IMG/VR virus record: IMGVR_UViG_3300015263_000627
DNA: 64,000 bases
From: a virus
Direction: 5' to 3' (one strand)
Numbering within the stretch: the first letter of the stretch is position 1; the number at the start of each line of letters is the position of its first letter. The translations under genes and the position numbers were made by a program. Positions 1 through 64,000 of the stretch are shown one piece after another. The notes under the pieces are model-generated. The model saw only the letters and a program-made list of their open reading frames with translations, searched no databases and had not been told where the DNA came from.

Positions 1-1
1 C

Positions 2-8
2 CTAAATA
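2..8 (+). promoter_or_regulatory. T4-type late promoter candidate (CTAAATA)
   Basis: TAAATA core 28 nt upstream of the 1007-aa virion gene; the same core recurs before other late genes. Confidence 0.5.
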
Positions 9-35
9 TCATAGTAGTTAGCCTACGGGAACCCT

Positions 36-3000
36 ATGGAGAAAATAATGATAAATGGACCATTCACTCAACCTTTGGACAATATTGCCAAGGCTTATCA
101 AGAAATCCACAAAAAGACGATAGAAGATGCCGAAAAAGCGGAATCTGCCAAGGTTGAGGCTAATACTCAACCTTTGAAAGAAGGATTTGATGATTATAAC
201 GAAATCGCCAAGGAACTAATCAAACGTTCCAAAGGTAAAGTCACCAAAGAACATATCCGAGATTTGGAAGATGAGCGTGATTCCCGAGGCTCTTTGGATT
301 GGGATGAAGTTGCTCATCATATAAAAAAACATGGTGGAACTGTTGTTGAAGAAACCAAAAAGAAAGATAAAAAAAAGGTATGGAGTAAGGATGGCGACCC
401 CAAGGAATATGGGGTAGATAAAGAACGTGAATTGGCAAAGGAAGAAAAGATTGACGAAATCAGTGTTGCCGCTGAAAAGAATTATTATAAGAAAAGCCAT
501 GGTTGGATAAGCAAGAAAACCCGCGAATTGAATAAACGGGCTTATCATGCCATTTCGGCTGATGAAGTTCCTTCTAAAAAGGAACGGGATAAAGTCGAAC
601 AGCGAAAGAAAATCAGCAACAAAGTATATCACAAGTTGATGGATGAAACTCAGCTTGATGAAATTTCCAAAAGAGCTTTAACAACCTACATTGACAAATC
701 TGCTCAAGATTATAATTCTGCTAATAAAGAACGATATAATCAACTAACTTCATTCTATACAACGGCTGAAAAAAGACGCGATAAAAGATTGAAAGGAATT
801 GGAACAGCATTCAAAAAATTACAGAATAAAATTTATCATGCTGATGAAGAAACTCAATTTGAGGAAGGATTTGCTCCGGTAACAAAAGACCGTCGAGGAA
901 AATGGTGGGCTGTTGATGTTGAATCTGGTATGGAACATCATGGTCCTTTCGATACCGAAGATGAAGCTCATTCGGCTCATGAAAAATGGGAAGCTGGTAT
1001 TGCGCGTGAAGCTGAAAGAATGCGTAAAGCTTACATGTTGCAAAAATCCGGAAAAATGGATGAAGCAAAACGTCAATCAGTAATTGATGTATCCAGTGAA
1101 GATGCTGCTCGTTCTATTCGAGATGCAACCCGTAAGAATTACGAAACAGCATCTAAACAAAAATTCCGTACTGATGATGCATATGCCAATGCCTTCCTAT
1201 ATCCGAAAATCATTGGAAAATCAAAGGGATTGAAAATTCCGTTTATGTCCGAGGGTTTGAATGAAGCTCTTGATGTTCCGACTCCTTCCGCCGAAGAACT
1301 AGCCAAAAAATACAAACTATCTCTTGACCAAATCACCCAAATGATCAAGGTTGGAGCGGAAGTCGAGAAAGAACATACAACAACTGAAAAGAATGCCGAG
1401 GAAATTGCCCGTGACCATCTTGGCGAACGTCCTGATTATTATGACAAGTTGAAGAAAATGGAGGATTCTAAGGTTACTAAACCGGTCAAGGAAGAAACAC
1501 TTGATGAAATATCATTTGATAAACTGGATCGATATATGCCCAAAGCACAAAAAGAATTGCAAACATATGGAATGAATAAACCCGAAACCGATCTAAGCAT
1601 TTATGGTGACAGTAAAGCCGAGCAAGCAAGAGGGGCAGCTTATGAAAAGGATATTGATCGTCGCCGCCAAAATCGTAAATCAGGTCTAATGACAGCTTAT
1701 CTCAAGATGAAAGCCCGCGCCAAAATTCCAGCGACTTATAATGATGATGATTTGTATCAAAGGGAAGAAACCGAATTGAATGAACTAAATCGATCCACCC
1801 TTGCATCTTATATTCCTAAAGCATATGCTAGTGGTGTTGATTCAACAAGTGATGCCCAAGCTTATTATGTTGGATGGACTGATCCTGATAAACCAAGACA
1901 ACAACGTAATCTTTATCGAAAATCTATGGAAAAAAACTGGGACAAAGTTGGAAATCGAGCAAGGGGTGTTCGTCTTGCTACTAAAAAACTTCAAGACCCT
2001 AAGTATGGAAGATTTGCGACCACTATTGGATTTCAAGCACATCAAGCTGCTACAAAAGAAGAAACCGAATTGAATGAACTTCAATCCAAGGGTGAATTTC
2101 ATCAAAAATTTAAATATGGAGATTGGCCAAAACCCGAACCAGCACAACTTAGTCTTTTCAAAAAGAAAAGAAAGCCTTTGAATAAAAGACCGACTGAATA
2201 TAAGAAAAAAGAATACAAGAGTTTTCCAATTGAAGTTCAAAAGAAAGCAAAACTTGTTCACAAGATGATGGGACAACAAGCGGTTTCGAGATATGAACCT
2301 GCATATCGTGAAGGTTTGAAAGAAAAAATTGCAAAATCAAAACAACGCCAAACAAAATCAGCTAAAAATTTCAAACTATCCCAAACACAATGGATAAAAA
2401 TGAAGAATGAAGAAACTCAGCTTGATGAATTAAACCGCTCAACTCTTGCATCTTATATCAAGAAGGCTCATGTTAGTGGATTGAAAGCAGCAGCAGAAGG
2501 TGAAGAAGCATATCAAGATAATTATCATTATGGTCGTGGTTGGGATACATTTCTCAAAAAAATGTATAAAGCAAATGCCGTTGGGGAAAAGCGTGAACGT
2601 GGTATCAACCTTGCGGCTAAAAAACTTCAAGACCATAAGTATGGAAGATTTGCAACTACTATTGGATTTCAAGCACACCAAGCTGCTGCCCATCGAAACG
2701 AAGAAACCATAAATGAAGGAAAATTACGTCCGCGTAAGATTTCCAGCATTATGAATGACAAACGTGATTGGCAAGGTAATTCCGAAAGAGCAAGGGGAAA
2801 TCCTGAATATCCAGCGGTTTGGCCAAAATATGATGAAAAGAATATTGGGGGCGGGGTCCTTCGCACAACTCATATTCCCAAGGAAAAAGTTGCGGAATAT
2901 GAAAAGGATGTTGTCAAAAAAGGTGTAGCGGCTGGCAAATTCCTGAAACAACAACGCAAGGATTGGCTTGCTAAGAAAAAAGGTGAACGTGAAAAGGTTA

Positions 3001-3059
3001 AGATAAAGAATTTGGGGGTAGCTTGGGGATTTAACCCGGGCACCATGGGAGTCACCTGA
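36..3059 (+). CDS. Large virion/internal head protein built of protease-cleavable modules
   Basis: 1007 aa, K/R/E-rich, about 10 EETxL(D/N)E-type motifs resembling T4 gp21 cleavage sites; late-promoter context. Confidence 0.6.
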   Translation: MEKIMINGPFTQPLDNIAKAYQEIHKKTIEDAEKAESAKVEANTQPLKEGFDDYNEIAKELIKRSKGKVTKEHIRDLEDERDSRGSLDWDEVAHHIKKHGGTVVEETKKKDKKKVWSKDGDPKEYGVDKERELAKEEKIDEISVAAEKNYYKKSHGWISKKTRELNKRAYHAISADEVPSKKERDKVEQRKKISNKVYHKLMDETQLDEISKRALTTYIDKSAQDYNSANKERYNQLTSFYTTAEKRRDKRLKGIGTAFKKLQNKIYHADEETQFEEGFAPVTKDRRGKWWAVDVESGMEHHGPFDTEDEAHSAHEKWEAGIAREAERMRKAYMLQKSGKMDEAKRQSVIDVSSEDAARSIRDATRKNYETASKQKFRTDDAYANAFLYPKIIGKSKGLKIPFMSEGLNEALDVPTPSAEELAKKYKLSLDQITQMIKVGAEVEKEHTTTEKNAEEIARDHLGERPDYYDKLKKMEDSKVTKPVKEETLDEISFDKLDRYMPKAQKELQTYGMNKPETDLSIYGDSKAEQARGAAYEKDIDRRRQNRKSGLMTAYLKMKARAKIPATYNDDDLYQREETELNELNRSTLASYIPKAYASGVDSTSDAQAYYVGWTDPDKPRQQRNLYRKSMEKNWDKVGNRARGVRLATKKLQDPKYGRFATTIGFQAHQAATKEETELNELQSKGEFHQKFKYGDWPKPEPAQLSLFKKKRKPLNKRPTEYKKKEYKSFPIEVQKKAKLVHKMMGQQAVSRYEPAYREGLKEKIAKSKQRQTKSAKNFKLSQTQWIKMKNEETQLDELNRSTLASYIKKAHVSGLKAAAEGEEAYQDNYHYGRGWDTFLKKMYKANAVGEKRERGINLAAKKLQDHKYGRFATTIGFQAHQAAAHRNEETINEGKLRPRKISSIMNDKRDWQGNSERARGNPEYPAVWPKYDEKNIGGGVLRTTHIPKEKVAEYEKDVVKKGVAAGKFLKQQRKDWLAKKKGEREKVKIKNLGVAWGFNPGTMGVT

Positions 3060-3084
3060 AACCGAAAACCTACGGGGAACCGGG

Positions 3085-3654
3085 ATGAGTAAACTATCAA
3101 CCGACAAAATACGCTATCTAGCGGCTCTTGGTCTTGCAGGCGATCAAGTCCATATCGGCTATTATGTCGCCGCTATGGAAAATCCATACGAAACGGTGCG
3201 TGATTCATTCCGTCGTGAATATGCCGCCGATGTTCTCAATAAATTGCTCGATATTGCAGCCGAAGATCAGCTTGTCTATGACCATATTGTATCCAATCTG
3301 ACCAAAGGAAATCCCAACCGTGAACGAGGACGCCCATGGATCAGTGATAGGGCTATGGAAGCTATCGAGGACAAAGCGGTTGAAAGTGGTATTCCGGTTC
3401 CGATATTGCTTGAGTTATATAATCGAGGGTATAACCAACCGCCCAAAATTCACTTAACTAAGGAAAATCAGGCATTCAATTGTATCAATAGCTATATTGC
3501 CAAGGGAAAAGCATGGCGCGACAATCCGGATTTACGATTGGATGGCACTGATTCCCTTCGCCAAATCTATTCCAATGATACCCCCGGGGAGCCTAATAGT
3601 CTAAATACTAAGAAATCGACTATTGATACTATCAAAAGGATTGTGAAAAAATGA
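3085..3654 (+). CDS. Hypothetical (probable virion) protein
   Basis: 189-aa ORF coupled between two virion-type genes. Confidence 0.55.
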   Translation: MSKLSTDKIRYLAALGLAGDQVHIGYYVAAMENPYETVRDSFRREYAADVLNKLLDIAAEDQLVYDHIVSNLTKGNPNRERGRPWISDRAMEAIEDKAVESGIPVPILLELYNRGYNQPPKIHLTKENQAFNCINSYIAKGKAWRDNPDLRLDGTDSLRQIYSNDTPGEPNSLNTKKSTIDTIKRIVKK

Positions 3655-6074
3655 CTAGACCTTTTCAAAGTCTTGAATCTGTTATTCGAGAACATCTAGC
3701 AAGAAAGGACCTTCATGAAGCTGACAATGTGGGGGAACGGGGAGTTATTGCATCCACCGATACACAAAATGTTTCTACGCCGACTGAAACCGCGCCTGAT
3801 AAAAAGAACAAAAAGAAAAAAGAAGACGCAATTCAGAATGATCCCAACACAATTGAAATAGGAAAAACATCACCAATTGATTTAGCTCCAACAACTGACG
3901 ATCCCAAGATCACTGATTTGGTTGATAAAAAAGACAAGAAAATAGTTGAAGAAAAAGAAAAAACTTTGGGTAAGGGCATTCATTATCGTAATTATCATAA
4001 TCATATTCGTAAAGAAGTAATGAGAATTTTATCAGCTAATCAAAATTTAGCGGATAAACACGAAATAAGACCAAGAGGGGACCAAAAAAATGAAGAAAAG
4101 ACTTCGCAAATTATGGACCAAAGCAAAAAGATTCTTACCCAAGAAATCCAAGAAACGCCCATCATCGATCAAAATCGAAATGCCGAAGAAAAAATTTCGC
4201 ATTTAGATGAACGTAAAGACCAAACTGCCGAAGATGAACGTGTTTCAATGTATCATCGTGCCGGAAACGCCGAAGCCACTAAGAAACACCGAAAAGAAAA
4301 GATAGTTCATCGAACCCGACAAACTATCAACGGAATACGTTTGCGTCAAAGAAAGATCAAGGAAGAAACCATTGATGAAACAAGTGATGTAGCGTTGAAA
4401 CGTTATAGACTTGCCCTTGCGCGAAGGCTTGGAATACCGGAAAATAAAATCCCCAAAATGAAAGGGGAATACAAAGATCATGAACATATTCCAATTGCTC
4501 CAACCCCATTGCTTGATAAAGGAAAATATCAACGAGTAGATTCGCATGGTGTTGTGCGTGAGGATACATTTGATCCATTTGCTGCTACTGGACAGTTGAT
4601 TTCAAATATTATCAAAACAATTGCTCAAGCAAGAATGACACATAATAAACGAGCTAAAAACTCGCAATATAAAAATCATCCCCATCAAACTCAAAAAGCT
4701 CCTCCACCAGCTTCGGTTCCTCCGATACAGTCGGTCCAAAAACCTCCTCCGACACAATCAGCGTTGCCTCCACAATCGGGACAACCATCTGTGCAAGCCC
4801 CGGCTCCAAAACCAAAGAAACCAAAGTCTCCAACAGTATCTTATAAGATTGGACAAAAATGGAAACCGGCTCGACAAAAATTTAGAAACAAAGCCGAAGC
4901 TAATGCATTTATTCTATCAGCACTCAAAAGCAAGGGAGCAGGCTCCGGAGTTACATGGCGAATCAACGAAGGAATGATGAAGCGTTGGTTGATGGATATG
5001 GAATACCATGCCGATACTGTTCTACAAGCCAAGAAAGGTGACCGCAAAGCTGCTAAACAGGAATTTTTGAAGAAATTCCCCAACCAAGGTCATGTATTCG
5101 ATAATCATATGAAAGCTAATGATGAATACAATAGCGGACAGCAACAAGAAGAAACCATCAATGAACTTTATGGAAAAGGAACAGATTTATTCAATATTTA
5201 TCGTCACTGGAAAGATGAAGCTGAGAATGACGAAACAAAAACTAGTGCCGAAGCTAGAACAAAAACAAATAGAGCAGCTAATCTTATAAATCGTGGTAGA
5301 AATTACAAGAATTGGAAAAAGAATGTAGCTTCAACTTCTAAAAAGTTTTATCAACAAGATTTAGAACGTAATAAAAAGGAAATGTCCGAAGAAACTATCA
5401 ATGAAATCTCCAAAAGGAGAGCCTTGGATTATATTGGGGGAGCCGTTGGATCAGTTGCCAATAAAAACATGAATTTGGGATATGAAATTGGTATTGGTAA
5501 AAAGGACGAAAAACGTTCCGAAAAAACCCGTAAACTAGGAAATAGGCAAGCATATATATCAATAGCAGCAAATAAGCTTGCTAAAAAGTGGGTCCGGGTT
5601 CCGGCAACCGAAGAAGTTGTTATGGAAGCAAAAAGAGCCGGTCTAACCCCGCGCGATACCGGCGATCAGCATATCATTAACCAACTAAGAACAGCCCAAG
5701 ATTTTGGTACTCATTCCCTTCGATTCAAGGATAATTCAACCCTTGACGTTGATCGAGCAACGGCTGACAAGATTTTGGACAAATATGAGGGATTGCGAAC
5801 CTCTATTGACAAAGAATCCATGACCAATAGGCTATGGGCTTCGAAGCAATCCTTTAACGATTATATGAGTGGAAAGCCGGAAACTGTCCAAAAATCCGGA
5901 CCTTCCATGCCGTTTGGATTTGTTCCCAAGGGTCTAAAAGCCGGTAAAACCGGAGCATCTCGTAATCCAAGTCCTCTTGACCATAAAATAGCCAAGCCTT
6001 TTAGCTCAAAAGAGCTTGAAGATAAGGGAATCAAGTATCGAGAAGGGGAAAAGGACCCGAAATTTTGGACATAA
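3651..6074 (+). CDS. Large virion/internal head protein with cleavage-motif modules
   Basis: 807 aa with EETIDE, EETINE (x2), RINE and VVME motifs, plus a Pro/Gln-rich linker. Confidence 0.55.
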   Translation: MTRPFQSLESVIREHLARKDLHEADNVGERGVIASTDTQNVSTPTETAPDKKNKKKKEDAIQNDPNTIEIGKTSPIDLAPTTDDPKITDLVDKKDKKIVEEKEKTLGKGIHYRNYHNHIRKEVMRILSANQNLADKHEIRPRGDQKNEEKTSQIMDQSKKILTQEIQETPIIDQNRNAEEKISHLDERKDQTAEDERVSMYHRAGNAEATKKHRKEKIVHRTRQTINGIRLRQRKIKEETIDETSDVALKRYRLALARRLGIPENKIPKMKGEYKDHEHIPIAPTPLLDKGKYQRVDSHGVVREDTFDPFAATGQLISNIIKTIAQARMTHNKRAKNSQYKNHPHQTQKAPPPASVPPIQSVQKPPPTQSALPPQSGQPSVQAPAPKPKKPKSPTVSYKIGQKWKPARQKFRNKAEANAFILSALKSKGAGSGVTWRINEGMMKRWLMDMEYHADTVLQAKKGDRKAAKQEFLKKFPNQGHVFDNHMKANDEYNSGQQQEETINELYGKGTDLFNIYRHWKDEAENDETKTSAEARTKTNRAANLINRGRNYKNWKKNVASTSKKFYQQDLERNKKEMSEETINEISKRRALDYIGGAVGSVANKNMNLGYEIGIGKKDEKRSEKTRKLGNRQAYISIAANKLAKKWVRVPATEEVVMEAKRAGLTPRDTGDQHIINQLRTAQDFGTHSLRFKDNSTLDVDRATADKILDKYEGLRTSIDKESMTNRLWASKQSFNDYMSGKPETVQKSGPSMPFGFVPKGLKAGKTGASRNPSPLDHKIAKPFSSKELEDKGIKYREGEKDPKFWT

Positions 6075-6088
6075 CAACAAAAAAATTT

Positions 6089-6096
6089 GATAAATA
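6089..6096 (+). promoter_or_regulatory. Late promoter candidate (GATAAATA)
   Basis: ATAAATA core upstream of RBS AGGAG and gene 6121. Confidence 0.55.
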
Positions 6097-6120
6097 TAAT
6101 ATAAACTAAGGAGAATAAAC

Positions 6121-6969
6121 ATGGCACAATGGGGAAATACTGACGTTGTATCTAATTCCGTGACTTGGGCGGCTGAAACTATTCAGGCTGGTAGCGGAAA
6201 AACTGCGATTGCAGCTAATAATACAGCTTTATACCAAAATACCACACCCAATGCATTCGTTGCAGGATTGACCATTGGTCAGTTTGGAGCTTCCAAGACT
6301 GAAATGAAGGTGACTTCCGGGGAAGGTCCCAAGGTCCATGCTCCGGGTTGGCAACTACGCCGAGTTGGTCAGGGACCGCTTATTGGTCTTACTGTTTCGG
6401 ATGGATCGAATTTCGTCAACGGGGAAACTCTTATAGTCAGTGGCGGAACAGTCAATGCTACTTTGGTTCTAACCACCAACGCAACAGGCAATCTTGTTTC
6501 GGCAACGCCGATTGGTGGCGGTGTCTTTGATGCTGATGCAACTTTAGTTTACACTTACACCCATGAAAAGCATTTGGAAGATTTGACCGTTACGGGTGGA
6601 ACAACCGCTTATAACAACACCGATTACATTGTTGTATCAAATGGTATTGCTGATGCATACTCTACCGTAGTGACTAACGCAACCGGTTACATGACCAATA
6701 CAACTCTTACAGGATTGATTACCAATCCGGGATTGTTTGGAAACACCGAAGCTAATACTGATGTTGTCATTACTGTTTATGCGGCAAATGGTGCAGCATC
6801 GAATGGTACAGGCGCAACATTGGTTGCTAACCTTGCAGCATCTTCGGGAGGAACCAATACGGCTCCGATCCTTGGTGGTCGCGCTGGTCGTGTTACCTAT
6901 GAAGCGTTGGCAGTTGTAAAGAAGATTTCGGACGGCGTAGCTGATGATGCAATTCTTCCTAACTCTTAA
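6121..6969 (+). CDS. Virion structural protein (Thr/Gly/Asn/Ala-rich)
   Basis: MAQWGNTD N-terminus typical of T4-like structural hypotheticals; strong RBS. Confidence 0.6.
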   Translation: MAQWGNTDVVSNSVTWAAETIQAGSGKTAIAANNTALYQNTTPNAFVAGLTIGQFGASKTEMKVTSGEGPKVHAPGWQLRRVGQGPLIGLTVSDGSNFVNGETLIVSGGTVNATLVLTTNATGNLVSATPIGGGVFDADATLVYTYTHEKHLEDLTVTGGTTAYNNTDYIVVSNGIADAYSTVVTNATGYMTNTTLTGLITNPGLFGNTEANTDVVITVYAANGAASNGTGATLVANLAASSGGTNTAPILGGRAGRVTYEALAVVKKISDGVADDAILPNS

Positions 6970-6984
6970 TAGGAAGGATATATT

Positions 6985-7275
6985 ATGACTGAACAAAGTC
7001 AGACCGTTCTGGAATTACCAACCAAATCGTCGGCTAATTCAACCGACAAGATTCTGATTATTTCCGATGCAGCCAGTGCCAATGGCGGTAACGTAGCTCT
7101 TATTCTCGTCAGTAATCTTTTTGGTAATTCTAATGCTGTTCCGGTAGGTCAAGATAATCCAGCTAATTCCTCCAGTTGGACCGGACCTTCCGGAACAGTT
7201 TTTTTCAGCAATACTTATGGCTATGTTGCAATAGCTAACAATACACTTCGGAGATTTGCAATCGAAGATTTCTAA
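6985..7275 (+). CDS. Hypothetical structural protein
   Basis: 96-aa ORF with RBS GGAAGGA. Confidence 0.55.
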   Translation: MTEQSQTVLELPTKSSANSTDKILIISDAASANGGNVALILVSNLFGNSNAVPVGQDNPANSSSWTGPSGTVFFSNTYGYVAIANNTLRRFAIEDF

Positions 7276-7290
7276 TTATGACGGGTTATA

Positions 7291-7680
7291 ATGTTACAAG
7301 TGCTTAATGATAAAAATTTCCTCATATATTGTGCTTCAGTTTATGACAATCCCAATTGTCGAGACACGAAGGAGTTTCTTGAGGACCTGCAAAGGATCAA
7401 ATATATCAAAAAGTTAATAACTCGTTATGTGGAATCCGGAAATCTCAAGGAAAGGTTAATTCTTAATCATCTCATCGTTCTTTCCAATGTTTTTCCCGCT
7501 GAAGCTCTTGCCCGTATATTATATCTGAAAATGGAGGCTCAAATGCCTTATTTGAAGCCTTTTTTAGTAATGATGGGTCTTTTACCCCGGTTTATCTATA
7601 ATATTGGGGAGATAAATAGAATAGACACCGATTTAATATTGCTTGATAAAGGAATCGTTGAACGATTGAGAAAGATATGA
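7291..7680 (+). CDS. Conserved T4-like-phage hypothetical protein
   Basis: NFLIYCASVYDNPNC...EFLEDLQRIKYIK...LKERLILNHLI pattern recalled from large T4-like phages. Confidence 0.65.
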   Translation: MLQVLNDKNFLIYCASVYDNPNCRDTKEFLEDLQRIKYIKKLITRYVESGNLKERLILNHLIVLSNVFPAEALARILYLKMEAQMPYLKPFLVMMGLLPRFIYNIGEINRIDTDLILLDKGIVERLRKI

Positions 7681-7868
7681 ATAGGAAACATATAGTCGAA
7701 AATGTCCCAACTAACTCTATGGGGTTGTCGAGTGCAACCCCCGGCTCCGGTCCTATTGATACCTTCAATCCCATTCTCAATCGTAATAAAGTTATACGCC
7801 GGTTCATGACTGTTTGGAAAAAAAGAAAGGAAAAGAATAGTCATGACCATAGTAAAGAGTCCTCCTAA
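7677..7868 (+). CDS. Small hypothetical protein
   Basis: ATGA overlap with upstream stop; 63 aa. Confidence 0.45.
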   Translation: MNRKHIVENVPTNSMGLSSATPGSGPIDTFNPILNRNKVIRRFMTVWKKRKEKNSHDHSKESS

Positions 7869-8370
7869 CAACAACGGAAACGGTAACGGGGCTACCGCCT
7901 ACTATCATTACCTAAGCTGGCAAAATGTCGTTGCTACAGCTACCTTGATTCTGTTGATTGGGGGAGCTTTTTGGGCATTGGCATATAATCCAATTCAAAA
8001 CGATATCAAGGACCTGAAGTCAATAGTCAATGAAATACGAAGATCAGATGTCGAGAATTATGAAAAATTACGAAATGAAATAGGTGGTCATTCTAAAATT
8101 GACGAAAGCATTTATGTGACAAACAAAGAATATAAAGAATTTCGAGAACGTCAAGCAAAAACAAATGATGAAGTTTCCAAATTACTTGAACATATGGAAA
8201 ATCGCCTAGATGCTTTACATAATCAACAGCAGGTATTGATTGAATTTAAGAATAATCTTGTTGCTGATTTGGTAAGACTAAAAAATCGAGTTCTATATAT
8301 TGAACGTATTGTCTTAAGATATGTTGGACCAAAACACAATGATGTCACTATTCCTCCACCCGAAAAGTAA
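7843..8370 (+). CDS. Membrane-anchored coiled-coil protein
   Basis: One hydrophobic segment (VVATATLILLIGGAFWALAY) followed by a heptad-like region. Confidence 0.55.
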   Translation: MTIVKSPPNNNGNGNGATAYYHYLSWQNVVATATLILLIGGAFWALAYNPIQNDIKDLKSIVNEIRRSDVENYEKLRNEIGGHSKIDESIYVTNKEYKEFRERQAKTNDEVSKLLEHMENRLDALHNQQQVLIEFKNNLVADLVRLKNRVLYIERIVLRYVGPKHNDVTIPPPEK

Positions 8371-8599
8371 TATCATAAAAGTTCCTTGTTTTGTAAACGT
8401 CATTTATTATCGACCACAATCTTTATTACTTCAACAATTTGGTTGGGAAACCTTGGATGAACCCCCGAGATATCCCCGTATTATAAAATTCTTCAATTAC
8501 TGGCATCATAATATTCATGCTGTAATACAAGAAGCAACTATTACCGAGAGAAATAACTCCAAAATTATAAACGTGGATCGTCTTATCAAGTTATCATAA
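8342..8599 (+). CDS. Usg-family-like protein
   Basis: IYYRP..LLLQQFGWETLD.PPRYPRIIKFFNYW..NI.A.IQE resembles the alphaproteobacterial Usg pattern. Confidence 0.5.
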   Translation: MSLFLHPKSNIIKVPCFVNVIYYRPQSLLLQQFGWETLDEPPRYPRIIKFFNYWHHNIHAVIQEATITERNNSKIINVDRLIKLS

Positions 8600-8612
8600 C
8601 AAAAGATTCCAC

Positions 8613-8640
8613 TTGACAAGTTTTTGAGGTGTGTTATACT
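8613..8640 (+). promoter_or_regulatory. Sigma70-type promoter
   Basis: TTGACA-16-TATACT upstream of primase. Confidence 0.6.
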
Positions 8641-8704
8641 CAATTCTGTGAAAAATATAGTAATAAAGACATTGTAAATCATTACCTACTAGATGTAGTA
8701 TAAC

Positions 8705-9721
8705 ATGTATATTGAAAAAAAGTATATATCATTCCTATCCAGCCGTTTATTGAAATTTAAATGGAAATCCGGTATATTAGCCAATTGTCGTTGTCCTTTT
8801 TGTGGTGATTCCAAGACTAATCCCAATAAAGCTAGGTTCTATTTTTATACTCGATCCAATAAATGGTTCACAGTATGTCATAATTGTTCCTATAGTGCTA
8901 CTTTTCCAAAATTTCTCAAAAAAATTGATGAAAAGCTTTATTCCGAATATATCATTGAGGTTTTGAGTGATAATAAGCCTATTATTGAAGATTCTCAATT
9001 TGTTGATGAATTACGCTTTGATAATGAAGATGCATTCAAGACTTTTATAAAACTTGACAAGATATCTTCCTTACCCTTGTATCATCCTGCCAAGAAATAT
9101 GTGGATTCTCGTAAAATCCCCAATCCTTATCATGCTATATTCAGATGGTGTCCTAATTTCATGGAATGGAGCAATAAAAGAATACCGGGAAAATTCAAAC
9201 CAGAAGCCCTTGAGCATGATGAAGGAAGAATATTAATCCCATTCTTTAATAAAAACAACCATTTTTTTGCTTATACAGGACGATCATTATCTCCAATAGC
9301 CGAGGTCCGCTATATCACTATTGTTTTAAATTCCAAGGAATTATTGTTATGGGGAGCGAATAAAATCGACTATGAACGCCCAATCAAGGTAACCGAAGGT
9401 CCTATCGATGCTACATTTTTGAATAATTGTATTGCTTTAGCGGGAAATAGCATTTCTTCCTTGACAAATCTAGCCGAACGTGATAGATTCATTATAGTTC
9501 TGGATAATGAACCCCACTCAAAAGAGGCGAAGAAAAAATTCTCGCGGGCAATTGACCAAGGTTTTAAAGTTGTCCTTTTTCCCAATAATATAAAGGAAAA
9601 AGATATAAATGCCATGGTATTAGCAGGATATTCACCGGATTATCTGGAATATGTTATCAACAACAATATCTATTCGGATATTGAAGCTCGAATGAAACTA
9701 GAGGAATGGTCTAAACGATGA
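8705..9721 (+). CDS. 61: DNA primase (T4 gp61-like)
   Basis: Zn finger CRCPFCGDS...CHNC; TOPRIM EGPIDA and DNE motifs. Confidence 0.92.
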   Translation: MYIEKKYISFLSSRLLKFKWKSGILANCRCPFCGDSKTNPNKARFYFYTRSNKWFTVCHNCSYSATFPKFLKKIDEKLYSEYIIEVLSDNKPIIEDSQFVDELRFDNEDAFKTFIKLDKISSLPLYHPAKKYVDSRKIPNPYHAIFRWCPNFMEWSNKRIPGKFKPEALEHDEGRILIPFFNKNNHFFAYTGRSLSPIAEVRYITIVLNSKELLLWGANKIDYERPIKVTEGPIDATFLNNCIALAGNSISSLTNLAERDRFIIVLDNEPHSKEAKKKFSRAIDQGFKVVLFPNNIKEKDINAMVLAGYSPDYLEYVINNNIYSDIEARMKLEEWSKR

Positions 9722-10056
9722 AAGTAGAATTGGAATTTAAACCCGTAACATCTGATCCCCTTCCCACTGTTATAATGGACCTTGATAAAGTTTTCTTTCA
9801 TTATCCGCTTATATGGTCGATAATAGTAAGTTTCTTTTCGGCTGTAATATTTGGAATATTTGTTCTTCCAATTATTCAGCTTGGCTGGTTACAAGGATTA
9901 TTGTTACTTGGAGGAACTTTTGGTTCCTTTGGATTAATACTTGTTGTTGCTTATTTTTTGGGAGAATATATCACCAAAGATACCAATGTATTCAAGGTAA
10001 TGTATCGGTCATGGAAAGAAAATTGGTGCGCTCCCGTGGAGTTTACCAATGACTGA
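9718..10056 (+). CDS. Membrane protein
   Basis: Two hydrophobic helices; coupled to primase stop. Confidence 0.55.
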   Translation: MKVELEFKPVTSDPLPTVIMDLDKVFFHYPLIWSIIVSFFSAVIFGIFVLPIIQLGWLQGLLLLGGTFGSFGLILVVAYFLGEYITKDTNVFKVMYRSWKENWCAPVEFTND

Positions 10057-11088
10057 TATTACCAATTGGGCTGATACCGTTCATATAATGAAATATCCGG
10101 GAAGAAATGCATTTACCGGAGAGGAAGAATATCTCATTGAACGTATCATGGTTCCCCTTGATCATTATCAGATGGGTAATTTGATTGATGCTATTGGACA
10201 GGTTCAAGATACCGGTGATTGGTGGCATGAAATTTGCCATATTGTTGCCCGGGCTATGCAAGTAGCTCGTTTGGATAAATTACATAGTAATAGAGGAAAT
10301 ACCTTTACCTTGCAAGACGTAATCGATGGAAACATCCGGAGAGAAAATGGACCTTGAAAAAATGGCATTTGATTATTTTATGAAAAAAGTGGTGCCGGAA
10401 GCTGATCTTGTTACAGCCAATTCCGAGGAAGCATATGTAACCCCGGATGGTTCTGATAAATTTGAAATAACAAAAACTACAGCGTCTTATGATTTTCAAA
10501 AGTGGCTCAATCCAAGGATGATATAAATGATCGATATTGGCAGCTTGGTGGTTTGTATTACTGATTGGGAACATCTAAAACAAACTATGCCTTATTGGTA
10601 TTACAATGTTCCAAATAAACCCGTAAAAGGTTTGATTTATACAATAAGAGGATTTTCGAAACCTGTTTATTGTGAAGAATATAAAGAAACAATTCAAGGT
10701 ATCTTTCTTGAAGAAATTTATAATCCGGCTGTTAATTGGGAATGGGGTTTGAATACTAAAGATGAAAATAAACTGGAAGGTAATTTTGATATAAAAGGTT
10801 TTGTCCCTGTTCAAAAACCAAGTATCGAAAATATCCGTGAATTATTGACCAAACCTCCCTCTCCTGAATTATTGGAAGAATATGAAAAAGCCTAAAATAC
10901 CTTCAAACCTGAAAGATGCTCATGATATTCTAATCATGAAATGTGCAGCTACTTTAGCTGATGGTCGAATTGGGTGGATTAAAAATGTAAGACGACTTAT
11001 TCATTTGCTTGAAGTTTATAATCCGGCTCTTTCATATCAATATGAAGATGTAAAAAAATTGTATGAACCAAAAAATCGTTCAAGATGA
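10049..11088 (+). CDS. Run of four small hypothetical ORFs (10049-10357, 10326-10526, 10527-10895, 10882-11088)
   Basis: Tightly abutting + strand ORFs. Confidence 0.5.
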
Positions 11089-11698
11089 AGCAAACGTAAG
11101 ACGATTGATTGAAGCCCTCCCGGACGATGCCCCGGGGGTAGCTTTTGATATTGGAGCTAACTTTGGTATATACACGAAAATTCTAGCAACTAAATTTCAG
11201 GATGTATATGCTTTTGAACCTGATCCAAGCAATATGTTTGTTTTACAGGAAAATATAAAAGAACCCAATGTTCATTTTGTGCGAGCCGCATTGGGAAGAA
11301 ATCCAGCCGGAATGGTAAATCTTTATCGTTGTTGGAATCCCGGAGGAAGCACAATCAATGAAGAATGTCCAAGATTTGCAGGATGGGGTCATACATGGGA
11401 TAATTTCATATCGGTGCCGGAAACTACCTTGGACACGTTTACTAAATCCTATATTCCGTGGAACAATCTCAAATTCATCAAGTGTGATGTTGAAGGGGCT
11501 GAAACTTTCCTGTTCGAACATGGAAAGGATACCTTACTAAATAATCGATTGACTATGGTTTTGGAAGTGCATCAAACAGTCAATTTTGCTCGCCTTTACC
11601 AATTATTCAAGGAAGTGGGATATCAAGTATATGATATATTTCATCAACCCGTTTCCGAATTAACCTATGATGCATATTATATAGTGACCAATGAGTGA
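11063..11698 (+). CDS. FkbM-family SAM methyltransferase
   Basis: FDIGANFG, AFEPDP, IKCDVEGAE motifs. Confidence 0.88.
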   Translation: MNQKIVQDEANVRRLIEALPDDAPGVAFDIGANFGIYTKILATKFQDVYAFEPDPSNMFVLQENIKEPNVHFVRAALGRNPAGMVNLYRCWNPGGSTINEECPRFAGWGHTWDNFISVPETTLDTFTKSYIPWNNLKFIKCDVEGAETFLFEHGKDTLLNNRLTMVLEVHQTVNFARLYQLFKEVGYQVYDIFHQPVSELTYDAYYIVTNE

Positions 11699-12299
11699 AG
11701 AAAACGTAAAAAATTATATAGAAGATTTACCTGATAACCAACCCGGGGCAGCGTTGGATATTGGAGCCTGTATTGGACAATATACCGGCTTGTTGGCAAA
11801 AAAATTTGAAATGGTGTATGCGGTTGAAGCTGACCTTTTGAATGTCAGTCGTTTGACCGAGAATATACGAAACATCGAAAATGTTACAATCATTCCCAAA
11901 GCTATGGCGGCTAATGATGGTCATGTGAAATTATTTACAGCCCATCATCCCGGGTGTCATACTATTGTGGAAAAGGAAGAACATTTAAAAAAATGGGGAT
12001 TTTCTCTCGAAAGACATAGGGTGGTTCCAGCAACTACTTTGAATACCATTTATAAAAGATACAAGAATATAAAATTCATCAAATGTGACATAGAAGGCGG
12101 GGAAGATTACATTTTTTACGAGGCTAAAGAATTGTTGACTTCAACCAAGCTAACTGTTATACTTGAAACACATGTAAGTATCGATCATAAGAAATTATAT
12201 ACCTTTTATAAAGATATGGGATATTCCATTTACAGCCTAGACAAAATGGAACCAGTAGATAATTTTCTCCATGAACAACATTATTTATTGAGGAATTAA
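11691..12299 (+). CDS. FkbM-family SAM methyltransferase (paralogue)
   Basis: LDIGACIG, AVEAD, IKCDIEGGE motifs. Confidence 0.88.
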   Translation: MSEENVKNYIEDLPDNQPGAALDIGACIGQYTGLLAKKFEMVYAVEADLLNVSRLTENIRNIENVTIIPKAMAANDGHVKLFTAHHPGCHTIVEKEEHLKKWGFSLERHRVVPATTLNTIYKRYKNIKFIKCDIEGGEDYIFYEAKELLTSTKLTVILETHVSIDHKKLYTFYKDMGYSIYSLDKMEPVDNFLHEQHYLLRN

Positions 12300-12529
12300 T
12301 GGCAGACGTTTTCAAAGAGGGAATTGAAACATCACGTTTTTATTCAGATAGCGGCGATAAGGAAGCCGTGGTAAAAAGAGATGCTTATGGAATGTATTTT
12401 ATCGAGTTCTATAATCAGGGAAATATGATAGATATGACGGAATATCCGAAACTAACCTTCAATACAGTCGAGGATATTGCCGAGGATTATGTAAGTAATG
12501 GAAAAGCGCGTCATGAATCTGTTGAGTAA
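12299..12529 (+). CDS. Hypothetical protein
   Basis: 76-aa coupled ORF. Confidence 0.5.
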   Translation: MADVFKEGIETSRFYSDSGDKEAVVKRDAYGMYFIEFYNQGNMIDMTEYPKLTFNTVEDIAEDYVSNGKARHESVE

Positions 12530-12989
12530 ATTTTTTTTAGTATTAATCCTGATTATCTTTGGATTGTTTGTTTTTAGTGTCTTTTTTGAATTTCGAAAAG
12601 CATATGCGGCTGATTACCGGGAGCCTGATGTAATAAATTATTATGATACTCTTAAACAACCTGATGATGATACAACAGGATGTTGTGGTCCCGGAGATGT
12701 TTATCAAGCAGATAAAACAGATAATTGTAATCCAAGTATAAGAAATGAAAGAATTGATTGCGCTCTTGTTGCGATCATTACCGATACAAGACCGGATGAG
12801 GTTCATTTGCAAAATGGGAGAATTATTAGGAGAGCGCATATTCCGGTAGGAACTAGAATACCGATTCCCCACAAAAAGATAAGGAAACACCCTATTCCTA
12901 ATCCAACCGAACATAATATAATTTTTGTGAAGTTTTATGAAGATGGGGGTTCTATTGTTTATTGTTGGGAGCCAGCAGTAGGTATATGA
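12498..12989 (+). CDS. Secreted/membrane Cys-containing protein
   Basis: N-terminal hydrophobic helix, GCCGPGD and VYCWEP motifs. Confidence 0.55.
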   Translation: MEKRVMNLLSKFFLVLILIIFGLFVFSVFFEFRKAYAADYREPDVINYYDTLKQPDDDTTGCCGPGDVYQADKTDNCNPSIRNERIDCALVAIITDTRPDEVHLQNGRIIRRAHIPVGTRIPIPHKKIRKHPIPNPTEHNIIFVKFYEDGGSIVYCWEPAVGI

Positions 12990-13390
12990 TCAATCCATTA
13001 TTACAAACACTTCCGAAACGTCCTTATTCCAATTATATGGAATTTGTTCAGATTCGAAGGGAAAAACATGGAAAACATTTTGGAGTTGTTCTAAAATATC
13101 CATGTTTGTATTGTGATGGATATTATCGAATTGTAGCTCCATGGGAACGTCCCGACCCCGTTGAAGGATATAAGATGGCTGATCGAATTGATTGTCCTCA
13201 TTGTGCCAAAGGGGAATCCAATGAAGCAGTTTATAAAAAACATTATAAAAAGATCATTGCCGAATGGAAAGACAAATATCAAAAAGCCAAGGCGGCAAGA
13301 AAAATTCAAAAAAGCGCCTTTGTTAAGATCAAGAAATATCTATCGAAGGAAGAATTGAAGGCAGTTGGATTTGGTGTGTTATGGAAATGA
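12962..13390 (+). CDS. Zn-finger-like hypothetical protein
   Basis: CLYCDG...CPHCAKG. Confidence 0.5.
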   Translation: MLGASSRYMINPLLQTLPKRPYSNYMEFVQIRREKHGKHFGVVLKYPCLYCDGYYRIVAPWERPDPVEGYKMADRIDCPHCAKGESNEAVYKKHYKKIIAEWKDKYQKAKAARKIQKSAFVKIKKYLSKEELKAVGFGVLWK

Positions 13391-13806
13391 AAGTAGAAGC
13401 ATTCCGGGGAAAATATAGATTCCTATCGAATTTCTATCCGGCTATTGTAAGTTATGGGGAAATTGATTTTCCAACCGTCGAACATGCTTATCAAGCTGCA
13501 AAGTTTGATACAGATGAAGAACGGAAACATATCGCTAATTTAGCGACCCCGGTTGAAGCTAAAAGAGCAGGAAAACGTGGTCATAAGGTAACCGATGAAA
13601 TAAAACTAGGAACTATGAAGCTTTTGGTGTTTCGTAAATTCTTTGCTCATGAAAATTTGAGACAAAGATTATTGGAAACAGGAGAAGCTGAATTGATTGA
13701 AGGAAATTATTGGCATGACACCTTTTGGGGTCAATGTCCAATTGGAACCGGAGAAAACCATCTTGGTCGTATTTTGATGAAAGTAAGAGAGGCTTTTAGG
13801 AATTGA
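13381..13806 (+). CDS. NADAR (YbiA-like) ADP-ribosyl hydrolase
   Basis: FLSNFY, FPTVEHAYQAAKF, KF..H..L...LL.TG...LIEGN.WHDTFWG, G.NHLGRILM.VR. Confidence 0.9.
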   Translation: MEMKVEAFRGKYRFLSNFYPAIVSYGEIDFPTVEHAYQAAKFDTDEERKHIANLATPVEAKRAGKRGHKVTDEIKLGTMKLLVFRKFFAHENLRQRLLETGEAELIEGNYWHDTFWGQCPIGTGENHLGRILMKVREAFRN

Positions 13807-13807
13807 A

Positions 13808-14287
13808 ATGAATCCAATACTATATCTACTAATGCGTAATGATATTCCGAGCATGAACCCGGGTAAGCTTGCGGCTCAAGCTGCACATGTTGCCAATGCT
13901 TTCGAATATGAGTTCAATAAGAGTGGTTCAGCCAAGAAAAATCTTGGTAAGCTGTATAAGGCATGGAAGAACCAAACCAAGCAAGGATTTGGAACAACCA
14001 TTTGTCTTGGAGCTAATGAAGATCAGTTTTTGTTTCAAGGAAGAAATCTTGGCAATGGTTATTTGAATGGATGTTTTTCGGGAGAGGTTTATGATCCGAC
14101 CTATCCTTGTTCTATTCCTATTGAAGTTGCGGATTATTTGAATCAATCTAATTTGTCTCAACAAATCATTTTTAAGGAAGATTCAGCTATTTTTCTTCGA
14201 AATGAATTGGTTGGAATGTATGTCTTTGGAGACAAGGAAAATGAGGAAGTTCAATTTCTTGTTGGTGGTTTGGAGTTATATCCATGA
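13808..14287 (+). CDS. PTH2-like peptidyl-tRNA hydrolase
   Basis: LMRNDI.SMNPGKLAAQAAHVAN; W...G..TICL; ends in LELY. Confidence 0.65.
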   Translation: MNPILYLLMRNDIPSMNPGKLAAQAAHVANAFEYEFNKSGSAKKNLGKLYKAWKNQTKQGFGTTICLGANEDQFLFQGRNLGNGYLNGCFSGEVYDPTYPCSIPIEVADYLNQSNLSQQIIFKEDSAIFLRNELVGMYVFGDKENEEVQFLVGGLELYP

Positions 14288-14796
14288 AGAAATTTTCTAT
14301 CATAAAAGATGGAAAAAAATTATGTATGCATTGTAAAGAAATGAAATCTCTTGAGCAATTTAGTGTTGCAAAACGAGGATTGGGTGGTGTAGCCGCATAT
14401 TGCAAACCTTGTTTCGTTATTAGGTATAAATCCTCTCCGGAATTATCACGAAAACGGACATATGCTTATCGTAAAAGAAATAGAGAAAAATGGTTATCAA
14501 TGCATCGCATTCACCAATTTCGTCGTAGAACACAACAAAAATTTTTAGATGATGGAACCGTAACTGAAAATTTTTTGATTGGATTATATAAAACAGAAAA
14601 TTGTTTTTATTGTGAAAAATATATACAACCTGAAAAACGAACGGCTGATCATAAAATACCTCTTGCAAGAAACGGTTGGCATTCAGCATCTAATATAGTT
14701 ATGGCTTGTTTTTCTTGTAATTCATCAAAAAGCGCCCTAACTTCTGAAGAATATATGGAGAAAATAAATGACCATAACTGCCAAAATAATTTGTGA
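14284..14796 (+). CDS. HNH endonuclease
   Basis: CFYC...TADHKIPLARNGWH...NIVMACFSCNSSK; N-terminal Zn finger. Confidence 0.85.
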   Translation: MKKFSIIKDGKKLCMHCKEMKSLEQFSVAKRGLGGVAAYCKPCFVIRYKSSPELSRKRTYAYRKRNREKWLSMHRIHQFRRRTQQKFLDDGTVTENFLIGLYKTENCFYCEKYIQPEKRTADHKIPLARNGWHSASNIVMACFSCNSSKSALTSEEYMEKINDHNCQNNL

Positions 14797-15682
14797 TAGT
14801 ATTAGTCCCGAAGGTATCCGACTTACAACTATGCAACTTAGATACCCGAGATTCATACATGCAGAGGTAATGACCCATCGCCAATTTTCACGTAATGCTT
14901 CATCATCCCGGGCAGTTCCGGTTGAAAAACTGATTGAGGATATCAAGAACGATACAGCCGGTCCAATTTTTTGGGGAAAAAACCAACCGGGAATGCAAGC
15001 ATTCGAAGAATGTACTAATTTAGTATATGGAACATATTCAAATGAACAAGCATGGTTGGTAGCTAGGGATCGTGCTATTGATATGGCTCAAGAATTTCAC
15101 AAAGCTGGTTATCACAAGCAAATAGTGAACCGTTTGCTTGAACCATTTTCCCATATCAATGTTGTTGTTACATCAACCGAATGGTCGAATTTCTTTGCCC
15201 TTCGTATTCATCCAAGTGCCCAACCTGAAATCCAGCAATTGGCTCGCAGTATGAAACTAGCAATGGATATCAGTACACCTAAAAAACTTGATTATGGACA
15301 TTGGCACCTTCCTTATATTACTGAGGAAGATAAAACACAACTGGAAGGTGATTTGAAAGCCTTGAAATATGCGGGTGGTGATCAAGGTGTACCAAAACTA
15401 AATGTTGAAAAAGAATTTATTGATACTTTGATAAAATGTTCTGTTGCCCGTTGTGCCCGAGTTTCCTATATGACTTATGAAATGAAGAAACCAACCGTTG
15501 CCGAAGATTTGAAATTGTATGAACGTCTTTTAGGAGCGCAACCAATCCACGCTAGTCCTGCGGAGCATATGGCTTATCCTGACATGAAAGATTCCCTAAA
15601 TAATTGGCACCATCCGGAATTACATGGTAATTTCAGAGGATGGATTCAATATCGAAAAACTTTAGAAGGGGAATGTCAATGA
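14768..15682 (+). CDS. thyX: FAD-dependent thymidylate synthase ThyX
   Basis: HAEVMTHRQFSRNASSSRAVP, HKQIVNRLLEPF, HASPAEH. Confidence 0.9.
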   Translation: MTITAKIICDSISPEGIRLTTMQLRYPRFIHAEVMTHRQFSRNASSSRAVPVEKLIEDIKNDTAGPIFWGKNQPGMQAFEECTNLVYGTYSNEQAWLVARDRAIDMAQEFHKAGYHKQIVNRLLEPFSHINVVVTSTEWSNFFALRIHPSAQPEIQQLARSMKLAMDISTPKKLDYGHWHLPYITEEDKTQLEGDLKALKYAGGDQGVPKLNVEKEFIDTLIKCSVARCARVSYMTYEMKKPTVAEDLKLYERLLGAQPIHASPAEHMAYPDMKDSLNNWHHPELHGNFRGWIQYRKTLEGECQ

Positions 15683-16212
15683 ATTTATCAAAAAAGGAAA
15701 AAAATGCATGGGTTGCTGGACTATTAGAAGGCGAAGGATGTTTTCGAATAAATGAAAATTATCCAAGAATTACATGTGAAATGACTGATGAAGATACAAT
15801 TAGGCGTTTACATAAAATTATAGGAAAAGGATCGATTTTATATAATAAGCCTCGAATAATACAATCTTATCAAAATATAAAAAAACGAAAACCAACTTGG
15901 TGTTGGGGTGTTTCATCAGCTAATGATGTTTTAGATATTTCAAATAAAATTATTCCATATATGAGTGATCGTCGTCAACAAAAAATACAAGAAATTAGGG
16001 AACTTGCTTCACAAATACTTGAAAGACGAAAAGAACGGAAAAATAATGTAATATGTAGAAAATGTGGAATAAAACTTCACAAAAAAAATCAACATCCTTC
16101 TCGAATAAAACGCGGAGAACGTATTTGTTTGAAATGTTTATATACATATGAACATCATTATCATGAAACTGTTAGAAAACCAAAAAAGAGGGTGAATGCC
16201 AATGAATCCTGA
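15679..16212 (+). mobile_element. LAGLIDADG homing endonuclease
   Basis: AWVAGLLEGEGCF motif; coupled to thyX stop. Confidence 0.8.
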
Positions 16213-16361
16213 TATCAAAATGATTCAAGATGCTCTTATGCGTGAGGGCATATTGAGGGAGATTATGTAATTGTTCCGGAGGATTTTTTCTTTCGTCTAA
16301 ATAGAGCATTGAATCCTCCCCGGGAAAGTATTTTAGACCAACTTATAGAAAAGGAAACACA

Positions 16362-16556
16362 ATGACTAAATGGGAATATACATCAATACCAATTGCAAAA
16401 ATGCAAGTGCAACAATTGAATGAAATGGGACAATTGGGATGGGAGCTAGTGACTGTTGTTTCAGTTCCGACTCGTAATGATTTGGATTTTGTTTTCAAAC
16501 GACCTATTGAAATTTTTGAAGCAGGACCGGAAATTGGGAAATCTCTAACTGGATAA
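16362..16556 (+). CDS. Small protein (DUF4177-like)
   Basis: KWEY...LNEMGQLGWELVTV...FVFKRP. Confidence 0.6.
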   Translation: MTKWEYTSIPIAKMQVQQLNEMGQLGWELVTVVSVPTRNDLDFVFKRPIEIFEAGPEIGKSLTG

Positions 16557-16644
16557 ATAGAGGCAACGTATCTTCCTTAACGATGCCCATCCCGATCATA
16601 ATTTCTATTATGATTGCAAAAAATTTTATAAAAAGGAGTCCTCA

Positions 16645-18723
16645 ATGTCGGCTGTTGCTTCCCCTCAAATTGTTGAAACCCCAAAAAATATTGCGCCAAT
16701 CATGCCCCAAACGAAAGAAATAGAAACAATAGAAAAAGAAGCACAACCGGAAATAACCAATTCAACATTTTTCCCTTCTTTGTTTCAAGAATATGTCTAT
16801 ATCAGTCGATATGCTCGTTATTCCTATGAAAATGGAAGACGAGAAAAATGGGATGAAACAGTAGCTCGCTATTTCAATTTTTACAAGAACCATTTGAAAG
16901 AACGTTGTGGTTATAATCTAACCGACAAGATAAGAAAAGAACTGGAAACATCTATTTTGAATCTTGAAGTTATGCCAAGTATGCGTTGCCTAATGACCGC
17001 AGGACCGGCTCTGGAACGTGATGAAATGGCAGGCTTCAATTGTTCTTACCTAGTCATTGATAATCCCAAAGCTTTTTCCGAAGCATTATATATTTTGATG
17101 GTGGGAACCGGCGTCGGTTTTTCAGTTGAACGTCAATATGTGCAAAAGCTTCCGGAAGTTCCCGAAGAATTACATCCATCTGATACAACCATTATTGTTG
17201 CGGATTCCAAAATTGGTTGGGCAAAGGGTTTGAATGAATTGATTTCTATGTTGTATATGGGTTCAATTCCCAAGTATGATTTGAGTAAGCTAAGACCAGC
17301 GGGTGCGCCGCTAAAGACCTTCGGAGGGCGATCATCTGGACCTGAACCCTTAGATCGATTGTATAAATTCGTTATTGAAATTTTCAAGGAAGCCAAGGGC
17401 AATAAACTAACATCTTTACAATGCTATGATATTGTTTGCATGGTTGGAGAATGTGTGGTTTCAGGAGGGGTTCGACGTTCCGCTACTATTTCCTTGTCTA
17501 ATTTGTCCGATGATCGAATGAGAACAGCAAAATCCGGACAATGGTGGACCTTGACCCCATGGCGATCTATTGCCAATAATAGTGCAGTTTATAATGACCG
17601 CCGCCCAACTATGGATACATTCATGGCGGAATGGAAATCTCTTTATGATTCCAAATCAGGCGAACGGGGTATATTTTCGCGTTATGCAGCCCGAAATGTT
17701 ATTGAAAGAGGAAATGCATTTAGAAAGCAACATTTCGAAAAAGTCAAAGGTGTCCGTTATCGTGATACCGAGCATGAATGGGGATGCAACCCATGTTCTG
17801 AAATCCTTTTGCGACCAAATGAAGTCTGCAATTTGACCGAAGTGATTGTTCGTCCAAGTGATGATTTGGAAGAATTGAAATATAAAGTCCGGATGGCAGC
17901 TACCCTTGGAACATATCAGTCAACATTGACTAACTATCGTTTCCTTTCCAAGAAATGGAGTCAGAATGCCAATGATGAACGATTGTTGGGTGTTTCCTTG
18001 ACCGGTATCATGGATCATAAGGTCCTGTCCGGACAAGCTGGCAAAGAAAAACTAAAAGATATGCTGACTGAACTGCGAAAGGAAGCTATCAAGACTAACA
18101 TTGCAGTTGCCAATGAATTAGGTATTGAAGCGGCGACGGCAGTAACTTGTGTGAAACCATCCGGAACCGTATCATCATTGGTTGATTCAGCGGCAGGCAT
18201 TCATGGTCGCCATTCGCCTTATTACATTCGCACTGTTCGTTCCGATAAGAAAGACCCTGTAGCTCAATTGCTTATTGAGGCAGGTGTTCCTTATGAGGAA
18301 GATCAAATGCGCCCGACACACAATTGGGTATTCTCGTTTCCGCAGAAATCTCCCAAGTCGGCTGTATTGCGTGATAATTTGACGGCTCTTGATCAATTGG
18401 ATGTTTGGTTAGTCTATCAGATGTATTGGGCGGATCATAAACCATCGATCACAGTGTCGGTAAAAGAGGAAGAATGGCTTGATGTAGGAGCATGGGTTTA
18501 TCGTCATTTCGAATATATGTCGGGAGTATCGTTCCTGCCATATTCCGATCATTCCTACGCTCAAGCGCCATATCAGGAAATTACCGAAGAACAATATCAT
18601 GAATGGGTGAAGAAAATGCCCAAGGCTATCAATTGGGCGCACCTTTCGAATTATGAAAAGAACGATACTACAACAGCAAGTCAGGAATTAGCTTGTAGTT
18701 CCGCCGAAGGATGTAATATATAA
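16645..18723 (+). CDS. nrdJ: Class II (B12-dependent) ribonucleotide reductase
   Basis: PSMRCL, FNCS, GCNPCSEI, TCVKPSGTVS, C-terminal CxxxxxC. Confidence 0.92.
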   Translation: MSAVASPQIVETPKNIAPIMPQTKEIETIEKEAQPEITNSTFFPSLFQEYVYISRYARYSYENGRREKWDETVARYFNFYKNHLKERCGYNLTDKIRKELETSILNLEVMPSMRCLMTAGPALERDEMAGFNCSYLVIDNPKAFSEALYILMVGTGVGFSVERQYVQKLPEVPEELHPSDTTIIVADSKIGWAKGLNELISMLYMGSIPKYDLSKLRPAGAPLKTFGGRSSGPEPLDRLYKFVIEIFKEAKGNKLTSLQCYDIVCMVGECVVSGGVRRSATISLSNLSDDRMRTAKSGQWWTLTPWRSIANNSAVYNDRRPTMDTFMAEWKSLYDSKSGERGIFSRYAARNVIERGNAFRKQHFEKVKGVRYRDTEHEWGCNPCSEILLRPNEVCNLTEVIVRPSDDLEELKYKVRMAATLGTYQSTLTNYRFLSKKWSQNANDERLLGVSLTGIMDHKVLSGQAGKEKLKDMLTELRKEAIKTNIAVANELGIEAATAVTCVKPSGTVSSLVDSAAGIHGRHSPYYIRTVRSDKKDPVAQLLIEAGVPYEEDQMRPTHNWVFSFPQKSPKSAVLRDNLTALDQLDVWLVYQMYWADHKPSITVSVKEEEWLDVGAWVYRHFEYMSGVSFLPYSDHSYAQAPYQEITEEQYHEWVKKMPKAINWAHLSNYEKNDTTTASQELACSSAEGCNI

Positions 18724-18852
18724 TGAAAAAGAAATCTATTCTGGATGATGAAGAATGGAATCGTCATTATTCCCCATCTTTGGTTCAAAGTATCCTTGAA
18801 ACGGAAAATGATCGTATTTTACAAGAGATATATAAGACGTATGAGGAAATGA

Positions 18853-21006
18853 ATGAAAAAATTCTGGAAATATATAAATCACAGTAATATAAAGCTGGCA
18901 ATTGACCTCAATCCCTTCGTTTGGTCATTCCGCTATATGCATCAGGGACCGACTGAAAGTGATCCAACTTTAAATATTTGGTATATTAGATTCCTTCCCC
19001 TAAGTATTATCTTGACTATTGATGATGGAACTGTTATACTAATAGATGATGCGGAAAATTATGAATTAGTGGATATTGTATCGGATTTATAAAATATGGC
19101 AATAGAATGGTATGAACATTTCAGTTATTTGCATTATACTGATAAAATTATTGAATATTTAGAGAAGAAAGAAAATGACTGATACAGACGTATTAGATGT
19201 TGATATTTCTGATGAAGAACTAGAAAGAATAGCATTAGGAACAAAAGAACGAAATGATACTGGTTGGATGACTACCTGTCCAGCAAATTGTTTGGTAATG
19301 CTTTGTATGGGGAATAAAAATGATACCCGGGGGTGAAATGAAATTGCCTAAAATGAACGGCAAGGAAATATCGCCCGGGATTTGGATAATAGGGGAACCG
19401 ACTCCCGTTATTGGAACCGATAAATTGCGATGTTTGGCTGATGTTTATGGAATGCTTGCTTTGGTTGAACTTAAAATTACATTTTCGGAAAATGGTATAT
19501 GTTTAGACCAAAATCCATAGAAGAAGCAATTGCGCGAATTATTTTTGAAAATATTCCCGATATAGATGGGGCTGCTGCTCATTGGCTATTTTATAAAGAG
19601 GATTTGATAATGGCGGCACAAGAAATTCTAAGACGATATCCATTGAAAATAGGAGATGAAAATGGCAAATAGTTATTATCCACCCGATCCATATAATGGT
19701 TGGAGAAATTTGGATTCATCAGGTAATTATCCAGCATCCCGAATTATGACCGACACATCCGGACAATGGCAATGTGTCTATTATTCCAGTTTCCTTCGGA
19801 TATATCAACAAAGATAATACCAATGGACCCAACATCTGCCGGGGATATGCGAGCCGATCTTATGCGTCGGTGGTATGAACGCAATCGTGAAGGTTGGTTT
19901 GACAGACATAGACCTAGTGCTGACCGCAAAGGTTATCATGCTGATGAATGGATGTTGGGATTGATGAATGAAGCCCGCCGTATAGATTCTCTTTCCGATA
20001 AAGAACTTATCAAAGAATGTAATGGAGACATAAAATGAACGAAAGCACCCTTTTGGTATTACTCGAAGATATGATCAATATCATCATGGAAAATGTTGAG
20101 GATGAACGTCAACGTGCCGAAATATACACCGAAATGTTACAATCCTTCGAGGCGGCTGGTCTGGAAGATTATGAAGCAACATTGGGTTTTGATCCGGTGT
20201 TTGATAATGTAATATCGGAGAATTATATTGCGTAACCGATGGTGTGAGCGAAAACCTGTGGAGCCTGAAATGATGGAATCTGAATGTAGTGAAGTTCCTG
20301 ATGCTATGACTAAAGATTTTTGGGAGAAAGCGAGATTAGTTATGCCGGATATTCCCAAGGAAGCTCTTGATGCGGCATTAGAAGCATTCAGTACGGCTAG
20401 TGGATATCCAATACCCGCCGCTGTCGCAACAGGATCACGTCTTGAAACTGGTATGGAAGCCGCCCTCAAAGCCGCCGCGCCGTACATAACACAAGGCTAT
20501 TATGAAGAATGCACTAAATTGCGTCCAGTAATTGAAACACTTAGTAAAGAAAATACTCGTTTGAAAACAATAATTGATCAACAACAACGTGACGCTAGAA
20601 CTGGAATTAGATCATGGTAGAAATTCCCAAGGAAGCAATTGCAATTGTAAAAGAAAAACTAAAACTAACTGATAGTTTAGTTGAATATGTTCTCGAAGCT
20701 GTGTATCCTATAATCTTTGAAAAAATTATAAATGATTCTAAAGTTTTACAGGAATCAGCATGGCAGCTTGGTTATAATAGTGGAAAAGCAATAACTGAAG
20801 ATGCTGAATTGCCAATTGAACCATGGGTTCATCCCGGAATGAGCGAATCCGAAGAAACGGAACATTATGTCGAAGTTTGTGTTTATAATGAAGGTGTGGA
20901 AGCAGCGGCGAAAGAAATAGAAAACAGTATTGGGCGGGGATTTCGATCATCATTGACGCTAAGTGAACTCGCCGCCGCTGTCCGCGATATCAAGAAAATC
21001 CCCTAA
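18853..21006 (+). CDS. Run of small hypothetical ORFs (18853-19092, 19320-19520, 19766-20038, 20035-20235, 20228-20620, 20614-21006 and shorter ones)
   Basis: Abutting + strand ORFs with RBSs; no recognisable family. Confidence 0.45.
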
Positions 21007-21053
21007 TTTTATAAAAAATCGTATATAATCACGAAAAAGTGATCAAAAAACCC

Positions 21054-21089
21054 TTGACTTTACCCCTAAGAAGGCTTATATTATAAATA
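21054..21089 (+). promoter_or_regulatory. Overlapping sigma70 promoter and TATAAATA late promoter
   Basis: TTGACT-17-TATATT immediately followed by TATAAATA (21082-21089). Confidence 0.65.
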
Positions 21090-21137
21090 ACATAGCGGTG
21101 GAGTATCGCTATCCTCAGACAGTAAGGGAGACTTACT

Positions 21138-22187
21138 ATGACGAAAAAATATAATTTTCTAGTTTTTATTGGACGATTTCAACCTTTTCATGCTGGACAC
21201 CAACATGTTCTCGAAAAGGCTCTTAGTTTATCCGACAATGTAATAGTTTTGGTTGGTTCATCCAACGTTCACCGATCCGTCGAAAATCCATGGTCATTTG
21301 AAGAACGCGAAGGCATGATAAAAAATGCCTTGGTTCATAAACTTTCGGCTTATCAGGAATTAGTTATAAAACCTCTTGAAGATTTTCATAACGATACCGC
21401 TTGGGTTATGTCCGTTCAAGATATAGTCGATAAAGTCGCAAATGAATGGGAAACCCATAATACCAAGATTGGTCTAATTGGTTATGATAAGGATTCCACG
21501 TCATATTACCTAAAGATGTTTCCGACTTGGGATGTTGTCGAAATCGATACCCAATATGGAACCATCAACGCTACCCAAATCCGCGAACAGTATTTCCAAG
21601 ACGCCCCGATCATTTCCGAATTTCTTCCGGATACGGTTAGATCGTTTTTGCGAGAGTTTGCTCTTGGTGACACCTTCAAATGGGTGTTGAAAGAATACAA
21701 ATACATTCGCGATTATAAAAAGATTTGGGAAAACGCACCCTTCCCGCCGACATTCGTAACAGTTGACCCCGTTGTGGTTCAATCTGGTAATATCCTTTTG
21801 GTTACCCGAAAGGAACCTCCCTATGCTGGTTCCTTAGCATTGCCGGGAGGCTTTCTCAATGTAAACGAAACATTGGAAAACGCCGTTGTCCGGGAATTGA
21901 AAGAGGAAACCCGTATTAGAGACAATAAGGGCGAAATTCCCCCCGCTATGTTGAAATCGTTCATCACTAAGCGAGAGGTGTTTGATAACCCGAATAGATC
22001 GAAACGGGGTCGAACAATTACCCATGCCTTCCTATTCGATCTTCCCAAAAAGGATGATCTATATATGGTCAAGGGTGATGATGATGCCGAACATGCCGCA
22101 TGGTATAGCTTGGCAGAACTAAAGAATGAGGATTTCATGGAAGATCACGCTTTCATAATCCAGAAAATGTTAGAGATAAAGTTCTGA
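21138..22187 (+). CDS. nadM: Bifunctional NMN adenylyltransferase / Nudix hydrolase
   Basis: IGRFQPFHAGH nucleotidyltransferase motif; Nudix box GGFLN.NETLENAVVRELKEET. Confidence 0.93.
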   Translation: MTKKYNFLVFIGRFQPFHAGHQHVLEKALSLSDNVIVLVGSSNVHRSVENPWSFEEREGMIKNALVHKLSAYQELVIKPLEDFHNDTAWVMSVQDIVDKVANEWETHNTKIGLIGYDKDSTSYYLKMFPTWDVVEIDTQYGTINATQIREQYFQDAPIISEFLPDTVRSFLREFALGDTFKWVLKEYKYIRDYKKIWENAPFPPTFVTVDPVVVQSGNILLVTRKEPPYAGSLALPGGFLNVNETLENAVVRELKEETRIRDNKGEIPPAMLKSFITKREVFDNPNRSKRGRTITHAFLFDLPKKDDLYMVKGDDDAEHAAWYSLAELKNEDFMEDHAFIIQKMLEIKF

Positions 22188-22235
22188 AAGGGGTAGGGGA
22201 GTCCTATTCCTAGTAAATGAGAAGGAGAAAATCTC

Positions 22236-23651
22236 ATGATGTATCGTAAAAATCCAATCCTAAACACCGATAGCTACAAGGCTTCGCACTATCTGCAATA
22301 TCCCCCGGGAACAACCAATGTATCATCGTATATTGAAAGCCGGGGCGGGGAATACGATGAAGTTGTATTCTTCGGTTTGCAAGCTTGGCTCAAGGAAAAT
22401 TTGATGAATGAGGCAAGCCTAGTTACTATGGCAGATATTGACGATGCCGAGGCGGTCTTTACAGCCCATGGTGAACCTTTCAACCGTAAAGGTTGGGAGC
22501 GCATTGTAAAAGAACACAAGGGTCGATTGCCCCTAAAAATCGAGGCAGTTGATGAAGGGACTGTAATGCCCCCGAGCAACGTTTTGGTTCAGGTGTATAA
22601 TACCGATCCGGAATTGCCTTGGCTAACGTCATATATCGAAACATCCCTGCTACGGGGAATTTGGTATCCGACTACGGTAGCAACCCGATCCCGATTTATC
22701 AAGAAATTGATCAAGCGATATCTTGATGAAACGGCGGATAATTCCGATGGTTTACCATTCAAGCTACATGATTTTGGGTTTAGGGGTGTTTCATCCTATG
22801 AATCCGGTGTCTTGGGTGGAATGGGACACTTGGTAAACTTCCTTGGCACCGATACTGTCGGAGCATTAGAAGGGGCAAGAGCCTACTATGATGAACCAAT
22901 CGCTGGTTTCTCAATTCCAGCGGCGGAACACTCGACAATTACCGCTTGGGGTAAGGAAAACGAATATAAAGCCTATGAGAATATGATTGATCGATTTGGG
23001 GGTCCGGGAAAACTTGTTGCCGTTGTCTCTGACTCTTACAATATCATGAATGCGGTCAATCAGATTTGGGGTAATGAACTACGGAATAAGATTATGAGAT
23101 TTGGCGGAACGTTGGTTATCCGTCCGGACTCTGGAACTCCGTGGATTATTGTTCCGGAAATTCTCAATGCTCTAGGAGAAAAGTTTCCGACTACGGTAAA
23201 CTCCAAGGGTTATAAAATGCTTCCGGATTATCTCCGTATCATTCAGGGGGATGGTATCAATCAGGTATCAATTGGTAAAATTCTTGAAGCCGTCAAGAAA
23301 AATGGTTGGTCCACTGATAATGTCGCCTTCGGAATGGGAGGAGCAATGTTGCAGGATTTGACTAGAGATACGTTGAGTTTTGCAATGAAAGCAAACGCAA
23401 TCCTGACGGAAGAATCAATGACCTATGAGGGACATTCCGGATGGATCGATGTTTACAAAAAGCCGGTTGGAGATAATGGAAAATCTTCGAAGGCAGGTCG
23501 ATTAGCACTGATCAATCGCAAGGGTAAGTTCGAAACGGTGCCAGTTGAAGTTGCTGACGATTATCCAAATCTCTTGAAGGTTCGTTATAATAAGTATCAG
23601 CTAGAAAATACCACTACCTTCAAGGAAATCCGCGAAAGAGCGGCATTATAA
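22236..23651 (+). CDS. nadV: Nicotinamide phosphoribosyltransferase (NAMPT)
   Basis: TDSYKASH, LHDFGFRG, SIPAAEHS, VSDSY, VIRPDSG, QGDG. Confidence 0.93.
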   Translation: MMYRKNPILNTDSYKASHYLQYPPGTTNVSSYIESRGGEYDEVVFFGLQAWLKENLMNEASLVTMADIDDAEAVFTAHGEPFNRKGWERIVKEHKGRLPLKIEAVDEGTVMPPSNVLVQVYNTDPELPWLTSYIETSLLRGIWYPTTVATRSRFIKKLIKRYLDETADNSDGLPFKLHDFGFRGVSSYESGVLGGMGHLVNFLGTDTVGALEGARAYYDEPIAGFSIPAAEHSTITAWGKENEYKAYENMIDRFGGPGKLVAVVSDSYNIMNAVNQIWGNELRNKIMRFGGTLVIRPDSGTPWIIVPEILNALGEKFPTTVNSKGYKMLPDYLRIIQGDGINQVSIGKILEAVKKNGWSTDNVAFGMGGAMLQDLTRDTLSFAMKANAILTEESMTYEGHSGWIDVYKKPVGDNGKSSKAGRLALINRKGKFETVPVEVADDYPNLLKVRYNKYQLENTTTFKEIRERAAL

Positions 23652-23664
23652 AATAACCAAGATA

Positions 23665-23699
23665 AATACCCCATGGTAACAACCGTGGGGTATTTTTTA
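23665..23699 (+). terminator. Rho-independent terminator
   Basis: ataccccatgg-taacaa-ccgtggggtat followed by a T run. Confidence 0.7.
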
Positions 23700-24419
23700 T
23701 GTTGTAATCCATGATTTTACGAAGAATGCGTTTTTTCTTTGTTCCCAATACAGTTTTCGAGCTTTACTCATTTTTTGTTTAGCTTCATCTGTTTGTTGTT
23801 TTCCAAACATTGGATTATTTGATCCGAGATTATTTTCTTTATGTAAATTATAAGATTTTTTTCTTGCATCTCGCATTTTTTGTTTATGTTCTTCAGATTT
23901 AGGTCTGCCACGTTGAAAATTACTTATTTTGTTTTTTGTTTCTTCTGAAAGTTTTTTACCCAAATTACCTTGTCTGATTTTTTCTATAGTTTCTTTAGAA
24001 TGATTCCGTCCTGTTGATGCAACAAAAAATCGATTCATTATGTTACGATTATAAAACGCTCTTTCTCCATTTGGTAATTTAGCATTGAGAACATCATGGC
24101 GAAATTGTTCTGCGACCTCAGTATATGATAATTCTCTTTTAGTTTCACATAATTTTAGAAATTGAAATCTAAAATTTTCTTTTCCTAATCGTTGAATATC
24201 TTCATTCAACTCGTCTGATGAACTAGTATATTCTTTCCAATCGCTATCTTTTATAATAACCTTACGATTTTTTTTACCCTTTATTTTTTTTCTTTTTCTA
24301 AAACGAAATTGTTTTTTCCCAATATAAGCCTGTCCCGAAAGGATATTTGTAATAATATAAACAACCCCAAAATATTTATTTGGGTCAAAATCGGTATCAA
24401 CTTCCCAATGTCCGTACAT
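23697..24419 (-). mobile_element. GIY-YIG (Seg-like) homing endonuclease with NUMOD3 repeats
   Basis: GVVYIITN..GQAYIGKKQF; HSKETIEKI/LSEETKNKI repeats; own late promoter on - strand at 24443-24450. Confidence 0.85.
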
Positions 24420-24450
24420 AAATAGTTCCTCAGTTTATAATATATTTATC

Positions 24451-24479
24451 TTGACTTAGAGGGTTTCTTGTGTTACACT
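24451..24479 (+). promoter_or_regulatory. Sigma70-type promoter
   Basis: TTGACT-17-TACACT. Confidence 0.6.
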
Positions 24480-24507
24480 TTATCCATACTTAGAAAAGAG
24501 AGGAATA

Positions 24508-24846
24508 GTGCGAAAGTTTTTTATAATATTGGCTTCTTTTTTCATATTCTCCCACACCGCAAACGCTCTAACATCCAAGTTTGATGGGGAATGGGATTTT
24601 ACCATTTATAGCGCCTGTGATAAATCCGAAAATAAAATCAGCATTACTATAAAAGCACCGCGAGTTAATTCGTCTGAAAAAGTTCTTGACTTGGTGGGCG
24701 GAATAAGCGATAATGGTAAGATAGATATCGTTGCTGTTTATAATGGTAAGACCTTTTATACAAAAGGGATTATTATGCAAAAGACCGGAAGCGGTGAATG
24801 GGTATCCGATAATTGTTCCGGAACATGGAAAGCGGAAAAGAAATAA
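24508..24846 (+). CDS. Secreted hypothetical protein
   Basis: Signal peptide ending ANA; two Cys; GTG start with RBS. Confidence 0.55.
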   Translation: MRKFFIILASFFIFSHTANALTSKFDGEWDFTIYSACDKSENKISITIKAPRVNSSEKVLDLVGGISDNGKIDIVAVYNGKTFYTKGIIMQKTGSGEWVSDNCSGTWKAEKK

Positions 24847-25118
24847 TGGTAATTGAAACTATAAAAACTATCAAGGCATTCAAATGTAGTTCAGGACATC
24901 TTCATGAATCATTTGAAGAAGCAAAAGATTGTGAATTTGATGAATTGGTTTTTGATGCTTTTCAATCTTCTCCGTCCGGGTTTTATCGTGATATAGGTGG
25001 AGATAAAAGAATTAGAGAATTTGCTCAACTTTTACGAGGAAATGTTTATCCAAATTTTCGCAAAAAATTGATAAAAGCTTTGGAATATCTTCAAATACAT
25101 TTTGGATTCAATGAATGA
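24846..25118 (+). CDS. Hypothetical protein
   Basis: Coupled ORF. Confidence 0.5.
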   Translation: MVIETIKTIKAFKCSSGHLHESFEEAKDCEFDELVFDAFQSSPSGFYRDIGGDKRIREFAQLLRGNVYPNFRKKLIKALEYLQIHFGFNE

Positions 25119-25293
25119 GCAATAAACGCCAAAAATATGCTAATCCCCCCGATTCGGTAACAATGGTGTTCCGCCCCCGAGGAAAATCTCTCAAAAAAGG
25201 TTCTCAAAATCGTCGCGTTATTGCGATTGGTTTGGACGAAAAACGCGAATATTTTTTACATTCAACCAAAGGCTACCGTAATAGGAGAAAATA

Positions 25294-25764
25294 ATGCCTT
25301 ATGTGCCAAGTGAAAAGACCGAAGGAAAACTCGATGATCGTTTTTATCTTGATCCAACAATAAAACAATTAGCCGAAGATATTGCTACTGTAAGTGCAAG
25401 ACACGGTTATGAGGGAGCCTTTGCAGGTGAATTGAATTATTCTCTTACTCGTTTATTGCAAGAACTTCCCCGGGAACTTATCAAACAAAACCAAATCAAG
25501 GAAGAATTGCGTTATTGGATGCAGCCCTTGATGTATGGGGTATTGCTTGATGTTGCCTTAGAGCATAAGCGTCGGGTAAATGTTGCATACGAAGCCGAAC
25601 AGATTGTAAAATCCGGTGATTGTTATGATACCCCATATTATACCCGACTTGTTGAAGTAGTCGATAAGGAAGGGAAACATATCGGTTATCAGGAAATTAT
25701 GATGAAACGTTCAAATGATACGCTTTTTGAAGATAAACTACCCCAAAAAATGGTAGTGGAGTGA
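25294..25764 (+). CDS. Hypothetical phage protein
   Basis: AGELNYSLTRLL...RRVNVAYE pattern; strong RBS. Confidence 0.6.
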   Translation: MPYVPSEKTEGKLDDRFYLDPTIKQLAEDIATVSARHGYEGAFAGELNYSLTRLLQELPRELIKQNQIKEELRYWMQPLMYGVLLDVALEHKRRVNVAYEAEQIVKSGDCYDTPYYTRLVEVVDKEGKHIGYQEIMMKRSNDTLFEDKLPQKMVVE

Positions 25765-26252
25765 GGAGAAAAATGACTTATAAGTATGTTTATCTTGCTG
25801 GTCCTATTATGGGCTGCACTGAGGGGGAAGCGAAAGATTGGCGAAAATTCGTAGCCGACAAGATTGCTCCATATGGAATTGTTGGGGTATCACCTTTACG
25901 GTGTGAACCAATTGTTGGCGAACGTTATAATTTGACGTATGATACCGATCCAAAATTTGGCGCACCCCGAGCAATTGCCGGTAAGAATTATTTCGATGTT
26001 CGCAATTGTGATATGACCTTAGCATATCTTCCCAAACCCGAAGCGGGTAAATATCCATCCCTTGGAACAGTCGGAGAAATTTTCTGGACCAATGGGGTTG
26101 GAAAGCAAACAATTCTAGTTTCAGATGATCCTCTTATCATGAAACATCCGGTTATTGATTCGGTTGTGGCATGGAAATTGGAAAAGCTTCAAGATGCCTG
26201 TGAAGTTATTGTAGGTGTTATGGGAGCATATACGGGAGGAAAAAATGTTTAG
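25761..26252 (+). CDS. Nucleoside 2-deoxyribosyltransferase-like protein
   Basis: VYLAGPI, D...CD, SLGTVGEI. Confidence 0.78.
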   Translation: MRRKMTYKYVYLAGPIMGCTEGEAKDWRKFVADKIAPYGIVGVSPLRCEPIVGERYNLTYDTDPKFGAPRAIAGKNYFDVRNCDMTLAYLPKPEAGKYPSLGTVGEIFWTNGVGKQTILVSDDPLIMKHPVIDSVVAWKLEKLQDACEVIVGVMGAYTGGKNV

Positions 26253-26655
26253 GACAATTTATCTTTGTGGTCCAATATTTGGATGCACCGATGAAGAATG
26301 TAAGGATTGGCGTGATTATGTAACCAATTTGTGGAAAGATGATTTTCCATTATCTGAACGAAAAACATTGGACCCAATGCGTCGGGATTATCGGGGTCGC
26401 ACCGATGATTTTTACGAAGAACTTGTTGAATTGGACAAGATTGATGTTATGAATAGTGATGTTATTTTGGTCAATTATGATAAGCCTAGCGTTGGCACTA
26501 GTATGGAAATTATGTATGCATGGGAACGAGGTAAATTGGTGGTAGTTGTTACCAAGGAAGGCACCCCGATCAGTCCGTGGATGTTATATCATAGCCATAA
26601 AATTGCTCATTCATTTTTAGATGCAATCAATTATATAGAGGGATTGAATAAATGA
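26245..26655 (+). CDS. Nucleoside 2-deoxyribosyltransferase-like protein (second)
   Basis: IYLCGPI, DVMNSDVILV, SVGTSMEIMYAWERGK. Confidence 0.8.
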   Translation: MFRTIYLCGPIFGCTDEECKDWRDYVTNLWKDDFPLSERKTLDPMRRDYRGRTDDFYEELVELDKIDVMNSDVILVNYDKPSVGTSMEIMYAWERGKLVVVVTKEGTPISPWMLYHSHKIAHSFLDAINYIEGLNK

Positions 26656-27125
26656 CCAAAATAACCGAGAAATGGGATCGCTTTTATCTGGAATTAGCCG
26701 AGTTTGTTGCAACTAAACTATCCAAAGACCCTTCAACTAAAGTGGGGGCAGTTCTAGTAAATTACGATCATAATAAAGAATTTCTTGGTTATAATGGTTT
26801 TCCCCGGGGTGTGGACGACGATCCAGCCCGATATGATAATCGGGAATTGAAATACAAGATGGTTGTTCATGCCGAAGTGAATGCCATCCTCAAGGCAGGA
26901 TTTTATTCTAAAGGTGGAACATTATATGTTTATCCAGCTTTTTCCCTTCCTCCAATTTGCAATGAATGTGTAAAGTATGCAATTCAAAGTGGAGTCAAGG
27001 AAATTGTTGGATTTGTTCCGACTCCTGAAGATGCCGAAAGAGCAAAACGTTGGCAGGAATCAATTGATATTGCCCGAACAATGTGTGATGAAGCCGGGGT
27101 TACTTATAGAGGCGTTGTAAGATAA
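26652..27125 (+). CDS. dCMP deaminase
   Basis: SKDPSTKVGA, GYNGFPRG, HAEVNAI, PPICNEC. Confidence 0.9.
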   Translation: MTKITEKWDRFYLELAEFVATKLSKDPSTKVGAVLVNYDHNKEFLGYNGFPRGVDDDPARYDNRELKYKMVVHAEVNAILKAGFYSKGGTLYVYPAFSLPPICNECVKYAIQSGVKEIVGFVPTPEDAERAKRWQESIDIARTMCDEAGVTYRGVVR

Positions 27126-27169
27126 TGGATTTACGTTACATATCGGAACTAAAAAAGGAATGAAACCAA

Positions 27170-27658
27170 ATGAACCAAAAATCAGTACAAAAATTCGTCA
27201 AAAGAGAGAAGAACTTCAAACAGAACTTAAAACCCTCAATAGTAAAGGGAAAAAATATAGCTGATGGAAGTGGTTTAAGATATAATACTGGTAAAAATAA
27301 ACTTGAATTAATTCCTTCAGAATGGGAATGGGCGTTGGGTATGATCTTGACCCGAGGTGCAATAAAATATGATGTAAGAAACTGGGAAAAAGGAATGAGT
27401 CATTCTTATGTTCTTGGTTCAGGACGCCGCCATTTAGTCAAGTATTTGGCGGGTGAGAGATATGATCCTGAAACTGGTTGCCATCATCTGGCAATGGTTG
27501 CATGGAACATGTTGGCTCTAATGACCTATGACATTCGGGGTATTGGAGAGGATGATCTAAAGGATGTTGGGAACTTGGAATGGTTGGAAAAAACAGCCGT
27601 CGATCCCGGTCCTGCGTTACAGAAACTAATGGAAGAAAAGAATTTGCAACCTAAATAA
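27170..27658 (+). CDS. dATP/dGTP diphosphohydrolase-like (DUF5664)
   Basis: RYNTGK..LELIP, GAIKYD.RNWEKG, RHL..Y..GE..DPETG..HL..VAWN. Confidence 0.8.
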   Translation: MNQKSVQKFVKREKNFKQNLKPSIVKGKNIADGSGLRYNTGKNKLELIPSEWEWALGMILTRGAIKYDVRNWEKGMSHSYVLGSGRRHLVKYLAGERYDPETGCHHLAMVAWNMLALMTYDIRGIGEDDLKDVGNLEWLEKTAVDPGPALQKLMEEKNLQPK

Positions 27659-27862
27659 ATGCTAAATTTGGAAAAAACAATAGTTATAATTGTTGTGGGA
27701 TTTATGCTTTCGAATTGTACCATATCAAAAGATTACTCATTGAGTTTGAGTATTCCAAGCATTCCTCATGATGAAATAGTTCATCCAGATGCATTAGTCT
27801 CATTGGATAGTTCGCCAGATTTTTCAGGTTTACAAGTAACAATTACTAGGACATTTCCATGA
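27659..27862 (+). CDS. Small putative lipoprotein
   Basis: Hydrophobic N-terminus ending LSNC. Confidence 0.45.
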   Translation: MLNLEKTIVIIVVGFMLSNCTISKDYSLSLSIPSIPHDEIVHPDALVSLDSSPDFSGLQVTITRTFP

Positions 27863-28422
27863 AAAAGATTATAATTTTTTTCTTATTGGGTCTGATTCTT
27901 GGAAGCTGTGCAGCTACACCCGAAGAAAGACAATTAGTGCGTCAAACTGCGGGTGAAAGTACAACCTTCCAATTACAAGGTACTGATGTAGCTTTAAATC
28001 GTTTGCATCCAATATTTGCAAAACGGTTGTCGTCTGCAATCAAGGAAGCTCGAAAACAAGGATTGAATGTTGGATGTTTTTCAGCATATCGTCCCCCGGG
28101 ATTCAATATCGGGAAATATATAGACAAATATAATTCCCTTCATGCCTATGGTTTGGCTTGTGATGTATATGGTTTGGGGGGTCCAGATGATATAAGGGCA
28201 TTTGTATGGTATCATATTGCCAAGAGACATAATCTTTGGAATCCTTACTATGGAACCAAATCATGGGCATGGGAATATAACCATTATCAGATGTATAAGA
28301 ATATAAAGAAAATTCCCGCCAAATATAAACTTCGGGAAACTATCAAAGATGAAGGTCCTAAAAATATAGTCGATATGTGGCACGAAGGAACTGTGTTATT
28401 CTTTACTCAAATCTTTCATTGA
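27859..28422 (+). CDS. Lipoprotein with M15-type peptidoglycan peptidase domain
   Basis: Lipobox LGSC; SAYR...SLHAYGLACDV...EYNH Zn-site pattern. Confidence 0.7.
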   Translation: MKKIIIFFLLGLILGSCAATPEERQLVRQTAGESTTFQLQGTDVALNRLHPIFAKRLSSAIKEARKQGLNVGCFSAYRPPGFNIGKYIDKYNSLHAYGLACDVYGLGGPDDIRAFVWYHIAKRHNLWNPYYGTKSWAWEYNHYQMYKNIKKIPAKYKLRETIKDEGPKNIVDMWHEGTVLFFTQIFH

Positions 28423-28431
28423 GGATATATT

Positions 28432-28707
28432 ATGGTTGTAACTAAAAATCCTGAAAAATTTACCTTAGATCAGGTTGTTTTCGATGTTCGTGAAGAATTA
28501 GAACGGGCTACATCAATTCATGGTCCGTTCTATTCTCCCCATGAAGGATATGCCGTCTTATTAGAGGAAGTCGATGAATTATGGGACGAAATTAAAAAAG
28601 GAAAGGGTCGTTCTTTATCTTATAAGGGAATGACCGAAGCAATTCAAGTAGCAGCAATGGCAATGCGTTTAGCAATGGACTTATATTATGCCAAACCCAA
28701 GGAATAA
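28432..28707 (+). CDS. MazG-like nucleotide pyrophosphohydrolase
   Basis: SPHEGYAVLLEEVDELWDEIK...EAIQVAAMA. Confidence 0.7.
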   Translation: MVVTKNPEKFTLDQVVFDVREELERATSIHGPFYSPHEGYAVLLEEVDELWDEIKKGKGRSLSYKGMTEAIQVAAMAMRLAMDLYYAKPKE

Positions 28708-28909
28708 ACCTCAAGCCAGAAACCTATTGGATGGAACGGGGGTCACCTATTCCAATCTTTTACGGTTCCTTGAAAATGCAACCAAAGATTTGGAAACGGA
28801 AGGTAAGGAAGATGCTGCCTTTTATTTCGGTCAGTTTCATGATTGGTTGCGAAATCACTACCACCCAAGCAAAAGTTTTATTTATGAATCTCGCATTTTG
28901 GGGTTATGA
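28688..28909 (+). CDS. Hypothetical protein
   Basis: Coupled ORF. Confidence 0.45.
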   Translation: MPNPRNKPQARNLLDGTGVTYSNLLRFLENATKDLETEGKEDAAFYFGQFHDWLRNHYHPSKSFIYESRILGL

Positions 28910-29040
28910 TGATTTATCCAATCTATAGGAAAATTTGGGAAGAATTTCATAATAAAAAAATTCCAAATGGTTGGCATATACATCATGGAGTAAAAAGAAT
29001 ATATAAGGAGAAATCAAGTGCCTTGGCCCCGAAAACATAA
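28906..29040 (+). pseudogene. Truncated HNH homing-endonuclease remnant
   Basis: Translates MMIYPIYRKIWEEFHNKKIPNGWHIHH, an HNH HEG N-terminus, then diverges and stops. Confidence 0.6.
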
Positions 29041-29110
29041 ACCCCGAACTGGACGCCGCAAGATTGGTTCGAAGAAACGTCGCGCCCGTCATAAGAACAA
29101 ACATAGGTAA
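29018..29110 (+). CDS. 30-aa highly basic peptide
   Basis: RBS AAGGAG, GTG start; MPWPRKHKPRTGRRKIGSKKRRARHKNKHR. Confidence 0.6.
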   Translation: MPWPRKHKPRTGRRKIGSKKRRARHKNKHR

Positions 29111-29112
29111 AA

Positions 29113-29388
29113 ATGCAAAAGATAGTTTTTTATTGTGATCGATGTGGCACTGATATAATGCATAATGGTGTCTATGATCTTCAGCTAAATTTACATTATA
29201 GTGGTTTGGCTAACGATATAATTTACTTATCCGGAGATTTTTGTGCAGAATGTTATAATATTATCAAACAAAAAATCGGTAAGGAATTAGAATTTAACCG
29301 TTTTCAAACTTATGAGAATATAAGAAAAATTATGGAATGGGATGTTACACCCAAGCCGCCCGAAGATCATCATCCGACAGATTCGTAA
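29113..29388 (+). CDS. Zn-ribbon hypothetical protein
   Basis: CDRCG...DFCAEC. Confidence 0.5.
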   Translation: MQKIVFYCDRCGTDIMHNGVYDLQLNLHYSGLANDIIYLSGDFCAECYNIIKQKIGKELEFNRFQTYENIRKIMEWDVTPKPPEDHHPTDS

Positions 29389-30007
29389 CATTTAGATCAA
29401 GACCTTTGTTACCCGGACAACGAATACCGGGAACCCAATGAGGTTCAGGACCTACCCCATCACCAGTATATTGCCATAAGAAGAAATCATCAAACCCATT
29501 CGGGAAACGATAACGCGATCCATATTGGGCAAGCCAAAGCTTATGGGATGTGATGTAATCCCGATCCACTCGATTTAGATCATCAATTGTTTCTTTCAGC
29601 TTATTACCCGAATAGATAATAGCCTTGCGACCCATCTTTTCTTCGATAAGATGCAAGAAATCGACGGCTTGATGAATGGTCATATCAGACCTGCGATTTT
29701 CTTCATAGTCTAAGGCTAAAAGGGTTCGAGGATCAGGTTGAGATGCATCAAGGAATTTATTGACTTGAGCAACGACATTTTCGGCGGAATTGAAATGATA
29801 GGCTCCCCATTCTAATCCAACCGACAAGGCTCCCTCTCTAAATTCATCATACATGGGGTCTTTATAATTGGTGCCTTGGCTGGCTTTGCAAATTATTCCG
29901 ACAATGCCATAATCCTTGACTTTTTGCCAATCTTGACGGTCAATTTCTTCATAATGTGAAATATCGACCACTTTGGGAATGAAATCGGTCATTTTGTTGT
30001 TCTCCAT
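29345..30007 (-). CDS. GH25 muramidase (endolysin)
   Basis: VDISHY, KASQG...DP, GAYHF, LDYE, LWLAQY, LWQYTG, DLN. Confidence 0.9.
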   Translation of the reverse strand: MENNKMTDFIPKVVDISHYEEIDRQDWQKVKDYGIVGIICKASQGTNYKDPMYDEFREGALSVGLEWGAYHFNSAENVVAQVNKFLDASQPDPRTLLALDYEENRRSDMTIHQAVDFLHLIEEKMGRKAIIYSGNKLKETIDDLNRVDRDYITSHKLWLAQYGSRYRFPNGFDDFFLWQYTGDGVGPEPHWVPGIRCPGNKGLDLNVTNLSDDDLRAAWV

Positions 30008-30011
30008 TTTC

Positions 30012-30027
30012 CTAAATACTATTTATT
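30012..30027. promoter_or_regulatory. Back-to-back late promoters
   Basis: CTAAATA on + and AATAAATA on - between divergent genes 30007(-) and 30042(+). Confidence 0.55.
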
Positions 30028-30041
30028 AGGGGAGGGCTTCT

Positions 30042-30254
30042 ATGGCATCTACAACCGAGGAACGGAAAGCGAAACGTTTGAAACAATTACAAGAAAATGT
30101 CGAAGCCCAAATTCTTATGACGGACGGTCCCGAAGATTTGCTGTTATTAGCCACTATATTCCTAGCTACTGCCAAAAACATCTTTTTATCGAATTTTCCC
30201 AAAGAACATACCCGCGACGTTTTGCATAAGTATGTGGACGATGTTACAAAATGA
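30042..30254 (+). CDS. Hypothetical protein
   Basis: RBS GGGGAGG. Confidence 0.5.
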   Translation: MASTTEERKAKRLKQLQENVEAQILMTDGPEDLLLLATIFLATAKNIFLSNFPKEHTRDVLHKYVDDVTK

Positions 30255-30314
30255 TAACCCATTGATTTTCCACGTTTCTTAGTTCTTGACTCTACCCCTT
30301 TTATGTGATAAATT
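30255..30314 (+). repeat. 36-bp repeat fused to early promoter (copy 1)
   Basis: TAACCCATTGATTTTCCACGTTTCTTAGTTCTTGAC then 17 nt then TAAATT. Confidence 0.85.
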
Positions 30315-30320
30315 CTTATC

Positions 30321-30872
30321 ATGACTGAAAAATGCAAATACATAGTATTCGAAGATGATCTTGGTTTAGAGGTCATTATAGTCTTTCCAAATGTAGTAAA
30401 ACATTCGGATATCAAAGTAAATGGCAACATAGTGAGTGCTGGTTTTATTACTAGATGGGAAAATGGACTTAATTATGACTGTGGCTATACTTGCTATGGT
30501 AAGTCGATTAGTTTAGGCGTCGAAAGTCGCCCTGAAAAAGATGCAAAAATAGCTAAAAGACAGCTTGCCACTATGTTGATTAGTGATTGAATTATGAAGA
30601 AAACTCTCAAATTTGGCAAATACCCCGCCGATGGTTTTGTTGCCACCCTTGAAGAATATTACAAGGATGGTTTTGAAACTGGTGCCTCTTGGAAAGAGGA
30701 TTATATTCCGGGGGGTCCGTGGGTTTGCTCCTATGGTTTCATTTTGACGCATGATGCCGATTGGCAGGCTTATTGCCAGCATACCAAGGATGGCAACGCC
30801 GAATGGCTCCGGGGGTTCAAGGCAGGATTAGATTCTCAATCCTCTAACCCATTGAAATCTCACGTTTCTTAG
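30321..30872 (+). CDS. Two early hypothetical ORFs (30321-30590, 30594-30872)
   Basis: First ORF starts 7 nt after the -10 box. Confidence 0.55.
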
Positions 30873-30904
30873 TTCTTGACATCATAAGAACATTCTGCTA
30901 TGAT
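30845..30904 (+). repeat. 36-bp repeat fused to early promoter (copy 2)
   Basis: TAACCCATTGAAATCTCACGTTTCTTAGTTCTTGAC; TTGACA-17-TATGAT. Confidence 0.85.
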
Positions 30905-30910
30905 TAGCTT

Positions 30911-31050
30911 ATATGTGACGGTGTTACTCCACCTCCCTTGCCCCGGGGGTCGAAGCGTGGTAGCCGAGAGGGAAAAGAGGGCTAACCGGAAAAAAGTCCT
31001 ATTTCCGGGGATGGCAGGGGGGACGCAGCCCATTCAAAAGGCTAGGCAAA
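30911..31050 (+). ncRNA. Candidate structured small RNA
   Basis: GC-rich; ctcccttgcc/ggcagggggg and ccggaaa/tttccgg helices; own promoter; no credible ORF from the predicted TSS. Confidence 0.5.
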
Positions 31051-31054
31051 CTTC

Positions 31055-31114
31055 TAACCCATTGATTTTCCACGTTTCTTAGTTCTTGACATAGACAAAA
31101 TCTTGTGCTAGGAT
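31055..31114 (+). repeat. 36-bp repeat fused to early promoter (copy 3)
   Basis: Identical to copy 1; TTGACA-17-TAGGAT. Confidence 0.85.
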
Positions 31115-31119
31115 TAGTT

Positions 31120-31534
31120 ATGATGACAAAAAGCAAGATCAATACCGCAAGGCTCCGGAACAAGGAACCTTCGACGTATCAGAAAATGCGAGCTATTGTC
31201 CGTAAATGGGATGATTTAATACATTTTATGCATTATGATTATCGCCAAGTTGATACAATTGACCTAAACAGTCACGCTCGTATTCGTATGTCCAAAACAG
31301 CCGAAGGTCACACACTCTTAGAGATTTTGGAAAGCTAACATGACAAAACGTCAAGGATATTACCGCTTTTATAATGCAGGTAAATTCAATGGTCGCGGTG
31401 AGGATCATATTATGTTTTGTTTTTATGGTCCTGATAAAACTCCCGGGCAATGTCAACTTGTTCCGGCTTCACATGCTGCCGCAGAACTTGCAGCAATAAA
31501 GGCAAACCGAGATTATTTACCATTAACGGAATAA
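31120..31534 (+). CDS. Two early hypothetical ORFs (31120-31338, 31340-31534)
   Basis: First is leaderless. Confidence 0.5.
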
Positions 31535-31541
31535 TTCACAT

Positions 31542-31853
31542 ATGACAAAAACAGACCTAATTCGACAAGATGCGCTTGATCACGCCCGTAATGGCGAGTC
31601 GATGCGAAATTATGCTCTCATTATTGAGGGCTTCATGGACAAGGGAATCGCGGAAGATGACATTCTTCCGCGTGAGAATGTGTTCACCTATAATGCATGG
31701 ATGGCACAAGGTCGCCGCGTCAAGCGGGGCGAGCATGGTGTGAAGATCACCACGTTTATCCCGAAAAAGGATAAAAAGACCGGCGAGAAAAAGGGTGTCC
31801 GTCCGTGGATTTCGACAGTGTTCCATGTGACGCAAACGGAGAAGGTAGCGTGA
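31542..31853 (+). CDS. ArdC N-terminal (ssDNA-binding) domain-like protein
   Basis: VFTYNAWMAQGRRVKRGEHG...TVFHVTQT. Confidence 0.7.
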   Translation: MTKTDLIRQDALDHARNGESMRNYALIIEGFMDKGIAEDDILPRENVFTYNAWMAQGRRVKRGEHGVKITTFIPKKDKKTGEKKGVRPWISTVFHVTQTEKVA

Positions 31854-32797
31854 CAAATTTACCGGAACTGTGTTATACGCGCATTCTTGGCGCTGCCCCG
31901 GGTCACCGCATGGGCGTGATCAAATGTGATGTATCGGGATATTATCCTTGTGATTATGATCAAGCGAAATATTCCGATGAACAAATTGAGGATTGGGTTC
32001 GATTGCTGAATGACCGCCTTGGGGTAACCCCGTCGCAACGTTTGGCAATGGAAACTGGTTCAATGTTTGGTTGGGATGTTCCGGGAGCAAATCCGGATAA
32101 TTGGAAAGGTCTGAAATGACAACGCCTAAGATCAAATGGGTCTGGACAACATCGCGTAAATTAACCAGTTATGAAAAACGGTTTACCATACTTGAAGATC
32201 AGTATGGGGCAAAAGTCGAGTATCATATTACGGATCGTCTGAGTTTTCCGAAAGAAAAGGAAACGTTCAACGATTTACGCGAGTGTAAAGCATGGGCACA
32301 GATGATCGTGGATAGGGATAATTTGATATGAACATACCGAAGGTAAAATGGGTCAACCAAAATCCGGGAGCGAGTCCGGATGAAGGTCGTTATTGGGTAA
32401 GTTTGGAAGGTCGATTCTCGATTACCCCAAATTTCCGGCATACGATTTACCCGGACTCTTATACCGTTGTAGATGCTTTACAGCGTCGGGGTCCTGCAAT
32501 GACTCATGTAACCTTTGATACCATTCGGGATTGTAAGGATTGGGCTAACGATCAGGTCCGTATAACATTGGAGAATGCACTGTGAAATTTAGTCGTACTT
32601 TAAATGATGATGTTATTCGTTTACATAATCTTGAACGAGTATTGGCAGATATGGATTTTGTAGCGAATGTAAAAAATACTTTTCGAACAGATGCTATAAT
32701 AGAATCAGTTCGAGAAGAACGAAAATTTGTACAACAATGCTTAGAAGCACAAGTAAAAGCATTTTACAATGAAGAAACTAAGGATTGGCGATGGTAA
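31850..32797 (+). CDS. Four small early ORFs (31850-32119, 32116-32331, 32328-32585, 32582-32797)
   Basis: GTGA/ATGA-type overlaps; two share a PKIKWV/PKVKWV N-terminus. Confidence 0.55.
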
Positions 32798-32913
32798 AAC
32801 GGCGAAGCATAATTGCCCGGGATTTAAAAACCCCGAAATATCGTCCACGTATTGTGGGCAATCGTAAACGGCGAGCTAATAAGCTGGCTTGTCGGGGAAA
32901 GGTAACCGATTAA
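32791..32913 (+). CDS. 40-aa basic ArfA-like peptide
   Basis: IIARDLKTPKYRPRIVGNRKRR resembles the ArfA-type core (L.DP.FRQRV.K.KKG). Confidence 0.5.
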   Translation: MVKRRSIIARDLKTPKYRPRIVGNRKRRANKLACRGKVTD

Positions 32914-33106
32914 GGAAATGAGACTATGAAGAAAAAATCTATATATCTGCGACATAAACCGGTATATCATCCGGATCGTAAACCTTATGTTGTTGACAAG
33001 GTGGTAAATAGTATCGAGTACGATCCGGGTCAATTTCTGACAATAGATCAGGTCCAGAGCCTATGTCGGATGCCGAATTGGACCGTGAACGTAGGGAAAA
33101 AATAAA

Positions 33107-33817
33107 ATGCCAGTGAAAGCACAAGAGAATGGACCCTATATTATAATTCCCCGCATTTCTTATTGGGGTAAGCGGGCAGGTGGTTTCTATAGTCCACTTA
33201 GACCCAAAGGTGCGAATTATGAATGGGGTTTGATTGTAAAAATGAAAAAGTGGGGGGCTGGTTCTCAAAACAACGGTCCTACCGGTAAAAAGAATCGGTG
33301 GTATCAAGGTCGTTTTGGACATAGACCAAAACCCGCAAAGAAAACAAGTTCTACATGATCCTCATTATTCTAATCGGCACTCTTGCCCTTGGAATAATGA
33401 TCGATAGGGCAATAGAGAGGCGAAGATGGCGGTATATCCGGAATGGACGGAAGAATTTACCAATGACCTAAAGCAGATGGTTGTTGGGGATCGTACCCAT
33501 GTTGTGGTCGAAGCCTTGGCTCCGTTTGACCCGGATGCCCCGGTTGGTTTGGTCATGGAATGGGATGAAACGCGAGTTATTATCCGGGTGGATGGTAATC
33601 AGTGGCAGTTTAGACAAAAGGAAAATGTGTCATGAATGAGACAGTGAACGAGATTGTGGAAATTCGTCCGGTTTATAAAAAGAAACACGTTTATAAAGAC
33701 GGTTCGCCGGGGTTCAATCGGGGATTAGCGGAGGTTACCTTGACTCATATCAAGAAAGAAATCGCCGCTAATTCCAAAAATAGGCGCAAGTATCGAGAGG
33801 ATAATTTGATAGCCTAA
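33107..33817 (+). CDS. Small hypothetical ORFs (33107-33358, 33426-33635, 33632-33817)
   Basis: + strand ORFs with RBS or coupling. Confidence 0.45.
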
Positions 33818-33827
33818 AAAAAAGTGC

Positions 33828-33856
33828 TTGACACGATAAAAAAAGTATGATAGGGT
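33828..33856 (+). promoter_or_regulatory. Sigma70 promoter opening the RNA island
   Basis: TTGACA-17-TAGGGT. Confidence 0.55.
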
Positions 33857-34143
33857 AAATATTACAGTAAGGAAAGTTGCGATTTTCCTGTTCACTCGAA
33901 CAAGGGAGAAGCCAATGACCTAGCGGTTAAAAACCGCAATTTTGACGCAGAAAGCATGTGAATGCAGGAATATTGGGGTTTAATTCCCCTACCGGTCAAA
34001 ATAGGAACAAAGAAAAGTCTGTTAAAATTATAATTTTTATAGAGATAAATATAGAGTACCCAGTACCGGTTTGCTGGTTCCGGATAAAAAAATCAGCATA
34101 AACATAAAGTTAAGAAAAAAGTGAGATAAATAGAAAAAAGGGC

Positions 34144-34172
34144 TTGACACGACTAAATAGGTGTGATATAGT
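34144..34172 (+). promoter_or_regulatory. Sigma70 promoter
   Basis: TTGACA-17-TATAGT. Confidence 0.7.
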
Positions 34173-34428
34173 CTCTTTCGTAACTGGAAATAGGAACAAT
34201 GAACACAGGTTGTAAACATAGCAGAATATCACTCACGCAATTGCGTGATCGTGGCATTGCGCCATGTTTAGAATCTTGGTATAAGCCCTTCGGGCAAAAT
34301 ACCGAGTAAAATCCAGCAAGGTCCGCCTTGCTGGTTATCCGGCGAGGCTAAAAACGGACCAAATCCGTAAAAATCTCGCCAGATAAGTTATACGCAGATT
34401 ACAATTTGCGTATAATGCATTTTTTCGC

Positions 34429-34457
34429 TTGACATACAGGCGAGAGAATGTTATGAT
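34429..34457 (+). promoter_or_regulatory. Sigma70 promoter
   Basis: TTGACA-17-TATGAT. Confidence 0.7.
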
Positions 34458-34461
34458 GATA

Positions 34462-34580
34462 GGTTACGGGGTAAGTATAGCCCAACCGCTGGTAGTACGA
34501 TGGCGATAACTTTGCCATCCGGTAGGATTAGACGATGATCCTATTGTCCTTACGGGGTAAGTAAGGGGTGGTTTCGCTAG
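34462..34580 (+). ncRNA. Unassigned multibranch RNA with two GGGGUAA loops
   Basis: 14-nt repeat TTACGGGGTAAGTA at 34464 and 34550; aaccgc/gtggtt closes three hairpins. Confidence 0.5.
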
Positions 34581-34631
34581 GGGTTATTTTCATCATGGAT
34601 AAATCTTTATCCAAGGATTGAAAGAGTTTAT

Positions 34632-34752
34632 GGGGATGTAGCTTAAGGTGGTAAAGCATCTCAACATTTATTCTTCTAATGATATCGTAGAAGAACCGTC
34701 AGATATCGGGCGGTTGTTTAGAAAGATGAGGGTTCGACTCCCTCCATTCTCT
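34632..34752 (+). ncRNA. tRNA-like RNA with branched, expanded anticodon arm
   Basis: Acceptor ggggatg/cattctc, D arm gctt..aagc, T arm gaggg-ttcgact-ccctc; anticodon loop replaced by two hairpins. Confidence 0.65.
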
Positions 34753-34814
34753 GCCCATAGAGAAAGAACGAGGCGTCAGCACACGCCTACAATTCAATTC
34801 TTAGATAAAGATTT

Positions 34815-34889
34815 GCCACCGAAACATTGGTAGTGATGTACCGGTTTCGTAAACTGGAAAACCAAGTCCGACTCTTGGCGGTGGCTCCA
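34815..34889 (+). tRNA. tRNA-Thr(CGT)
   Basis: ccggt-ttCGTaa-actgg; gccaccg/cggtggc; CCA. Confidence 0.85.
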
Positions 34890-34890
34890 T

Positions 34891-34965
34891 GCCTCTTAAG
34901 CATATGTGGTGATGCAGCCGCCTTGTAAGCGGCAGAATCAGATTCGATTTCTGAAAGAGGCTCCA
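34891..34965 (+). tRNA. tRNA-Thr(TGT)
   Basis: gccgc-ctTGTaa-gcggc; CCA. Confidence 0.9.
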
Positions 34966-34971
34966 ATTCAT

Positions 34972-35046
34972 GCTCCCTTCTTCTATCAGCTAGGAACCCC
35001 GGCTTTCAACCGGGAAAAACCGGGGCAGCACCGGTAGGGAGTGCCA
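34972..35046 (+). tRNA. tRNA-Glu(TTC)
   Basis: cccgg-ctTTCaa-ccggg; T loop GGCAGCA; CCA. Confidence 0.85.
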
Positions 35047-35051
35047 ATAAC

Positions 35052-35125
35052 GTCGCAATAGGCTAGTGGCAGACCATATCCTTGGTACGGATAGAACCAT
35101 GGTTCGATTCCATGTTGCGGCACCA
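35052..35125 (+). tRNA. tRNA-Thr(GGT)
   Basis: tatcc-ttGGTac-ggata; CCA. Confidence 0.88.
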
Positions 35126-35217
35126 ATTCAAGAAAATATAAACATTGGTTGCAGCCAATGTTTCTTATCAGTTGCCTTTTACCTTGACCTAACTCTGCAA
35201 AGTTTTTGAGGTAAACT

Positions 35218-35291
35218 GTTTCATATCGTCTAACGGAGAGGACACCGCCCTTTTGCGGCGGGAATATGGGTTCGAGTCCCATTGTGATCTG
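35218..35291 (+). pseudogene. Degenerate tRNA (Glu-like body, TTT anticodon)
   Basis: ccgcc-ctTTTgc-ggcgg; mismatched acceptor stem; no CCA. Confidence 0.6.
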
Positions 35292-35418
35292 CAATTGATC
35301 GGTTTCAAATTAGGAGTTCCTGTAGCTATTACGTGGAACGAAATGCGGGCAGTTATAGCTTCCCCGGCTCCTAAAATGCGCTGGACCCGACGCGGTAAAA
35401 TATCGGGAACAAATTTAT

Positions 35419-35501
35419 GGGCAACTGGCATATGGAAACTGGTACACCTAACGGTTTTAGAAACCGCGCTTTTGAGAGTTCGAGTCTCTCGTTGCCTACC
35501 A
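35419..35501 (+). tRNA. tRNA-Leu(TAG)
   Basis: cggt-ttTAGaa-accg; long variable region; CCA. Confidence 0.85.
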
Positions 35502-35505
35502 ATAC

Positions 35506-35590
35506 GTGGCTGTGGGATAAGTTGAAATAGGAACACACAGCGGGCTTAAAATCCGTTCCTTTGCGAGTTCGAGTCTCGCCAGCCACACCA
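35506..35590 (+). tRNA. tRNA-Leu(TAA)
   Basis: gcggg-ctTAAaa-tccgt; CCA. Confidence 0.85.
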
Positions 35591-35595
35591 ATAAT

Positions 35596-35680
35596 GTCGT
35601 TGTGGGCTAATTCGAAATAGGCACACGTTACTGCCTCAAAAGCAGCGCCTTTGCGGGTTCGAATCCCGCCAACGACACCA
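35596..35680 (+). tRNA. tRNA-Leu(CAA)
   Basis: ctgc-ctCAAaa-gcag; CCA. Confidence 0.85.
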
Positions 35681-35684
35681 ATAA

Positions 35685-35758
35685 GGCTCATTAGTTTAAA
35701 AGTAGAACGTTGCTTTTACACGGCAATTGAAGCGGGGCAGTACCGTTATGAGCTACCA
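35685..35758 (+). tRNA. tRNA-Val(TAC)
   Basis: ttgct-ttTACac-ggcaa; T loop GGCAGTA; CCA. Confidence 0.85.
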
Positions 35759-35767
35759 ATTAAGTGC

Positions 35768-35796
35768 TTGACATGCTCTCAAGAGCATGTTATAGT
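35768..35796 (+). promoter_or_regulatory. Sigma70 promoter for the large ncRNA
   Basis: TTGACA-17-TATAGT; spacer is an inverted repeat (acatgctc/gagcatgt). Confidence 0.7.
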
Positions 35797-35848
35797 GCTT
35801 AGTATGCTCGCAAGAGCATTATAAAACACAAGTAAACTTTATAACTTT

Positions 35849-36722
35849 GGCGGTTTAGCGTCGTCAGGATAGCTTGGAGTGATCCAAGTTAAAGCTGTGT
35901 ATCCTATTAAACAGCGCCCGCAAGGGTCCATCTAAACAAGCCTAGTCGTCCCCGCGAGGGGCTATCAGGGATGATGGTAGTATATATGACGACAAGGTGT
36001 GGTCCGAAAGGATAGGGGTAAGCCTCTGCGAAAGCAAGCCCAACCTAATATCCCGCAAGGATAGCCACACATGCAAACTTGTCTAGTAGGTATCGACAAT
36101 AGGTAGTTACAGTAATCCGATGCTTCGCGGCAAAGGGTGGGTAGCATGATCTTCGGGAGAACGGACCCCGCTATTCGGAGGGGAGACGTATATCCTAGAG
36201 TCAGGTTGAGTAACTCGCAAGGTGAAAAACAGTTGGTGTGTTGTATTTTGTTTCCCAAAAGGAAGCGAAGCAACCGAACCAGCACATCAAAATAGGTTTA
36301 GAAAAAATGATCCATGGCGGATCATCTGCATATGAAGCAGAAAGGATTGGTTCGATTCCAATTTTTTTCACCAGAGAAAACGCAAAGTCTGGTTCGATGT
36401 TGATTGAGAAATGGTCTAAACCAATGGCGGCTTGCCGTAACATTGGCGATGAAGCCCCGCAAGGGTGAAGTTGTTATTTGATCGAATTATCCTAATGGGT
36501 TAGCGCCCATGAATAGCTCGCAAGGCTAAGGGTGAGATGATCGGTGAGTAGATCAACATGACAAGTGAAACGCTACACTTCAAAAAAAGCGACCTTGTTA
36601 CACTACATGCCGAAACGGTATGTGGATGAAAGGGAACCCTTATAGTGCGCTAGTCGCCGCACCCGAGCAGGGTGGGGGATAATCCTAGAAGGTGTAACGC
36701 TAAACCCTGTAGTCTCAAGGGT
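35849..36722 (+). ncRNA. GOLLD-like giant structured RNA
   Basis: ggtttagcgt (35852) pairs with acgctaaacc (36697); many GNRA-capped hairpins; size and tRNA-array context fit GOLLD. Confidence 0.68.
36301..36373 (+). tRNA. tRNA-like element inside the GOLLD-like RNA (anticodon ATG)
   Basis: gaaaaaa/ttttttc acceptor, tctgc-atATGaa-gcaga, attgg-ttcgatt-ccaat, ACCA. Confidence 0.6.
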
Positions 36723-36767
36723 CTAAAATATTCTCCAAGCACATTACAATGTGTTTCGACAATATAA

Positions 36768-36842
36768 GCGTCTTTAATTCATTGGCAGAATGCTTGTTCG
36801 ACACGCAAGATGTAGAAAGTTCGATTCTTTCAAGACGCACCA
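36768..36842 (+). tRNA. tRNA-Val(GAC)
   Basis: cttgt-tcGACac-gcaag; CCA. Confidence 0.85.
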
Positions 36843-36882
36843 TTTCGATAAATATATGTAGTTCCATTGTAGGAGAACATAT

Positions 36883-37047
36883 ATGTTAGAAGGATTAATC
36901 GGATTTGCTATCGGGGCAATTGTTATTGGTGTTATTGCCAATCGCCGCCCTCAATGGTTTGCATCTATTGTAACCATGGCAAATAAAATCGATGATAAAG
37001 TCAACGCTGGTGTTACCAGTATAGTTGAAAAAGTTCAAAACAAATAA
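36883..37047 (+). CDS. 54-aa membrane peptide
   Basis: Late promoter GATAAATA (36847), RBS AGGAG; MLEGLIGFAIGAIVIGVIANRRP. Confidence 0.65.
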   Translation: MLEGLIGFAIGAIVIGVIANRRPQWFASIVTMANKIDDKVNAGVTSIVEKVQNK

Positions 37048-37121
37048 TGTAGTGACCGCAGAAGCGACGAGAGCGCCCGATAAGCGTTTGCAAGAAGGGG
37101 CAGTACCTTCCACTACAACCA
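37048..37121 (+). tRNA. tRNA-Ile(GAT)
   Basis: agcgc-ccGATaa-gcgtt; T loop GGCAGTA; CCA. Confidence 0.75.
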
Positions 37122-37125
37122 ATAT

Positions 37126-37202
37126 GGACCCGTGACCGGAACTGGCTACGGCGCGGACTTTTAATCCGTTTTATGAGAGTTCGAGTCTCTCCGGGTCTGC
37201 CA
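37126..37202 (+). tRNA. tRNA-Lys(TTT)
   Basis: gcgga-ctTTTaa-tccgt; CCA. Confidence 0.9.
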
Positions 37203-37246
37203 ATATAAGGAGAGCATATTATGATAAAAAGAAAGGACAGCATATT

Positions 37247-37525
37247 ATGATAAAAAGAACAAGAATTCTCACTCAGAGATATCAGTTTGATGACTGGCCT
37301 TCAAATAAATCATTCGAAGCAATTGAGTATGATGCATCAGGCCAATTGTTTTGGATTGCATACGACGAAAGTCCTATTCAAGTAATCTTTGAACAGCGAT
37401 CAGCAGAATGTTGTTTTCCAATCGATATTAATATGGCAGAACATATATTCGAAACGTTTGGAAGAAAACTTGATCGATCAAAATTACCAAAAGAAGTTTT
37501 ACATAGTAAAATGTGTATAAGTTAA
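37247..37525 (+). CDS. Hypothetical protein
   Basis: 92-aa ORF with a duplicated translation-start region. Confidence 0.55.
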   Translation: MIKRTRILTQRYQFDDWPSNKSFEAIEYDASGQLFWIAYDESPIQVIFEQRSAECCFPIDINMAEHIFETFGRKLDRSKLPKEVLHSKMCIS

Positions 37526-37526
37526 T

Positions 37527-37601
37527 ACACGCATGGCTTGATGGGGAAGCAATGGACTCTTAATCCATGAAATGCGAGTTCGAATCTCGCTGCGTGTACC
37601 A
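37527..37601 (+). tRNA. tRNA-Lys(CTT)
   Basis: atgga-ctCTTaa-tccat; CCA. Confidence 0.9.
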
Positions 37602-37608
37602 TTTCAAA

Positions 37609-37693
37609 GTTTCGGTGCATTGATGTGCGTATCTTGCAAGATCACATTTGATGAAATCGTGTAAGGGTAGTCGCGTAACCTCACCGAAAGCCA
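37609..37693 (+). ncRNA. Unassigned rod-like RNA ending in CCA
   Basis: tttcggtg/caccgaaa closing stem; inner atgtg/cacat and atctt/aagat. Confidence 0.45.
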
Positions 37694-37698
37694 TTTAT

Positions 37699-37770
37699 AG
37701 GGGAGTAGCTTAAGATAAAAGCGGGACTTCATGAATCCAGTTGGTAGTTCATATCTATCCTCCCCTGCCA
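37699..37770 (+). tRNA. tRNA-Met(CAT), degenerate
   Basis: aggggag/ctcccct; weak anticodon stem with ttCATga; CCA. Confidence 0.6.
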
Positions 37771-37777
37771 ACATTAT

Positions 37778-37851
37778 ATCAGCGAGCGCATGGGCGTGGT
37801 CCGAACTCCAAATCCGGAAACCCGCAGGTTCGACTCCTGCCGCTGGTGCCA
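37778..37851 (+). tRNA. tRNA-Trp(CCA)
   Basis: ctCCAaa loop; gcagg-ttcgact-cctgc; CCA. Confidence 0.85.
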
Positions 37852-37857
37852 TTTCAA

Positions 37858-37932
37858 GGTGCTTTGGTGAATCAGCTATCATTTCTGTCTGTCGAACAGA
37901 TGTAACGGGGGCAGCACCCGTAAGCACCGCCA
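37858..37932 (+). tRNA. tRNA-Asp(GTC)
   Basis: tctgt-ctGTCga-acaga; T loop GGCAGCA; CCA. Confidence 0.85.
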
Positions 37933-37944
37933 ATTCAAATTCAA

Positions 37945-38019
37945 GGCTCATGACGCTGCTGGTGTGGCGATCCGGTTGTCAACCGGCTGAGAGGGGTTCG
38001 AATCCCCTATGAGTCGCCA
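37945..38019 (+). tRNA. tRNA-Asp(GTC), second
   Basis: ccgg-ttGTCaa-ccgg; CCA. Confidence 0.85.
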
Positions 38020-38023
38020 ATAA

Positions 38024-38100
38024 CAGGGTATGGGAAAGTCTAGTAATCCGCTACTTTCGGAAAGTAGAGAGCGTTGGAGCGAAGCCAACTGCCCTGACCA
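38024..38100 (+). tRNA. tRNA-Pro(CGG)
   Basis: ctact-ttCGGaa-agtag; C1-G72; CCA. Confidence 0.85.
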
Positions 38101-38104
38101 ATAC

Positions 38105-38192
38105 GCGCCATGGTGTAAGACACGGGAGAGACTTATAAACTCTTTAGCATCAGATGGGTGTTCTTGACTTGGGGCAGTACCAAGATGGCGCA
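38105..38192 (+). tRNA. tRNA-Ile(TAT)-like with long variable arm
   Basis: gcgccat/atggcgc; agag-a-ctTATaa-a-ctct; long V arm; no encoded CCA. Confidence 0.6.
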
Positions 38193-38254
38193 CATAGACT
38201 CCAAATTATGATAAATAGATGTAATAATCTGTCCTCTAACTTGGAGTATAAATA

Positions 38255-38845
38255 ATGTATTACACCATTTACAAAATAACCAATAAAACCAACAACAAAT
38301 ATTATATAGGCAAACATCAAACCAATAACATTGATGATGGTTATATGGGTTCCGGTAAATTATTACGCCGCGCTATCAATAAACATGGAATAAACAATTT
38401 TGTTAAGGAAATTCTCCATATATTTGATAATGAACAGGATATGAATAATAAGGAAAAAGAACTTGTTGTTATTGGAGAACAATCATACAACTTATGTGAT
38501 GGTGGTAAAGGTGGGTTTGGATATATAAACAAACTTCCAAATCAATCTTGGCGTATTAAAACTGGAAAAATTACTTCGCAAAAATTAAAAAATAAATCGG
38601 GGAATGATCATTGGAAAAATATATCCAGATTATCTCATGAAAAATATTCGAATTTAGGATTTCGTAGTTATTCAAAAAAACAACAAAATAAATGGAAATT
38701 ATTAGGCAGTAAAAACGCACAAACACCAGAAGCTAAAGAAAAAAGAGCAAATACATGGAAAATAAAAATACAGAATGGTTGGAAACCCCACAATTGGAAG
38801 ATGAAGAATGTGAAGTCTGTCGTTATACAGGTCAGAAACCCATAA
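38255..38845 (+). mobile_element. GIY-YIG (SegB-like) homing endonuclease in the tRNA array
   Basis: YTIYKITNK...YYIGKH...GYMGSG...YNL; late promoter ATAAATA at 38211. Confidence 0.88.
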
Positions 38846-38920
38846 AACTGAAAAGACAATGGGTCCATTACTTTCCCTTAAAGGGAAGGATTGTGGTATG
38901 TAGATCAAAAAGGTATAATC

Positions 38921-39286
38921 ATGAAAGCAATCTTTAGGTATGATGAATTTTCACACCCACCGCGAATGATGATCAACATTCATGGTGCGCCTCATGAAAG
39001 GCAGCATCGTGAAGTTCTTCAAAAGTATCGCGATGATTTGACTGATGCTTTCAAAAGACAGTTGCCGAATGTTACAATTCCTATTGACCATCCGGTTGAC
39101 TTGGAAGTGTTTTTCACTAATCCGGCAAGTCCTGATTTGAACCATGTATTGACGGCATTGTTCGCCGCAATGGATGCAAAGTCATTGAAGGGTCCGTCTA
39201 TTTTGACTGATGATCGCCATATTCAAAAGGTGGTTATGTCGAAATATTATATCGGTAAGCCAACAAAAAGGGATAGTGTCCGATGA
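38921..39286 (+). CDS. RusA-like resolvase-fold protein (diverged)
   Basis: PVDLEVFF...PDLNHVLTALFAAMD...ILTDDRHI. Confidence 0.5.
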   Translation: MKAIFRYDEFSHPPRMMINIHGAPHERQHREVLQKYRDDLTDAFKRQLPNVTIPIDHPVDLEVFFTNPASPDLNHVLTALFAAMDAKSLKGPSILTDDRHIQKVVMSKYYIGKPTKRDSVR

Positions 39287-39549
39287 CGATTTGCCGAGTA
39301 TGTACGGGTAGCGGTTCATTTTTTGCCGTTCAACCTCATAATATGACGAAGAAAAAGGTTTACAAGTGGTTTCCCTGTCCGTCCTGTAATGGACTTGGAA
39401 CCATTGATGTGGATAGTCCTGCCAAGATTGTAATGCATCCTTTTCCCAAGGGCATTTCTAATAGGCTAAAAAGAAATCTACAAAAATTAAGGGAAGGTAG
39501 CGGGGAAGGTCCCCAAGCGGTCTTGAAAACCGCGCCACCGCAAGGTTGA
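39283..39549 (+). CDS. DnaJ-type Zn-finger small protein
   Basis: CRVCTGSG and CPSCNGLG; 3' end overlaps tRNA-Ser. Confidence 0.45.
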   Translation: MTICRVCTGSGSFFAVQPHNMTKKKVYKWFPCPSCNGLGTIDVDSPAKIVMHPFPKGISNRLKRNLQKLREGSGEGPQAVLKTAPPQG

Positions 39550-39575
39550 TAGTTCAATTCTATTGCCTTCCGCCA
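39492..39575 (+). tRNA. tRNA-Ser(TGA)
   Basis: gcggt-ctTGAaa-accgc; V arm; G73; CCA. Confidence 0.88.
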
Positions 39576-39579
39576 ATAT

Positions 39580-39666
39580 GGAAAATTAAATAGCCGGGGA
39601 GCTATCCACGCTTGGAAAGCGTGAGGCACTTAAATGTGTGTGGATCAAGACCACAGTTTTCCGCCA
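39580..39666 (+). tRNA. tRNA-Ser(GGA)
   Basis: cacgc-ttGGAaa-gcgtg; T loop ATCAAGA; CCA. Confidence 0.85.
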
Positions 39667-39750
39667 ATAACATATCACGCATACCCCAGTCGGGTCGTGT
39701 CCGTCAAGGTATTCGCTCACAACGTCAAGGCGGTGATATGTTTCATTTAT

Positions 39751-39838
39751 GGAAAGATAACCCATAAGGATATGGGGTGCGCCTCGAAAGCGTAACGATG
39801 ATTCAGTCATTGGGGATCAAGACCTCATCTTTCCGCCA
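39751..39838 (+). tRNA. tRNA-Ser(CGA)
   Basis: gcgc-ctCGAaa-gcgt; T loop ATCAAGA; CCA. Confidence 0.85.
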
Positions 39839-40075
39839 TTAGTCTATTGGGATTTCGCGCAAAAAAACCTGATAGGTGCGACACCTGCCTTGCGAGTGGT
39901 GTGACTTTGGGGAGAGTCCTGAGCCAATAGGTCCAGTTCGATATAGAACATACACAATATGTTTCTAATTCTATGTTCTGGCGAAAGTGTTTTGCAAACA
40001 GCCTAAATAAAATATCAGCACAAACACGGATGTAATGGAGTGCTAGTCGAGAGTTAGTAGCTTGACAAAGTTTAT

Positions 40076-40152
40076 AGCAGGTAGGACAAGGTAGATAAGT
40101 CGCCACTCTCATAAAGTGGAGAAAGTCGGGGCAGAGCCGACACCTGCAACCA
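40076..40152 (+). tRNA. tRNA with CAT anticodon (Met or Ile2)
   Basis: ccact-ctCATaa-agtgg; 1:72 mismatch; T loop GGCAGAG; CCA. Confidence 0.8.
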
Positions 40153-40239
40153 ATAATCTGGTACTGATCATACGTCACCTAAAGACATAGGACCGATCAG
40201 CTAAGAGAAAGTATGCGATACTGCCGGATTTTTAATAAT

Positions 40240-40328
40240 GAGTAGGTATCAAGCTCGACGGCAAGGAGCAAGCGGTCTGTAAAACCGATCCCATATGGGC
40301 GGGGGTTCGACTCCTCACCTACTCACCA
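40240..40328 (+). tRNA. tRNA-Tyr(GTA)
   Basis: cggt-ctGTAaa-accg; V arm; 8-bp acceptor / 4-bp T stem fits best; CCA. Confidence 0.82.
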
Positions 40329-40332
40329 TTAC

Positions 40333-40406
40333 GCGGGCGAAGGATTACGGCAGTCTTAGGCGTTGCCAACGCTTCGGCGTGGGTTCGACTCCCACCGTCC
40401 GCACCA
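40333..40406 (+). tRNA. tRNA-Gly(GCC)
   Basis: aggcg-ttGCCaa-cgctt; CCA. Confidence 0.88.
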
Positions 40407-40411
40407 ATAAA

Positions 40412-40487
40412 GCCTTTTGAGCAAGTATGGTTATTGCACCTGTCTGAAGAACAGTGGAACTCCGTTCGATTCGGGGAAAAGGCACCA
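40412..40487 (+). tRNA. tRNA-Phe(GAA)
   Basis: ctgt-ctGAAga-acag; CCA. Confidence 0.88.
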
Positions 40488-40562
40488 TTAGATAGGATAC
40501 CGGTATCCTCCATGTAGATATGGTGGCAGTTAAGGCTGTCGAGTAAAGCCGGGGCTATAATT

Positions 40563-40640
40563 GGGGTGCGGGATTGCATAGGGTGATCGCCTGCCTTGCA
40601 AGCAGGAATCAGCGGGGGGCAGTACCCCGGCACTCCACCA
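40563..40640 (+). tRNA. tRNA-Ala(TGC)
   Basis: cctgc-ctTGCaa-gcagg; G3:U70; CCA. Confidence 0.9.
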
Positions 40641-40647
40641 ATTTTAT

Positions 40648-40722
40648 TCTATCGTACTCAACTGGTAAGAGAAGTGGCTGTTAACCACCGATATGTAGGT
40701 TCGAATCCTACCGATAGAGCCA
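40648..40722 (+). tRNA. tRNA-Asn(GTT)
   Basis: gtgg-ctGTTaa-ccac; CCA. Confidence 0.9.
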
Positions 40723-40726
40723 ATAT

Positions 40727-40801
40727 GCTGCTTTCGTCTAACGATCAGGACACCGCCCTCTCAAGGCGGAAACGTGGGGTGAGTACCCGCAAGCAGCGCC
40801 A
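40727..40801 (+). tRNA. tRNA-Glu(CTC)
   Basis: ccgcc-ctCTCaa-ggcgg; T loop GTGAGTA; CCA. Confidence 0.87.
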
Positions 40802-40804
40802 ATT

Positions 40805-41132
40805 TCGGAAGCGTAGATGATCGCGCTACGGTGAGGAAAGTCGGGTCTGCTAATACAACCGTAATGGGTAACGCCCATCCACAGTAATGTGAGGATTAGA
40901 GCTACAGGGACGATCCTATTAAGTTAGGGATGAAACGAGCAATCTCTACGGGCAGCAATCTCAAGTTCTCCGAAGGGTATGTATTCCCATCACTTAAATG
41001 TGTGTTAGGTAATGGTAGAGAGCAAAGACCTAAATGGAAACGTTTGGGCAAGTCAAATGATCGTCATATATTGATTATAATACGACCATTTCTATAATCA
41101 ATATGAACAGAAACCCGCTTATTCGCTTCCGA
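40805..41132 (+). ncRNA. rnpB: RNase P RNA (bacterial type, compact)
   Basis: P1 tcggaagcg/cgcttccga; CR-I GAGGAAAGTCGGG; gggtaacgccc (P8); TGAAACG; CR-V AACAGAAACCCGCTTAT. Confidence 0.88.
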
Positions 41133-41225
41133 GAAATACTTACCGGGATAAATACCATGTATATCCCGGCATGGCTCGTCCGGGATTTTTTATTTTAGAG
41201 CCATAATAATAAAGAGGTAAAATAC

Positions 41226-41528
41226 ATGGTTCTTCCTATTGTAGTAGCTGCTGTTGTTGCTGGTTCGCTAGTAACAAGTGGAATTGTTGTTCATGAAAGG
41301 AATCCTGTTGTTGGAAATGTTCTAATTGGAGCCGGGGTTGGAACTATTATCGGCGGTGGTCTTGGAACTGCTGCTGGTGCTGGTTTCAGTGTCGCTACTG
41401 GAGCAACAACCGGAGGAGTTATTGGAGGTATTGGCGGCGTTGTCGTTGGTCCTCATGTTTCTTATGCAAAGACAAGATATGTGGTATCACATTATCCTGA
41501 TCCGGCGAAAAATATAAGTGGTTACTAA
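41226..41528 (+). CDS. Glycine-zipper membrane protein
   Basis: Repeated GxxxG motifs; late promoter at 41147; RBS GAGGT. Confidence 0.65.
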   Translation: MVLPIVVAAVVAGSLVTSGIVVHERNPVVGNVLIGAGVGTIIGGGLGTAAGAGFSVATGATTGGVIGGIGGVVVGPHVSYAKTRYVVSHYPDPAKNISGY

Positions 41529-41588
41529 TTTTATCACGTAAAAATTTACTAATACCGGTTGGGGGGACCACAATCCCCCCAATCATTT

Positions 41589-41664
41589 GGTTCCATAGTT
41601 TAACTGGATAAATCACAACCCTGCGAAGGTTGAGTTCCGTGTTCGAGTCACGGTGGAACCTCCA
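41589..41664 (+). tRNA. tRNA-Arg(GCG)
   Basis: caacc-ctGCGaa-ggttg; A20; CCA. Confidence 0.88.
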
Positions 41665-41668
41665 TTTC

Positions 41669-41750
41669 GCGCATATATCCCCTCACGCTTCGAACGTGAA
41701 CAAAGGTAACTGGAAGGAAGATACGGGTTCGAATCCTGTTATGCGCTCCA
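41669..41750 (+). tRNA. Rearranged tRNA-Arg(TCG)-like RNA
   Basis: Acceptor gcgcata/tatgcgc, cacg-ctTCGaa-cgtg, canonical T arm, CCA; D-loop motif AACTGG lies 3' of the anticodon arm. Confidence 0.7.
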
Positions 41751-42098
41751 TTTAAATCTGCCAGCATGGAATTTGCGATGGCAATTTGCACAAAAAACAA
41801 TACACTTAGAAACTTCGTCTAATATACGTTCTTTAGTGCTACCATTAGCTAATAATCTTGATATGGTATTATCTTTTATTTTTGGGTTCATATGATGAAA
41901 ATCTAAACAAGAAAAATCATCTTCACCACAACGAACACAATTATATTGAGGCATAATTTCTTCTCGAAACCATTTCTTTTTAGCTTGTTTGTTTGTGAAG
42001 GAACGTTTATAAACTTTTTTTTTATTTCGTATGTAAGATTCATGAGCAGCTTGTTTCTGTTTTATAGGGTCTTTATAAGGCATAGTATCTCCTATCAA
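41739..42098 (-). mobile_element. HNH endonuclease in the tRNA array
   Basis: CVRCGE...LDFHH...KCIVFCANCHRKFH; late promoter on - strand at ~42110. Confidence 0.85.
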
Positions 42099-42154
42099 AT
42101 GATACTATCTATTTAGGGTTCAAATTTTCAAAATTTTTTGAACCATCAATTCAA

Positions 42155-42230
42155 CTGGGTGAATATCGTGCTAGAAGATTACTTGCCTTGGAAGCAAGTG
42201 GACGAGGGGCAGAGCCTCGCACCCAGACCA
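42155..42230 (+). tRNA. tRNA-Pro(TGG)
   Basis: cttgc-ctTGGaa-gcaag; T loop GGCAGAG; CCA. Confidence 0.85.
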
Positions 42231-42317
42231 ATTCGTGTTATTAAATATGCCCGCTAGTTAGCGGCTCGTATCAGTCCATGGCTCTGATCGAAACGAGAAA
42301 ACAACAATAACACGAAT
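42231..42317 (+). ncRNA. Unassigned three-way-junction RNA
   Basis: attcgtgtta/taacacgaat closes ccgct/agcgg and ctcgt-atcag/ctgat-acgag. Confidence 0.5.
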
Positions 42318-42324
42318 GCTATAA

Positions 42325-42399
42325 TGCCGTTTAGTTCAATGATAGAACGTCACGCTCTGAACGTGAATGTCGGTGGTTTGATTCCATCAACGGCAGCCA
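42325..42399 (+). tRNA. tRNA-Gln(CTG)
   Basis: tcacg-ctCTGaa-cgtga; U1-A72; CCA. Confidence 0.88.
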
Positions 42400-42400
42400 A

Positions 42401-42535
42401 TTAGGCGTTGAGAATAGCTTTTCCGCCTAGATATGCCAATGCTCCAATACCAACAATCGGCAATGTAGCAATATATACTAAGCCGATGAATGGAGCCGCA
42501 AAGAATAAAGCAATATTTTTAATTTTGGTACGCAT
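42401..42535 (-). CDS. 44-aa membrane peptide
   Basis: RBS AAGGAAG; MRTKIKNIALFFAAPFIGLVYIATLPIVGIGALAYLGG. Confidence 0.55.
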   Translation of the reverse strand: MRTKIKNIALFFAAPFIGLVYIATLPIVGIGALAYLGGKAILNA

Positions 42536-42606
42536 AATTTTCTTCCTTTCTACTGGACTCGTTGCATAATTTGTGCCAACGAATGTCCTCCAAAATATAG
42601 AAGGAA

Positions 42607-42635
42607 TTGACTTACCAAACAACATATGGTATAAT
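42607..42635 (+). promoter_or_regulatory. Sigma70 promoter inside the tRNA array
   Basis: TTGACT-17-TATAAT. Confidence 0.72.
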
Positions 42636-42675
42636 AGCGTATAACAAAATTATTCGAAGTATGAAAAAGATATAT

Positions 42676-42750
42676 GAACTAGTGCCGGAATTGGCTACGG
42701 GGCGGTCTGCAAAATCGTTTATAGGGGTTCGAACCCCCTCTAGTTCTCCA
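42676..42750 (+). tRNA. tRNA-Cys(GCA)
   Basis: gcggt-ctGCAaa-atcgt; U73; CCA. Confidence 0.9.
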
Positions 42751-42755
42751 ATAGT

Positions 42756-42837
42756 ACCCATGTAACCGAGTCTGCCTTCTAAGCAGTTAATCGTAGTGGA
42801 GTTGAAAACGGGGGTTCAAATCCCTCCATGGGTTCCA
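42756..42837 (+). tRNA. Rearranged tRNA-Arg(TCT)-like RNA
   Basis: acccatg/catgggt, ctgc-ctTCTaa-gcag, TAGTGGA D-loop motif 3' of the anticodon arm, T arm, CCA. Confidence 0.7.
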
Positions 42838-42909
42838 GTTAGAGGTTTTTTATGTATCAAAATATCAATGAATATATGCAATATGGTTTTTATTCTGGAA
42901 GAACTATTT

Positions 42910-42985
42910 ACTCGCGTAGTTCAGTGGAAAGAACGACAATTTCCTAAATTGTTGGTCCCCGGTTCGATCCCGGGCGCGAGTTCCA
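42910..42985 (+). tRNA. tRNA-Arg(CCT)
   Basis: acaat-ttCCTaa-attgt; CCA. Confidence 0.9.
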
Positions 42986-42989
42986 ATTC

Positions 42990-43074
42990 GCCTTAGTATC
43001 GGACCTGTTGTTCTAAACAGGCAAATAATAAACCGTAATGGACTATAGGGGTTCGATTCCCCTCTAAGGCTCCA
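42990..43074 (+). tRNA. Third rearranged tRNA-like RNA (TCT in an 8-nt loop)
   Basis: gccttag/ctaaggc, cctgt-tgtTCTaa-acagg, TAATGG motif 3', agggg-ttcgatt-cccct, CCA. Confidence 0.6.
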
Positions 43075-43089
43075 TTAGAAAGGTAAATC

Positions 43090-43704
43090 ATGGTTACGCT
43101 AATTGGTGACGTTCACGGCAAATATGGTGAATATAAACAAATTATAAAAAGGCATAAAAATTCTATTGCCTTGGGAGATATGGGACTTGGATTTTTCCGT
43201 TTTGATCATCATGAAGGGAAAATTCCAATGGCTAATCCTCCGTATGATTACATGGTGAAATATAATGCTCGATTTATTCGAGGCAACCATGATAATCCGG
43301 AAGTTTGTAAAAAACATACCCAATGGATACCGGATGGAACTATCGAAGGTGATATGTTCTTTCTTGGCGGGGCATTTTCAATAGATCATATGTATCGTCT
43401 TGAAGGGTATAGCTGGTGGAAAGATGAAGAATTGTCACATGAAGAATTTGACAAGATCATCGATCCCTACCGGAAAGCTAAACCAAGAATTGTGATAACT
43501 CATGATTGTCCTTTGCGGATGGTTCCTTATGTTGGTTCACACCATATTAGGGACAATTCGAGAACTCAACAATTCCTGCAATCATTGTTCGAGTTTCATC
43601 AACCCGAATATTGGTATTTTGGTCATCACCATAAGTCATGGAAGATGATTTCAGATAAAACAACATTCCGATGTTTAGCTGAACTTGAGACATTGGAAAT
43701 CTAA
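43090..43704 (+). CDS. Calcineurin-like metallophosphoesterase
   Basis: GDVHG, LGD.G, RGNHD, ITHDCP, FGHHH. Confidence 0.88.
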   Translation: MVTLIGDVHGKYGEYKQIIKRHKNSIALGDMGLGFFRFDHHEGKIPMANPPYDYMVKYNARFIRGNHDNPEVCKKHTQWIPDGTIEGDMFFLGGAFSIDHMYRLEGYSWWKDEELSHEEFDKIIDPYRKAKPRIVITHDCPLRMVPYVGSHHIRDNSRTQQFLQSLFEFHQPEYWYFGHHHKSWKMISDKTTFRCLAELETLEI

Positions 43705-43850
43705 CCGTTGTCGGGGCAACGTAAATAATCCCCCCTCAATTGAGGTTCTACCCGAATACGAAGTGCATAGCCACCGTCGCACCAACCAAGGATATCGGGA
43801 GACATTCGGTTCAAAGGCGTGAGAACCAGCAATTAGAAATAGAGATAAAA

Positions 43851-43936
43851 GGAATGAACAAGCCGAGAGGATCGGCAACTGTTTGCTAAACAGATTGTTC
43901 CGAGAGGAATACGGTTCGAATCCGTGTCATTCCGCC
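43851..43936 (+). tRNA. tRNA-Ser(GCT)
   Basis: ctgt-ttGCTaa-acag; V arm; CCA. Confidence 0.87.
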
Positions 43937-43942
43937 AATAAT

Positions 43943-44017
43943 GCGCGCGTGGGTCATTGGTTGATCGTCAGCCTTCCAAGCTGTTCCAAGCGGGTTCGAT
44001 TCCCGCCGCCCGCTCCA
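43943..44017 (+). tRNA. tRNA-Gly(TCC)
   Basis: cagc-ctTCCaa-gctg; U73; CCA. Confidence 0.88.
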
Positions 44018-44038
44018 ATTCAGATAATGGGGATAACA

Positions 44039-44411
44039 ATGTTCAAATGGATAAAGTCGTTCTTTGAACCAAAGAAAAAGGTGCCACATAATGGCATGAG
44101 AGCCTATGATAAAGGATTTGATATAAATGATAATCCTTTCTGGAAAAACACGGTTCAATATGTAATTTGGCGCAAGGATTACATTTTTGCGTCACAATAT
44201 CCAAAGGTGAAGAAAGATGTTAACATACAGTCAACTAAACCAAGAGTGTGAACGATGGCGAAATCGCTATCTATCATCCGATGCTGGTAGTATAGTTGAA
44301 GTAAGCAAGGAACAAATTCGATTGATCTATCTTTCGCTTGCTGCTGCTAAGGCGCGGCATTACAATGATAAGGTTGATCCGGAATTTGTAGAGTTAGATA
44401 AGAGTTTATAG
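44039..44411 (+). CDS. Two small ORFs (44039-44251, 44217-44411)
   Basis: Between tRNA-Gly and tRNA-Gln. Confidence 0.45.
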
Positions 44412-44483
44412 GGGATTCGTTCAATGGTAGGACGGCAGACTTTGAATCTGCCTACGTGGGTTCGATTCCTACATCCCCTTCCA
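44410..44483 (+). tRNA. tRNA-Gln(TTG)
   Basis: gcaga-ctTTGaa-tctgc; CCA. Confidence 0.9.
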
Positions 44484-44487
44484 ATAT

Positions 44488-44561
44488 GGCGGTAGTTCGC
44501 TGGCGAACGGGCATTGCTCATAACGATGCACAGGTGGGATCGTCACCCACAACCGCTACCA
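44488..44561 (+). tRNA. tRNA-Met(CAT)
   Basis: gcattg-ctCATaa-cgatgc; T loop ATCGTCA; CCA. Confidence 0.8.
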
Positions 44562-44565
44562 ATAA

Positions 44566-44642
44566 GCTGGCTATGCTCGATGGCAATGAGCGGCGTGTCT
44601 GTGAAACACGAATATTCGGTTCGAATCCGATAGCCAGTACCA
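44566..44642 (+). tRNA. tRNA-His(GTG)
   Basis: cgtgt-ctGTGaa-acacg; A73, no G-1; CCA. Confidence 0.87.
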
Positions 44643-45048
44643 ATTAATGTAGCTTTAACGCCATAGCTATCCGCTGCCGATGAACATGATCGTATCGGGC
44701 TACATTTGCACAAAACAAAGGGATATCCTTTGTTTCGATAATAGGAGTATCAATATGGAGCCTTTCTCATAGCTTGCCATCTTTCACTAGATGGTAAGCG
44801 GTTATAAGTAAAGATACCCATCTTTCCCGCTTACTAAGAGGGTAAGATGCGAGACTACAATAACTATAAACCGTATCGGACAAAGGCTCAAAAAGCCGTT
44901 GCCCGCGCTACGGCAAAAAAGGTAAACGGAACTTGGGTGTCGAATGCCCCAAGGTCCTTTCACGCAAGAAAGGAAAAAACATGTTCCACAATGAGGCTTT
45001 CCAATGAAGTAATGAGCCAATCCCGGCTCTTATTCATAGGAGAGCAAA

Positions 45049-45255
45049 ATGCCCGTCAATCAGCCCATCAAACAGAAGGCTAAGAAGGGTAAAAAACAAC
45101 GTAAAGTTGGTCGCAACGCCAAGTATTGTCAATTCTATGCGTTGACCCATCGTCGGGAGAAAAATAAAGTGATTCGTCTTAAAAAACACTTGAAATATTT
45201 TCCCACTGATCATTGTGCCATTAATGCCATGGATCGTTACAAGAGCATGGTATGA
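45049..45255 (+). CDS. Small basic protein
   Basis: RBS AGGAG; K/R-rich. Confidence 0.55.
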   Translation: MPVNQPIKQKAKKGKKQRKVGRNAKYCQFYALTHRREKNKVIRLKKHLKYFPTDHCAINAMDRYKSMV

Positions 45256-45278
45256 GAGCTATTTGATATAACAACAAA

Positions 45279-45307
45279 GCCGTCCCTCCGGGGGCGGCTT
45301 TTTTTTT
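45279..45307 (+). terminator. Rho-independent terminator
   Basis: gccgtccc-tccg-ggggcggc followed by a long T run. Confidence 0.8.
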
Positions 45308-45319
45308 GCCTAATTTGCC

Positions 45320-45348
45320 TTGACTCCTCCCGATTTTTGTGCTATCAT
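45320..45348 (+). promoter_or_regulatory. Sigma70 promoter for a leaderless map transcript
   Basis: TTGACT-17-TATCAT; ATG 6 nt later. Confidence 0.7.
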
Positions 45349-45353
45349 AAGTC

Positions 45354-46118
45354 ATGAAAAATGATGACTATAATGAAAAATTTATAAAGATGCGGGCAAT
45401 TGGGCTTCATGCCGCCCAATGTTTGGATGTAATTGAAGGTGAGATAGTCCCCGGAATGTCCACCCAAGACATTGATGATATAGTTGTAAAGTATGCTAAA
45501 GAAAATAATTTGATATGTGCGCCTTTAAATTATAAAGGATTTCCAAAAAGTTGTTGTACGAGTGTAAATCACACGATATGCCATGGCATTCCCAAATCCA
45601 ATAAAATTCTAAAAGAGGGGGATATTGTAAAGGTCGATATTACCTTCAAGGATAAAGAGGGATGGCATGGTGATACCTGTAAGACATTTGCAATTGGGAA
45701 CGTTTCGGTCAAGGCAAACAAGTTAATCAAGATAACTGAACATGCCTTGACCTTGGGTATCAAAGAGTCCCGCGCCGGGAACAGGATCGGAGATATTGGG
45801 CGAGTTATTCAGGATTATGTCGAAGGTGAAGGATTTTCGGTAGTCAAGGAATATGTCGGGCATGGTATCGGGCAGGGTTTCCATATGCTTCCCCATATCT
45901 ATCATTACGCTCGCCCATGGAAAAATGATATGGATACGAAACTGGAACCCGGAATGATCTTTACAATTGAGCCAATGGTTAATATCGGAACCGCTAAAAC
46001 AAAGGTTTTAAGAGACAAATGGTCCGTTGTGACCCGGGATCGATTATATTCAGCCCAATTCGAACATACTATTGGGATAACCGAAGGTGATCCTATTATA
46101 TTTACGGAAAAAGCATGA
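45354..46118 (+). CDS. map: Methionine aminopeptidase type I
   Basis: CTSVNH.ICHGIP, GDIVKVD, GWHGDT, GHGIG, FTIEPM, SAQFEHT. Confidence 0.93.
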   Translation: MKNDDYNEKFIKMRAIGLHAAQCLDVIEGEIVPGMSTQDIDDIVVKYAKENNLICAPLNYKGFPKSCCTSVNHTICHGIPKSNKILKEGDIVKVDITFKDKEGWHGDTCKTFAIGNVSVKANKLIKITEHALTLGIKESRAGNRIGDIGRVIQDYVEGEGFSVVKEYVGHGIGQGFHMLPHIYHYARPWKNDMDTKLEPGMIFTIEPMVNIGTAKTKVLRDKWSVVTRDRLYSAQFEHTIGITEGDPIIFTEKA

Positions 46119-46863
46119 TATATGATTATGGTTTAGAGAAACTACGTAAAGAATATCGAACAAAAGATGGTCAATTTGAAGTAATTCAATCAGATGGAGA
46201 AGGATATAAAGTTTATTGGTCTTTATTGAAATATAACCCCACCGAATTAATTTGTGAAACTCCAAATTTGGATTTCGCTATAAAGATTACCGATGCTTTG
46301 AATAGAGAGAGAAAATAAAATGGAAATTATAATCACATTAGTAGTATGGTATGTAATGGGATTTATTTCATGTGTGTTAATACTTATTTTAGCACAAAAT
46401 GAAAAAATCAGATTCAATAAAGAAATGAGAGTAAAATATATAGATTATTTTGCTCCAGAATATTTTCCTCTTACAAAAGAATTTACTGTTGGAGATTTAA
46501 TATTTTGTTTGATTTTCGGATTAGCAGGAATATTTCTTACTGTTATCTTGATAATCTCATTAATTGTTTATTTTTTCACCAGTGGAATCGGTAAAAAAAT
46601 TGGAAAGAAGATAAAAAAGTTTTTTGATTATAAATTATGGGAAAGCCATGAAGAATAAACTAAACGACGATATTACAAAACAAACCCGCAATCTTCTCAA
46701 TCTTATAATGCTAATCCAACGTAAATGTCGTGAAAACAATCTATGGTTGGGAGCCGGATGTGATCCTTATAAAGAAATGACCGATGAAGATCAGCAAGGT
46801 CCCTTGGTAACAAAGATGTATGCCATGGTAAAAGAGCTTCGAAAAAACCTAAATAAACGATAA
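46115..46863 (+). CDS. Three small ORFs (46115-46318, 46320-46658 membrane, 46624-46863)
   Basis: Coupled + strand ORFs. Confidence 0.45.
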
Positions 46864-46911
46864 TTCCTTCCTTCTTAATCCCCACATTTTAACTAAACAT
46901 GGAGAAAAACT

Positions 46912-47379
46912 ATGAAGAAATTTCTATTATCCTTGATGTTGTTAGCCAGCTTTAGTATGGTAGCCGAAGCTCGCCCACACCACCGAAAACATGTGCGACA
47001 TACTGTCTCTCAAGTGCAACAGTCTGAACAAAAATCTTTTTTTATATGGAATGGTAGTGATCTTGTTAGTAAAGCACGATCTTATATGGGAGCTACTGCC
47101 TCTACATTGGGTTTACGCCGTAATAAATGGTGTGCTGCCTTTCTGAATAAACTTACTGGATCGGGTAATGATGAACGAGCTATTTCATATGCTAGGCGTG
47201 GACAACCCGCTAATAAAGGTTGTGTCGGTTGTGTAGCTGTAATGCGTCATCATGTTGGGGTTGTATCAGGTTATGATAATAGAGGCAATCCAACAATCAT
47301 TTCCGGCAACCATAACCGTCGAGTAGGAGAAGGAACCTATCCGGCTGGTAGAATTTATGCCTACCGTTGGGTCAACTAA
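46912..47379 (+). CDS. Secreted CHAP/NlpC-like cell-wall amidase
   Basis: Signal peptide; WCAAFLN...HHVGVV...IISGNH. Confidence 0.72.
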   Translation: MKKFLLSLMLLASFSMVAEARPHHRKHVRHTVSQVQQSEQKSFFIWNGSDLVSKARSYMGATASTLGLRRNKWCAAFLNKLTGSGNDERAISYARRGQPANKGCVGCVAVMRHHVGVVSGYDNRGNPTIISGNHNRRVGEGTYPAGRIYAYRWVN

Positions 47380-47386
47380 ATAATAC

Positions 47387-47947
47387 ATGGAATATACCGC
47401 TCAACAAAAACAAGTGATGTTGTTTCATCCGGCGATAAAACGCCAGATAAAAATACATTACAAATATAATTTTGCCTATGATATTCCGGGGCTTGTTGGT
47501 TTGTCCACCGATAGACGGACGATCTATATTGATCGGCGGTGTTTCCCTCGCAGTAAAAAAATAGTCAACGCTTTAAAATCTTATATATTAACTCGCAAAG
47601 GTTTATTTGATATTTATCACATATCACCTAATGATGCTCGTGACCTTGCTTTATCTGTTATTTCGTCCGATGTAGCTGCTTCCTTAAAAGGCTATAAGGC
47701 AATAAATCTCAAAAAGAAAGTCAATATCCCTCTCAATCTGGATACATCATTCTTTCATCCTTATAATGCTAAAATTATAAAGAAAAAGATTAAACAAGCT
47801 AGAAAACGAAAAGATTTACTTGACACAACCCGTAAAATACGCTATGATAAACAATTAGCGGAGTATAAAGAATTTGTTAGTAGAAATCTACATAAATCCA
47901 AAGATATTATAACGGATGATTTATTTTCTATACACCAAAATTCATAA
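47387..47947 (+). CDS. Hypothetical protein
   Basis: 186-aa ORF. Confidence 0.5.
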   Translation: MEYTAQQKQVMLFHPAIKRQIKIHYKYNFAYDIPGLVGLSTDRRTIYIDRRCFPRSKKIVNALKSYILTRKGLFDIYHISPNDARDLALSVISSDVAASLKGYKAINLKKKVNIPLNLDTSFFHPYNAKIIKKKIKQARKRKDLLDTTRKIRYDKQLAEYKEFVSRNLHKSKDIITDDLFSIHQNS

Positions 47948-48105
47948 TAAAACCAAGAAAAAATCAAATAGTATATCCCGTTTCTGAAGAAACTAGACAA
48001 AAATTAAGTAAAAGTAAATTTGGCGAAAAAAATCCAATGTATGGAAAAATACCAGCTAATGCCTTTCGAAAAGGTAATATACCATGGAACAAACATGTTA
48101 ATTGA
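47916..48105 (+). pseudogene. GIY-YIG/NUMOD3 endonuclease remnant
   Basis: MIYFLYTKIHNKT start joined out of frame to SEETRQKLSKSKFGEKNPMYGK...GNIPWNK. Confidence 0.6.
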
Positions 48106-48322
48106 AATATATACAAAAAAAGACTGTCCAGCTTGCCAGAAAGTGAAGCAAATACTGACGACTTTTGGGTATAATTACACTGAATATGAATTGGGTCGGA
48201 ATATAACCCGGGAAGAATTGCGTCGTCAATTCCCCGAGGCTAAATTAGTTCCAATTATAATAGTGGATAATGAACGAGTCGATTGCTGGAACGATTTACA
48301 ATTGTTATTGGAACAAAAATAA
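48095..48322 (+). CDS. Glutaredoxin
   Basis: IYTKKDCPAC, VPII.VD. Confidence 0.85.
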   Translation: MLIEIYTKKDCPACQKVKQILTTFGYNYTEYELGRNITREELRRQFPEAKLVPIIIVDNERVDCWNDLQLLLEQK

Positions 48323-48495
48323 TGGCTACTGAAATAATCACCCCATATCCGCTTCCTCCATGGTATGATCCATATCTTTATTACGGATGGGGTGGTTCCG
48401 TATCAATCGAAAAACGGTTAGGACAAATTGAGGAAAGATTATCGCGTATTGAAGAACAATTATCTAAAAATGCACCAACTGAATAAGGATGAAAA

Positions 48496-49128
48496 ATGCC
48501 AACACGTAAAGTAGTATATGAAGTTATTGATAGCGAAAGAGATTATCAAGATAAAAAATGGGGGATTCATCCAGCCTCTACAGGTTCATATTTGGTTTTT
48601 ATGCAAGATTATTTGACCGAAGCAATGCATCAATTTACCCGTCAATCAGGTGAAATTGCAGGTTGGCAGGCTCTTGATACAATCCGCAAGGTAACAGCTT
48701 TGGGGGTTGCTTGCATGGAGCAAAATGGGGCATATTACCGCGAAAATGAACCCAATTGGAATATAAACAAATATAATGAATTTAAAACTAAAAACCCAAA
48801 ATATAAATTATTCGATTTCAAACAATATCATACACATTGGGAGAATCCTAAAATGAGTTATCTATCAGTCAACCGTCAAACCCTGATCAACGATCTAAAG
48901 CAATGCGTTGCTGAAATTCGTTTCCAGAAAAAAGATGGCAGCACCCGAGTTATGAAGGCAACGTTACAAAAAAACTACTTGCCGGAAGAATATCGGGACG
49001 ATCCAGAAAAGCATAGCAATAAGCATTATAACCCCGATGTATTATCGGTATGGGATATTGATGCTAATGAATGGCGATCTTTCCGCTTGGATTGGATATA
49101 TTCAGTTCAGCAATTGCAAGGATACTAA
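48496..49128 (+). CDS. Two-domain protein with C-terminal WYL/Sm-like (DUF2693-type) domain
   Basis: F.KKDG..R.MKATL...VWDID..EWRSFRLD. Confidence 0.65.
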   Translation: MPTRKVVYEVIDSERDYQDKKWGIHPASTGSYLVFMQDYLTEAMHQFTRQSGEIAGWQALDTIRKVTALGVACMEQNGAYYRENEPNWNINKYNEFKTKNPKYKLFDFKQYHTHWENPKMSYLSVNRQTLINDLKQCVAEIRFQKKDGSTRVMKATLQKNYLPEEYRDDPEKHSNKHYNPDVLSVWDIDANEWRSFRLDWIYSVQQLQGY

Positions 49129-49684
49129 TGTTCAAATTGACTAATCCGCTTTGGTTTTATCCAAACTGGTTTATAAAACCACAAAATTCTTTTCCAAAAC
49201 CATTGGAAAGCTTTTTTGAGACAAATGAATGTCCAGATTGTGGTTCCAAAGATTTTTCAGGATGGGAGGATGGTGGACACGATATAGCTTTAGAATGTAA
49301 TAAATGTCATTCAAAATTTGGTGTTCAGCTTCCCCCTTTTAATTTAATTGAAAGAATAGGAAAAATATAATGGCACTTTATTGGGTTGAAGCCCGTTCTT
49401 ACCATAAAATGTATTATGTGGTGGAATCGGAAGGCATTCCGGATGCTGACGAATTGACCAAACGTATCAATGAAGGAACTCTTTCGGAAGTCGCCCAAAC
49501 ATGGGAAGGGGAGCAGCTTGAATCTGTTACCGAAGTCTCTCCCGAGCGTTATAAGGAATTATGGGAACAGCTTTATCCGACTGATCACCCATATCATGAA
49601 ATATTTTCGGAAAATCGAAAGGTTGCTATGGAAAATTCTGTTATCAATCTGGAGGATGAAGTTCGATTCGAAGAAAAAAGTTGA
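49071..49684 (+). CDS. Two hypothetical ORFs (49071-49370 Zn ribbon, 49370-49684)
   Basis: CPDCG...CNKC; coupled. Confidence 0.5.
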
Positions 49685-49694
49685 AAATTTTTGA

Positions 49695-49702
49695 CATAAA
49701 TA
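49695..49702 (+). promoter_or_regulatory. Late promoter candidate (CATAAATA)
   Basis: Upstream of the speD-heptose cluster. Confidence 0.5.
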
Positions 49703-49738
49703 AGTTATCTTTAACAACGTTATTGGGGGTTTCATGAA

Positions 49739-50107
49739 ATGGACGAACAAAAAGTTTGGGGGAAACACTATCTAGTTGATTGTGCAGGATGTAATATTCC
49801 TCAAATAACAGATGAAAAAAATATTAGAAAATTTCTTCAAGAATTAGTAAAACGTATTGATATGAAAGCGTATGGTCAGCCTGTTTTAGCGCATTTTGCA
49901 ACACATGACCCCTCAAAGGGAGGATGGACAGCTTGCCAAATGATCGAAACAAGTCTAATTGATGGACATTTTGTTGATGAAACAGGCGAAGCTTATATAT
50001 CAGTTCATTCTTGTAAAGATTTTTCGAATGAAATTGTAAAAAATACAATTCAAGAATTTTTTACACCGTTTTCAATAAAAGATCATACTGTTTTACGGGC
50101 GGCATAA
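49739..50107 (+). CDS. speD: S-adenosylmethionine decarboxylase proenzyme
   Basis: GKHYLVDC, IETS (autocleavage E/S), H...AYISVHSCK.F. Confidence 0.78.
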   Translation: MDEQKVWGKHYLVDCAGCNIPQITDEKNIRKFLQELVKRIDMKAYGQPVLAHFATHDPSKGGWTACQMIETSLIDGHFVDETGEAYISVHSCKDFSNEIVKNTIQEFFTPFSIKDHTVLRAA

Positions 50108-50235
50108 TGTATCATCCTTATACTGTTTATCTTATTACAAATACATTGAATAATAAGAAATATGTAGGATATACAAAACGAAGCTTAAAAGAAAATGATA
50201 GTGAAGCAAGACTACAAGCCGTTGAATGTGTTTGA
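50107..50235 (+). pseudogene. GIY-YIG N-terminal remnant
   Basis: YTVYLITNTLNNKKYVGYTKRSL then stop. Confidence 0.65.
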
Positions 50236-50779
50236 AACATACCTTCCCCCGGTCAGTAAAGCCATCTTTTTTGACCGGGATGGTGTTATAACTAAGCTTG
50301 TTCCAAAAAACGGTAAAATGCGCTCGCCATGGATTTGGAGTGAGGTTGAGTTTTATCCAGATATCAAAAATTTACTGACCCGAACCAAATCTATGGGGTA
50401 TCGGAATTTGGTTGTGACCAATCAACCCGATATTGCTACCGGGGAAATGCTAAAGACTGATCTTACGCTTATTCATGAACAAATGCAAGAAATCTTTCCT
50501 ATTGATATGATTCTGTCTTGTTCTGATCGATCATCCAACGATTTCAAGCCTAATCCGGGTATGATTCTAACGCTACAAAGAGCATGGAATGTTGACTTGA
50601 AAAAGTCATGGATGATTGGGGATCGCTGGAAAGACGCCGTAGCCGCCTATCTTGCCGGGGTCCGTTATATTCATGTAGGAAATGAAGATGCAATAGCTCC
50701 CTGCCATTACAAGGTGGGAGAACTTAGAACTGCCATTGATCTAATTGAGGATGATTATAAAAGAACATATCATGATTGA
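50195..50779 (+). CDS. gmhB: Heptose-1,7-bisphosphate phosphatase (HAD)
   Basis: AIFFDRDGVI, VVTNQ, KPNPGM, SWMIGDRWKD. Confidence 0.85.
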   Translation: MIVKQDYKPLNVFETYLPPVSKAIFFDRDGVITKLVPKNGKMRSPWIWSEVEFYPDIKNLLTRTKSMGYRNLVVTNQPDIATGEMLKTDLTLIHEQMQEIFPIDMILSCSDRSSNDFKPNPGMILTLQRAWNVDLKKSWMIGDRWKDAVAAYLAGVRYIHVGNEDAIAPCHYKVGELRTAIDLIEDDYKRTYHD

Positions 50780-51368
50780 ATTATATGAAGATTATATGAA
50801 AATTATAACAAATGCCATCAAGGATTTGAATAATCCTGATGATCAAGAAAAATTCGAACGGATAGTAAAAATCCTTCGAAGTTGCCGGGAAAGGCGGGGT
50901 CGAGTATTCATTGCTGGTATGGGAGGATCGGCAGCAAACGGTCAGCATATGGCTAATGATCTTCGAAAAATGGCTAATATCGATGCAATCAATCTAAGCG
51001 ATAATATTGCCGAACTTACTGCTCGCGCCAACGATGATGGTTTCGAAACTATCTATGTAAACAGTCTCCGAGTAAGCAATTTTGAATGGAAGGATGTTTT
51101 ATTCATCCTATCAGTATCCGGAGGAAGTTATGAAAAGAATGCTTCCATGGGTTTAGTTCACGCTATCGATTATGCTGTTGAAAAAGAGGGAACGGTTGTT
51201 GGTATTGTGGGGATGGAAGATAGTGTAACGGCTCGAAATGCTGATATTGCTATTATTACCCCATTTACGTCCGTATTTACAACCCAAGTTTCCGAAGCCT
51301 TACAAGCCGTCATTTGGCATGGCTTGGTATCCGATGAACGTCTAATGGTCAACAAAGCGAAATGGTGA
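50772..51368 (+). CDS. gmhA: Phosphoheptose isomerase (SIS)
   Basis: G.GGSAANGQH.ANDL, TA.AND.GF, LSVSG, SEALQAVIWH. Confidence 0.85.
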   Translation: MIELYEDYMKIITNAIKDLNNPDDQEKFERIVKILRSCRERRGRVFIAGMGGSAANGQHMANDLRKMANIDAINLSDNIAELTARANDDGFETIYVNSLRVSNFEWKDVLFILSVSGGSYEKNASMGLVHAIDYAVEKEGTVVGIVGMEDSVTARNADIAIITPFTSVFTTQVSEALQAVIWHGLVSDERLMVNKAKW

Positions 51369-51371
51369 TTT

Positions 51372-51569
51372 ATGCCTGATACTATGAATACTAAAACTGC
51401 CCAATTGTGGGAAGTATGTCGAAATTTTATTGAAGAACAACAAATATCTTGTGCGGAAGCTGTTTGTCAATCTGATCGTGTAATTCTAAATGCTTATGAA
51501 TTTATAGAAAAAATTTGTGATATTGTCGGATATTACCAATATCCAGAAATGGATGAAGATGAAATTTGA
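51372..51569 (+). CDS. Small hypothetical protein
   Basis: 65-aa ORF. Confidence 0.45.
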   Translation: MPDTMNTKTAQLWEVCRNFIEEQQISCAEAVCQSDRVILNAYEFIEKICDIVGYYQYPEMDEDEI

Positions 51570-52584
51570 TCATACAGGATTTGAAGAAAACGAAATATCA
51601 ATCAAAGCGTTTGGGGGAACTGAACTAACCAAGCGAGGATTGGCAAAATATATCGATCCTGATTTACTTTCTAATTTCCAGATTATATGCTCGCGTGTGA
51701 GGGAACTCGATCCCGAAAAAATTCGGATTTATTATATTCATGATTTACCGGAAGACCCGGAATGTCGAAAGATTATTGATCCTAATTTTCGTAACCAATT
51801 TCATTTGATAGCATTTACTAGTGAATGGCAATATCAACGGTTTCAACATATTTTGAATCTTCCTTATGAGGAAGATTTTGTTGTTTTGGATTCAGGCGTT
51901 GAACCAATCGAAGATCATGAAAAACCAACCGATAAAATAAATCTGATTTATAGTTCAACCCCTCAAAGGGGTTTAGCTCTTTTACTACCAGTAGTTGATA
52001 GGCTATCGGCGGTTTATCCTGAAATTCATTTGCATGTTTTTTCCTCATTCAAGATGTATGGATGGGATGAATATGATAAAAAATTTGATGAATTATATAA
52101 TTTTGTTCGTAATCATTCCCATATGACTTATCATGAATTTAGCGGTGAATCATCCAACGATGAAGTCCGTGCCCAATTGAAACAATCCCATATTTTTGCT
52201 TATCCATGTATATGGCAGGAAACATTTTGCCGGTCAGTAGTTGAAGCTATGTCGGCTAAATTGCTATGTGTGCATCCTAATTATTGCGCCCTTCCTTTTA
52301 CAACCGGAGGATTGAATATTATGTATCCCGGTGATAAAGACCCCCAAAAACATATCAATAAATTTGCTCAATATCTGGAAACTGCAATTCGCATGATAAA
52401 AACAGAAAAAGATTTGATAACTAATAGATTGATGTTCAACAAAGCTTTTGTTGATACTCGTTTTTCAATGAATATGGTTGCTCGTAATTGGTCATTGATA
52501 TTAGATCAATTATCGAAAAAATATTCAACCATTGAATCTCGCAAAATCCCCGAGCAAATGTTTCATTATAATACGGGGGGATAA
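51553..52584 (+). CDS. GT-B glycosyltransferase
   Basis: GGTEL, YSSTPQRGL, FAYP...ETFC....EAMSA (ExF...EA signature). Confidence 0.85.
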   Translation: MKMKFDHTGFEENEISIKAFGGTELTKRGLAKYIDPDLLSNFQIICSRVRELDPEKIRIYYIHDLPEDPECRKIIDPNFRNQFHLIAFTSEWQYQRFQHILNLPYEEDFVVLDSGVEPIEDHEKPTDKINLIYSSTPQRGLALLLPVVDRLSAVYPEIHLHVFSSFKMYGWDEYDKKFDELYNFVRNHSHMTYHEFSGESSNDEVRAQLKQSHIFAYPCIWQETFCRSVVEAMSAKLLCVHPNYCALPFTTGGLNIMYPGDKDPQKHINKFAQYLETAIRMIKTEKDLITNRLMFNKAFVDTRFSMNMVARNWSLILDQLSKKYSTIESRKIPEQMFHYNTGG

Positions 52585-53573
52585 TGCGTATATCCAAAAC
52601 ACCCCTACGAATAAGCTTTTTTGGAGGTGGTTCCGATTTGCCAGCATTTACGGAAAAGGAAAATGGAGCCGCCCTATCGGCTACTATCAATAAGTTTGTC
52701 TATGTTATTACCAATGAAACCCAACGTCCCTTGCGATTTATCCACGAAGATATCCAATATGGATTATCCAACATGCGTAATAATATCCTCAAGGAAACTA
52801 TAGAGGAATTTGGTATAACCAAAAATCTGGATATTGTATCAATGTCGGATATTGATGCGGTGGGAGCCGGTTTAGGCGGATCATCAGCATTTACGGTTGG
52901 ATTACTAAATGTTTTAGAACATGGTAATATGTTTCCAACCCATCATGCTTTAGCTACAAAAGCGTGTGAAATTGAAATTGATAAATGTGGTTATCCTATC
53001 GGTATTCAAGATCAATATGCGGTAACTTGGGGTGGATTCCATTTATGGGAATTTCATCATAATCCCCGATATGCTGACCCAATTGATAATCTTATTTATG
53101 ATAAATCTATTATAGATACAATATTAGAACAAAGGTTGGTTTTGATTTTTTCAGGTATGGCTCGAAGTGAAAATGCTGGAACTATCCTTCAATCACAACA
53201 AAAGTCATTGAAGGATGATCCCCAAAAATTTGAATTGATGAAAAGAATTAGGGATCGTGCCTATATTGGAACTGAATTATTACATAATGATAAATTTGAC
53301 GAATTTGGCGAATTATTACATGAAAATTGGATGGATAAAAAATCTCTCTCTATTGAACTTTCCAATCCTAATTTTGATTATATGTATGAATTTGGATTGA
53401 AAAATGGAGCTATTGGAGGAAAATTACTTGGCGCTGGCGGCGGCGGGTTCTTTCTATTTTATTTACCTAAATCTGTAAATACAGAGAATTTTATTAGCGA
53501 TTTTCTTAGAGAATTTCCCTATAGTAAATATTATCCTTTCCAATTCTATCCCAACGGATCAAGGATCGTATGA
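52584..53573 (+). CDS. hddA: GHMP-family heptose-7-phosphate kinase
   Basis: TPLRISFFGGGSD, GAGLGGSSAF, G.QDQY, GGKLLGAGGGGF. Confidence 0.88.
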   Translation: MRISKTPLRISFFGGGSDLPAFTEKENGAALSATINKFVYVITNETQRPLRFIHEDIQYGLSNMRNNILKETIEEFGITKNLDIVSMSDIDAVGAGLGGSSAFTVGLLNVLEHGNMFPTHHALATKACEIEIDKCGYPIGIQDQYAVTWGGFHLWEFHHNPRYADPIDNLIYDKSIIDTILEQRLVLIFSGMARSENAGTILQSQQKSLKDDPQKFELMKRIRDRAYIGTELLHNDKFDEFGELLHENWMDKKSLSIELSNPNFDYMYEFGLKNGAIGGKLLGAGGGGFFLFYLPKSVNTENFISDFLREFPYSKYYPFQFYPNGSRIV

Positions 53574-53604
53574 CCTAAATAGATGGACAACAGAGATGGA
53601 TTAG

Positions 53605-54003
53605 ATGAATAATGCTATAGGATCGTCTAATAACATAATCGAATTTCCACTCGAAATTTCACGGAATATTCGAAATATCCCTCAACTTAATAAAGAGCAA
53701 GTAGATGAACATGTTCTTTATCTAAAGAATTATGTTGTAGATGAAGTTCTAACAGTAATAGTCCAAAGTGTTTATAATCAGTTGGCAATATCCGGTCATG
53801 AAATCAATGAATATACCATGAAAGACGGTGCTTTGATTGTTGAAGCTATTCGATCTATTATACAGAAAAATCATGGTATTTCTCATGAATTTCAAAATCT
53901 AGCCGAAGAAATGTTTACAAAAGATGAAAATAATTCCTTGACTTTGAGCGCCGATTTGAGTATAATAACAAATAGCGCAATGAAAGCTGTTGGAAATAAT
54001 TAA
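53605..54003 (+). CDS. Hypothetical protein
   Basis: 132-aa ORF after late promoter CTAAATA (53575). Confidence 0.5.
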   Translation: MNNAIGSSNNIIEFPLEISRNIRNIPQLNKEQVDEHVLYLKNYVVDEVLTVIVQSVYNQLAISGHEINEYTMKDGALIVEAIRSIIQKNHGISHEFQNLAEEMFTKDENNSLTLSADLSIITNSAMKAVGNN

Positions 54004-54177
54004 TGTCTAATGTTATAAATTTAGCCACAAAACTCAAGACTGTTGATGAACCAACAAACGATTTACGTTGGATAATTAGACATACCGAAAAAGTATTACA
54101 ACAATACTGGAAGGTAACAAAAATGAATCGAGTAACTTTTGAATGGCGTGATGTGCCTATTGAAATGGAGAAATGAG

Positions 54178-54366
54178 GTGTATCATCTTTATAAAAAGAC
54201 CCATAATATAACTGGGCTAAAATATCTTGGTCAAACAACTAAAAACCCTTACAAATATAGAGGCTCTGGAACTTATTGGAAACGACATATCAAAATTCAT
54301 ACATTAGAAACAAAACAAAAAATGAAAAATAGTTGGAAAAAACGAAAGGAAATATTATGCGCTTAG
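54178..54366 (+). pseudogene. GIY-YIG remnant with internal deletion
   Basis: YHLYKKTHNITGLKYLGQT...Y.GSG.YWKRHIKIH fused to TLETKQKMK. Confidence 0.65.
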
Positions 54367-54794
54367 GAATAGCAGAAATATTGAAGGAAGTTGCAAGTAA
54401 ACCTAACAAGCAAGAAAAGATCAATGAATTACGAAAACACGCAAATAACAATGTATTGACCTTGCTTCTAAAAATGTCCATGGACCCGGGATTGCAATGG
54501 CGAATACCTCCGGGAACTCCTGAGTATAAGCCTGCTGTAAATGCGGATCAACAAGGTATGTTGTATAGTTCTATCAAATTGATTCTTCGTCTTTTTATCA
54601 TAAATCCTATGCTTCCCCCTCCCCCAACTAATAAAAGACAACAAGCTAAAATAGAAATGAAATTTATCGAAGTTTTGGAAACCCTGCATCCTGACGATGC
54701 TAAACTATTGGTTGCCGTCAAGGATAAAAAGCCTTTGGCTCCGGGTATTACCAAAAAACTGGTAGATGAAGCTCTACCCGGATTATTGCAATGA
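54357..54794 (+). CDS. Conserved T4-like-phage hypothetical protein
   Basis: IAEIL..V....K..K...L...FIE.LE.LHPDDAKLL.AVKDKK. Confidence 0.65.
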   Translation: MRLGIAEILKEVASKPNKQEKINELRKHANNNVLTLLLKMSMDPGLQWRIPPGTPEYKPAVNADQQGMLYSSIKLILRLFIINPMLPPPPTNKRQQAKIEMKFIEVLETLHPDDAKLLVAVKDKKPLAPGITKKLVDEALPGLLQ

Positions 54795-54951
54795 GTTATG
54801 TTTATTGGATACATCATAAGGATCATACGGACATAAACACTCAGAAGAAACAAAAAAGAAAATAAGTTTAGCTAATAAAGGTAAAAAAAGACCTGATCTA
54901 AGTAAATATAATAAAACGCGAAAAAGGAGAAGCGATTTTGTCCAGAAGTAG
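54791..54951 (+). pseudogene. GIY-YIG/NUMOD3 remnant with internal deletion
   Basis: MSYVYWIHHKDHTDI joined out of frame to GHKHSEETKKKISLANKGKKRP. Confidence 0.6.
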
Positions 54952-55091
54952 AAACAGAAAATATTATGATGATTATGGTTATGAAGAAGAATATTTCGAA
55001 ATTTTTGATCGAAATAAAAAAAGACGACAAGATCGACAAAAAAAAGCAAACAGTCGTGAGTCATTCGATAATGATATAGAAGAAAACGATT

Positions 55092-55319
55092 ATGCCAACA
55101 TACACAATTCGCAATTGCAAAACCGGTAAAGAATTTCAAAAAACCATGACTATAAGTGAAATGGAGGTTTATCAAAAAAAGCATCCAAACCACGAAGTTT
55201 TATGTGGATTACCAATTATCGGATACAGGATGCATCGTGCAAAACCGGCTGAATGGTTCCGGGACAGATTACGAGAAATCAAGAAAAAATTTCCCAAAAA
55301 TACTATAAACGTGCCTTAA
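55092..55319 (+). CDS. FmdB-like Zn-ribbon protein
   Basis: MPTYT.RNCKTG.EF. Confidence 0.65.
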   Translation: MPTYTIRNCKTGKEFQKTMTISEMEVYQKKHPNHEVLCGLPIIGYRMHRAKPAEWFRDRLREIKKKFPKNTINVP

Positions 55320-56002
55320 TGATATTTCCTCATAAATTTTTACCGCGCCAAGAATTGGTAGCGATTACCGATGAAAACGGACGGCGTTATAAGACTCCAA
55401 TTGGGGATTTGCCATCCGTAACTACTGTTATTGGTCAATCCATGGATAAAACAGGATTGGATCGATGGCGAGAATCCATTGGAGACGAGGAAGCCGATGG
55501 AATTGTAAATCAAGCCCGAGTTCGAGGGCGAGAATTACACGATCTAGCCGAAAATTATGTCCGAAATAATCCAAATTATGCTGATGAAGCAATGCCAATA
55601 AATCTGGATACTTTTCGCCAAGTAAAAGCTTTATTGGATAAAAATCTGGAAACGGTATATGGGATCGAATTGCCCTTGTGGTCTAAAGTCCTTCGAACGG
55701 CAGGACAAGCTGATATGATAGGGAAATGGCAAGGAAAAAATGCCATTATCGACTATAAAACATCATTGAAACCCAAGACTGAAGAAAGATGCCTTGGTTA
55801 TCTATTACAGGGAACCACCTATGCCTGTATGATGTATGAACGTTATAAAATGATTATTCCTTTAGTAGTTATTATTCTTACTATTGACCACGAATTAAGA
55901 CCTGTTGTCTATTCTGTGTCATCTGATAAATACTACGATCAGGTTTATGATATTTTCGTAGAAAGGCGGCAACATGAAATCATTCAAAAGGCATTTGCTT
56001 GA
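55319..56002 (+). CDS. PD-(D/E)xK (Cas4/RecB-like) exonuclease
   Basis: LPSVTTVI, RG..LH, AGQAD.I, IIDYKTS, Q...YA. Confidence 0.85.
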   Translation: MIFPHKFLPRQELVAITDENGRRYKTPIGDLPSVTTVIGQSMDKTGLDRWRESIGDEEADGIVNQARVRGRELHDLAENYVRNNPNYADEAMPINLDTFRQVKALLDKNLETVYGIELPLWSKVLRTAGQADMIGKWQGKNAIIDYKTSLKPKTEERCLGYLLQGTTYACMMYERYKMIIPLVVIILTIDHELRPVVYSVSSDKYYDQVYDIFVERRQHEIIQKAFA

Positions 56003-56516
56003 TGAATCGGCAAGGCGTAGCCTTTCACGTATTATGTCTCACCTTGAAGGGGGTAATGTTGGAATTATATCCGCTTCCTTGAAGGATCGATCCGCCGCCG
56101 AAAATAATAAACATACAAACGAAATGGAGAAGGCAATCAAGTCAAGCGGCTTGGCATATTTCCGTCGCCATGGTCAATATGAGGGTCCAAAAGGTCTGGA
56201 AAAGGAACGGTCATTTGTTGTTCTAGGAAAAAAAGGTAATGATCAGGGTCAATTGCTCAATCTTCTAAAAACCCAAGGTAAGCTACACGGTCAACATTCG
56301 ATCCTGCATAAATCTTATGATAAAAACGATGCTGAATTACACTTTTTACAAAATGATGGAACCAATAAGGAAGGGGATACAATGTCTGTGGGAAAATTCC
56401 ACCCCAACCATGTAAATCCTTATGGACATACCGTCTTATCCAAAGGGGGAGGCAAAGCGGGAAAAACACCCGCCGCCTTTAAAACTTTTGCATTTGAGGA
56501 AATAACCAATGAGTAA
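55974..56516 (+). CDS. Conserved hypothetical (possible virion) protein
   Basis: MKSFKRHLLDE N-terminus; SLSRI..H...GIISA...EN. Confidence 0.55.
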   Translation: MKSFKRHLLDESARRSLSRIMSHLEGGNVGIISASLKDRSAAENNKHTNEMEKAIKSSGLAYFRRHGQYEGPKGLEKERSFVVLGKKGNDQGQLLNLLKTQGKLHGQHSILHKSYDKNDAELHFLQNDGTNKEGDTMSVGKFHPNHVNPYGHTVLSKGGGKAGKTPAAFKTFAFEEITNE

Positions 56517-57453
56517 ATTTGAGTCTTTTGCCCGAGCAACCATTATAGCCCGTAATAAAATTCGAAGCCGAAGTGGATTGCCCCTGTTGAATTTTGAAAG
56601 TGATTTGGATGAAGAAATAGCAAGTTTAAGACAGGAAGATTATCATAATTTTTATAATGATCATCGAAAACAAGCGGAAGCTGTTATTTTATATCGTTAT
56701 TTTCCTACAGAAAATGTATCAGATAGTTTTATGAAATCGGTTAAATTTGGAGCGGAAGTTTCGCAAATAGTCAAGCAATGGTGGGAGGAAAAAAATGGAG
56801 AGAAATTATAATTTTCCAGTCCCTTATCATTTTTCAGCATTTGAGGTTAGTTTTGCTCCGGGAAGATTGCAATCAATGGGTATATGGGATTTATTGCCCC
56901 GTTACATGCGAACAGAAATAATGGAAGCTTATAATAGAAGGGCTGGTTATACCCTAACTCGTGAAGATTTAGACAACATAAACGATGAAGCATGGGAGAA
57001 AATTTCCCTATTATTTTCTTGACATATCCTGTTGAACGTGATATGATAATATACTAATCATGGAGAATTTATAACGAACTATGTTGTTGGTTTTTAGCAG
57101 CGAAATTGGGGAAAAAATATTACATTCAGAACAAGCCAAAGGTGTAATCAATCCATCCGTTGAATTATTGAAAAACTGGATGGTCTTAGAGAACAAAAAA
57201 CTTCTCAAAGAATTGAAAAAAGATGACTAACAATCAGATTGTTGTTAGTGATCTATTTCAAGGTCCTTACGAACATAATAAACGATTAGCCGAGCAAGAA
57301 ATTCTAATTAGTCGTCTGGATTCTCATAAAGACGATCCGGTTATCGAAAATATTATTGCGACCTTGCAAGATTTGACTGAAAATAAAATAGCTTCGGTTG
57401 TTCATTTTGAATCGGTTGTTGATCGATTGAAAAATCATGTGGAAATTATATGA
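56509..57453 (+). CDS. Small hypothetical ORFs (56509-56811, 56795-57022, 57223-57453)
   Basis: Coupled ORFs; promoter TTGACA-17-TATGAT at 57019. Confidence 0.45.
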
Positions 57454-58013
57454 GCCAACGCAATAGTGGTTATAAGCGTAAAAAGAATGATGAATATTTT
57501 ACCCCGGAATGGGTAACAAAGGCGCTTATTCCTTATATTCCTTCTCATGTTAAACATATATGGGAACCTGCTGCGGGAAATGGAAAAATTGTAAACGAAT
57601 TAAGAAAAAATCTTTATGATGTTACTCCAACTGATATTACAAATGGAAAAGAATGGGATTTTTTAAAAGCAAAAATTGAATATCCTTTTTGGCATGTACC
57701 ACCTGATGCTATTATAACGAATCCGCCTTTTAATCAAGCACAAGAATTTATTGAACACGCATTAAACTTGATAAGAGTATATAACGGAATGGTCGCAATG
57801 TTATTGCGAACTGATTATGATAGTGCAAAAACTCGTCGGCATTTATTTGGAGATAACAAAGTATTTACAAGGAAAATAATCCTAACGCGACGAATCATAT
57901 GGTTTCCAAAAAAGGGTGCTGCACCATCCTACAACCATGCGTGGTATATATGGGATTATAATCATATGCCTCAAGGTGCTGCCCCTGTTATGTCTTATTA
58001 TTATGATCCCTAA
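57450..58013 (+). CDS. DNA amino-methyltransferase (N6-adenine type)
   Basis: DEYFTP, WEPAAG.G, IITNPPF. Confidence 0.85.
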   Translation: MSQRNSGYKRKKNDEYFTPEWVTKALIPYIPSHVKHIWEPAAGNGKIVNELRKNLYDVTPTDITNGKEWDFLKAKIEYPFWHVPPDAIITNPPFNQAQEFIEHALNLIRVYNGMVAMLLRTDYDSAKTRRHLFGDNKVFTRKIILTRRIIWFPKKGAAPSYNHAWYIWDYNHMPQGAAPVMSYYYDP

Positions 58014-58070
58014 CCCATTGATTTTCCATGTTTCTTAGTTCTTGACATAGCCCTTGGGGTGTGTTATTCT
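58011..58070 (+). repeat. 36-bp repeat fused to early promoter (copy 4)
   Basis: TAACCCATTGATTTTCCATGTTTCTTAGTTCTTGAC; TTGACA-17-TATTCT. Confidence 0.85.
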
Positions 58071-58076
58071 CTTATC

Positions 58077-58955
58077 ATGAGAAAAAGAACCGACATTCAT
58101 CGCCCAAGTGCGATCCGTCCGCTTGAATATGAATATATCGCCATGGACTATATTGGTCCATCTGCTAACAATGATTGGCGATTCCTAGCGTCGGAAAGAC
58201 AGGTTTTCCGCGCCCATCAAGCCGATACCAAAGGAAAATTTTCCCACCACGATCATGGCGGATCATGCCATATCTGTGGTGCGAATGCGTTTTATATTGC
58301 CAAGTTTTACCACAAGAAAACCAATTCCTATATCGTTACCGGCACCGATTGTGCCGAAAAGATGTCAATGGGTGACCCCACCGCTTTCAAGGCTTTCCGT
58401 AAGCGGGTGCTGGAACATGCCCGCGCCGAAAAAGGCAAAAAGAAAGCTATCGAATATCTTTGCGAGCGTGGCTTGTCGAAAGCTTGGGACATTTATATGA
58501 GTCCCGAATATAAAACTGGCTCTGTCCCGCGTGATGTAAATATCCTTAGCGATATTCTTGCCCGCCTTGTAAAATGGGGCAATTTGTCGGAAGGTCAGGT
58601 CAATTTTCTGAAAACGTTGGTCAATCGCATTGAGAATCGCGACAAGATCGAAGCCGAACGTGCTGCCAAATATGCTACCGCGAAAGAGGTTCCGGTTAGC
58701 GACAAGCGCATAAAGGTTACCGGTGTCGTGCTGGCTGTGAAGCCCCCAAGCGAATGGGATCGTTTCGGCATGTGGAAAATGCTGGTCGAGTCCACCGATG
58801 GCTGGAAAGTATGGGGTTCGCGCCCGCTTGCGTTGAGCGATGTTGAACGGGGTTCCTTGGTCAGTTTTGAGGCGAAGGTGACTCGCAGCGATAAAGACCC
58901 TAAATTCGGTTTCTTCAACCGTCCGTCTAAACCGGAAATAATTCAATCTGTATAA
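58077..58955 (+). CDS. Early hypothetical protein (Zn-finger + OB-like C-terminus)
   Basis: CHICG...TGTDC; leaderless start; GC-richer than flanks. Confidence 0.6.
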   Translation: MRKRTDIHRPSAIRPLEYEYIAMDYIGPSANNDWRFLASERQVFRAHQADTKGKFSHHDHGGSCHICGANAFYIAKFYHKKTNSYIVTGTDCAEKMSMGDPTAFKAFRKRVLEHARAEKGKKKAIEYLCERGLSKAWDIYMSPEYKTGSVPRDVNILSDILARLVKWGNLSEGQVNFLKTLVNRIENRDKIEAERAAKYATAKEVPVSDKRIKVTGVVLAVKPPSEWDRFGMWKMLVESTDGWKVWGSRPLALSDVERGSLVSFEAKVTRSDKDPKFGFFNRPSKPEIIQSV

Positions 58956-58971
58956 ACAAAAGGAAAATATC

Positions 58972-61900
58972 ATGCTTCAATTTTTGGCTTTGCATCCTGA
59001 TGTAACCCCCGATCATGTTGGTCTGATTCCTACATTCCTTGATGTGAATGATCCGGAACCGGCTGCAAAACAGATCGATAAAAATTATCAACATGGCGGT
59101 GGTTGGCATCCTTCGAAGGGTTTTAAATTGACAAAGAAATTTGCGTTGGTTTATCCGGGTGATCCCCCACTTGTGCCTTTGGCAATGTCTCAACTCCGGG
59201 ATGAAACTATTCTTATCTACCCATACGGGTATGTTGCTATTGTGCAACCTAACCACGATTTTGAAGCTTCCCGGGTGGACTAAAAATAGTTCTTGACTCC
59301 AATCTCCAATCATGGTATGATCTTATTATGATGACAAAATTGAGCTATGAGGAAAAGGCTAAGTCCCTATGGGAAGCCTTTGATGAAAATGCCAAATGTG
59401 GCATTCGTTTCGGTTTATTTCCCGCTGATGTAATGAGGGAAGCTGAAAAAACCGGATATACCGATTCTAAAAAGCTATGTGTAGCTTTGATGGATTGTGC
59501 TTCTAACGATGGTGGAATGAGAGCTTAATAATGAAATGCGATTTTTGCCAAGACACCAAAATGCTCATTCTCGATGCATTGCAAGTTGATGCAGCTAGAA
59601 AGCGATGGCAATGGGCGAGGCTTGGTCCGGGAGCCAATGATTGCCCGTATTGCGTACAAATACCACTAAATGAGAAAATGGAAAAGGAATATAGGCAATG
59701 ACTGATGTAGTTTACACATTCGAAGATCGTGCCGTAAAAAATGAGCGCAAGGCGCAAGAATTAATCAAGACGCAAGCCGTTCATCGTGCCAATGCCGAAG
59801 CATGGGAGACCATGGCGGTTTATGGTCCGGAAGAATACCGGGATGCTCGCCTCAAAATGGCGGTATATGAATTGAAAAAAGCGGGGATTATGTAATGGCT
59901 AAGAAAATTTCCCATATGGATTTGTTGATGGCGATTTCGTCATTAACCGATGAAAATCAGCTAAATCAGATAAGCGCAGCGGTCAAGAATCGCAAGGATT
60001 CTTTATCACAGATTAGGCTTACAACAATCAAGGTGGGCGATACTGTTAAATTTGCCAATATTCGCCCGACATATTTGGCAGGATTAACTGCTAAGGTAGT
60101 CGATGTAAAACGGAAAACGGTGGTAGTATCAATGCCGCAAAATCCGCAATATGGGCGGTTTGCAGGATTGCCGCGAGTCCGGGTTCCTATATCTCTTATT
60201 GCGTGAGGAAACATGCCGAATAAAGACAAAGCTGATAAGGTCAATGCTATCATTGCTGATTTAGCAAATGATCTGCGTCCCCTAGTGGATCGGATTGAAA
60301 AAAGACCGCTTCCGACAACCAAAAACAATTATGGCGAATATCTCGCCCTAATTGGCAAGCTTTCACGCGGCGATCATAATATGGGTAAAATAGTTACCGC
60401 CGCTTTGCTTGATGCCGGGGCAAACCATGCCGGGGTTGCTTCCGCTTACAAAATCTCGTTTGGGGGTTGATATGCGAAGCAAATCATATCTATTTACGCT
60501 TGATTTGAATCCTATAGTTCAACCATGGGACGAATATTTTGATAAACTTGGTTGTTATAGCAAATTGAAACGACTTGCCAAGCTTCATAATATTGTTCGT
60601 CGCGTTGTTGAACCTGATAAACCCGAGAACGATATCCGGGTCAGGGTTTATGGGCGACTTGGTAAAAATAGCCCTTATCGGCGTTTATATAGTCGAACAC
60701 GCGGAAATGTTAGGCTCCGAGATGCTTCCAGATTTGACGTGTATATTCAAGGTGGATGGAAATGGTTTCGCGTAAACCAAAAATAACTTATCAGCAATCA
60801 TTGGCGCTTAATAGTCTTGAATGGCAAAGACAGCAATTAATACGATTGGGACATATTGAGGCGGCTAAAATTATTACTGAGGTTTATGAAAAAGTTTTGG
60901 ATGAAATGGTGGAACAAAATGCCAAAAAATGAACAATTAGAACCGGACCTTTACATTAGTAATGAAGGTTCAATTTTTCTTGTCAATCCTATCTCCGATA
61001 AAGGCAGACAATGGTTACAAGAAAATATCGATCCCGAAGCATTAATGTTTCATGATGCTATCGTGGTTGAACATCGCTTTATCGGCGCTATTGTCGATGG
61101 TGCCCAAAATGATGGATTGATGGTCGAATGAAAGAATACCATACTACTGGGGGTCGTCTTGCGGTTCCGTTTGTTCATATAAATGGAACTAGCAAGGCAA
61201 GCTTGCTTGAAGGTTATACAAAGGCTTATGAAAGCCTATTGGATGCTGAAAAAGCTTTGTGTGCAATGGCACCCCATATGCGGGATTATTACCCATATCC
61301 ATTAAAAGATGGTCAATGGGAACTAGCCGATGATCAACATGCGGCTCGCTTGAGAAAAATATCTGAAATTATGTCCGATTTGATCGTGCTTTCGACGGCG
61401 GTTATGGAGCAAGGAAAATGAAAAGTAGAGGTGAATTTGTGAATGAAGCGGTAAATCTGTTAACTAATATAGGGGCTACAGATGTATCACTCAAAAATGT
61501 TACCAAATTAGCCGACACATTACAAGCAAATTATAATGCCGGTGTTATGAATAGTATGCAAACAATAAGATCAAATGAAGAATTTTACAGTCACCAAATG
61601 AGATTGGCAAAATCAAGTCTTTCGAGTGTTTTGCGAATTGTTCTTGATGATATTCACAAACTGATGGTGAAGTCATGAACCTATACGAAAAATGTCTAGT
61701 GTTTTTCTTTTCGGAAGTCCTGAATGGACTATTCGTTTTGTTGGTTTTAACACCGATAATAGCGGCATGGCTGTATTATTGGGGATGGTTATAATGACTG
61801 AAACAGTATCGCTACTTGAATTTTGGGGAATGCTTGCTCGCGCCGATTGGTATTATGAGGCTTCGGACGATCATAGTGTTTGGCAAGCAGGTGTAGAATC

Positions 61901-62290
61901 TTTTCGAAAACTGGAAGAAATAGCTAAACAATCGTCTAAACATACCAAACTTTATCAAAGATTTGGTGACCATTATTTCAGTGGAAAACCTTGGGGAACT
62001 AAACAGGCTCCCTTACCAAGAAAGCCAAAATCATGAAGAAACACGGAAAAATATATGAAGCCATTGCCGAAGATTTGACTAATCTAGGCGGTCCTATGGG
62101 CACTGAGGAAGTTTATGAAAAATGGCGACGATTATTTTATCAACCATCAGCCGCTAAAGAATATTGTGAGCAGGATTATAAAAAATACCATAGAAGCTCA
62201 TTTAAATGGAAAAAAGATGGGCAAGGATGGTCATCAGGTGATTTATTATTCATTATGTATTCGGTGCGTCCGGTGAAAATTTATACTTGA
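58972..62290 (+). CDS. Run of about 12 small early hypothetical ORFs
   Basis: 58972-59283, 59328-59528, 59698-59895, 59895-60206, 60213-60470, 60409-60786, 60856-61131, 61128-61421, 61418-61678, 61692-62036, 62033-62290. Confidence 0.5.
59293..59321 (+). promoter_or_regulatory. Sigma70 promoter with partial repeat (TAGTTCTTGAC)
   Basis: TTGACT-17-TATGAT; ATG 7 nt later. Confidence 0.7.
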
Positions 62291-62315
62291 CACCGCCCCC
62301 TAAATATGTTATGAT
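62287..62315 (+). promoter_or_regulatory. Sigma70 promoter
   Basis: TTGACA-17-TATGAT. Confidence 0.7.
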
Positions 62316-62355
62316 AATAAAATAAGATTTGCACTTTTAAAATGGAGAAAATAAA

Positions 62356-63330
62356 ATGTCGCATGATTTAGAATTTATTGGCGGTAAAGCCGCTATGGTA
62401 TATACCAAGTCCGGGGGTGTTCCTTGGCATGGTTTCGGGTTTCCTATTAAAGATGATATGGCACCCAAGGAAATGCTCAAGGTAGCCAAATTGAATTGGA
62501 CCGTTGAAAAGGTCCCGGCATATGCCACAATCAACGGTAAAAGAATTAATCTTGATACCATGGCACTGGTTCGTTCGTCAGACCACAAAATTCTTGATGA
62601 AGTTTCGGGCGATTGGAATCCCCTGCAAAATGAGGAAGCTTTTGACTTTTTCCGCGAATATTGCGATGCAGGCAATATGAGCATGGAAACTGCCGGTTCC
62701 TTGAAGGGTGGTCGCCTTGTATGGGTTATGGCAAAGATTAAGGGCGACAAATTTGCTCTATTCAAGGGCAAAGACGTAGTTGAGTCTTATGTCCTACTAA
62801 CGAATCCATTCATATACGGTATGAGTATTTCGGCAAGCCTTAGCATGATTCGCGTGGTTTGTGCCAATACCCTAGCCGCTTCGCTAAGTGCTTCTAAGGG
62901 TGATAAGATCGTCAGAGTAACACACCGCAAGGAGTTTATCGCTGATGATGTAAAACAGACCCTTGGCTTGGCGCATGAACGCATGGTGAAATATAAGGAA
63001 GCCGCTAATTTCCTTTCCAACAAAAAGGCAACCCCGGAACAGATTTCGGAATATTTGAAACAAGTGTTCCCGGTAATTACCCAAAAGTCCAAATCCAAAA
63101 AGGAATTGAGCAAGAATGCCAAGTCCGTTTTGGCGGTCATGGATACCCAACCCGGAGTTGAATTTGGGCGTGGAACTTGGTGGCAGGCATTGAATGCGGT
63201 AACCTACCATCTTGACCATAGTGCTGGTCGTAATGCCGATACCCGCTTGACTAGTGCCTACTATGGTCTTGGCAAGAAAACCAAGCTAAAGGCTTTGGAA
63301 CTTGCTGTCCAGATGGCAGACGCTTCCTAA
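62356..63330 (+). CDS. DUF932 (TIGR03299-type) protein
   Basis: PWHG.G, A.L.W.V, LQN.EAF.FF, ETAGSL.GG..VW, RVVCANTL, GT.WQA.NAVT. Confidence 0.85.
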   Translation: MSHDLEFIGGKAAMVYTKSGGVPWHGFGFPIKDDMAPKEMLKVAKLNWTVEKVPAYATINGKRINLDTMALVRSSDHKILDEVSGDWNPLQNEEAFDFFREYCDAGNMSMETAGSLKGGRLVWVMAKIKGDKFALFKGKDVVESYVLLTNPFIYGMSISASLSMIRVVCANTLAASLSASKGDKIVRVTHRKEFIADDVKQTLGLAHERMVKYKEAANFLSNKKATPEQISEYLKQVFPVITQKSKSKKELSKNAKSVLAVMDTQPGVEFGRGTWWQALNAVTYHLDHSAGRNADTRLTSAYYGLGKKTKLKALELAVQMADAS

Positions 63331-63505
63331 TGCTTTTGACTGCTGAAGAATGGCTAAACCGTCCGGAATATCAGGATTATACAATTCTTGACCCGGACGG
63401 TTGGGATAGGGAAAATTTTGACGTTAGTTGGAATGAAAAGATAAGTCGCGAAGAATTTATCAAACGTCTTTATGAATCCACCGTTATGATTAGAAGGAAA
63501 TAAAA

Positions 63506-64000
63506 ATGGGTGACCGAGCGCAAAATGTAAAAGCACTTTTGCCTTTAGAATATATTACCCTCAAGGCACTCAATCCTGCTTGGAAAAATAGTTGGGCTAA
63601 AGATTTGGTTCGAAATCCTATCAAAGTAAAGGGAAAGCAATATGAATTAATTACTGAGCATTTTTTGACGTATAAAGGATATGATGTTCGTCCCCGCATT
63701 CATTCATCACATGATAGAATCATTGATGGGAAAACTGCTGAAATAAAGGGAGCATCAAGTTCAAATGGGATTTTTTCCTTTATGCAGATTAGACCCAAAC
63801 AAGGATATCAAAAATTAATTTTTATGGCTGTTCATCCAGATAAGGTTGAATTTTATGAATTTGACCATAAAAAGGTCAAAAGATTTATCACCAATGGAAC
63901 TTTCAAACCACAACATGGTGGTAAAGAAAATAATGGAAAATTGAAAGATACATATATGTTTATCGGAACATTAGATCGATTTTCACAACAAAAAATGTTT
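63506..64000 (+). CDS. PD-(D/E)xK restriction-endonuclease-like protein (runs off the window)
   Basis: KG..YE...HDRIIDGKTAEIKGA...FMQIRP...QHGG; open to window end. Confidence 0.6.
   Translation, partial: MGDRAQNVKALLPLEYITLKALNPAWKNSWAKDLVRNPIKVKGKQYELITEHFLTYKGYDVRPRIHSSHDRIIDGKTAEIKGASSSNGIFSFMQIRPKQGYQKLIFMAVHPDKVEFYEFDHKKVKRFITNGTFKPQHGGKENNGKLKDTYMFIGTLDRFSQQKMF

Follow-up and report, generated by a model that had tools for sequence, protein, structure and literature searches.

A tRNA-shaped gene with two GAUAUCG-loop hairpins predicted in place of its anticodon loop in the RNA island of a large T4-like phage

What does a gene do that keeps the body of a tRNA and carries two hairpins where the anticodon loop should be? 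This question was raised by a 121-nt locus in IMG/VR virus record IMGVR_UViG_3300015263_000627, of which a stretch of 64,000 nucleotides was analyzed (here called the window). The source was an uncultured large T4-like phage with a contig of at least 181 kb, and the DNA runs that matched it were marine and other sediment metagenomes. Its gp61-type primase was 39% identical to that of T4-like cyanophages. The other proteins of the window included thymidylate synthase, ribonucleotide reductase, NAMPT and an exonuclease, and the ArdC-like neighbour proteins had counterparts at 55–80% identity.

The locus lies in an RNA island on the + strand (34.4–44.7 kb), where ARAGORN called 24 tRNAs and Rfam gave 23 matches; the two sets differed in part. 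GOLLD RNA was found 1.5 kb downstream of the tRNA-shaped gene, and a bacterial type A RNase P RNA was found inside the tRNA island (Table 1). A tRNA-shaped element with an AUG "anticodon" was embedded in GOLLD (36301–36373). Contigs from metatranscriptome libraries (runs X7 and X8) matched 35857–36367 at 100%, together with a tRNA-Lys fragment; their coverage thus comprised the 5′ region of GOLLD and this fragment, outside the tRNA-shaped gene. The island also contained a GIY-YIG homing-endonuclease-like gene, placed as segB is in the tRNA cluster of T4, and a calcineurin-type metallophosphoesterase gene (phrog_1649, 43090–43704). The calcineurin-type metallophosphoesterase fold heals RNA ends in some bacterial repair systems.

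Table 1. Features of the tRNA-shaped gene, its surroundings and the long tRNA-shaped loci used for comparison (window coordinates, except for loci L003 to L063).
Feature	Position	Strand	Details
tRNA-shaped gene	34632–34752	+	121 nt; RF00005, 42.6 bits, model positions 1–71; first gene of the tRNA cluster
Acceptor stem	34632–34638/34745–34751	+	GGGGAUG/CAUUCUC, 7 bp, G2.U71 and G4.U69
D arm	34641–34657	+	GCUU-AAGGUGGUA-AAGC
Anticodon stem extension, 5′ strand	34659–34666	+	UCU-C-AACA; pair probabilities 0.52–0.72
H1	34672–34694	+	7-bp A/U-rich stem, 9-nt loop AUGAUAUCG, GAUAUC at 34681–34686
H2	34695–34714	+	6-bp G/C-rich stem, 8-nt loop AGAUAUCG, GAUAUC at 34702–34707
Anticodon stem extension, 3′ strand	34715–34722	+	UGUU-U-AGA; pairs with 34659–34666
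Variable loop	34723–34727	+	AAGAU
T arm	34728–34744	+	GAGGG-UUCGACU-CCCUC
Discriminator U	34752	+	read from the sequence
3′ trailer without CCA	34753–34792	+	begins GCCCAUAG; hairpin AGGCGUCAGCACACGCCU at 34771–34788
Inverted repeat, 5′ arm	34601–34622	+	22 nt; pairs with 34793–34814
Inverted repeat, 3′ arm	34793–34814	+	22 nt; directly followed by tRNA-Thr(CGU), start at 34815
Predicted sigma-70-type promoter	34429–34457	+	TTGACA, 17 nt, TATGAT; TG before the −10; 11/12 consensus matches
Structured leader	34462–34580	+	two identical UUACGGGGUAAGUA hairpins; fold z = −3.9
GOLLD RNA	36231–36721	+	Rfam, 180 bits
Bacterial type A RNase P RNA	40805–41136	+	Rfam, 139 bits
Long tRNA-shaped locus L003	622–748	−	design 1
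Long tRNA-shaped locus L022			
Long tRNA-shaped locus L024			
Long tRNA-shaped locus L033	1062–1172		design 1 (Lys)
Long tRNA-shaped locus L041	35–132		design 1 (Lys)
Long tRNA-shaped locus L043	948–1055		design 1 (Thr)
Long tRNA-shaped locus L048	3807–3911		design 1 (Arg)
Long tRNA-shaped locus L050/L063			design 2
Long tRNA-shaped locus L052			design 2
Long tRNA-shaped locus L060			design 2

The tRNA body of the gene was complete. RF00005 matched it from end to end, well above the gathering score of 29 and inside the range of the ordinary tRNAs of the array (34–63 bits). All core contacts were present (U8, A14, A15/U48, G18G19, U54U55C56 and A58), so that both the cloverleaf and the conserved core bases of a canonical tRNA were found. 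Position 3:70 was a G-C pair, the wobble pairs being at 2:71 and 4:69, which is not the G3.U70 alanine type. Two other features of a canonical tRNA were absent. According to the Rfam tRNA alignment, 58 nt replaced the 11 nt that make up the inner two pairs and the loop of the anticodon stem, and no arrangement or single excision gave a 5-bp stem with a 7-nt loop containing U33 and a purine at position 37. The 3′ CCA was also not encoded. It was present in 21 of the 22 Rfam tRNA matches of the array, usually followed by AT or TT, and this gene was the sole exception: its 3′ end read U|GCCCAUAG. The base preceding the predicted RNase P site was U.

The default mode of ARAGORN missed the gene, and its relaxed mode gave a tRNA-Ala(GGC) at 34681–34752, which was rejected as a spurious call with a poor fold. 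No tmRNA was detected by ARAGORN, and neither tmRNA nor Y RNA (YrlA) was matched in Rfam. No close paralogue of the scaffold was found among the tRNAs of the array. An ARAGORN-called tRNA-Lys(UUU) at 35218–35292, which Rfam matched only in part (positions 3–68), also had no CCA and may be degenerate. Three tandem 89-nt tRNA-like genes with CCA ends were located at 35417–35684; by eye they had Leu anticodon loops (UAG, UAA, and CAA), with the extra length on the D-arm side and no long variable arm, and ARAGORN mislabelled or missed them.

With the cloverleaf enforced, the gene folded at −32.0 kcal/mol, compared with −33.2 kcal/mol unconstrained, and the fold gave a lengthened anticodon stem that leads to two hairpins, H1 and H2. 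The stem extension had one C.U mismatch; a 5-nt joiner precedes H1, and H2 directly adjoins both H1 and the stem extension. The pair probabilities of H1 were 0.99 for the five inner pairs and 0.75 and 0.54 for the end pairs, and those of H2 were 0.78–1.0. The insert alone folded at −15.9 kcal/mol, with a modest z of −2.3 against shuffles.

The stems of H1 and H2 were unrelated in sequence, and the 7-nt loop motif GAUAUCG was common to both. Identical loops on unrelated stems point to selection on the loops, the stems needing only to pair. The hexamer GATATC occurred 22 times in the window, compared with 21.8 expected by chance, and the + strand of the 64 kb had just four copies of GATATCG. Two GATATCG motifs 21 nt apart, both in hairpin loops, were estimated to arise by chance in roughly 1 of 100 cases, window-wide. 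No further copy of H1 or H2 was found within the window, and thus they were not copies of a dispersed repeat. H1, whose loop contains U-GAU-A, was also considered as an Ile-type anticodon arm and rejected, its loop being 9 nt long and the hairpin a side branch.

The self-complementary loops also raised the matter of loop-loop pairing, which the energies suggest is physically possible. The GAUAUC duplex was calculated at −4.2 kcal/mol, and the predicted homodimer gained −12.4 kcal/mol over two monomers. Being A/U-rich, GAUAUC would give only a weak contact if one pair of loops kissed alone. In a loop-loop helix of 6 bp the two stems are stacked end to end, an arrangement that is sterically unlikely within one molecule because H1 and H2 share a junction; any pairing would therefore be expected between molecules. 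The anatomy given in the original prediction held. The acceptor, D, and T arms were normal, as it had said; the minimum-energy fold with the cloverleaf enforced contained the stem extension UCU-C-AACA/UGUU-U-AGA and the two hairpins that it had described; and GAUAUC was found in both loops (GATATC at 34681 and 34702). Its proposal that the palindromic loops could kiss within or between molecules was kept for the second case and became doubtful for the first.

The surroundings of the gene were also distinctive. It was bracketed by a 22-nt inverted repeat whose arms form 20 Watson-Crick pairs of the 22, plus one G.U and one C.A. Such a repeat has 0 matches expected by chance; it was unique in the window, and no other tRNA of the array was flanked by a long local inverted repeat. 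The region 34596–34818 (223 nt), which is closed by this helix, folded at −75.4 kcal/mol (z = −5.6). A predicted promoter stood 175 nt upstream of the gene, one of four near-consensus promoters in the array, to all of which GCTTGACA was common. A transcript begun here would carry the leader, followed by the odd tRNA and the tRNAs downstream of it. The two leader hairpins (UAC-GGGGUAA-GUA) were 86 nt apart and formed a 14-nt repeat (D11) that was 100% identical. The one predicted transcript would thus have two different pairs of identical loops, those of the leader and those of the odd tRNA. A pattern search of the databases for the twin hairpins of the leader gave one chance match, in a coding repeat. 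A second near-consensus promoter was found at 34144–34172, with a terminator-like hairpin (34387–34416) ~215 nt later, which makes 34144–34416 a candidate small RNA unit. The start of this unit had an 18-nt motif (repeat D4) in common with the D side of the Leu-like tRNAs.

Searches for relatives of the gene started from DNA patterns, from proteins encoded nearby, and from a covariance model of its RNA (R1); no relative of the insert was found in GenBank phages, IMG/VR, JGI metagenomes or GTDB genomes. Neither blastn against GenBank phages nor a search for the exact insert in IMG/VR gave a homologue. A pattern of two GATATC followed by the T arm had 13 matches in IMG/VR, all by chance, in ordinary tRNAs or coding DNA. 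A pattern of D arm, long gap, and T arm was found at five loci in IMG/VR and 44 loci in the JGI metagenomes; many of these were long tRNA-like genes, none alignable with the insert. Model R1 scored 155 bits on the gene itself and at best 47 bits elsewhere, on the scaffold only. The neighbouring GH25-like protein, methionine aminopeptidase, and primase, used as anchors, led only to distant phages, where the tRNA matches were at most 85 nt long. A loose RNase P RNA-like pattern was found at 32 IMG/VR loci, which had ordinary tRNAs only and included no close relative of the phage; several of these loci were on contigs of 100–500 kb, with the pattern adjoining tRNAs.

In the GTDB genomes, the D arm had no match; the two matches of a looser pattern were of different isotypes, a tRNA-Trp and a tRNA-Asp, and thus gave the scaffold no single isotype. 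Two loci that resembled the scaffold in the variable loop AAGAU, T loop, and discriminator U (L027 and L053) were rejected because both are nuclear DNA of fungi; a HET-domain gene adjoins L027. A DNA contig from another study (run X2), the sole further DNA copy that spanned the gene, was identical across it and differed at one base of the 1,571 nt flanking it, a near-identity that is uninformative on selection; the DNA contigs of run X3 left 34458–34738 uncovered. In the otherwise near-identical X2 contig, a different 440-nt sequence stood in place of the 79 nt at 34971–35049, between tRNA-Thr(UGU) and tRNA-Thr(GGU); the tRNA array is thus polymorphic here for an insertion/deletion.

Long genes of this general shape were not rare. 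In the tRNA arrays of metagenomic phages, tRNA-shaped genes of 100–136 nt were common and often stood in runs of several. They shared with our gene a full scaffold, with 50–80 nt between the D and T arms, and several had no recoverable anticodon arm; their inserts could not be aligned with that of 34632–34752 (at most 47 bits, compared with the self score of 155). At least two designs were observed. In design 1, a canonical anticodon arm was accompanied by an extra arm of 45–58 nt that separates it from the D arm, at position 26/27; L003 is a His example by eye, with G-1 and C73. In design 2, which includes the gene studied here, no anticodon arm could be recovered, and it was sometimes replaced by a Y-shaped structure (L050/L063, L052, and L060).

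The nearest printed description of this poorly described kind of tRNA-shaped phage gene is that of the "enigmatic introns" in tRNA genes of the Lak megaphages (Devoto et al.; bioRxiv 10.1101/356790). The Lak inserts were placed by a tRNA finder in eukaryote mode, the genes have an assignable anticodon, and alleles without the insert set its boundaries (bioRxiv 10.1101/356790). Like these, the gene at 34632–34752 is an oversized tRNA gene of a large phage that bacterial finders miss, with a short insert absent from Rfam and no known mechanism of removal. In contrast to them, it yields no anticodon arm by excision, and no insert-free relative was found in the searches.

The T4-type phages themselves offer the species 1 and 2 RNAs (rnaC and rnaD), which are likewise small structured RNAs in a tRNA cluster but stand at its 3′ end and have no twin loops. 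The 3′ part of rnaC is T-arm-like and acceptor-like, and both RNAs fall below the Rfam tRNA threshold. No homology to either emerged: model R1 gave 19 bits (E = 0.03) on rnaC, covering the T arm and acceptor only, and had no match on rnaD. A likeness in architecture is found outside nature. In the engineered tRNA scaffolds of Ponchon and Dardel, the acceptor, D, and T arms are reportedly retained, and a structured foreign RNA, connected through the anticodon stem, takes the place of the anticodon loop, the product being processed and stabilized by tRNA enzymes. The architecture of the phage gene is the same; however, those scaffolds are laboratory constructs, whereas the phage gene is natural and has an extra flanking helix.

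The gene most likely cannot decode. Our preferred reading, to which we assign a probability of about 0.45, is that it specifies an RNA shaped like a tRNA but not used in decoding, a natural equivalent of the engineered "tRNA scaffold". Such a scaffold was favoured over an intron because no excision restores an anticodon arm, the CCA is absent, a 22-nt repeat brackets the gene, and one 7-mer is carried on two unrelated stems. In this RNA, transcription would probably begin at the strong early-type promoter at 34429, with the gene as the first tRNA-like unit of the operon. The intact tRNA core would then be recognized, trimmed, and stabilized by tRNA enzymes; these may include RNase P, for which the phage encodes its own RNA, as well as enzymes of 3′ trimming and T-loop modification. 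The flanking 22-bp helix may set the gene apart from the leader and tRNA-Thr; it could be a site of double-strand processing, or a clamp that protects the ends. A stem of roughly 9 bp would take the place of the anticodon loop and branch into the two hairpins that display GAUAUCG. We speculated that these twin loops are the working part: they might bind a partner that is bivalent or dimeric, or pair with one another across molecules. For self-pairing contacts of this kind, the GOLLD RNA of the same array offers a precedent.

A decayed or disabled tRNA gene is a somewhat doubtful alternative. An insertion or local duplication in the anticodon arm would have inactivated it, and the hairpins and twin loops would be functionless leftovers. 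The gene is indeed a singleton with no detectable relatives in the searched databases and has neither a canonical anticodon nor an encoded CCA, and a recent inactivation by insertion would give much the same appearance. The setting also agrees with decay, in that T4-type tRNA clusters are in flux, the array holds a GIY-YIG gene as T4 holds segB, and the CCA-less tRNA-Lys(UUU) looks degenerate as well. However, all conserved core positions survive, and the insert is well folded, with the same 7-mer in both loops, an arrangement estimated at about 1 in 100 by chance. Four clean pairs lengthen the anticodon stem, which a simple loop insertion would not do. The dedicated flanking helix and the near-consensus promoter also argue against decay, and the hairpins are not a repeated mobile element.

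An intron-bearing tRNA was judged unlikely. Here, a protein endonuclease would remove the extra 40–50 nt, and enzymes such as a T4-type Pnk and RNA ligase would join the halves into a working tRNA, which has been proposed for the Lak inserts. End-healing and sealing enzymes occur in T4-like phages; none was seen in the window, and the 30 window proteins scanned included no splicing endonuclease or RNA ligase. Each possible single excision of sequence lying between the D and T arms was evaluated for whether it left an arm of 17 nt that has U33 and a purine at position 37. The strict form (5-bp stem and 7-nt loop) gave no solution for this gene. It recovered clean anticodon arms in L033, L041, L043, and L048, indicating that the test works. 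A lenient form accepting at least four of the five stem pairs gave five poor solutions, with 4-of-5-bp stems made from insert sequence and "variable loops" of 11–13 nt. The intron mode of ARAGORN did yield a Gly(ACC) with a 30-nt intron at position 32/33, but in this solution a C.C pair is required, U33 is missing from the loop, and the variable arm, 23 nt long, is unstructured.

The known kinds of intron did not fit either. A bulge-helix-bulge motif was absent, since the UCU-C-AACA/UGUU-U-AGA helix is continuous and has no 3-nt bulges. Neither a group I intron (RF00028) nor any other ribozyme was matched, tRNA being the only Rfam match at E up to 5, and the insert is ~47 nt long compared with ~200 nt or more for the group I catalytic core. 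The CCA that the working tRNAs of the array encode is missing here, which also speaks against a spliced tRNA. On the other side, tRNA-Ala and tRNA-Ile(GAU) were absent from the array by anticodon reading, and a missing isoacceptor could hide in this gene; huge phages have also been recorded with tRNA genes that contain short, unexplained inserts (bioRxiv 10.1101/356790). The original prediction had left the choice between a display scaffold and an unusual intron. The scaffold fits the sequence better, and the intron lost ground as no excision restored the arm, no CCA was encoded, and neither a bulge-helix-bulge nor a group I intron was present.

A self-assembling RNA on a tRNA chassis, in which the GAUAUC loops, once the RNA is processed like a tRNA, pair between molecules to give dimers, rings or chains, appears improbable. 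Such an RNA might work alongside the cage RNA GOLLD, or titrate a host factor that binds tRNA. The phi29 pRNA and the HIV-1 dimerisation hairpin assemble by loop-loop contacts. In GOLLD, "self-interacting kissing-loop interactions" join the cage halves (bioRxiv 10.1101/2024.12.08.627333), which is a precedent for self-pairing contacts in RNAs of phage tRNA islands. The GOLLD and ROOL nanocages, the phi29 pRNA, and the HIV-1 hairpin all use self- or mutually complementary loops as contacts between molecules; however, they have no sequence or structural relation to the gene at 34632–34752, for whose RNA multimerisation is only predicted thermodynamically. Finally, it is very improbable that the two GATATC(G) palindromes are DNA-level sites for a dimeric protein, methylase or endonuclease in an incidental tRNA-like context: both are short palindromes, lie 21 bp or two helical turns apart on the same helix face, and occur in a window that encodes DNA methyltransferase-like proteins, but GATATC is neither avoided nor enriched there, the sites are within a putatively transcribed RNA gene and not at a promoter, and DNA binding leaves unexplained why each falls exactly in an RNA hairpin loop on an unrelated stem.

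Standard finders overlook or mislabel many tRNA-shaped genes of large phages; the name "enigmatic introns" has been given to a few, and for none has a function been demonstrated. The gene described here is an unusually clear case, with a perfect tRNA core, no recoverable anticodon, and one palindromic loop displayed twice. If its RNA is stable and unspliced, then phages reached the laboratory "tRNA scaffold" trick, and corrections are due wherever such genes have entered phage tRNA counts or codon-usage arguments. If the RNA is spliced, there would be a protein-dependent tRNA splicing route in a bacterial virus. Self-assembly, if true, would be a natural case of tRNA-based RNA assembly via loop contacts.

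Follow-up and report, generated by a model that had tools for sequence, protein, structure and literature searches.

A tRNA-shaped module with an encoded CCA in the linker of a phage GOLLD RNA, at a site where related GOLLDs keep the tRNA body and lose the acceptor end

The stretch of viral DNA analyzed here (IMG/VR record IMGVR_UViG_3300015263_000627, 64,000 nt; hereafter, the window) carries a tRNA array between 34.8 and 44.6 kb, in which ARAGORN predicts 24 tRNAs, including one that is nested within a GOLLD RNA (Table 1). The Rfam GOLLD model RF02032 matches positions 36231-36721 over its entire length (model positions 1-416 of 416) with a score of 180.1 bits, above the gathering score of 150. 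Upstream of the modeled part lies the variable 5' domain expected of a GOLLD, for which a total length of ~800-900 nt is typical; blastn detects ~60% similarity to GOLLD loci in IMG/VR from ~35802 to 36628. The location in a phage tRNA array is likewise that of GOLLD RNAs, with homologs in cultured phages as well as in phage contigs from IMG/VR. The putative promoter, with 11 of 12 consensus matches, is located directly upstream of the 5' domain, and no terminator-like site was found on the + strand between GOLLD and the tRNA-Val at 36768. Given the promoter, the similarity upstream of the modeled part, and the lack of a terminator, GOLLD appears to be a single RNA of ~920 nt, transcribed from its own promoter inside the tRNA array.

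The CCA is encoded in 22 of the 23 free-standing tRNAs of the window (ARAGORN, 34815-44642). Most of these tRNAs have AT or TT directly after the CCA, which may represent a shared 3' processing context. As anticipated in the original prediction, an RNase P RNA lies 4.4 kb downstream of the nested element, where it is detected by the Rfam model; it is a candidate for the enzyme that processes the array and perhaps also the nested element. A megablast search of the 10000-34000 portion of the window against the phage collection produced no match and hence no close cultured relative.

Table 1. Coordinates of GOLLD, its nested element, and associated features in the window
Feature	Position	Strand	Evidence
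Nested tRNA-shaped module	36301-36373	+	ARAGORN tRNA-His(atg); Rfam tRNA model; slot shared with relatives
Full GOLLD RNA, ~920 nt	35803-36721	+	Rfam RF02032; blastn; start inferred from promoter
GOLLD 5' domain	~35803-36230	+	blastn similarity, promoter
Hairpin P13 (Rfam model positions 1-61), closes the 5' domain	36231-36291	+	Rfam alignment
GOLLD linker holding the tRNA	36292-36376	+	Rfam alignment
GOLLD 3' domain	36377-36721	+	Rfam RF02032
Putative sigma-70-like promoter, TTGACA / 17 nt / TATAGT with extended TG	35768-35796	+	Consensus match only
Conserved 3' flank of the slot, AAAACGCAAAGUCUGGU (Rfam consensus AAAGCAAAAGUCU)	36377-36393	+	Alignments
RNase P RNA, class A, phage-encoded	40805-41136	+	Rfam RF00010, 139.1 bits
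Free-standing tRNA-His(GUG), G1-U72, A73, CCA	44566-44642	+	ARAGORN

The nested element (GAAAAAAUGAUCCAUGGCGGAUCAUCUGCAUAUGAAGCAGAAAGGAUUGGUUCGAUUCCAAUUUUUUUCACCA, 73 nt) is called by ARAGORN at 36301-36373 on the + strand as a tRNA-His with the anticodon atg. The Rfam tRNA model RF00005 matches 36301-36370 over its full length (model positions 1-71) with 44.8 bits (gathering score, 29; E-value of 2.6e-6 over the whole window). In the Rfam alignment of GOLLD, the element is an insertion in an unpaired linker (RF02032 model positions ~62-130) that separates the first modeled hairpin from the pseudoknotted 3' domain; hairpin P13 ends 9 nt before the tRNA. The acceptor stem consists of 7 bp, G1-C72 and six A-U pairs, followed by A73 and the CCA at 36371-36373. 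In the D arm, GAUC/GAUC encloses the 7-nt loop CAUGGCG; in another possible register, AUCC/GGAU, the loop has 5 nt and there are two bases at position 26. The anticodon stem, UCUGC/GCAGA, carries the 7-nt loop AUAUGAA with U33 and the anticodon AUG at 36332-36334, and the T arm, AUUGG/CCAAU, carries the loop UUCGAUU. The original prediction of a 73-nt cloverleaf with CCA nested in GOLLD, with an acceptor stem composed almost entirely of A-U pairs, a short D loop, and an anticodon for the His codon CAU, is thus confirmed in each of these particulars. The 7-bp acceptor stem, three arms, U33, and UUCRANY-type T loop are those of a canonical elongator tRNA; the two-base 8/9 connector and the 5-nt variable loop of class I tRNAs are both missing. 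The connector between the acceptor and D stems (positions 8/9) is a single base, with position 9 deleted in the Rfam alignment, and the variable loop in the same alignment is AAGG, 4 nt.

Folding predictions suggest that the A-U acceptor stem is thermodynamically weak or marginal: the minimum-energy fold joins the U run to the variable region rather than to the other acceptor strand, and the centroid structure retains four acceptor pairs (z-score = -2.5). The conserved 3' flank contains a hexamer, UCUGGU (36388-36393), that is the complement of ACCAGA (36370-36375; A73-CCA-GA) and is paired with it in the minimum-energy fold. This pairing, which was noticed after the fact, would mask the CCA if it formed. 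At the UCUGGU site, relatives have ACUGAC or UCUGUC, and no CCA. The hexamer CAUAUG at 36329-36334, which extends from the last base of the anticodon stem through the loop to the end of the anticodon, is a palindrome that could support loop-loop pairing between copies; we dropped it as a kissing-loop dimerization site, the loops of relatives having no such palindrome.

A GOLLD hairpin at the same offset from a tRNA was identified by blastn in Sinorhizobium phage Phosso (PV764938) and in Phaeobacter phages MD18 (MT270409) and DSS3_MAL1 (MN602268). Each of the three scores as a GOLLD with the Rfam model (160-187 bits), the tRNA starts 6-9 nt after the hairpin, and in MD18 and DSS3_MAL1, the nested tRNA is annotated as tRNA-Arg. 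A pattern derived from the conserved hairpin retrieved 69 further loci from IMG/VR, so that P13 is retained in these loci as well as in the three cultured phages. All 18 tRNA-bearing loci tested are GOLLDs by the Rfam model (187-216 bits), with scores of 54-64 bits for the nested tRNAs listed. Among the 73 slots, 67 contain a tRNA-sized insert (linker of 83-94 nt), two are cut by contig ends, and four contain other linkers. In the comparison of inserts across homologs that had been proposed along with the original prediction, the nested element proves to be more than a chance occurrence, as 67 of the 73 related loci have an insert of tRNA size in the same slot. ARAGORN called tRNAs in 53 slots, namely, Asn gtt (25), Lys ttt (14), Lys ctt (8), Arg tct (2), and one each of Ile tat, Thr tgt, a four-base anticodon, and His atg, the last being the window copy.

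The four exceptions (L027, L047, L062, and L081) have the same hairpin followed either by a linker of 40-50 nt with a small hairpin or by an A/U-rich linker of ~85 nt, without a tRNA; hence, the slot can be empty. Several of the arrays also encode transfer-messenger RNAs (tmRNAs) downstream of GOLLD, from a few hundred bases to a few kilobases beyond it: alpha-type permuted tmRNAs in the Phaeobacter phages (L014:3195-3610 and L015:3041-3457) and a beta-type tmRNA in L041 (7158-7524). A search of IMG/VR with the 3'-domain motif TAC..GNRA..GTGGAT..GGGAA yielded 12 loci, none of which is a GOLLD by the Rfam model, and these were discarded as chance matches.

Single-sequence folds of the homologous linkers did not recover the cloverleaf and gave weak z-scores, and covariation was used instead. 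In the RNAalifold consensus for the 48 unique nested sequences, the stems of all three arms (D, anticodon, and T) and the inner part of the acceptor stem are recovered, with compensatory changes at 16 of 17 consensus pairs. Acceptor pairs 4-7 are formed in 44-47 of the 48 sequences, and pairs 1-3 in 22-26, which is near chance. The CCA is encoded in none of the 52 nested tRNAs of relatives, whereas 797 of the 835 free-standing tRNAs in the same loci (95%) encode it, which excludes the missing CCA as a general habit of these phages. Within the anticodon loop, U33, U36, A37, and A38 are each retained in at least 90% of the nested tRNAs. The nested loops (loci L016-L084 and L013-L015) nearly all contain U36-A37-A38 and comprise Asn GUU, Lys UUU/CUU, Arg UCU, Thr UGU, and Ile UAU; the anticodons in relatives thus correspond to codons starting with A. 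The wobble base switches between Asn gtt and Lys ttt within near-identical nested bodies, three nested tRNAs have an anticodon loop of 8-9 nt, and in 8 of the 12 loci with at least 20 array tRNAs in view, a free-standing tRNA with the nested anticodon is present as well.

The most extreme loss was observed in L087 (7260-7704), a GOLLD that scores 140 bits (E-value of 9e-39), just under the Rfam gathering score. Its linker contains the D, anticodon (loop AUUGAAC), and T arms without an acceptor stem, and the T stem runs directly into the conserved CAGCAAAGUCU flank. The L087 contig shares with the window the protein of an array ORF, which is 70% identical over matched residues 1-93. Covarying arms, combined with the loss of the CCA and the outer acceptor pairs and with a drifting anticodon, point to selection for a tRNA body and not for a releasable, chargeable tRNA.

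The window copy is the exception in this family. Among the 53 nested tRNAs compared, it is the only one with a CCA, and it also has a perfect 7-bp acceptor stem and A73. Its T loop, UUCGAUU, and its CCA are in the style of the tRNAs in its own array, the nested lineage having UUCAAAU or UUCAACU, and its body cannot be aligned with the other nested tRNAs beyond the universal tRNA positions. The simplest account of these sequence features is that the slot was probably refilled by a CCA-encoding tRNA of the array type. The closest paralog in the array shares ~50 of 73 positions, so that a swap, if any, was not recent. In the absence of a close paralog, the window CCA is unlike a mere relic of a recent swap, which hints that the acceptor end of the window copy is under selection.

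RNA-library sequences are available for this region. These are assembled metatranscriptome contigs of low depth (~5), from which RNA ends cannot be read and in which DNA carry-over is possible. Two contigs, of 673 and 628 nt, from two soil runs of one study represent a ~95% identical relative: both match 36044-36298, continue with 69 other letters, and resume at 36377, extending to 36700 and 36651, respectively. In a close relative, the slot is hence filled by another insert of about the same length, which in the assembled sequence runs on into both GOLLD domains. Three flank-specific patterns for this relative produced no match in IMG/VR and the JGI metagenomes. In a sediment run, a 174-nt contig without differences from the window (36194-36367) bridges the 5' junction of the tRNA, with 107 nt upstream of it and 67 nt inside, and a further exact contig ends at 36293, 8 nt short of the tRNA. 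At the end of one contig is AGATCGGAAGAGC..., which we take to be an Illumina adapter and an indication that fragments ended near 36700. The RNA-library runs gave no cover over the flanking free tRNAs at 35596-35755 and 36768-36842. The contigs lend weak support to the existence of uncut GOLLD forms and do not argue against partial cleavage.

With a full acceptor stem and CCA, some RNase P cleavage of the window copy is possible, and we regard such cleavage as plausible. In the corresponding explanation, which is a serious alternative though less likely than not, RNase P of the phage or the host would cut at 36300/36301, the 3' pathway would trim the RNA to the CCA, and the 73-nt product would be released or left on one half, GOLLD being split into 5' and 3' halves that may still assemble. 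The window copy combines every RNase P substrate feature (a 7-bp acceptor stem on a 5-bp T stem, G+1, A73, and the CCA that is unique to it) and departs from its relatives in the very features on which release would depend; this difference counts against tethering, as do the RNase P RNA of the phage itself and the exact contigs ending at 36293 and 36367. Moreover, with no + strand terminator before tRNA-Val, GOLLD would be part of a transcript that is processed by tRNA enzymes anyway, and according to a recent review, the GOLLD 3' domain alone assembles in vitro (PMC12990946). Cleavage is at odds with the exact contig across the 5' junction, with the 52 slots of relatives that have neither CCA nor regular outer acceptor pairs, with the GOLLD of L087 that has no acceptor stem at all, and with the pairing of UCUGGU that would mask the CCA. 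Because the slots of relatives are without CCA and outer pairs, it cannot be for cleavage that the slot is conserved. A route via RNase Z is unlikely, as this enzyme is inhibited by an encoded CCA.

A working tRNA-His(AUG), released, charged with His, and reading the phage-preferred codon CAU by Watson-Crick pairing, is the least probable of the explanations considered here, and we give it little credence. The cloverleaf is complete and has a CCA, A73 is shared with the tRNA-His(GUG) of the phage itself, and CAU outnumbers CAC by 237 to 57 in window ORFs of at least 150 aa. However, the same bias for T over C is seen for Asn, Tyr, and Asp, with no A34 tRNA for any of them, and the free-standing tRNA-His(GUG) makes a second His decoder redundant. 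Recognition of tRNA-His by HisRS depends on G34 and on G-1:C73 or, in many alphaproteobacteria, on A73 with U72 and no G-1. The nested element has A34 instead of G34, no G-1 (base 36300 is A), and C72, unlike U72 in the free-standing tRNA-His(GUG), so that of these bacterial tRNA-His features, A73 is the only one that fits. To our knowledge, tRNA-Arg(ACG) is essentially the only bacterial tRNA with A34. The aberrant body, with its one-base 8/9 connector and 4-nt variable loop, and the drift of the nested anticodon in relatives, some with loops of 8-9 nt, also speak against decoding. The free-standing tRNA-His(GUG), with G1-U72, A73, and no G-1, is presumably of the type found in many alphaproteobacteria; this gives a hint of an alphaproteobacterial host that agrees with the nearest matches of the hairpin, in Sinorhizobium and Phaeobacter phages. 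An evolutionary relic, that is, a tRNA gene that came to lie in a variable, permissive linker and serves no function itself, seems improbable to us, if slightly less so than the His decoder. Such permissiveness would agree with the four related GOLLDs with non-tRNA linkers, with the unstructured, A/U-rich linker of the Rfam consensus, and with the solved GOLLD structures, in which the J13/15 linker is variable and disordered (PMC12286853). It is difficult to reconcile with the occupancy of 67 of 73 slots, with three arms maintained by compensatory changes across sequences that are only ~60% identical, with the retention of U33, U36, A37, and A38, or with the close relative in the RNA-library contigs, which swapped its insert for one of similar size rather than losing it.

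The explanation that we favor, with a probability of about 50%, is that the tRNA-shaped module mostly stays covalently attached to GOLLD and is displayed inside the cage, and is not an ordinary His decoder. That GOLLD RNAs can hold a tRNA in the linker, and that this tRNA could be tethered cargo, has already been published. Cryo-EM revealed that GOLLD assembles as RNA-only cages, with the linker, which sometimes holds a tRNA, pointing into the interior; the env-38 cage is a 14-mer, and Fig. 4c of that study depicts it "exposing the covalently linked tRNAs" (Kretsch et al. 2025, Nature, PMC12286853). A cage with inward-facing linkers is known for env-38 and the S. agalactiae GOLLD only (PMC12286853, PMC12990946). 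A tRNA-Phe in J13/15 of a Mycolicibacterium GOLLD is mentioned in a 2026 review (Morgado 2020, as quoted in PMC12990946), which proposes "inhibited storage" for the GOLLD tRNA, and the M. aubagnense GOLLD contains a pseudo-tRNA for which a separate transcript was not detected (Behra et al. 2019, PMC6582537). The displayed cargo suggested in the original prediction agrees with the published hypothesis (PMC12286853), and the uncut contigs fit tethering; beyond these points, we infer that the module stays attached, sits inside the cage, and has a binding partner. The addition made here is the family pattern, in which the body is kept while the acceptor end and the CCA are lost.

Under this tethered arrangement, GOLLD would be transcribed from its own promoter inside the phage tRNA array, and the nested element would fill a "tRNA slot" in the J13/15 linker between the two GOLLD domains. 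Each protomer would then display one tRNA body, consisting of the D/T elbow and the anticodon arm, on the inner face of the cage. In most relatives, the crippled acceptor end could protect the module from the RNase P processing of the surrounding array; in the window, the slot may have been refilled with an unusually complete tRNA, for which some cleavage by RNase P would be possible.

We know of no function established for GOLLD since 2009, though the cage structure has been solved. The linker tRNA is the only part of GOLLD that resembles something with a known binding partner. With the body kept by selection and the CCA and outer pairs stripped, the slot would hold a tethered, displayed tRNA mimic and not a hidden tRNA gene, and this provides an experimental handle, namely, what binds the displayed elbow and anticodon arm. 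Within the same framework, it is a long shot that the tRNA body is the functional part of GOLLD and that the cage shows 10-14 tethered tRNA look-alikes, with elbow and anticodon loop intact and their acceptor ends crippled against RNase P, as a sponge or decoy for host factors that act on tRNAs. If so, the targets could be defense nucleases cleaving the anticodon loops of tRNAs (PARIS, retron effectors, and others) or the ribosome, and the near-exclusive U36-A37-A38 loops would reflect which tRNAs are attacked; the CCA-bearing, His-type copy in the window would then be a slot retooled for another target or for regulated release. As the counterexample within the family, the window copy is the best single substrate for determining whether RNase P can open GOLLD.

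The element shares with the published GOLLDs that contain a linker tRNA the RNA family, the setting in a phage tRNA array, and the site between the 5' and 3' domains. The published GOLLD tRNAs are a tRNA-Phe or an unnamed pseudo-tRNA, whereas the window copy has the anticodon AUG with A34, an acceptor stem with all 7 bp, and a CCA. Phosso, MD18, and DSS3_MAL1 have the homologous hairpin and 3' flank, with the tRNA at the same offset as in the window. As in the window, the nested tRNA of MD18 and DSS3_MAL1 is located within a tRNA array; the Phosso stretch showed no array tRNA. The loops in these three phages are of the Arg(UCU) type, position 33 being G instead of U in MD18 and DSS3_MAL1, and unlike the window copy, their nested tRNAs have no CCA and imperfect outer acceptor pairs. 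Among larger RNAs, tRNA-like domains are also found in tmRNA, in the 3' tRNA-like structures of plant viruses, and in the mascRNA of MALAT1, the common feature being an embedded tRNA-shaped domain that is recognized by tRNA enzymes. Those domains are terminal or are cleaved by RNase P, whereas the element in the window is internal, located between the two domains of a cage-forming RNA.

What the first reader, a model, noticed from the sequence alone, without database searches (positions are those of the whole stretch)
41669..43074. Family of three Arg tRNA-like genes with a rearranged arm order
At 41669 (TCG), 42756 (TCT) and 42990 (TCT-like), the acceptor stem, U8-A9, T arm, U73 and CCA are normal. 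However, the anticodon hairpin comes first and the D-loop consensus (TAACTGGAA, TAGTGGA, TAATGG) lies 3' of it. That motif is bulged from a helix that pairs back with the 5' segment (tcc|cct with agg|...|gga; ac|cga with tcg|...|gt; t|cgg with ccg|...|a), as if the anticodon arm were inserted inside the D arm. They supply exactly the Arg anticodons (UCG, UCU) missing from the canonical set (GCG, CCU), which hints at function. This is a candidate undescribed tRNA architecture, either a nuclease-evading decoder or a decoy.
Basis: partly seen in the sequence, partly recalled or inferred. Interest (0 to 1): 0.85.

Follow-up and report, generated by a model that had tools for sequence, protein, structure and literature searches.

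The report
Phage arginine tRNAs with transposed D-arm
Three genes in this phage's tRNA cluster are arginine tRNAs in which half of the D arm and its loop sit after the anticodon arm instead of before it; this non-cloverleaf layout is kept by selection in many phages, standard tRNA finders miss it, and I found no published description.

Summary
Genes at 41669-41750 (UCG), 42756-42837 (UCU) and 42990-43074 (UCU, 8-nt loop) have normal acceptor, anticodon and T arms, U73 and CCA, but no D hairpin. A D-loop-like motif (UAAYUGGA) lies 3' of the anticodon arm, and the 3 nt before it pair with the segment after U8-A9.

They belong to a large, almost purely viral family. I collected 106 distinct members from 90 loci. 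The long-range helix covaries (98-100% paired at two positions, against 20-33% when slid). The Levitt pair R15-Y48 covaries (A-U 95, G-C 7).

Identity nucleotides follow the anticodon. All 89 Arg members carry A after G19, the ArgRS determinant A20. All 17 Ile/CAU members carry U there and have A73.

Canonical and rewired Arg tRNAs never duplicate an anticodon in the arrays examined, and CGA plus AGA make up 43% of this phage's Arg codons. The genes are most likely working Arg decoders with a canonical-like tertiary core built from a permuted chain. Why the chain is permuted is unknown. Decoy and pseudogene readings are disfavoured.

Expression and charging are untested. This scan found the same family earlier on other DNA (Felix O1-like phages). 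I found no published description.

The parts
41669..41750 (+). Gene 1: rewired tRNA-Arg(UCG), 82 nt including U73 and CCA
   Evidence: R1 covariance model 76.8 bits. Rfam tRNA 34.6 bits with the D arm deleted. ARAGORN makes no call.
41678..41682 (+). Gene 1 segment X (UCCCC). C41679-C41680 pair with G41705-G41706 (helix B). It runs straight into the anticodon stem.
   Evidence: Anchor-based pairing and family covariation.
41683..41699 (+). Gene 1 anticodon arm: 5-bp stem and loop CUUCGAA; anticodon UCG at 41690-41692
   Evidence: Read from the sequence and the CM alignment.
41704..41715 (+). Gene 1 helix B 3' strand (AGG) followed by the D-loop-like motif UAACUGGAA (A14, A15, G18, G19, A20)
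   Evidence: A follows G19 in all Arg members.
41723..41746 (+). Gene 1 T arm (ACGGG/UUCGAAU/CCUGU) and acceptor 3' strand. U41722 is the partner (Y48) of A15.
42756..42837 (+). Gene 2: rewired tRNA-Arg(UCU), 82 nt including U73 and CCA
   Evidence: R1 75.2 bits. Rfam tRNA 35.6 bits with the D arm deleted. Near full-length homologues in Caulobacter and Brevundimonas phages.
42765..42770 (+). Gene 2 segment X (ACCGAG). AC is the helix A 5' strand, CGA is the helix B 5' strand, and G is a spacer.
   Evidence: Helix A and helix B covariation.
42771..42787 (+). Gene 2 anticodon arm, loop CUUCUAA; anticodon UCU at 42778-42780
42791..42802 (+). Gene 2 helix B 3' strand (UCG), D-loop-like bulge UAGUGGA (G15 paired with C42809 as Y48), then helix A 3' strand (GU)
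42990..43074 (+). Gene 3: rewired tRNA-Arg(UCU)-like, 85 nt including U73 and CCA, with an 8-nt anticodon loop
   Evidence: R1 55.4 bits. No Rfam tRNA hit. No ARAGORN call.
42999..43003 (+). Gene 3 segment X (UCGGA). CGG pairs with CCG at 43033-43035.
   Evidence: CGG/CCG is the commonest helix B type in the family.
43004..43021 (+). Gene 3 anticodon arm: stem CCUGU/ACAGG and loop UGUUCUAA. UCU lies at 43012-43014, with an extra G43010 before U33.
   Evidence: The CM alignment shows a one-base insertion in the loop. No other member among roughly 125 family matches seen has it; one other carries a longer insertion in the anticodon loop.
43033..43042 (+). Gene 3 helix B 3' strand (CCG) and D-loop-like motif UAAUGGA. 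An 11-nt A-rich linker lies before it (43022-43032).

Best explanation
The three genes are elongator tRNAs for arginine of a phage-specific structural class.

Layout. The D-stem 5' strand and the D loop (canonical positions 10-21) have been moved from between A9 and position 22 to between the anticodon arm and the T arm. The chain order is: acceptor, U8-A9, strand X (playing the role of 22-25, continuous with the anticodon stem), anticodon arm, a 3-11 nt linker, a 3-nt strand that pairs with X (role of 10-12), the D loop (A14, R15, G18, G19, A20), a linker ending in Y48, the T arm, and the acceptor 3' strand.

Fold. The secondary structure is not a cloverleaf. The tertiary contacts that build the L-shaped core appear to be kept: U8-A14, the R15-Y48 Levitt pair and G18G19 with the T loop.

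Inferred steps. The RNAs are cut out of the array transcript. RNase P can act because the acceptor/T minihelix is canonical, and the phage encodes its own RNase P RNA 0.5 kb upstream. They already carry CCA. Host ArgRS charges them through A20, C35 and U36/G36. They then read CGA/CGG (gene 1) and AGA/AGG (gene 2), codons for which the array has no canonical tRNA.

Gene 3 is a third copy with one extra base in the anticodon loop, and its decoding behaviour is open.

Status of the evidence. The architecture, its conservation, its covariation and its identity signatures are shown. Expression, charging, decoding and the selective reason for the rewiring are inferred.
For: 1. Family membership. CM R1 gives 76.8, 75.2 and 55.4 bits for the three genes, against 33 bits or less for canonical tRNAs.

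2. Helix covariation on alignments not fitted to the structure.
- MAFFT alignment A1: 95.2% of cells paired against 62% in shuffles and 38-50% when slid. The middle helix B pair reads GC 22, CG 10, AU 2, UA 1, UG 1. The helix A pairs read AU 7/GC 6/CG 1 and CG 11/AU 1/UA 1.
- Anchor-based analysis of 106 distinct sequences from 90 loci: helix B positions paired at 100%, 98% and 62%.
- Sliding the partner by 1-3 nt gives 20-33% paired, against 85% in register (39 sequences).
- Helix A in the 30 members with a 6-nt X: 88% paired in register against 13-52% off register, with the types AC/GT, GC/GC, GT/AC, CA/TG and AA/TT.

3. Tertiary Levitt pair. R15 against the base before the T stem gives A-U 95, G-C 7, G-G 2 and other 2. 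On A1 it is 94.7% paired against 29% or less when slid.

4. Identity signatures. All 89 members with Arg anticodons (UCU, ACG, UCG, CCU, GCG) have A after G19. I recall A20 as the major ArgRS determinant from textbook knowledge. All 17 members with GAU, UAU or CAU have U there and A73. All five Arg tRNAs in the window, canonical and rewired, share U73.

5. Non-redundancy of anticodons.
- Window: canonical GCG and CCU, rewired UCG and UCU.
- Caulobacter phage Ccr10: rewired ACG, canonical UCU.
- Pseudomonas phage Bitten: rewired UCU, canonical ACG.
- Loci L053, L078 and L332: 3-4 rewired Arg genes and no canonical Arg.

6. Demand. CGA (92) plus AGA (77) make up 43% of 395 Arg codons in the window's long ORFs.

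7. Distribution. The family is viral. About 45 of 117 pattern matches in viral contigs score above 50 bits with R1. Only 3 of 80 do in the cellular-genome collection, and one of those lies in a 25-tRNA array. Members are present but unannotated in cultured Caulobacter, Brevundimonas, Pseudomonas (including PAK_P2) and Xanthomonas phages.
Against: There is no RNA-level evidence.

RNAalifold on A1 predicts only the acceptor, anticodon and T helices, not the 2-3 bp long-range helices.

Single-sequence folds of genes 1 and 2 are no more stable than shuffled sequences (z = -0.5 and -0.7).

The third helix B position is a standard pair in only 62% of members, with recurrent A.C and C.A. In gene 1's subfamily helix B has only two conserved G-C pairs.

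Both census patterns fixed part of the sequence (anticodon loop CTTCTAA, or GTAAYTGG). The Arg/Ile proportions and the A15 frequency are therefore biased samples.

Gene 3's 8-nt loop departs from every other member I saw and could mark a decaying copy.

The three-dimensional model is inference from covariation only.
Confidence: 0.75

Rival explanations
1. Sub-hypothesis on the selective reason: the rewired core lets a working phage tRNA escape a host or rival factor that recognises the canonical D arm or core. Such a factor could be a tRNA-targeting defence nuclease, a toxin or a modification enzyme. The tRNA stays acceptable to ArgRS (or IleRS), EF-Tu and the ribosome. This is the 'nuclease-evading decoder'.
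For: The class is essentially confined to phages. It is restricted to a few specificities (Arg, Ile/CAU) rather than spread over all tRNAs in the same arrays. Published work proposes that phage tRNAs counter host anticodon nucleases, including colicin D, which is listed among the examples (PMC10264068).
Against: No nuclease or defence gene is linked to these genes in any locus I read. Known evasion examples change the anticodon loop, whereas these loops are canonical (CUUCUAA, CUUCGAA, CUACGAA). Some phages keep canonical Arg tRNAs next to rewired ones, which is odd if the canonical core were the liability. Nothing here tests sensitivity.
Confidence: 0.2
2. The genes are non-decoding tRNA mimics. 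They would act as decoys that titrate a tRNA-binding enzyme or nuclease, or merely as RNase P/RNase Z processing punctuation in the array transcript.
For: tRNA finders reject them. The same array holds other tRNA-shaped RNAs that cannot decode, for example 34632-34752. A T5-like 'tRNA-OTHER' shares the CCG-UAACUGG-T-arm half but lacks an anticodon arm.
Against: A decoy or punctuation mark needs neither a canonical 7-nt anticodon loop with U33 nor a full set of Arg anticodons. It also needs no A20 that switches to U20 plus A73 when the anticodon is Ile, and no anticodon complementarity with the canonical genes.
Confidence: 0.08
3. The genes are degenerate tRNA pseudogenes, left by rearrangement or by homing-endonuclease damage in a recombination-prone array.
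For: A GIY-YIG endonuclease gene lies in the array (38255-38845). Gene 3 has an aberrant 8-nt loop and an 11-nt A-rich linker.
Against: Perfect acceptor and T stems, compensatory changes in every helix and in a tertiary pair, and conservation over 90 loci from very different phages are incompatible with decay. At most this reading could apply to gene 3 alone.
Confidence: 0.03
4. Gene 3 only: the extra base in the anticodon loop makes it a +1 frameshifting or four-base (AGA-N) decoder rather than an ordinary AGA reader.
For: The loop UGUUCUAA has 8 nt, while every other feature of the class is intact.
Against: The insertion lies 5' of U33, not inside or 3' of the anticodon as in classical suppressors (from memory). 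An alternative 6-bp stem with a 6-nt loop is possible. No homologue with this loop was found. No target site was looked for.
Confidence: 0.12

Closest known systems
Canonical class I bacterial/phage tRNA-Arg (Rfam RF00005), for example the window's own tRNA-Arg(GCG) at 41589-41664 and tRNA-Arg(CCU) at 42910-42985
   Same: 7-bp acceptor, 5-bp T stem with a T-Psi-C-type loop, 5-bp anticodon stem with a 7-nt loop and U33. U8, A14, R15-Y48, G18G19 and A20 are present. The discriminator is the same (U73) and CCA is encoded.
   Different: There is no D hairpin between positions 9 and 26. The 10-21 segment lies 3' of the anticodon arm. The D stem forms between two distant segments and encloses the anticodon arm. 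The 'variable region' is 22-25 nt long.
D-armless mitochondrial tRNAs (for example metazoan mt-tRNA-Ser(AGY), nematode mt-tRNAs; review PMC7609411)
   Same: No D hairpin 5' of the anticodon arm, only a short connector between the acceptor and anticodon stems. Standard finders miss them.
   Different: The mitochondrial forms lose the D loop and its T-loop contacts and are shortened and flexible. The phage class keeps a full D-loop consensus, a covarying Levitt pair and a canonical T loop, and it is longer than a normal tRNA (78-85 nt).
Class II tRNAs (Leu, Ser, Tyr, Sec) with a long variable arm
   Same: A long segment lies between the anticodon and T arms.
   Different: In class II tRNAs that segment is a self-contained hairpin added to a complete cloverleaf. 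Here it carries the D loop and pairs back to the 5' segment, and the specificity is Arg (or Ile), which are class I tRNAs.
Circularly permuted tRNA genes of Cyanidioschyzon merolae and allo-tRNAs with 8/4 or 9/3 acceptor/T configurations (PMC5389517)
   Same: Natural departures from the standard gene order or cloverleaf that were found by custom searches.
   Different: Permuted genes give a canonical mature tRNA after processing. Here the 5' and 3' ends are the normal acceptor ends, so the mature RNA itself is rearranged. Allo-tRNAs change helix lengths, not the order of the arms.
Rewired phage tRNAs noted earlier in this scan (Felix O1-like tRNA-Arg(UCU); pseudoknotted tRNA-Tyr)
   Same: The Arg architecture is the same: a split D arm around the anticodon arm. 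The 'class B' Arg and Tyr forms I saw in viral contigs add a helix between the two linkers.
   Different: This window carries three copies, including UCG and an 8-nt-loop variant, in an uncultured large phage.

Membership tests
Canonical tRNA (Rfam RF00005 / ARAGORN cloverleaf) | 7-bp acceptor stem, T arm with a conserved loop, discriminator and 3' CCA end | tested here: met
   All three genes have perfect 7/7 acceptor and 5/5 T stems, a TTCRAWT loop, and U73 plus CCA.
Canonical tRNA (Rfam RF00005 / ARAGORN cloverleaf) | D hairpin (10-25) between position 9 and the anticodon arm | tested here: not met
   Only 5-6 nt separate A9 from the anticodon stem. The Rfam alignment deletes 15 model positions there.
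Canonical tRNA (Rfam RF00005 / ARAGORN cloverleaf) | Detected by the family's own tools at their thresholds | tested here: inconclusive
   Rfam scores genes 1 and 2 at 34.6 and 35.6 bits (gathering score 29) and has no hit for gene 3. ARAGORN makes no call for any of the three.
Canonical tRNA (Rfam RF00005 / ARAGORN cloverleaf) | 7-nt anticodon loop with U33 and a purine at 37 | tested here: met
   Genes 1 and 2 have CUUCGAA and CUUCUAA. Gene 3 fails this feature (8 nt, UGUUCUAA).
   R1 scores 76.8, 75.2 and 55.4 bits over the full model length. Family members score 47-84 bits; the next matches (up to 41 bits) are canonical tRNAs and the pseudoknotted class B genes.
   In the window, gene 2 has CGA/UCG plus AC/GU, gene 3 has CGG/CCG, and gene 1 has CC/GG only.
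   Gene 1 A-U, gene 2 G-C, gene 3 A-U. Family totals are A-U 95 and G-C 7.
tRNA-Arg identity (ArgRS substrates) | A20 in the D loop, C35, and U36 or G36 (E. coli-type determinants, from established knowledge) | tested here: met
   All three genes have GG-A and anticodons UCG or UCU. In the family, 89 of 89 Arg members have A, against U in 17 of 17 Ile/CAU members. Actual charging is not testable here.
D-armless mitochondrial-type tRNA | Loss of the D loop and of D-loop/T-loop tertiary contacts; a shortened molecule | tested here: not met
   The D-loop consensus and a canonical T loop are retained, the Levitt pair covaries, and the length is 82-85 nt.
Class II tRNA | Self-contained variable-arm hairpin plus a complete D arm | tested here: not met
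   The 22-25 nt region has no hairpin of its own and pairs with segment X.

The most novel reading that the evidence does not exclude
Phages maintain a second, non-cloverleaf solution to the tRNA fold: a chain-permuted core that still makes the L shape. They use it for selected specificities (Arg, Ile) because it makes those decoders invisible or resistant to host factors that read the canonical D arm. Within this window, the 8-nt-loop copy is a programmed four-base or frameshifting reader.
Probability: 0.15. Interest if true: 0.92.

Novelty: new variant of a known kind. Interest (0 to 1): 0.8.

Why it matters
The cloverleaf is treated as universal for bacterial and phage tRNAs, and annotation tools assume it. 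This family shows that the tRNA core can be assembled from a different chain order.

Such genes are common in phages, including cultured Caulobacter, Pseudomonas, Xanthomonas and Brevundimonas phages, where the matched stretches carry no tRNA annotation.

Practical consequences:
- Phage tRNA complements are under-counted for Arg (AGA, CGA and CGU readers) and Ile, and codon-compensation analyses inherit that error.
- The Felix O1 genome paper, for example, expected an AGA tRNA it did not find (PMC3185647).

The family also offers a natural experiment on which tertiary contacts ArgRS, IleRS, EF-Tu, RNase P and the ribosome really need. It provides a new scaffold for orthogonal tRNA design.

If the rewiring proves to be a counter-defence, it adds a new layer to phage-host conflict over tRNAs.

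Tried and rejected
1. Megablast of 41000-44000 against cultured phages found nothing. Homologues appeared only with blastn on the single genes.

2. A search for relatives of the neighbouring metallophosphatase gave one distant viral contig (L001), which has no rewired tRNA.

3. No whole genome is held for the window.

5. My first loose acceptor/T-arm scan was too noisy to use and was replaced by a strict one.

6. The Lactobacillus phage LpeD hit is an ordinary class II tRNA-Ser, not a family member.

7. Many pattern matches were ordinary tRNAs. In scan 1 they were tRNA-Glu genes whose D arm contains CTTCTAA. In scan 2 they were tRNA-Ser(GCU) genes whose variable arm ends in GGGTAACTGG. Both sets were excluded.

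8. Splicing or gene-level permutation that yields a canonical mature tRNA was considered and rejected. No simple excision restores the canonical order, and the gene ends are the normal acceptor ends.

10. Literature searches found no description of this layout. Three papers were also read: the review of non-canonical tRNAs (PMC7609411), the phage tRNA evasion paper (PMC10264068) and the Sf14 tRNA study (PMC12482277). This covers only the open library I could search.
Full report
**The locus.** The window carries an 11-kb RNA island (about 34.6-44.7 kb). ARAGORN finds 24 tRNAs there. Rfam adds more, together with a GOLLD RNA and a class A RNase P RNA. The flanking genes are typical of large lytic phages: ribonucleotide reductase, NAMPT, an NMNAT/Nudix protein, a GIY-YIG endonuclease, a metallophosphatase and an M24 peptidase. 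No whole genome is held for the window.

**The three elements.**
- Each has a perfect 7-bp acceptor stem, U8-A9, a perfect 5-bp T stem with a TTCRAWT loop, U73 and CCA.
- In each, an anticodon hairpin begins only 5-6 nt after A9.
- In each, a 22-25 nt segment between the anticodon and T arms holds a D-loop consensus: UAACUGGAA, UAGUGGA and UAAUGGA.
- ARAGORN calls none of them.
- Rfam's tRNA model reaches genes 1 and 2 (34.6 and 35.6 bits) only by deleting the D arm and inserting 19-20 nt. It misses gene 3.

**Homologues.** Gene 2 has near full-length, unannotated homologues inside the tRNA arrays of Caulobacter phiCbK-like phages and Brevundimonas jumbo phages, both with anticodon ACG. It also has partial matches to Pseudomonas phages with anticodon UCU. 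Gene 1 resembles an unannotated 90-nt ACG gene in Xanthomonas phage BUDD. A further search found the Pseudomonas type in 14 Pseudomonas phage records, including PAK_P2, none of them annotated as a tRNA.

I then ran two pattern scans of IMG/VR. One was anchored on the UCU anticodon loop plus a distant T loop. The other was anchored on the D-loop motif lying close to the T loop and did not constrain the anticodon. After parsing, they gave 106 distinct sequences of this layout from 90 loci.

**Secondary structure.** On a MAFFT alignment of 38 members (A1, not fitted to any structure), the proposed structure is 95.2% paired. Shuffles give 62% and slid controls give 38-50%. The two best pairs of the long-range helix B read CG 29/GC 3/UA 1 and GC 22/CG 10/AU 2/UA 1/UG 1.

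An anchor-based analysis takes columns from fixed landmarks, never from complementarity. It gives helix B paired at 100%, 98% and 62%. Sliding the partner by 1-3 nt drops pairing from 85% to 20-33%. The third position often shows A.C or C.A. In gene 1's subfamily it is not a pair at all, so that helix has only two G-C pairs.

Members with a 6-nt segment X, which include gene 2, have a further 2-bp helix A. It forms between the first two bases of X and the two bases after G19-A20. It is 88% paired in register against 13-52% off register, with the types AC/GT, GC/GC, GT/AC, CA/TG and AA/TT.

RNAalifold alone does not recover these short helices. Single-sequence energies are unremarkable. The case therefore rests on covariation, not thermodynamics.

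**Tertiary signatures.** U8 and the A of the motif (A14) do not vary. The next base (R15) covaries with the base just before the T stem (Y48): A-U 95, G-C 7, G-G 2 and other 2. On A1 this pair is 94.7% paired against 29% or less when slid. This is the Levitt pair of canonical tRNA. Together with the invariant GG and the canonical T loop, it indicates that the motif is a real D loop docked on the T loop.

The simplest reading is as follows. Segment X takes the place of strand 22-25, since it is continuous with the anticodon stem through a one-base spacer, as 25-26-27 are. The 3 nt before the motif take the place of 10-12. So the block 10-21 has been transposed to the 3' side of the anticodon arm, and linkers of 3-4 nt and 4-8 nt replace the paths of 44-45 and 45-48. 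This three-dimensional picture is inference.

**Identity and use.** All 89 members with Arg anticodons have A directly after G19. The anticodon counts are UCU 51, ACG 24, UCG 7, CCU 5 and GCG 2. A at that position corresponds to A20, the major ArgRS determinant by established knowledge.

The 17 members with GAU, UAU or CAU all have U there, and all have A73. Both signatures follow the anticodon, as expected of charged tRNAs and not of decoys.

In the window all five Arg tRNAs share U73. The rewired genes supply UCG and UCU, and the canonical genes supply GCG and CCU. No other tRNA in the array has an Arg anticodon. The same complementarity holds in Ccr10 and Bitten. Some contigs (L053, L078, L332) carry three or four rewired Arg genes and no canonical one in the stretch held. 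CGA and AGA make up 43% of the Arg codons in the window's long ORFs.

**Distribution.** A covariance model of the class (R1) separates members at 47-84 bits from canonical tRNAs at 33 bits or less in the window. In the fetched loci the next matches reach 41 bits; they are canonical tRNAs and class B genes.

In the cellular-genome collection the same pattern was matched mostly by unrelated sequence. Only 3 of 80 loci were members. One of those sits in a phage-like 25-tRNA array on a MAG contig.

**Gene 3.** It is a good member (CGG/CCG, A15-U48, A20) but has an extra G before U33, which gives an 8-nt loop, and it has an 11-nt A-rich linker. No other member I saw has this loop; one other has a longer insertion in its anticodon loop. 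I cannot decide between three readings: an ordinary AGA reader, a frameshifting or four-base reader, and a decaying duplicate.

**Literature.** Seven full-text searches and three targeted readings found no description of this architecture. The 2020 review of non-canonical tRNAs lists Sec, Pyl, allo-, His and mitochondrial forms but nothing from phages and nothing permuted. The Felix O1 genome paper remarks that an AGA tRNA was expected but not found.

Earlier notes of this scan describe the same Arg family in Felix O1-like phages and a related pseudoknotted Tyr class. I met that 'class B' form for Arg and Tyr in the viral loci.

**Verdict.** The architecture is real, under selection and widespread in phages. 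The genes are most likely working Arg decoders. The reason for the rewiring is open, and no RNA-level evidence exists yet.

Noticed in passing
window 35419-35500, 35506-35589, 35596-35679: Three tRNA-Leu-like genes (UAG, UAA, CAA) with CCA. They lack the long variable arm of bacterial tRNA-Leu. Instead, 23-26 nt lie before the anticodon arm (conserved GAAAYWGGNACAC), and a 2-3 nt segment after A9 (GGA, GGC, GC) is complementary to the short variable region (UCC, GCC, GC). ARAGORN misses two of them and calls the third Gly(gcc).
   Followed up: partly
L250, L262, L269, L276, L281, L283, L284, L295, L302, L303, L306, L328, L329, L337, L342, L346, L347 (viral contigs): The same transposed-D-strand layout is used by tRNAs with Ile anticodons GAU and UAU, and by CAU. 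All have U instead of A after G19, and all have discriminator A73.
   Followed up: partly
for example L030:7259-7342, L063:5433-5515, L034:3908-3993: A second rewired class ('class B'). A 9-nt 5' segment such as GCCCCCACA pairs with GUGGG inside the loop of a 27-nt variable arm, which makes a pseudoknot. It is seen for Arg(UCU) in about 25 contigs and once for Tyr(GUA). Some class A members with long linkers (L311, L326, L314) look intermediate between the two classes.
   Followed up: partly
L123:2470-2541 (Escherichia phage KookSpook, T5-like; annotated tRNA-OTHER): A tRNA-like gene with a normal acceptor and T arm and the CGG...CCG-UAACUGG-UGGAAGAU half of the rewired core, but no anticodon arm between the two strands. 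Many T5-like phages match the same stretch.
   Followed up: no
L124:1494-1583 (Xanthomonas phage BUDD): A rewired tRNA-Arg(ACG) that carries an extra GCUC/GAGC hairpin between the D-loop motif and the T arm. It therefore combines the transposed D strand with a true variable-arm hairpin.
   Followed up: no
L308:2260-2345: A rewired tRNA-Arg(UCG) with an insertion of about 10 nt that duplicates part of the anticodon loop (CUUCGAAACUUUCGAAACUAG). It may be an intron or a slippage product.
   Followed up: no
window 40805-41136 and 36231-36721: A class A RNase P RNA (139 bits) and a GOLLD RNA (180 bits) lie inside the tRNA array. The GOLLD match encloses a tRNA-like element at 36301-36373 with anticodon AUG.
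   Followed up: no
window 34632-34752 and 37699-37771: Two further odd tRNA-shaped genes. The first is a 121-nt one with a large insertion in place of the anticodon loop. The second has a CAU triplet in what looks like an enlarged (about 9-nt) anticodon loop and a non-standard T loop.
   Followed up: no
L135:2091-5084 (contig assigned to a Blastocatellia MAG): A 25-tRNA array with a rewired tRNA-Arg(UCU) at 4746-4821. It looks like a phage or prophage binned with a bacterial genome.
   Followed up: no
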